In this document: positions 1 through 14,300 of the stretch, one piece after another | Numbering within the stretch: position 1 is the stretch's first letter | How the letters are laid out: each line of letters begins with the position of its first letter | NCBI GenBank assembly: GCA_046726415.1 | Contig: JBKPAK010000238.1 | Location: 1-14,300 of the forward strand | Length of the DNA: 14,300 nt | Source: Candidatus Methylomirabilota bacterium | GTDB lineage: Bacteria; Methylomirabilota; Methylomirabilia; Rokubacteriales; CSP1-6 | Direction: 5' to 3' | The notes under the pieces: model-generated | Database searches by the model: none | Seen by the model: the letters and a program-made list of their open reading frames with translations, nothing else | Told to the model about the DNA's origin: nothing | Position numbers and translations under genes: made by a program

Positions 1-1566
1 CACGAGGACACACAGAGGAGCGTGGAGCTGGGCCATCAGGAGCCGGAAACGCTCGGTGTGTCGATAGACGACATCGGCCTGCTGCCCCAGTCGCGCGGAC
101 AGCGCCGCGTGCGAGCGCGTCGCATCGACCTCGGAGATCGCCATCCGAATGCTCGGGGTCGGCTGGTTTCTCATCATCGGGGCGGCCACCAGGATCGCGT
201 CGCCCTCCCGGAGATCGCGCCCGCCCAGGTAGTCGACCTTCACATCGCGGCGGTCCTTCAGGACATGGAGATGCAGAGCCAACTCCGCGACGTATTCGTT
301 AGGATCGCTCAGGTTGACCAGAACGGTGCCGTGCCGGACCACTGCGGTCGCCAGGAAATCGACGAGGCGCTGATTGGCCGCGTCGATCGCGACCTGGAGA
401 CGGCCGTTCGTCAGCGCAGTGGCCAGGCTCAGGAACGCCAGCACCACGGTGAGGATCAGGAGGGTCCGGGCTACCATCCTGACGGCTCTCCTCGAGGCGC
501 CCAGCGACCGGACCACCGAGGCCATCCCGATCCCGGTCAGGGCGGAGACGCCAATGGCGGCCGGCAGTAGGTAGTACTCGAACGTGGAGTGCCACGGCAG
601 CATGATGAGAGTCCACGCGATGATCCAGAACACGGACACCAGGACCAACCAGGGGTCCGCGCGGAGACGGTGCCGCTCGCGCCACCACACGAAGGCCAGG
701 AGTGGCGCGAGGAGCGGGAAATCCCGGACGTACCAGGCGAGATGCCTCAGCGCGCTGGCCGCCAGGACCTGACCGCTCACCGCATAGTGATGCGAATCCC
801 CGCCGGCGCCGATGGCCGCCGTGCCCACGGCCGCGCGGACAGCCCAGAACAGCGCCGTGCCGGCCAGGTTCATGGCCAGACACCAGCGATCGATCCGCTC
901 GGCGCTGGGCTGGCGAGTGATTCCGGGCAAGCGCCGTAGCGCGATGACGCACAGCACGCTGACGACGAGCATCGCTTGGGCCGTCTCCTTGGTGAGATAG
1001 GCGAAGAGCAGCGCGAGCGCGCTCGCGGCCAGCAGACCCCGGCTTCGCCGGGGAGCCGTCTCCCACTGCGCGCGGGCTCCGGCCCAGCCACCCAGCGACA
1101 CGGCGAGCCACAGCGCGAGGGGGACCTCGGGTTTGGAGAGCGTGTAGTAATTCTCGACGACCGGAGGCGAGAGCAGATAGGCCAGGCCGCCGATGGCACT
1201 GGCGAGGGCATCTTTCGTGGCAAGGGCCACCGCCGCGGCCACCGCCAGCCCGGTCAACAGCAGCGCCACGCCGTTCGCGATGAAGAATCCCAGGGGACTC
1301 GGTCCCCACAGCGCGTACTGCAGGGCGTTGTGCACCCAGTACCACGGTCGAAAGCGCCCGCGATGCACCTCGAGGGTGAAGGGAAGGAGGGCATCAACCT
1401 GGCCCACGATACGCCGCGCGACCTCGATGGTGACGCCGTCGTCGAGAAGCCCGAAGTTCGGGCAGAGGAGTCTCGGCGTCATGACGACGACGGTCACCAG
1501 GCCGAGGAGCGCGGAGATGACGACCACGCGCCGACGGGCGATGGCGGTCAGTCCGTCGCTCGGCAA
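1..1566 (-). CDS. Polytopic membrane protein, probable GT-C fold glycosyltransferase (ArnT/PMT-like); 3' end outside window
   Basis: Hand translation gives a frame open from TTG at 1566 to base 1 (522 codons, no stop, hence absent from the ORF track). It has an N-terminal TM (VVVISALLGLVTVVVM), then PNFGLLDDG, GRFRPWYW, ENYYTLSKPE, AYLTKET and FEYYLLP, many hydrophobic helices and a soluble C-terminal part. An acidic DD after TM1 and a KE motif are typical of GT-C enzymes. Alternative start is ATG at 1482. Confidence 0.75.
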   Translation of the reverse strand, partial: MPSDGLTAIARRRVVVISALLGLVTVVVMTPRLLCPNFGLLDDGVTIEVARRIVGQVDALLPFTLEVHRGRFRPWYWVHNALQYALWGPSPLGFFIANGVALLLTGLAVAAAVALATKDALASAIGGLAYLLSPPVVENYYTLSKPEVPLALWLAVSLGGWAGARAQWETAPRRSRGLLAASALALLFAYLTKETAQAMLVVSVLCVIALRRLPGITRQPSAERIDRWCLAMNLAGTALFWAVRAAVGTAAIGAGGDSHHYAVSGQVLAASALRHLAWYVRDFPLLAPLLAFVWWRERHRLRADPWLVLVSVFWIIAWTLIMLPWHSTFEYYLLPAAIGVSALTGIGMASVVRSLGASRRAVRMVARTLLILTVVLAFLSLATALTNGRLQVAIDAANQRLVDFLATAVVRHGTVLVNLSDPNEYVAELALHLHVLKDRRDVKVDYLGGRDLREGDAILVAAPMMRNQPTPSIRMAISEVDATRSHAALSARLGQQADVVYRHTERFRLLMAQLHAPLCVLV

Positions 1567-2262
1567 TCAGTAGGCGAGGAAGGGCTCGGTGGCCGTTCGC
1601 ACCCGCACGAAGTACTCTTTGAAGCGCTCCGCCTCGTCCCCACTCACCATGTCCGAGACGAGGAAGCAGGCGAGATCACCGTGCCGCCACACCCACGTGG
1701 CAAAGCCGCTATCCTGCATGAGGATGGGCCGCCAGGCCCCCACGCTTATTCGCGCGCGATCCGGTAGCTTCAGCGCCGGCGCGGGAAGCGCCACGTACGT
1801 GATAAAACGGCCGGCGTGGTCGCGATAGTGCAGGGCCACCCCTCGCTCGCGCTCGAGATACACGGGCTCCGCATTCACCAGCCACAGCGTATCGTCTCCC
1901 GCGAAGACCCGAGCCAGGGCGATGCCCGACTCTTGCGTGAGCCACGACGAGGCCGTCGGCACGATGGTCGAGTTGCGCGCGCCCCACATGAGGGCACGGC
2001 TGTGCTCGCTCACCACCGCGCGCACCAGGCGCTGCACCGGATCGGGTCGATTGCTGGCCGGCAACCCCGGAAGCAAAAAGAGCACCACGAGGGCCGCGGT
2101 GGCCAGCGCGGCCACAATGGGGGCCATCCACACCGGCCGGTGTGACTCCCGAGGGGCGGCCACGATGGCCGCTCGCAGGTGGTGCGGCGCCGTGTAGCGC
2201 GGCAACTCGCTCTGGAGCCGGCGGCTGAGGGCCTCGTCGGAAAGATCGTGGGGCTCGCTCAT
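1567..2262 (-). CDS. Transmembrane anti-sigma factor (RsiW/PrtR-like)
   Basis: Overlaps the sigma stop by 4 bp (ATGA). Short N-terminal cytoplasmic part (APHHLRAAI), one TM (WMAPIVAALATAALVVLFLL) and a C-terminal domain with VALHYR...ITYV and W...GDLACFLVSD patterns resembling PrtR-type anti-sigmas. Confidence 0.8.
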   Translation of the reverse strand: MSEPHDLSDEALSRRLQSELPRYTAPHHLRAAIVAAPRESHRPVWMAPIVAALATAALVVLFLLPGLPASNRPDPVQRLVRAVVSEHSRALMWGARNSTIVPTASSWLTQESGIALARVFAGDDTLWLVNAEPVYLERERGVALHYRDHAGRFITYVALPAPALKLPDRARISVGAWRPILMQDSGFATWVWRHGDLACFLVSDMVSGDEAERFKEYFVRVRTATEPFLAY

Positions 2263-2771
2263 CGGCTGCGATAGTCGGGCAGGAGCCCGCGGAGCCTCTC
2301 CTTGGCCCGGAAGATTCTCGACTTGACGGTTCCGACAGGACAGCTCATGACCCGCGCCACTTCCTCCAGGGGCATTCCCTCGATCTCAGCGAGCAGCAGC
2401 ACGGTGCGGAATTCCTCGGGCAAGCGTCGCATGGCGCGTTCGAGATCCGTGTGCGCCTCCAGGACGCGCCCGGTCTCCTCCGGCGCGTCGTGGAACATCG
2501 GAACATCCCAGTCCGGAACGCCATCTTCTGCCAACGCGGACTCCCGTTCGCGCAGCCGGTAGAAGGTGAGGAATGTGTTCCTCAGGATCTGAAACATCCA
2601 GGCGCGGAGGTGGGTTCCCGGCTGGAAGCGGTGCGAAAACCGGAAGGCGCGCAGGTACGTCTCCTGCACGAGGTCTTCGGCATCCGAGGGATTGTGGGCG
2701 AGATACATCGCGAAATTGTAGAGGGCGTTGAGGTGCTGGAGGGCGTCATGCTGGAACTCGGGCGAGGCCAC
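2259..2771 (-). CDS. ECF-family RNA polymerase sigma-70 factor
   Basis: Region 2 DAEDLVQETYLRAFR...AWMFQILRN; region 4 LPEEFRTVLLLAEIEGMPLEEVARVMSCPVGTVKSRIFRAK; 170 aa, GTG start. Confidence 0.95.
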   Translation of the reverse strand: MASPEFQHDALQHLNALYNFAMYLAHNPSDAEDLVQETYLRAFRFSHRFQPGTHLRAWMFQILRNTFLTFYRLRERESALAEDGVPDWDVPMFHDAPEETGRVLEAHTDLERAMRRLPEEFRTVLLLAEIEGMPLEEVARVMSCPVGTVKSRIFRAKERLRGLLPDYRSR

Positions 2772-2774
2772 GCC

Positions 2775-3326
2775 TCAGCCCTCGAACCAGCGGCGCGGAT
2801 AGGGCGCCGGGCGTACGTCGTGCTCATCGCTCAGCGCTTCGAGAAGCTCCCGGATGGTCTTGTACTCGAGCGGATGCTCGAGGTCGGGGGCGATGTCCGC
2901 CAGAGGCCGGAGGACGAACCCGCGCTCGTGCAGGAGCAAGTGCGGGATCTGCAGCTCGTCCGGCACGCTCAGCACGAGGTCCTCGTAGAAGAGGATGTCG
3001 ATATCCACCGTACGGGGGACAAAGCGGCGCTCCTCCGGGGTGCCCGCGGGGCGCACCCGACCCAGCGCGGCTTCCATCTCCTGGAGGCGGCTGAGCAAGT
3101 CAGCGGGCGGGAGAGAGGTCTCGATGGCGATGACGCAGTTGAGGTGCCACGTCTGTTCGTGGAGTCCCGCCCCCGGCGTGCTCTCCCAGGGTTCGCTCTC
3201 GTACAGGGGTGAGGCGTCCACAATCTCCACGTCGCTCGTCGCCGCGAGCCGTTGGTAGACGGCGCGCAGCAAGGATAACCGCGCCTCGCCCGCGTTGGAG
3301 CCGAGACCCAGAAAGACGCGAGGCAT
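2775..3326 (-). CDS. folK: 2-amino-4-hydroxy-6-hydroxymethyldihydropteridine diphosphokinase (HPPK)
   Basis: FLGLGSN, SPLYESEP, PRTVDIDIL, LQIPH, ERGFVLRPL. Start moved to ATG 3326 (MPRVFL) to avoid overlap with folB. Confidence 0.95.
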   Translation of the reverse strand: MPRVFLGLGSNAGEARLSLLRAVYQRLAATSDVEIVDASPLYESEPWESTPGAGLHEQTWHLNCVIAIETSLPPADLLSRLQEMEAALGRVRPAGTPEERRFVPRTVDIDILFYEDLVLSVPDELQIPHLLLHERGFVLRPLADIAPDLEHPLEYKTIRELLEALSDEHDVRPAPYPRRWFEG

Positions 3327-3333
3327 TAGGGCG

Positions 3334-3690
3334 TCATCGGGCGCGCACCAGTTCGACGGCCGGGATGCCATGAATACCGCCGAGGGGCACCGTCAATTTG
3401 CGCACGCGTACGCGGACCTCGGGGGTCGGATACTCGCGCAACAGCATCTCCGCGATGAGACTGGCCAGTCGCTCCAGCAAGTTCACGCGACCTCCGGAGC
3501 CCAACTCCACGATCCGCCGAGCCACCTCACCGTAGTCGACGGTGGCCTGGAGATCATCGGACAAGGCGGCGGGGGCCAGGTCCAGGGCAAGCTCAACGTC
3601 CACCGAGAACCACATGCCGATGGTCTGCTCAGCCTTGGTCACGCCGTGGTGTCCGTAGAAGCGCACGTCCTCGAGCAGCAGCCGATCCAT
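3334..3690 (-). CDS. folB: Dihydroneopterin aldolase
   Basis: FYGHHGV..AE, SDDLQATVDY, NLLERLA, VRVRK. ATG 3690 preferred; GTG 3702 is possible. Confidence 0.93.
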   Translation of the reverse strand: MDRLLLEDVRFYGHHGVTKAEQTIGMWFSVDVELALDLAPAALSDDLQATVDYGEVARRIVELGSGGRVNLLERLASLIAEMLLREYPTPEVRVRVRKLTVPLGGIHGIPAVELVRAR

Positions 3691-3719
3691 GACAGGACCC
3701 ACGACGCGCCGGCGCGGGA

Positions 3720-4523
3720 TCAGGTCAGACCGAGGACGTCCTGCATCGAATACAGCCCGGGGGGCCGATCGGCCAGCCAGCGGGCCGCCCGTATGGCGCC
3801 GCGCGCAAAGGTGTCGCGGCTGTGCGCCCGATGGGTCAATTCGATCCGCTCGCCCAGCGTGCCAAATGACACGGTGTGCTCACCGACCACGTCGCCGGAG
3901 CGCAGGGACATGACGGCGATCTCTCGCCGGGTGCGCTCGCCGGGATGGCCTTGGCGTCCGTACACGGCCACCGAAGAGAAATCGCGACCCAGCGCCTCCG
4001 CGATGACCTCCCCCATGCGGAGCGCGGTTCCGCTGGGGGCATCCTTCTTGAAGCGATGGTGCGTCTCCACGATCTCGATGTCGTAGTCATCGCCGAGCGC
4101 GCGGGCCATCGTGGCGAGCAACGAGAAGGCAAGGGTGACCGCGACCGACATGTTCGGGGCGAGCAAGATCGCAGCCCGCCGGCCGAGGGTGGCGATCTCC
4201 TCGCGCTGGGCGCGACTGAAACCCGTGGTGCCGATCACCGCCCGCGCCCCGGCCGCCTCCACCAGCCGAAGGTGGGCGAGACTCGCTTCGGGGATGGAGA
4301 ATTCGATGAGAAGTCGCCCGCCCGTGATGGCGGCGGCCGCGTCGCTGGCAATGGGCACTCCGCGGGTACCGATTCCAGCCACCTCGCCGGCGTCGCGGCC
4401 GATGGCCGGTTGGCCGGGCGCCTCCAGAGCACCGACCAGGCGAAGATCATCGGCCTCGGTCAGACAGGCCACGAGACGGGACCCCATGCGGCCGGCGGCG
4501 CCGGCGACCACCACGTCGGTCAT
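3720..4523 (-). CDS. dapB: 4-hydroxy-tetrahydrodipicolinate reductase
   Basis: GAAGRMG, IGTTGF, APNMS, ETHHRFKKDAPSGTA, GEHTV, FARGA motifs. Confidence 0.97.
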   Translation of the reverse strand: MTDVVVAGAAGRMGSRLVACLTEADDLRLVGALEAPGQPAIGRDAGEVAGIGTRGVPIASDAAAAITGGRLLIEFSIPEASLAHLRLVEAAGARAVIGTTGFSRAQREEIATLGRRAAILLAPNMSVAVTLAFSLLATMARALGDDYDIEIVETHHRFKKDAPSGTALRMGEVIAEALGRDFSSVAVYGRQGHPGERTRREIAVMSLRSGDVVGEHTVSFGTLGERIELTHRAHSRDTFARGAIRAARWLADRPPGLYSMQDVLGLT

Positions 4524-4533
4524 AGCACTGCGG

Positions 4534-5418
4534 TTATTTCACGAGACCGTACGACTCCAGGATGCCGAGCAGCTTCTCGCGGTTGGCCTCGCCCATGCGG
4601 CACATGGGCAGGCGAAACTCCGGCTCGAGCATCCCGGCCATCGCCATTGCTTCCTTGATGGGGATTGGATTCGTCTCGAGGAAGGCCGCACGCGCCAGCG
4701 GGAAGAGCTTGTAGTGCAGCTCGCGCGCGCGCTTCCAGTCGCCGTCGAGCGCGGCGTGCACCATCTCCGCCGTTTCGCGCGGCACGATGTTGGCGATCAC
4801 GGAGATGACGCCGCGTCCCCCGATTGCCAGGAGCGGGAGCGTGATGTTGTCATCGCCGGAGAGCACGGAGAAATTCGGTCCGCAGGCCAGGATGACCTGG
4901 CTCATCTGATCCAGCGAGCCCGAGGCTTCCTTGACCCCTACGACGTTCCTGCAGTCGCGGGCGAGCCGGGCGAGCGTGTCTGTCTCCACGTTCACCGCGG
5001 TGCGGCTCTGGATGTTGTAGAGCAGGATGGGAATGGACGTGCTCTCGGCCACCGCCCGGAAGTGCTCGTACAACCCCCGCTGGGTTGGCTTGTTGTAATA
5101 CGGGTTCACGACCAAGGCGCCGGCGGCGCCCGCTCGCTCCGCGTGCCGGGTGAGATCGATGGCTTCCGCAGTGGAGTTGGAACCCGTTCCCGCGATGACG
5201 GGGATGCGCTTGCGCGCGGCGTCCACCACGATCTCGACCACATGCTTGTGCTCGTCGTGGCTCAGGGTTGGGGACTCACCGGTCGTACCGCAAGGGATGA
5301 GCGCATCGGTTCCGTGCCCGACGTGGAACTCGACGAGTTCCCGCAGCTTGGTGTCGTCGATCTGTCCGTGCCTGAACGGGGTTACCAGCGCCACAAACGA
5401 GCCCTGAAATGGCGTCAT
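4534..5418 (-). CDS. dapA: 4-hydroxy-tetrahydrodipicolinate synthase
   Basis: ALVTPF, GTTGESPTL, PYYNKPTQ, LYNI..RT, Schiff-base GVKEASG, SGDD, NPIPIK. Start ATG 5418 follows a GGGGAG Shine-Dalgarno; 294 aa. Confidence 0.97.
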   Translation of the reverse strand: MTPFQGSFVALVTPFRHGQIDDTKLRELVEFHVGHGTDALIPCGTTGESPTLSHDEHKHVVEIVVDAARKRIPVIAGTGSNSTAEAIDLTRHAERAGAAGALVVNPYYNKPTQRGLYEHFRAVAESTSIPILLYNIQSRTAVNVETDTLARLARDCRNVVGVKEASGSLDQMSQVILACGPNFSVLSGDDNITLPLLAIGGRGVISVIANIVPRETAEMVHAALDGDWKRARELHYKLFPLARAAFLETNPIPIKEAMAMAGMLEPEFRLPMCRMGEANREKLLGILESYGLVK

Positions 5419-5526
5419 CCTGTCGTCTCCCCGCCACTGGGACCTCGGCGGTCTGCCGGCGGCGCACTGGCTCATGATGGCCAAAAGATCACCAGCGCCC
5501 CGCGACACGCGTTCGCGCGAGCGCTC

Positions 5527-5546
5527 CCCTCTCCATGGGGGGAGGG
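5527..5546. repeat. Short GC-rich hairpin, REP-like (CCCTCTCC-ATGG-GGGGAGGG)
   Basis: 8-bp inverted repeat with one imperfect pair in the lipoprotein-dapA spacer. Resembles CCCTCTCCC..GGGAGAGGG-type intergenic palindromes. Single copy in this window. Confidence 0.4.
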
Positions 5547-5588
5547 TATCCATGTGCGCGTAAAGTCTGGCATTCGGCCCCGGTGAAG

Positions 5589-6656
5589 TCAAGGAACGCT
5601 GACGCTCGCCTCGTTAGAGTGGGCGCTCTCGTTGGCCCGCGAGCTGCCATCCTGGGCGGTCACCACGTATCGATAGCTTGCCGGCGCGACGCCCCGGTCC
5701 ACCAGGGTGGTGGCCGGGGCCGCGATAGAGCCCACGCGGGTGAATGTCCCCCGCGGATCAGCGCGATATACGACGTAGCGAGCGACGTCGGGATCTGGGC
5801 TCGCCGTCCACGAAAGCCGCACGTCCCCGGCGGCGGCAATCGCCACCAGGTCGCGCGGCGGTGCGGGTGGCGTGACGTCCACCGGGGTGGCCGTGATTCT
5901 CGCTGAGGGCGCGCCACGGGCGCTTCCGCCTTCATCCGCGCGGAGGGCCCGCACGGCATACGTGTACGTTTGGTCGTTGACGAGGCCGCGATCCACGAAG
6001 GTCGTCCCGCTGACGGGCGAGGGTGTGATCGGTTCCGGCGTTCCCTCCGCGCCGGCGGCGCGGAGCACTTCGTAGCTCAGCGTTCCCGTGACGGGATTTC
6101 CGTCCACGAGCTGGGCGGGCCGATCCCAGCGGAGCCGGACCTCGCCCTCTCCCGGCGTGGCCTCGACATCCTGAGGCGGGCCCGGCGGGGCGATGTAGGT
6201 CACGGACAGTCGGGTGGAAGGTGGGCTCACCCGGCCCTCTTTGTCCTCGACGAGCACCACGTACGTGTAGCGGCGGCCGTACGCCAATCCCTGCCGGTCG
6301 GGAAGCGCGACGCGCGAGCCGTCGACGGTGGCGGGCGCCGGGGCGGCCATCGGGACGCTGGCGATCTCCTCGTAGCCGGCGATTCGTCCACGACTCCGCA
6401 ACGCGGATTTGGGCTCACCCGTTCCGGCGTCGTCGACGCGAAACACGTGAGCGACGGCGAGATCGCGGATCACCGTGCCGTCGACGCGCCGCGTGGGATT
6501 GGTCCAGCTCAGCTCGATGAGCCCGTCGCCCGCCACCGCGTTCAACTCGGAGACCGGCAGGGGTTCGCGAAGCTGGGGCGCGACCGGCGGCCCCACCTTT
6601 CCGCAGGCGACGAGAAGGAGGAGAGTGGCGGCGGCGCCGAGGGCGCGCGCCGTCAC
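5589..6656 (-). CDS. Lipoprotein with about 3 fibronectin type III domains
   Basis: Signal peptide II with lipobox LLVA-C (Cys18), then GKVGPPVAP. Repeated FN3 signatures (IELSW, VRLRW, VRLSW; YTYVV, YTYAV, YRYVV). GTG start overlaps the argH stop (GTGA). Confidence 0.85.
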   Translation of the reverse strand: MTARALGAAATLLLLVACGKVGPPVAPQLREPLPVSELNAVAGDGLIELSWTNPTRRVDGTVIRDLAVAHVFRVDDAGTGEPKSALRSRGRIAGYEEIASVPMAAPAPATVDGSRVALPDRQGLAYGRRYTYVVLVEDKEGRVSPPSTRLSVTYIAPPGPPQDVEATPGEGEVRLRWDRPAQLVDGNPVTGTLSYEVLRAAGAEGTPEPITPSPVSGTTFVDRGLVNDQTYTYAVRALRADEGGSARGAPSARITATPVDVTPPAPPRDLVAIAAAGDVRLSWTASPDPDVARYVVYRADPRGTFTRVGSIAAPATTLVDRGVAPASYRYVVTAQDGSSRANESAHSNEASVSVP

Positions 6657-8029
6657 GCGTTGCCGACCAACGCTTGCGCGAGGGCGAGGGAGGCGCGCAC
6701 GGCATCGGGCGCGGTTCCGCCGGTCACCAACCGCGCGCGCAGCGAGGCCTCCACGGACATTGCGTCCACGACGTCCTGATCGATGAGGTCGGAGAAGCGG
6801 CGCAGCTCAGCCACCGACAGCTGCAGGAGATCTCGCCCCTGCTCGAGGCCATAGCGCACGATGCGCCCCACCACCTCGTGGGCCTCTCGGAACGGGAGCC
6901 CCTTGCGCACGAGATAGTCGGCGACGTCGGTGGCCGTGGCGAAGTTTTCACCAGCAGCCTGACGCATCCGTTCGGGGCGAAAGCTGAGCGTGGAGACCAG
7001 GGGGGGCAGGACGCTCACCATGGCGGCGAGCGTATCGACCGAGTCGAAGAGAGGTTCCTTGTCCTCCTGCAGGTCAGAGTTGTAGGCGAGGGGAAGGCCC
7101 TTCATGATGGTCAGCACGGCCATCAGGTTGCCGTAGAGTCGGCCGCTCTTGCCGCGGACCAGCTCGGCCACGTCGGGGTTCTTCTTTTGCGGCATGATCG
7201 ACGAGCCAGTGGCGAAGCCATCCGCCATCTCCACGAAGCCGAATTCCGCCGTGGCCCACAGCGTCAGGTCGGCGGCCAACCGCGAGAGGTGCATGCCGAT
7301 GATGGCCGCCGCGGCCAGAAACTCTAGGACGTAATCGCGATCGCTGACCGCGTCAAGGCTGTTGGGGGTCACCGAGGCGAAGCCGAGATCCGCGGCCAGG
7401 GCTTCGCGATCGATGGGGAATGCCGCCCCAGCGAGCGCGGCGGCTCCGAGGGGCAAAACGTCGGCGCGCGCTCGGCACGCGGCGACGCGTCCGCGGTCGC
7501 GGTCGAGCATGAAGACGTAGGCGAGCAAATGATGGGCGAGGAGGATGGGCTGCGCTCGCTGCAGGTGCGTGTAGCCCGGCATGGCGACGTCCACGCTCTC
7601 CGCGGCCCGGCCGATCAGCGCTCGCTGAATCTGACGCAGTCCGTCGTCCACGCCGTGACAGACGTCTTTGAGATACAGGCGCTCGTCAAGGGCAATCTGG
7701 TCGTTGCGCGATCGCCCGGTGTGGAGCTTGCCCCCGGCGGGGCCCACCAGTTCCACTAGGCGGCGCTCGATGTTGATATGGATGTCCTCCAGCTCCGGGC
7801 GGAAGGGGAACGTTCCGGTTTCCAGCTCTTCCCGAATGCGCATGAGTCCCTTCGCGATGCTCTCGTGCTCTGGCGAGCTGAGCAGACCGGTGCGGGCCAG
7901 GGCGCGGGCCCAGGCGAGGCTCCCCGCGATGTCATGTGACCAGAGGCGCCGATCGAAGGCCAGCGAGGCGGTGAAGCGCTCCGCTGCGGGATCGATGCCA
8001 GCCGCGAAGCGTCCACTCCAAGCTTTCAT
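6653..8029 (-). CDS. argH: Argininosuccinate lyase
   Basis: W.GRF N-terminus, EDIH, LHTGRSRNDQ, MPGYTHLQRAQP, signature GSSIMPQKKNPD, KGLPLAYNSDLQEDKE. Confidence 0.98.
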   Translation of the reverse strand: MKAWSGRFAAGIDPAAERFTASLAFDRRLWSHDIAGSLAWARALARTGLLSSPEHESIAKGLMRIREELETGTFPFRPELEDIHINIERRLVELVGPAGGKLHTGRSRNDQIALDERLYLKDVCHGVDDGLRQIQRALIGRAAESVDVAMPGYTHLQRAQPILLAHHLLAYVFMLDRDRGRVAACRARADVLPLGAAALAGAAFPIDREALAADLGFASVTPNSLDAVSDRDYVLEFLAAAAIIGMHLSRLAADLTLWATAEFGFVEMADGFATGSSIMPQKKNPDVAELVRGKSGRLYGNLMAVLTIMKGLPLAYNSDLQEDKEPLFDSVDTLAAMVSVLPPLVSTLSFRPERMRQAAGENFATATDVADYLVRKGLPFREAHEVVGRIVRYGLEQGRDLLQLSVAELRRFSDLIDQDVVDAMSVEASLRARLVTGGTAPDAVRASLALAQALVGNA

Positions 8030-8131
8030 GGTCGCGACCGGGCGCCAGCGGGCCTGAGCCGAGGATGGCCCGTTGTCGGCGCGCGGGACTTCGCACCGTT
8101 CGCCGATTCGTTGACCGGGTTCACCAAGGTA

Positions 8132-8806
8132 TCAAGCCGGAAGAAGGGCGGCGATGTCGCCCATGATTTTCTCGGTCACGTCGGCCCGAGTCAGCCGTGG
8201 GCCTGAACCATTGGCCGGGGCGAAGCGCCGCGCGGGGCCGAAGCGTACCCGCACCGGGTGCCGACGTGGAACGTAGAAACGCCGGCGACTGAGAGCCTCG
8301 TAGGTGCCACAAATGCCCGCGGCCACGACGGGTACGCGCGCGCGGAGCGCGAGCAACGCCACCCCCGGCAGCCCCCGCTCGAGCTGACCGCGCATGCTAG
8401 ACGGCCCTTCGGGAAAGATCCCCACGATGCGGCCTTCCTGAAGAGTGCGCAGAGCGCGGCGGAGCGCTCCCGCGTCAGGCCGTTCGAGATTGATGGGAAT
8501 GGAGCCGATGCCATCGTGGAAGAACGGATGGAGGGGGGTGGCGCGATACACGCGCGGCATCACGATGAACGCAATGGGCTCAGGGACGACGAGGCCGAGG
8601 ATCACGCCGTCTAGATAGTTGTGATGGTTTGCGGCGATGATGTAGGGCCCGCGGGCGGGCAGGTATTCGCTGCCCTCCACGGCGAGGGAGAAGAAGCGCG
8701 ACGCCCAGGGGCGCAGCCAAGACCGCAGCGTCTGGTACAGCGGAAGGGGTGGGGGAGGAGTGGCTCCGGCGTCCGCATCGGCAGGAATGGCCGTAGTGCG
8801 AGACAT
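8132..8806 (-). CDS. Lysophospholipid acyltransferase family protein (PlsC-like)
   Basis: IIAANHHNYLD (HX4D catalytic motif), GIFPEG, PVV..GI.GT, VRVRFG. Substrate uncertain because the acceptor motifs are divergent. Confidence 0.85.
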   Translation of the reverse strand: MSRTTAIPADADAGATPPPPLPLYQTLRSWLRPWASRFFSLAVEGSEYLPARGPYIIAANHHNYLDGVILGLVVPEPIAFIVMPRVYRATPLHPFFHDGIGSIPINLERPDAGALRRALRTLQEGRIVGIFPEGPSSMRGQLERGLPGVALLALRARVPVVAAGICGTYEALSRRRFYVPRRHPVRVRFGPARRFAPANGSGPRLTRADVTEKIMGDIAALLPA

Positions 8807-8817
8807 GCTCGCTCGCC

Positions 8818-8826
8818 CTTATAGCA
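8818..8826 (-). promoter_or_regulatory. Putative extended -10 element (TGcTATAAG) upstream of the acyltransferase
   Basis: Minus strand reads TGCTATAAG, an AT-rich patch ending 11 nt before the ATG. ATGACG 16 nt upstream could act as a -35. The last hexamer base is non-consensus. Confidence 0.4.
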
Positions 8827-8838
8827 CGAAAGACGCGC

Positions 8839-9015
8839 GCGTCATTGTACCAGGGACCGCCCGGCCGGCTTGGACCGCAGATGGCCGGTTCGGGGTGGCC
8901 GGGGCGTCATTGTACCGGGGACCGCGCGGCCGGCTTGGACCGCAGATGGCCGGTTCGGGGCGGCCTGGGCGTCATTGTACCGGGGACCGCGCGGCCGGCT
9001 TGGACCGCAGGTGGC
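8839..9015. repeat. 65-bp tandem direct repeat, about 2.7 copies
   Basis: Units start at 8839, 8904 and 8969 (GCGTCATTGTACC[A/G]GGGACCGC[C/G]CGGCCGGCTTGGACCGCAGATGGCCGGTTCGGGG..). Units 1 and 2 differ at 4 of 65 positions. Partial unit 3 matches unit 2 at 46 of 47 positions. Confidence 0.95.
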
Positions 9016-9042
9016 TGATCGGCGCACATGGTGTCGTCGGCG

Positions 9043-10044
9043 TTAGCCCCGTGGGCGCGTCAGGCGATAGCGGGTGACCGCGGCGTTGTGCTGCTCCAAG
9101 GTGGTCGAAAACTCGTGGCGCCGGTCGTCCATCGCGACGAAATAGAGGTACGGAACGGGAGCGGGGTCCAGCACCGCCTCGATGGACGACATTCCGGGGC
9201 TGGCGATTGGCCCGGGAGGCAGCCCGGGTTGGCGGTAGGTGTTGTAGGGATGGTCGGTATCGAGGTCGGCCCGCGTGAGCGTTCCACGCTGCCGGCGGAC
9301 GGCGTACTGGACCGTCGGGTCCGCCTGGAGGGGCATCGCGCGCTGGAGGCGGTTCCAGAAGACCGCCGCGATGAGTCGACGCTCCTCCGGCACCACAGCT
9401 TCCCGCTCCACGATGGAGGCCAGGGTGAGAAGCTGATGCACGCTCATCCCGCGCGCGGCGGCCCGGGCCACGATGTCCGGCGTGAGCTTCGTCCGCAGCC
9501 GCTGGACCATCCGGGTCAGGATCTCCTCCGGGGTCATGCCCCGCACGAACTGATAGGTGTCGGGAAAGAGATAACCCTCCAGGCGGGGAGCGTCGACCGC
9601 AAGGGTCCGGAGGAAGGGGGGGTCGCTGGCCGCCCGCTCGATGCCGTCGGCCGATGCGAGCCGCGACGCCTCCAGCGCACGCGCCAGCTCGGCCACCGTC
9701 GCACCTTCCGGATGGAGCACGACGTGCTGTCGCACCACGCCCGCCGCGATCCTCGACAGTACCGCGGGTGTGGCGGCTCCCTGTGGGAACTCGTACTCCC
9801 CGGGTTTGAGTCGGCGGGCCTGGCCGCCCAGCACGCTCAGGGCCATGAAGCCGACCGGGCTCCGAATCACCCCCGCCGCGCGCAGACGCTCGGCGATCGC
9901 GCGTAGACCCTCGTGCGGAGGGATCTCGACCACTCGGGGACCCCCCTCGATAGCGGCCGTCGGCGTGAACACCCGCCAGGCCTCGATGGCCAGGGCGACC
10001 ATGCCGAGGGCGAGGAGGGCTCCTAGCGCGACCCGCCACCGCAT
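9043..10044 (-). CDS. mltG: Endolytic transglycosylase MltG (YceG family)
   Basis: N-terminal TM, LKPGEY, LEGYLFPDTY, catalytic LASIVERE, NRL...LQADPTVQY, PYNTY..PGLPPGPIASPG, YLYFVA. Confidence 0.96.
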   Translation of the reverse strand: MRWRVALGALLALGMVALAIEAWRVFTPTAAIEGGPRVVEIPPHEGLRAIAERLRAAGVIRSPVGFMALSVLGGQARRLKPGEYEFPQGAATPAVLSRIAAGVVRQHVVLHPEGATVAELARALEASRLASADGIERAASDPPFLRTLAVDAPRLEGYLFPDTYQFVRGMTPEEILTRMVQRLRTKLTPDIVARAAARGMSVHQLLTLASIVEREAVVPEERRLIAAVFWNRLQRAMPLQADPTVQYAVRRQRGTLTRADLDTDHPYNTYRQPGLPPGPIASPGMSSIEAVLDPAPVPYLYFVAMDDRRHEFSTTLEQHNAAVTRYRLTRPRG

Positions 10045-10053
10045 GATTCGTCG

Positions 10054-10059
10054 AGTCTA
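10054..10059 (-). promoter_or_regulatory. Putative -10 hexamer (TAGACT) for mltG
   Basis: TAGACT ends 9 nt upstream of the mltG ATG; no Shine-Dalgarno is visible. Confidence 0.4.
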
Positions 10060-10087
10060 CATAGGGTGGGCCGCGGCGCGCCAGCTT

Positions 10088-10096
10088 TGTTATACT
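10088..10096 (+). promoter_or_regulatory. Extended -10 promoter (TGtTATACT) for rpoA
   Basis: Near-consensus TGnTATAAT match in the 97-bp divergent mltG/rpoA spacer, with no recognisable -35. Followed by a hairpin (10104-10120) and SD AAGGGGG (10130-10136). Confidence 0.65.
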
Positions 10097-10141
10097 GCGG
10101 GGTCGGGGCTTGGCGCCCCGGAATTCCTCAAGGGGGTCTTC

Positions 10142-11137
10142 ATGTTGGAGCTTGAGCTCCCCACCCGTCACGAATGGATCGCCCAGGAGCCGACCTACGG
10201 CAAGCTGGCCATCGACGCCTTCGAGGCGGGCTTTGCCCTGACCGTCGGCAATGCCTACCGCCGCGTGCTGCTGTCCGCGATCCACGGAGCGGCTCCGACC
10301 TGGGTGAAGATCGCGGGGGTCCTCCACGAGTTCTCGCACCTGCCGGGCGTGACCGAGGATACCCTCGACATCATGCTCAATCTCCGGAAGGTGGTCTTCA
10401 AGCTCCACGTGAACCGGCCTAAAATCTTGCGCCTAAAGGCCCAAGGGGTCGGCCTGGTCAAGGCGGGGGACTTCGAGGCCGATGCCGACGCGGAGATCCT
10501 CACCCCAGACATCGTGCTAGCCACGCTTGACAAGGACGGCTCGGTCGAGATGGAGGTCTGCGTCGAACGGGGGCGGGGCTACGCGGCCGCCGAGAAACGC
10601 GAGCCAGAGGCGCTCCCCATCCATGCCATTCTCCTCGACGCCGACTTCTCGCCCGTCACGCGGGTAAACCAGCATGTGGAGGAGTTGGAGGATGGGCGCG
10701 AGCGTTTGATCCTGGAGGTGTGGACCAACGGCGCTGTCACGCCGGCGGTGGCGGTGGCCGAGGCCTCTCGGCTGCTCGAGGACCATTTCGACCTCTTGAC
10801 CGAGTTCCCCGACGCAGCGCCGCCCGAGGAGACTGTGGAGGTGGGGGAAGAACCCCGCCCGCGCGCGGAGCTGAACGAAAACCTCTTCCGCAATGTAGAC
10901 GAGCTGGAGCTGTCCGTCCGGGCTTCCAACTGCCTCAAGACCGCCAACATCCGGACTATCGCGGACTTGGTGCAGAAGTCGGAGTCCGAGCTGCTCAAGA
11001 CCAAGAACTTCGGCAAGAAGTCCCTCAACGAGATCAAAACCATTCTGGGTGAGATGGGGCTAGCCCTGGGCATGCGGCTCGATCCCGAGGAGCTGGAGCG
11101 CCTGCGGGCCCAGTTCGAGAAGGCGTTCGAGGGGTAG
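10142..11137 (+). CDS. rpoA: DNA-directed RNA polymerase subunit alpha (stand-alone, divergent NTD)
   Basis: GNAYRRVLLS, GVLHEFS..PGV.ED, RGRGY, LDADFSPV, LEVWTNG; CTD VDELELSVRASNCLK...ELLKTKNFGKKSLNEI. Start ATG 10142 after an SD; 331 aa. Confidence 0.96.
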   Translation: MLELELPTRHEWIAQEPTYGKLAIDAFEAGFALTVGNAYRRVLLSAIHGAAPTWVKIAGVLHEFSHLPGVTEDTLDIMLNLRKVVFKLHVNRPKILRLKAQGVGLVKAGDFEADADAEILTPDIVLATLDKDGSVEMEVCVERGRGYAAAEKREPEALPIHAILLDADFSPVTRVNQHVEELEDGRERLILEVWTNGAVTPAVAVAEASRLLEDHFDLLTEFPDAAPPEETVEVGEEPRPRAELNENLFRNVDELELSVRASNCLKTANIRTIADLVQKSESELLKTKNFGKKSLNEIKTILGEMGLALGMRLDPEELERLRAQFEKAFEG

Positions 11138-11186
11138 GCGATCGAGCGCGCTCAGCGTTCGAGGGGCAGGCGAGGGAGCGCGCTCA
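11123..11186. repeat. 32-bp tandem duplication at the convergent rpoA/dapL junction
   Basis: 11123-11154 gcgttcgaggggtaggcgatcgagcgcgctca versus 11155-11186 gcgttcgaggggcaggcgagggagcgcgctca (29/32 identical). Each copy contains the palindrome GAGCGCGCTC. Confidence 0.9.
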
Positions 11187-12419
11187 GAGCCTGATCTGAC
11201 TCTTGATCCGCGCCACGGCCTCCTCCGTCTGCTCGCGCCCTCCGAATGCGGTGAGGCGGAAGTACCCCTCGCCGCTGGGCCCGAAGCCGGAGCCGGGCGT
11301 GCCAACGACATGGGCTTCGCCCAGGAGCTTGTCGAAGAAGTCCCAAGAAGACAGCCCGGCCGGGGTCTTGATCCAGATGTACGGTGCGTTGCGCCCCCCG
11401 TACACCGTCAGTCCCGCCGCCTCCACGCCTTCGCGAATGATCCGGGCATTATCCATGTAGAAGTCGACCAGGGTCCGCGCTTGGCGCTGCCCCTCGTCGG
11501 TGTAGACGGCGGCCGCGCCGCGTTGGATCACGTACGGCACGCCATTGAACTTGGTTGATTGACGGCGGAGCCACAGTGCATGCAGCTCCACGGCATCACC
11601 GACCGCAGTCCGCCCCACGACGTCTTTGGGCACCACCGTGAACGCGCAGCGGGTGCCGGTGAAACCGGCCGTCTTGGAGAAGCTCCGAAACTCGATGGCC
11701 ACCTCGCGCGCGCCTTCGACCTCGAAGATGGAGTGGGGGATGTCGGGATCGCGGATGTACGCCTCATAGGCCGCGTCGTAGAGCAGGATGGCGCCGTTCT
11801 CGCGCGCGTAGTCCACCCAGCGCTTGAGGGTAGTCCGGCTCATCACCGCGCCGGTCGGGTTGTTCGGGTAGCAGAGGTAGATGAGGTCGACCATGTCCGC
11901 GGGGAGGGCCGGCAGGAACTCGGTGTCGGCCGTGCACGGCAAATAGACGAACCGCTCGTAGCGCCCCGTCTCATCGGCATGGCCGGAGCGTCCGGCCATG
12001 ACGTTGCTGTCGACATAGACGGGGTACACCGGGTCGGTCAGGGCCACCACGGACTCCACTGAAAAGATCTCCTGAATGTTCCCGCTGTCGCTCTTGGCGC
12101 CGTCGCTCACGAAGATCTCGTCGGGGGCGATCGACACGCCGCGCGTCGCGTAGTCGTGCTTGGCGATCAGTTCGGTGAGGAACTCGTACCCGGGCTCGGG
12201 CCCGTACCCCCGGAATGTCTCGGGACGCGCCATCTCGTCGACGGCTTCGTGTAGTGCCCAGATCACCGCCGGCGGCAGTGGCCGAGTGACGTCGCCGATG
12301 CCGAGGCGGATGATCTTCGCGGAGGGGTGGGCGTCCTGAAAGGCCTTCACGCGCCGGGCGATCTCCGTGAAGAGGTAGCTGCTCTTGAGCTTCAGGTAGT
12401 GCTCGTTGATGCGCGCCAC
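11184..12419 (-). CDS. dapL: LL-diaminopimelate aminotransferase
   Basis: [56 protein letters not shown] lysine motif [29 protein letters not shown] at 12428-12433. Confidence 0.96.
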
Positions 12420-12468
12420 GAATATATCTCCTCGCGGGCGAGCGCCATCGGGTCGCCGCGCCCCGATT

Positions 12469-14300
12469 CTAGCAGATCGTTTCGGGATCGAGGCAGTAGC
12501 GGTCGTGGCGTCGAGACGCCCAGGTCGTCACCTTGAGTGAGCGCCCATCGGTCTCGAAAATGACCGCGCCGTCGCGATCGGTTCGATAGATCGTGGCCCC
12601 CGCCCGAACGAGGCGCGCGATGACTTCGGGACTGGGGTGGCCATAGGTCCCGCGCGTCCCCACGGAGATCACCGCGATCAGGGGTCGGACGGCCGCGAGG
12701 AACTCACTCGTCGTGGAACCGCGGGCGCCGTGGTGCGCGACTTTGAGCACGGTGGCCGCGAGGGGAGTCCTGCGCCGCAGCAGCCCGCTTTCGGTCCGCG
12801 CGGTGATATCAGACGCCAAGAGGAAGGACGCGAAGCCCAGCTCGAGTCTCAGGGCCAAGGCGGCGTCGTTCCGAGTCCGAGCATCGTGGCCGGCCACGAC
12901 CAGGGAGGGGTCGCTCAGTGCCGTGACCTCGATACCCCCCAGATGAGCTCGGGACAGGGTCTCAGCGATCCCTGAGTCGGCCACGCGGAAACGACGCCGG
13001 ATGGCCGCCATCCCGCCGGCGTGGTCGAGATCCGCGTGGGTGACCACCGCCGCGGCGAGCGAGAGGTGGCCGCGATTCCAGAGAAACGGCGCGACCACCC
13101 GTTCACCGGTGTCGAGCCTGTGGGGGCCGCCGGGCCCAGCATCGATCACTGCGGCGCGTCGGTCGGGAGTCTCCACGACGATGGCATCGCCTTGACCGAC
13201 GTCGAGCACGGTGATGCGAAGCTGGCCATCGCCGGGCCGGATGATCGGCCAGACCTCGAGCGCGGCGGCGGTTAGGAAGAGCATTGCGGCGGAGGTGGCG
13301 AACGCCCAGGCACGCCCCGCCGGATTAGCGCGCCTCTTCCACGCGAACAGTGCGAGCCCGAGCGCGCTCGCGTAGGCCATCACTGCCGTCCACGGCGGGG
13401 CGGGGAGGTGGATCACCGCGCCGGGTACAGACGCGGCCACCATGACGACGGCTCGGAGCGCGACGAGCACCGGCCACGCGGCGTTGAGGAGGAGGTTGCC
13501 CCCGGAGGCGGCGATCATGGCGAGTGCAGTACCAGCCAGGCCGACGATCGTTGCCATTCCCGCCAGCGGCACCACGGCGAGGTTGGCGATCACGCCGATG
13601 GTAGAGACCTGATTGAAGTGGAAGAGGGTGACCGGCAGCACGGCCAGTTGGGCGGCCACGCTGACGGCCAAAGCGCCGAGAAGTATGCTCCGGGGCAGTG
13701 GCATCAGGACAATTCCCACGGTAGCGGCGAACGAGAGCTGGAAGCCGGGATCGAAGAGATCTCCGGGGCGCACGGCCAGGACGATGAGCGCGGCGAGGGC
13801 GAGGCTATTCAGCACGGAAGGCTCGCGCTCGAGCAGGATGGCGCCGAGCACGAGCACCCCCATGATGGTGGCCCGTAGCACCGACGGCTCCGGCCCGACC
13901 ACGAAGGCGAAGCCGATGACCGCCACTATCGCCGCCGTCGCCGCCACCCGGCGGCCCGCTCGGGCCACCACGAGCAACGTGAAAACCGAGGAGGCGAGGA
14001 GGACAACATTGAAACCGGAAACGGCGAGCACGTGATACACGCCGGCGCGGCGGAAGGCATCGGTGAGGTCGTGCGGGAGGGTTGTCCGATCACCCAGCAG
14101 CAGACCACCGAGGAGCGCTGCCGAGGTCGGGGGCAACGCCTCGCGCATGACGTCCAGTGCGCGGCGCTTGACTCGCACCGGCCACGGAGGAGTTGGGTCA
14201 TCGAGTGGCACGACCCGATCGGCGCGCCCCGTGCCGACCACGTGAATGCCCTCGCGCGCGAGGTACGCCCCGTAGTCGAAGACGCCCGGGTTGCGAAAGC
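12469..14300 (-). CDS. comEC: DNA uptake channel ComEC/Rec2 (5' end outside window)
   Basis: Frame stays open upstream of 14241 to the window edge ([18 protein letters not shown], the ComEC NPG.FDY motif). Competence domain [25 protein letters not shown] domain [28 protein letters not shown]. Confidence 0.95.

Follow-up and report, generated by a model that had tools for sequence, protein, structure and literature searches.

In the textbook bacterial RNA polymerase (α2ββ′ω), the two α subunits are identical, and their gene, rpoA, usually resides in an rpsM-rpsK-rpsD-rpoA-rplQ operon. To our knowledge, Francisella provides the only demonstrated α heterodimer. In this genus, rpoA1 lies in the ribosomal operon and rpoA2 elsewhere, and the two products form an oriented α1/α2 heterodimer in the polymerase (PMC3294249). 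The same paper mentions additional rpoA duplications in Chloroflexus spp., Streptomyces avermitilis, Psychromonas ingrahamii, and Leptospira borgpetersenii; the copies in Psychromonas and Leptospira are identical and represent recent segment duplications, and those in Chloroflexus are described there as carrying no drastic substitutions in the dimerisation or β/β′ regions (PMC3294249). It also describes archaeal Rpo3/Rpo11 and eukaryotic Rpb3/Rpb11 (AC40/AC19) as α-like heterodimers whose subunits are of unequal size and occupy fixed positions on the large subunits (PMC3294249).

The gene described here, which we call rpoA2, is located within a 14,300-nucleotide stretch of DNA (the window) from a Rokubacteria-type MAG. 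It spans positions 10142..11137 on the + strand and encodes 331 amino acids in an uninterrupted translation ending with the stop codon TAG at 11135-11137. Its product exceeds the curated cut-offs of three RpoA equivalog models (NF003513, 366.2 bits versus 302; NF003519, 325.9 versus 277; TIGR02027, 312.5 versus 227.8). The N-terminal (assembly) domain, or NTD (10142..10816, + strand; approximately amino acids 1-225), matches PF01193 (59.4 bits, amino acids 28-216), interrupted by the PF01000 insert domain (102.5 bits, amino acids 55-170), and a linker joins it to a C-terminal domain, or CTD (10871..11050, + strand; PF03118, amino acids 244-303, 90.5 bits). Judged by its domains, equivalog scores, and key residues, the predicted product is a member of the bacterial RpoA family. 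It shares with the canonical single rpoA of E. coli K-12 and of the sister orders of the class its three domains, equivalog-level scores, the residues aligned with R44/R45, and the ‘265 determinant’. Unlike canonical rpoA, it is not part of the ribosomal operon, occurs alongside a paralog that is, and lacks the loop corresponding to E. coli residues 191-198.

An initial annotation had described this gene as a full-length, intact rpoA outside the α operon and as the only + strand gene, divergent from mltG and convergent with dapL. The family matches in the window agree with this description. Specifically, ten further open reading frames score above a curated family cut-off, every one on the − strand, which leaves rpoA2 as the only family-supported gene on the + strand, where small genes without a family match may also lie. 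The family-matched products of the − strand are ComEC, DapL, MltG, an acyltransferase, ArgH, DapA, DapB, FolK, and an ECF sigma factor. The divergent mltG gene (YceG family; 9043..10044, − strand) is a conserved neighbour, whereas the convergent dapL gene (LL-diaminopimelate aminotransferase; 11184..12419, − strand) is present only in closer relatives, and more distant ones have comEC directly after rpoA. None of rpsM, rpsK, rpsD, and rplQ occurs within the 14.3-kb window, and rpoA2 is apparently monocistronic.

TIGR02027 identifies two rpoA copies in the source genome (G000), one on the contig that forms the window (C238, 312.6 bits) and one on contig C112 (57019-57999, − strand; 285.7 bits) in the context rplO-secY-adk-map-infA-rpsM-rpsK-rpsD-rpoA-rplQ. 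The two α proteins are 42% identical, and rpoB and rpoC have one match each; β and β′ are encoded at C113:3622-12033. The initial annotation had left open whether the window carries a candidate second α paralog or the sole, relocated rpoA of its genome, and had suggested counting copies and inspecting the rpsD-rplQ interval. The count is two, and an rpoA gene sits between rpsD and rplQ, which supports the former reading and excludes the latter.

This duplication is widespread in the order. At least two TIGR02027 matches, which are not strict copy numbers, were found in 35 of the 40 nearest relatives and in 105 of 123 genomes of the window's order (Rokubacteria-type MAGs at least 85% complete), and exactly one match was found in 40 of 46 genomes (also at least 85% complete) from other orders of the class. 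When nine MAGs with a single match were probed, eight also lacked the neighbour of the missing copy (rpsD or mltG), and in G027 mltG lies at a contig end. A literature search found no paper mentioning a second α gene of this order. As a practical matter, genome annotation in this lineage should not treat rpoA as a marker present in single copy.

Because the source genome is a MAG of 352 contigs with an estimated contamination of 4.66%, and because the window is an entire 14.3-kb contig, it might be proposed that contamination, a chimeric contig, or recent horizontal acquisition has placed a foreign gene beside one true rpoA. We consider such an artefact very improbable. Four relatives (G002, G036, G038, and G040) carry both copies on a single contig, with the orphan and operon genes of G002 separated by 293 kb on one 926-kb contig, and contigs measuring 3.0 and 4.05 Mb also show the orphan context. 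The GC content of the window contig (0.680) matches that of the genome (0.675 ± 0.012), as does its tetranucleotide profile (correlation 0.990, median 0.992). Furthermore, each α copy of the source genome has as its nearest relative in the α tree the matching copy of G002, and outside the clade the best full-length representative is at most 52% identical to the window protein. Contamination or chimerism is therefore contradicted by the shared contigs of relatives, by composition, and by the tree. The arrangement in which mltG diverges from rpoA and dapL (where present) and comEC converge on it was found at 71 of 80 related loci, which, together with a contig composition matching that of the genome, upholds the earlier suggestion that rpoA2 is a long-term resident.

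In the α tree, the orphan and operon copies form separate clades (support 100/100 and 100/99) whose subtrees mirror each other. Given that these clades are joined at 95/85, a lineage-specific duplication of rpoA within the order is likely. Both clades have long stems (0.51 and 0.36) and the backbone of the tree is not resolved (67/67), and long-branch attraction could contribute to the 95/85 union. An AU test on whether the duplication preceded family f2 or instead excludes the f2 operon copy gave p = 0.09. Path lengths from the duplication node (1.50 for the operon copy, 1.01 for the orphan) indicate that the operon copy evolves faster, and both paralogs score far below the single-copy α proteins of sister orders with TIGR02027 (about 312 bits for the orphan compared to about 359-407). 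Purifying selection acts on both copies: dN/dS is 0.04-0.27 for the orphan (0-0.06 in its CTD) and 0.08-0.32 for the operon copy, which is intact in 22 of 22 cases examined. The tree and dN/dS comparison proposed by the initial annotation thus argue for paralogy. That annotation had also named a single copy, decay, or a chimeric contig as outcomes that would count against its claim; instead, two intact copies were found, on shared contigs in four relatives.

The two paralogs differ from each other in a reciprocal manner. Residues were tallied over 92 orphan-type and 22 operon-type sequences using E. coli numbering, and an unbiased scan for asymmetry compared 17 matched genome pairs across 205 NTD windows. 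For reference, a published account identifies R45 of E. coli α as a β-binding residue and gives segments 65-75 and 195-210 as protected by β and β′, respectively (PMC3294249). Residues R40-R41 of the window protein (10259..10264, + strand), which align with R44-R45, are invariant in 92/92 orphan and 22/22 operon sequences. The scan window in which the operon copy is most variable relative to the orphan is 64-70 (z = 2.9). It includes the LHEFS segment at L61 to S65 of the window protein (10322..10336, + strand), which corresponds to E. coli 65-69, within the β-protected segment, and is invariant among orphan copies, whereas operon copies have no consensus there. Conversely, the orphan is most variable at 191-198 (z = −3.2). 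Here, a shortened variable loop (amino acids 181-188; 10682..10705, + strand) replaces the ancestral R-V/L-G-x-x-T-D-Y loop, lost in the orphan but invariant across the sister orders. Operon copies retain an invariant stretch from R191 to L201 and an invariant motif around residue 35.

The position of K86 is occupied by R in 89/92 orphans and K in 20/22 operon copies, and fixed differences are present in dimer helix H1 (F35 versus Y35; Y/F43 versus L43). These sequences indicate reciprocal decay of the paralogs at the β- and β′-footprint regions, with the E. coli segments placed by alignment only and 191-198 overlapping 195-210 only partly. By analogy, we infer that the changes at 65-69, 191-198, and K86 affect β and β′ contacts. 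Most hydrophobic residues of the dimer interface are kept in both paralogs, and since R44/R45 are kept as well, each protein could still form homodimers.

The CTDs differ as well. R265, N268, C269, G296, K298, and S299, which make up the E. coli DNA-binding ‘265 determinant’, are all kept by the window protein and by 92/92 orphan-type sequences. The orphan CTD shares 70% identity with those of sister-order α proteins, and the operon CTD shares 44%. No CTD is present in eight of the 22 operon copies (PF03118 is missing in 8/8); these belong to two families, f3 and f4, and retain the whole NTD with its insert domain. Among the remaining operon copies, C269 is changed to A in 12/14 and E261 to P in 9/14, and such differences between operon and orphan CTDs could confer different activator or UP-element specificities. 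In a representative of family f2 (G025, 73% complete), only an operon copy was found. This copy still carries HEFS, the 191-200 loop, and a CTD of ancestral type, and the gene adjoining mltG is purA, not rpoA.

It might seem reasonable from these data to view an orphan homodimer as the sole working α and the operon copy as a decaying or repurposed remnant, such as an assembly factor, a regulator, or a gene retained solely for operon structure. The orphan outscores the operon copy on every α model (312.6 versus 285.7 bits for TIGR02027), has the CTD closer to that of sister orders (70% versus 44%), and has followed the shorter path (1.01 versus 1.50), and the operon CTD is lost in f3 and f4. 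However, the operon copy is intact in 22/22 cases at dN/dS 0.08-0.32 and has invariant segments of its own (R44/R45, the residue-35 motif, and R191 to L201), and the orphan itself is missing an ancestral and otherwise invariant loop. We therefore find this explanation quite doubtful.

The region upstream of rpoA2 carries plausible expression signals. A Shine-Dalgarno-like AAGGGGG (10130..10136, + strand) lies 5 nt before the ATG at 10142, and orthologues start at the same residue and are preceded by GGGGG or GGAGG, in keeping with the earlier statement that the gene has its own ribosome-binding site. An extended −10-like promoter motif, TGTTATACT (10088..10096, + strand), is the sole TGNTATAMT match in the window (0.01 expected), and a TATA(C/A/G)T hexamer occurs 44-84 nt before the ATG in 22/22 orthologous upstream regions examined. 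A scan of positions 9900-11400 for the σ70 −35/−10 consensus returned no sites, and TGTTATACT has no −35 match. Thus, the proposal of a dedicated promoter holds for a conserved extended −10-like element but not for a full σ70 consensus. Scans for intrinsic terminators (9900-11400) and for Rfam families (whole window) gave no sites or matches.

We favor, as the probable explanation, that rpoA2 is a functional second α derived from an early duplication within the order, and that α1 (operon) and α2 (orphan) form an oriented heterodimer. On this sequence-based model, the operon rpoA would have been duplicated early, with the copy residing beside mltG ever since, and both products would be used in a single RNA polymerase core. 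By keeping R45 and the LHEFS segment, α2 would suit the β-bound (αI) position, and it would supply the canonical DNA- and activator-binding CTD. By keeping K86 and the 191-200 loop, α1 would suit the β′-bound (αII) position, and its diverged CTD would be dispensable, as suggested by its loss from two families. Expression of rpoA2 would proceed from its own extended −10-type promoter as a single gene.

Another possibility, which we regard as unlikely, is that the cells build two alternative homodimeric cores, (α1)2ββ′ and (α2)2ββ′, for different conditions or promoter sets, with the separate orphan promoter uncoupling its level from ribosomal-protein synthesis. The R44/R45 residues and mostly hydrophobic dimer interface found in both paralogs, the conserved promoter-like motif of the orphan, and the CTD differences at C269 and E261 would all be compatible with this arrangement. 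However, reciprocal decay would mean that each homodimer carries an impaired contact in one of the two positions it fills, and an α1 homodimer in f3 and f4 would yield a core without any CTD. Moreover, no examined genome truly lacks either copy, which fits a joint rather than an alternative need.

The favored heterodimer resembles that of Francisella in several respects: two diverged rpoA genes, one operon-borne and one elsewhere, accompany single β and β′ genes; the duplication is lineage-specific with both copies accelerated; and change is asymmetric at the β and β′ contact determinants. The window protein matches Francisella α1 (1.2e-48) and α2 (1.9e-30; PDB 6wmp chains A and B) less well than it matches ordinary α proteins, and the paralogs of this order group together, indicating an independent origin rather than membership in the Francisella clade. 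Further differences exist. R45 is kept in both copies here but is Q (Q42) in Francisella α2, the polarity appears reversed in that the relocated copy is β-side-like with an ancestral CTD, and CTD loss from the operon copy in two families is unlike Francisella, where, furthermore, the heterodimer is demonstrated rather than predicted. Compared to the other reported bacterial rpoA duplications (PMC3294249), this pair is distinguished by 42% identity, reciprocal losses, and retention across an order.

A more elaborate proposal, which we judge to be evenly balanced between true and false, is that an obligate oriented heterodimer arose independently of that in Francisella, that the relocated gene provides both the β-side subunit and the only canonical CTD, and that f3 and f4 possess a single-CTD enzyme in a stepwise convergence on an Rpb3/Rpb11-like state. 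The successive stages would be represented by f2 (undecayed), f1 and f5 (CTD diverged), and f3 and f4 (CTD gone). The CTD-less operon α of f3 and f4 creates a large/small asymmetry comparable, by analogy only, to that of Rpb3/Rpb11; unlike Rpo3/Rpo11, the CTD-less copy retains an entire NTD with its insert, and the pair is a recent, non-orthologous bacterial duplication. If a heterodimer is borne out here, it would be a second case, independent of Francisella and far broader in that it extends across a whole order within a widespread soil lineage, and duplication followed by reciprocal decay would be a repeatable evolutionary route. Such enzymes would also offer natural experiments on which α position needs a CTD, and on UP-element and activator contacts made with one canonical CTD.

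Several additional observations concern structure and expression. A GC-rich hairpin just 3′ of the −10 motif is not supported as a structured element, having only 3 consensus pairs and 0 compensatory changes among 13 sequences. Codon adaptation (CAI; reference of six ribosomal/IF1 genes) is uninformative as an expression proxy, as the values for the orphan (0.650) and the operon copy (0.654) fall within the range of ordinary neighbours (0.53-0.70). Soil metatranscriptome X1 contains 7% of the sampled words, and X4-X6 contain almost none. Metatranscriptome contigs over 10868-11105 are mostly 88-95% alike and hence reflect the conserved CTD of relatives. Two short metatranscriptome contigs are near-identical to the window, with one difference each, and cover positions 11009-11106 and 11077-11163; as an RNA library may contain DNA, they may stem from DNA rather than from transcripts.

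The rpoA gene at 10142-11137 (+) of the window (rpoA2, encoding alpha-2; hereafter the orphan) is almost certainly a conserved functional paralog, representing one half of an ancient alpha pair found across its order. Its stop-free translation gives a 331-aa protein with the dimerisation (PF01193, aa 28-216), insert (PF01000, aa 55-170) and C-terminal (PF03118, aa 244-303) domains from Pfam, and it exceeds three curated RpoA equivalog cut-offs, including that of TIGR02027 (312.5 bits versus 227.8). All ten other window ORFs matching a family above its curated cut-off (ComEC, DapL, MltG, acyltransferase, ArgH, DapA, DapB, FolK and ECF sigma families) lie on the minus strand, and thus the orphan is divergent from mltG and convergent with dapL. 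Family searches of the window ORFs revealed no ribosomal-protein genes nearby. The initial annotation, which had described an intact, full-length rpoA in just this setting, is therefore borne out.

The source MAG (GCA_046726415.1; 7.6 Mb, 352 contigs, 98% complete, 4.66% estimated contamination), of which the window constitutes the whole of contig C238, carries a second rpoA. A TIGR02027 search identified two genes, the orphan (312.6 bits) and C112:57040-57906 (285.7 bits), and a PF03118 search recovered the same two and no others. The gene on contig C112 (the operon copy, alpha-1) resides in rplO-secY-adk-map-infA-rpsM-rpsK-rpsD-rpoA-rplQ, and its intact 326-aa product carries all three domains and is 42% identical to the orphan. 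This copy, found between rpsD and rplQ, rules out a sole, relocated rpoA and upholds the second-paralog reading preferred in the initial annotation. Single matches to rpoB and rpoC, adjacent on contig C113, mean that both alphas must serve the same beta and beta'.

Contamination was also rejected, as was a chimeric contig, a concern raised at the outset. The GC content of C238 is 0.680, compared to 0.675 +/- 0.012 for 346 contigs longer than 5 kb, and its tetranucleotide profile correlates with that of the genome at 0.990 (median 0.992). Both copies share one contig in four relatives (G002 C19, G036 C2, G038 C22 and G040 C21). Furthermore, the nearest public loci come from MAGs labelled Candidatus Rokubacteria, Rokuibacteriota or Methylomirabilota, with a few bins labelled otherwise.

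Among 80 loci fetched with the window protein as query, 71 have mltG divergently upstream of the orphan, usually preceded by plsC-argH-unk2-dapA-dapB, and comEC convergent downstream, with dapL intervening only in closer relatives. Contigs of 3.0 and 4.05 Mb also carry this arrangement. Six of the nine exceptions have less than 900 nt of upstream sequence, L104 is a 3.2-kb fragment, and L115 (52% identical) is the ordinary operon rpoA of a Nitrospiraceae-labelled MAG. The ninth, L091, is an orphan-type copy located elsewhere in a MAG that also holds a normal locus (L037). This gene (L091:6001-6990) is 76% identical to that of the window, lacks the usual neighbours within 6 kb, and could be a third copy or reflect a mixed bin.

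Two or more TIGR02027 matches are present in 35 of the 40 nearest relatives. We also scanned 170 genomes of the phylum that are at least 85% complete (the source MAG and five unpublished genomes, G011, G066, G073, G091 and G171, included), counting matches that are not strict copy numbers. At least two matches occur in 105 of the 123 other genomes of the order (90/107 in family f1, 14/15 in f4, 1/1 in f5), one in 16 and none in 2. The corresponding numbers for 46 genomes from other families of the class (f6-f13) are 5, 40 and 1. Outside the order, the one inspected genome among the five with two matches is G074, a sister-order member in which about 4 kb separate two full-length rpoA genes, L141:3546-4601 (-) and L141:7515-8525 (-). 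The extra gene adjoins rpsK, which is absent from its usual rpsM-rpsD interval, and its branch, basal in the sister-order clade, is long (0.84); it may represent an independent duplication, a rearrangement or a misassembly.

In nine genomes of the order with a single match, we looked for the gene that neighbours the missing copy. Four with the orphan only (G102, G113, G011 and G147) also lack rpsD, four with the operon copy only (G137, G175, G125 and G091) also lack mltG, and in G027 about 150 nt separate mltG from a contig end. The missing copies are thus assembly gaps, and no loss of either copy within f1 and f4 is demonstrated by these nine genomes.

Single-copy alphas from the operons of the sister orders (L136-L145) score about 359-407 bits with TIGR02027, and the scores of orphan-type (about 312-335 bits) and full-length operon-type proteins (about 275-305 bits) both fall below this range, indicating that both paralogs have diverged. 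A tree was built from 66 rows, comprising 16 orphan, 14 operon and 11 sister-order copies, L115, and 24 database representatives (every fourth of 96 with 310-350 aa; other representatives and other orphan loci were left out). Orphans and operon copies form separate clades (support 100/100 and 100/99) that are joined at 95/85 by stems of 0.51 and 0.36, and long-branch attraction between these stems possibly contributes to their joining. The backbone is without resolution (67/67). Each subtree mirrors the other in separating f3+f4 from f5+f1, and the summed path from the duplication node to the source MAG's tip is 1.50 for the operon copy, compared to 1.01 for the orphan. Among 1.84 billion protein representatives, one full-length protein is 69% identical to the orphan, and the next full-length ones are 50-52% identical. 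No donor from outside the lineage is apparent, and a duplication within it is the simplest reading; one copy would then have come to lie beside mltG, with the other kept in the ancestral operon. Some representatives have unusual alpha-related architectures: P0008 (1031 aa) matches the query over 12 stretches, of which the top-scoring aligns with the query's CTD, and P0006 (569 aa) and P0009 (526 aa) have two alpha-like stretches each.

Nei-Gojobori dN/dS values from close genome pairs are 0.04-0.27 for the whole orphan gene (8 pairs) and 0.08-0.32 for the operon copy (9 pairs), and 0-0.06 (8 pairs) and 0.04-0.21 (6 pairs) for their respective CTDs, ratios that are approximate because dS is 0.38-1.35 and some pairs approach saturation. 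Neither copy is decaying, and the two conserved clades under low dN/dS agree with the paralogy initially proposed.

Family f2 might preserve an early stage. Its member G025 (73% complete) has one TIGR02027 match, in rpsK-rpsD-rpoA-rplQ, and its mltG neighbours purA rather than rpoA. This operon copy occupies a basal position in the operon clade and retains HEFS, a CTD of ancestral type and the loop at 191-200. Placing it outside the duplication lowers the log-likelihood by 19.7 units (p-AU = 0.09), and therefore such a placement is not rejected. Either the duplication is older than f2 and its orphan-type copy was lost or unassembled, or f2 represents the pre-duplication state.

For residue-level comparisons (E. 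coli K-12 RpoA numbering, its sequence added to the alignment), we aligned 92 distinct orphan-type, 22 operon-type and 10 sister-order alphas plus L115, merging identical rows and removing six fragmentary or atypical ones (L015, L101, L104, L113, L135 and the extra G074 copy). Both paralogs have R44 and R45 without exception. Positions 65-69 read L-H-E-F-S in 92/92 orphans and have no consensus in operon copies; all 11 outgroup rows share the H, E, F and S. Conversely, R191, L192, G193, D197, Y198, E199 and L201 are invariant in 22/22 operon copies (K200 in 21/22), and 191-201 is also conserved in the outgroup, with 191-198 shortened and variable in orphans. The K86 position is R in 89/92 orphans and K in 20/22 operon copies. 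As a check against cherry-picking, 205 seven-column NTD windows were scanned over 17 matched genome pairs, and the top window in each direction was 64-70 (z = 2.9; operon copy variable) and 191-198 (z = -3.2; orphan variable).

One study (PMC3294249) summarises data showing that E. coli alpha is protected by beta at 30-55 and 65-75 and by beta' at 175-185 and 195-210, that R45 is required for beta binding, and that beta' binding is influenced by K86 and V173 as well as by insertions at 180 and 200. With these footprints mapped by alignment, and 191-198 overlapping 195-210 in part, we infer that the orphan may retain its beta-side determinants and have relaxed a beta'-side one, and the operon copy the reverse. 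Dimer helix H1 also has fixed differences between the paralogs (orphan versus operon copy: F versus Y at 35, Y/F versus L at 43 and, in f1, A/S versus I at 50), which are no more than suggestive.

Identity to sister-order CTDs is 70% for the CTD of the orphan and 44% for that of the operon copy. Among orphans, 92/92 carry all six residues that we take to be the E. coli "265 determinant" (R265, N268, C269, G296, K298 and S299). The 14 operon copies with a CTD all keep R, G and K, and most keep S (13) and N (12); A replaces C269 in 12/14 and P replaces E261 in 9/14. Eight of 22 operon copies (seven f4, one f3) are short (237-255 aa) and end just before rplQ. All eight have PF01193 and PF01000 and lack PF03118, leaving the orphan as the only source of an alpha-CTD in those genomes.

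An oriented alpha heterodimer is probably the best mechanism for the pair; that the orphan specifically sits on beta is a tentative assignment, with the odds slightly against it. The pair adds a new member, of independent origin, to the type of alpha pair known first from Francisella, whose alpha-1 and alpha-2 form a heterodimer. It stands out in that its inferred polarity is reversed and that f3/f4 have naturally lost one CTD. Literature searches found no paper on Rokubacteria together with rpoA, or with "RNA polymerase" and "alpha subunit," and searches on rpoA duplication returned Francisella work, plastid cases and unrelated matches. The study cited above for E. coli lists Chloroflexus, S. 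avermitilis, Psychromonas and Leptospira as further cases of duplication and expects others to turn up (PMC3294249).

The orphan had been credited with its own promoter and Shine-Dalgarno sequence. AAGGGGG (10130-10136, +) precedes the ATG at 10142, and the start residue is the same in orthologues. A consensus scan around the gene found neither a -35/-10 promoter nor an intrinsic terminator, but an extended -10-like motif, TGTTATACT (10088-10096, +), is the sole TGNTATAMT match in the window (0.01 expected by chance). TATA(C/A/G)T lies 44-84 nt before the ATG in 22/22 orthologous upstream regions, preceded by TGN in 19, although this element was picked by pattern from relatives that are not independent and whose upstream regions are otherwise diverged. 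The arrangement fits an extended -10 promoter that would drive a monocistronic rpoA. A soil metatranscriptome contains short contigs on the orphan, two of them near-identical, which is weak evidence for transcription.

The 46-nt convergent spacer between rpoA and dapL has no T-tract terminator by sequence scan. It contains GAGCGCGCTCAG twice (11144-11155 and 11176-11187), each with the 10-nt palindrome GAGCGCGCTC inside; the copy at 11176-11187 overlaps the stop codon of dapL. Three genes of the lysine pathway, dapB, dapA and dapL (3720-5592 and 11184-12419), are found within 9 kb of the orphan. Between dapA and argH, a 355-aa ORF (5589-6656, -) without a Pfam family has a weak, partial match to an exoglucanase model as its sole match, and its counterparts in relatives, 38-66% identical, are conserved at the corresponding site. 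After an ECF sigma factor (2259-2771, -) come a 231-aa ORF without a family (1567-2262, -), which could be an anti-sigma factor, and then an open-ended 522-aa ORF, likewise without a family (1-1566, -).

Follow-up and report, generated by a model that had tools for sequence, protein, structure and literature searches.

The window, that is, the whole analysed stretch of 14,300 nucleotides from a genome of the order Rokubacteriales, carries a stand-alone paralog of rpoA, hereafter S, a term used together with O for the rpoA paralog of the operon. The S protein contains the domains PF01193 (59 bits), PF01000 (102 bits) and PF03118 (90-93.7 bits) and lies above the cut-offs of NF003513 (366 bits vs 302), NF003519 (326 vs 277) and TIGR02027 (312 bits vs 228), for which O-copy scores are below those of S at 299, 296 and 286 respectively. 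Judged by its domains and these equivalog cut-offs, the window gene is a full bacterial RNA polymerase alpha subunit (RpoA). It does not lie between rpsD and rplQ but is flanked by mltG and by the aminotransferase and comEC genes. This neighbourhood is kept (dapB-dapA-orf-argH-plsC-mltG to one side of S, comEC to the other): among 79 related loci, family f4 included, mltG adjoins the S gene in 71, comEC is present in 63 and the aminotransferase in 33. A scan of positions 9900-11400 returned 0 promoter-like and 0 terminator-like sites, and no RNA genes turned up when the window was scanned with Rfam and for tRNAs. A soil metatranscriptome run (X19) yielded short contigs only, for the most part covering the conserved C-terminal domain at 90-95% similarity, with two fragments (87 and 98 nt, one mismatch each) at 11009-11163; these do not establish transcription of the S gene.

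Table. Features of the S gene and its surroundings in the window (positions of the window)
Feature	Position	Strand	Remarks
mltG (YceG family, PF02618)	9043-10044	-	divergent conserved neighbour of S; context only
97-bp mltG/S spacer	10045-10141	.	promoter presumably here; no sigma-70 consensus seen
S gene, RNA polymerase alpha paralog	10142-11137	+	331 aa plus stop; N-terminal domain, linker, C-terminal domain
R40-R41 within GNAYRR (residues 36-41)	10259-10264	+	E. coli R44-R45, beta-binding arginine; invariant in alignment A1
beta-hairpin of alpha domain 1, residues 172-195	10655-10726	+	E. coli 180-207; two strands kept, tip shortened
segment VEELEDGRERL, residues 179-189, inside SPVTRVNQHVEELEDGRERLILEVWTNG	10676-10708	+	as quoted in the preliminary description
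turn LEDGR	10685-10699	+	stands where the canonical R-V-G-Q-x-T-D-Y tip would be; 4 residues shorter
alpha C-terminal domain of S	10871-11050	+	PF03118; canonical equivalents of R265, N268, C269, G296, K298, S299, E261
aminotransferase	11184-12419	-	between the S gene and the comEC-like gene in the window's family
comEC-like gene	12469-14298	-	conserved downstream neighbour of S; extends past the window end

The preliminary description of this DNA had claimed a 4-residue deletion in the window alpha with loss of the R191 motif and retention of the Arg45 equivalent, and the alignments agree with it on both counts. A 4-residue gap is found at this place against the E. coli K-12 reference rpoA (NC_000913) and in all four printed phmmer alignments to PDB chains (7ye1_A, 8i23_A, 7l7b_A and 6wvj_A), and R41 of GNAYRR in the window protein aligns with E. 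coli R45. In its own numbering the E. coli tip reads R191-V-E-Q-R-T-D-L-D-K200, with R191 in AARVEQ and K200 in DKL, and 13 residues stand between VE188 and V202, compared with 9 in the window protein. The equivalents of R191, V192, Q194, T196, D197 and L198 are lost, and the E-R-L of the window stands at the equivalents of E. coli 199-201 (D199-K200-L201), with R at position 200. R191 is also, reportedly, a separate assembly-mutant site of E. coli alpha. The AF2 model of S has a mean pLDDT of 68, with about 85-90 for the hairpin residues, and predicts that both strands (172-181 and 187-195) are present with a five-residue turn between them; a Foldseek search with this model returned alpha chains only.

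The distribution of the motif, defined as R-[VL]-G-xx-[TIV]-D-[YF], was followed in an alignment of 147 non-identical alpha open frames. It occurs in 0/95 S copies and in 21/21 O copies, where its residues are invariant in alignment A2, as well as in 30/30 sister-order copies, in the Nitrospiraceae relative (1/1) and in the sole alpha found in family f2. The span from DADFSP to WTNGAV measures 38 residues in every canonical copy, compared with 33-41 in full-length S copies and 29 in one truncated S row (L101); relative to the canonical length, the loop is 4 residues shorter in the window's family and 3 longer in some S copies, with a conserved E-R-L always after it. As read from this alignment, the clade-wide change is a loss of the motif with relaxed length rather than a fixed deletion of 4 residues. 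The preliminary description had named the same deletion in the single-copy rpoA of the lineage as a finding that would speak against specialisation; the deletion is missing from that gene and is specific to the paralog, so this objection does not arise. Among 136 alpha representatives of other lineages, the motif was found in 120 and was lacking in about 15, one flagged row being a misalignment; the tip is therefore not universally indispensable.

The partner paralog that had been predicted is present in the same genome (7.6 Mb in 352 contigs, 98% complete), on contig C112. This second rpoA is 43% identical to S and sits in the ribosomal operon rpsM-rpsK-rpsD-rpoA-rplQ, and its motif is complete, reading VEMSRLGKITDYEKL; rpoB and rpoC are each present once. 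R45 is kept in 30/30 S and 21/21 O copies, K/R86 and K/R200 are kept in both paralogs, and the dimer-interface residues F/Y35, T38, V39, V46 and H227 are similar in S and O. Elsewhere the two copies are substituted at R33 (P/A/S in S, K in O), L43 (Y/F in S), S50 (I/A/V in O) and K86 (R in S).

At the other end of the protein it is O that has changed. In S the equivalents of R265, N268, C269, G296, K298, S299 and E261 are kept in 30/30 copies. The 11 O copies that bear a C-terminal domain, from families f1 and f5, keep R265, N268, G296, K298 and S299 and are altered at E261 (to P/S/D), V264, C269 (to A) and K297 (to E). In family f4, all ten sampled O copies (10/10) are 247-255 aa long and end after the N-terminal domain, and O is likewise without a C-terminal domain in G035 (f4) and in G026 (f3). 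The operon alpha of G034 has 249 aa with rplQ directly after it, so that the C-terminal domain is absent rather than split off, and PF03118 has one match, the S gene, in each of four near-complete f4 genomes and two in G000. A reciprocal loss, as the preliminary description had anticipated, was thus found in part: the C-terminal domain of O is diverged (f1, f5) or absent (f3, f4), and no second N-terminal motif is lost. Since the O of the window's family still has a C-terminal domain with R265, N268, G296, K298 and S299, the reciprocal loss is incomplete there.

The occurrence of the pair was examined by a TIGR02027 profile search of 151 Methylomirabilota genomes, each at least 85% complete, in which the window's order (Rokubacteriales) is represented by 110 genomes, from families f1, f4 and f5 plus G000. 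Two or more matches were obtained in 93/110 Rokubacteriales genomes; of the 41 genomes from sister orders of the same class, 35 gave one match, five gave two and one gave none. The second matches in the sister-order genomes G079, G128 and G148 were rejected as fragments of a single gene, and that in G061 as probably a contaminating Rokubacteriales operon contig; G129, also from a sister order, has a genuine second alpha copy. Contig C358 of G033, with an rplQ merely 52% identical, was set aside as probably foreign. No case of real loss of S or O was seen among nine one-copy Rokubacteriales genomes checked: in 4/4 'S-only' genomes rpsD was likewise absent or cut at the contig end, and in 5/5 'O-only' genomes mltG was absent or the contig stopped just beyond it. 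The S protein is 65-89% identical across the order. On this evidence the S/O pair is order-wide in Rokubacteriales, two non-identical rpoA genes being kept together, and rpoA, which is used as a single-copy marker, is not single-copy there. The counts include G011, which contributes a row to the 95 S copies and was among the 'S-only' genomes examined, and G078 and G139 (two of the 30 sister-order rows), and G087 and G114 enter the tallies of the 151-genome search only; leaving out these five genomes alters no conclusion.

Phylogenetic analysis recovered S as a monophyletic clade (99) and O as another (100), with an inner branching that mirrors the families in both and with stem lengths of 0.41 for S and 0.77 for O. 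These family-mirroring clades, together with the conserved neighbourhood of S, indicate that S and O are inherited vertically. Deep nodes of the trees are weak, the two clades being joined at 82, and an AU test did not reject S, O and the sister orders as one clade (p = 0.309), so that a duplication inside the lineage fits. Duplication of the lineage's own rpoA is most likely the origin of S, and transfer may be the alternative. Family f2 is represented by a single genome, G025 (73% complete), in which the operon alpha carries the motif together with a canonical C-terminal domain and branches as the sister of the O clade (100); no S gene was found at the syntenic purA-mltG-plsC-argH locus of this genome. 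Because the f2 operon alpha is canonical and the syntenic f2 locus is without S, this one genome suggests a gain of S following the separation of f2, with decay of the O C-terminal domain coming later.

Pairwise identity of the N-terminal domain is 0.71 in S and 0.63 in O, S being higher in 89/91 genome pairs, and that of the C-terminal domain is 0.935 and 0.758 respectively; the N-terminal domain is 0.49 identical to sister-order alpha in S and 0.42 in O. By these identities S is the slower-evolving, more conserved copy. All examined S and O genes are open frames except the S of G001 and of L101, and both copies are, to judge from their sequences, under constraint. The second alpha of G129 lies 4 kb downstream of the operon, with a second rpsK before it, and its loop reads VEPLKPGDLLHRERL, with the motif absent. 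In a tree with the loop columns removed it groups with representative P0024 (99) beside the sister-order clade and not with S, which indicates that the hairpin tip was lost independently in another duplicate.

The functional meaning of this pattern can be considered in the light of what is described for E. coli. Excerpts of PMC3294249 state that beta protects alpha residues 30-55 and 65-75, that beta' protects 175-185 and 195-210, and that two-residue insertions at positions 180 and 200 prevent the binding of beta' and leave alpha2-beta formation intact. In the beta'-side alpha, according to excerpts of PMC13202282, residues 186-201 re-order on beta' binding to give a longer 180-192/195-207 hairpin, which together with helix 34-50 narrows the beta'-binding groove of alpha-II. 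These E. coli data (PMC3294249; PMC13202282) point to the beta'-side protomer as the position that uses the loop. What determines assembly is not the same in E. coli and B. subtilis (PMC13202282, in excerpt), so the E. coli rules may not transfer.

From the observed genes and their distribution, motif loss, domain loss and conservation, we infer both the formation of an S-O heterodimer and its orientation. Once family f2 had diverged, an alpha gene would have been inserted beside mltG, and the paralogs would then have lost different things. S would have kept the canonical C-terminal domain and Arg45 and shed the domain-1 hairpin tip (E. coli 191-198), and O would have kept the tip invariant as its C-terminal domain diverged (f1, f5) or was deleted (f3, f4). 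S would occupy the beta side (alpha-I), at which the tip would be dispensable, and O the beta' side (alpha-II), where the E. coli hairpin re-orders into the beta'-binding groove; the f3/f4 enzyme would then have a single alpha C-terminal domain, carried by the beta-side protomer. With one beta and one beta' in the genome, and since each paralog is without something near-universal and only the S-O pair is complete, an oriented S-O heterodimer is the most economical reading. By analogy with Francisella, we give an even chance to a core enzyme built in this way, with S on the beta side and O on the beta' side. That the Rokubacteriales polymerase would moreover be obligately asymmetric, with a tip-less beta-side S that has a working C-terminal domain and a hairpin-keeping beta'-side O, is proposed tentatively.

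R45 and similar dimer-interface residues in both copies mean that S2 and O2 homodimers are possible, and S, which keeps both hairpin strands and E-R-L, might still bind beta'. On these grounds S and O homodimers could share beta and beta' in two alternative polymerases serving different promoter classes or conditions, one enzyme with two canonical C-terminal domains and the other with diverged ones or none; in a variant, S2, SO and O2 would form a statistical mix. Such an arrangement would agree with K/R86 and K/R200 being kept in both copies, with the two strands retained in the AF2 model of S and with the location of the S gene outside the operon, which makes it separately regulable, and several core species have been raised for Francisella (PMC1891329, as quoted in excerpts of PMC3294249). 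However, an S homodimer would be tip-less at both positions, although 120/136 other alphas and all O and sister-order copies keep the motif, and an O homodimer of f3 or f4 would be wholly devoid of alpha C-terminal domains. Complementary losses are, moreover, the mark of subfunctionalised partners, as argued for Francisella in the excerpts of PMC3294249, and two alternative polymerases appear rather unlikely.

Alternatively, loss of the tip could be neutral, S and O being interchangeable, the duplicate being kept for dosage or regulation, and the domain loss of O being tolerated as S supplies the domain. The S loop, free both in length (33-41 vs 38) and in sequence, does resemble relaxed constraint more than a new function, the motif-less representatives of other lineages (about 15/136) agree with this, and B. 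subtilis alpha dimers, which bind beta or beta' first, have plastic interfaces according to excerpts of PMC13202282. Against it, a motif invariant in 21 O copies and absent from 95 S copies makes a split that is held across at least four families, f1, f3, f4 and f5, no S copy having been seen in the one f2 genome, and the independent duplicate of G129 lost the same motif, so that neutrality is regarded as improbable. That only one copy is a true subunit, with O decaying or S a foreign or moonlighting alpha-like protein, would suit the faster O with its C-terminal domain gone in two families and an S not firmly grouped with O in trees, but is very improbable given an O that is an open frame in 21/21 with a conserved operon and invariant assembly residues, an S above three NCBIfam rpoA equivalog cut-offs and 65-89% identical across the order, and both genes present wherever assemblies allow.

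Should the oriented S-O heterodimer prove true, it would add to Francisella an independent and much broader second case of asymmetric alpha, in an abundant soil order. According to excerpts of PMC3294249, Francisella is the sole bacterium studied in which the polymerase does not have two identical alphas, and more cases of duplication and subfunctionalisation are predicted there; Francisella is not mentioned in the excerpts of a 2026 review of alpha-like subunits (PMC13374769). No published report of the Rokubacteria rpoA pair was found in a search of the main texts of open-access papers. As a natural experiment, the pair bears on three questions: at which alpha position the 186-201 hairpin is needed, whether one alpha C-terminal domain is enough for a bacterium to live, and by what route symmetric alpha dimers gave rise to the asymmetric pairs found in archaea and eukaryotes. 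The convergence in G129 would also imply that hairpin trimming may be a repeatable first step when alpha duplicates.

The closest known system is the alpha1/alpha2 pair of Francisella (PMC3294249, in excerpt; PDB 6wmp, chains A and B), where two non-identical rpoA genes, one in the operon and one elsewhere, are likewise found lineage-wide, and where both paralogs are on long branches after a lineage-specific duplication; the S and O clades have stems of 0.41 and 0.77 and a weak join. In the Francisella pair, the excerpts describe beta and beta' determinants altered in a complementary fashion, and alpha1 (K200T) has, like S, an altered 190-200 hairpin and a kept Arg45. The differences are that Francisella alpha2 has Gln at position 45, whereas S and O both have Arg45; that the hairpin-altered copy is the operon gene in Francisella and the stand-alone gene here; that the whole tip 191-198 is removed here, unlike the K200T of Francisella; and that in two families O has lost its C-terminal domain, for which Francisella has no parallel in the material cited. 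The Rokubacteriales pair, unlike that of Francisella, belongs to an order of uncultured soil bacteria. A lineage-specific second rpoA is also described for Chloroflexus species and Streptomyces avermitilis (PMC3294249), where the excerpts report no drastic substitutions affecting dimerisation or the beta and beta' contacts and judge the paralogs possibly equivalent. In contrast, S is here without an assembly motif and O is without a C-terminal domain or has an altered one.

If the proposed orientation is true, the f3/f4 enzyme would read upstream promoter DNA and activators via one tethered domain on a defined protomer. In E. coli, the Ishihama laboratory reportedly found that alpha truncated after residue 235 still assembles core, and is said to have made oriented R45A heterodimers by which a single C-terminal domain could be placed on a chosen protomer of the polymerase. 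These are laboratory constructs, whereas the operon gene of f3 and f4 is a natural source of such a truncated alpha. R45A alpha chimeras are mentioned in the excerpts of PMC13202282.

Finally, Rpb3/Rpb11, AC40/AC19 and archaeal Rpo3/Rpo11 (PMC3294249 and PMC13374769, in excerpt) are asymmetric pairs in which one partner makes a beta-like contact and the other a beta'-like one, and they came from duplication and partitioning, in likeness to the proposed oriented S-O heterodimer. Their partners differ far more, Rpb11 being without domain 2 and neither Rpb3 nor Rpb11 having an alpha C-terminal domain, and these pairs need extra small subunits, whereas S and O have full bacterial alpha N-terminal domains. 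An S-O heterodimer, if it is true, would represent a present-day bacterial example of an intermediate on the route to Rpb3/Rpb11.

The hairpin motif RVGQxTDY, the tip of the alpha domain-1 hairpin that is absent from the stand-alone rpoA paralog beside mltG, is also gone from a second alpha encoded in G129, a genome of a sister order. This gene lies 4 kb 3' of the ribosomal operon with a second rpsK ahead of it, and its product groups with the representative alpha P0024 and not with the clade of stand-alone copies. The second alpha of G129 is independent of these copies.

Among the operon-encoded paralogs, the rpoA genes of families f4 and f3 (L153-L162, L199 and L200) code for proteins of about 237-255 aa without a C-terminal domain, and these alpha subunits are natural, operon-encoded forms devoid of this domain. 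Domain 2 of the f3 operon copy L199 also appears shortened, near WAKIEGVKGDTTEFLLNLK.

Two of the stand-alone copies match in pieces or in part. The gene of G001, a genome of the same genus as the window, is split into one match over residues 1-59 and another, overlapping it, over residues 52-330; this split is due to a frameshift or an assembly error. L101, a copy of the stand-alone type from a related MAG, stops inside the hairpin region (row end '...RLVFEVF'), leaving 29 residues in the DADFSP-to-WTNGAV segment that spans this region; either the gene itself is broken, or its shortening reflects a frameshift or a fault in the contig.

Two genes of the stand-alone type, L088 and L034, were observed on separate contigs that their record titles assign to one MAG, and all the usual neighbours of L088 are missing; this MAG may be a mixed bin or carry a further copy. 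Five other contigs with such a gene (L036, L067, L069, L071 and L077) display Rokubacteriales synteny, but the bins that hold them bear the names Gaiellaceae, Binatia, Verrucomicrobiia or Acidoferrum; these contigs are probably mis-binned.

Coordinates of alpha genes and of other open frames in the window
Feature	Location	Strand	Remarks
Second alpha gene of G129	G129:C3, 1549-2727 (L187)	minus	also L193
Stand-alone alpha gene of G001	G001:C10:87487-88475 (L023)
ECF-type sigma factor (Sigma70_r2 + r4_2)	window 2259-2771	minus	domain matches
231-aa open frame	window 1567-2262	minus	no Pfam match; same strand, next after ECF sigma gene
355-aa open frame	window 5589-6656	minus	no Pfam match; between dapA and argH

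Elsewhere in the window, the 231-aa frame could encode the anti-sigma factor of the adjoining ECF sigma, and the 355-aa frame keeps its position in 50 of 79 related loci.

Alpha-like proteins of unusual build were also encountered. The match of P0006 (569 aa) and P0009 (526 aa) to the query alpha starts only at about residue 220-266, implying long N-terminal extensions or fusions; the hairpin motif is also missing from P0009. In the metagenomic P0008 (1031 aa), 12 separate stretches match the alpha-CTD region of the query; this protein looks like a string of repeated alpha-CTD-like modules.
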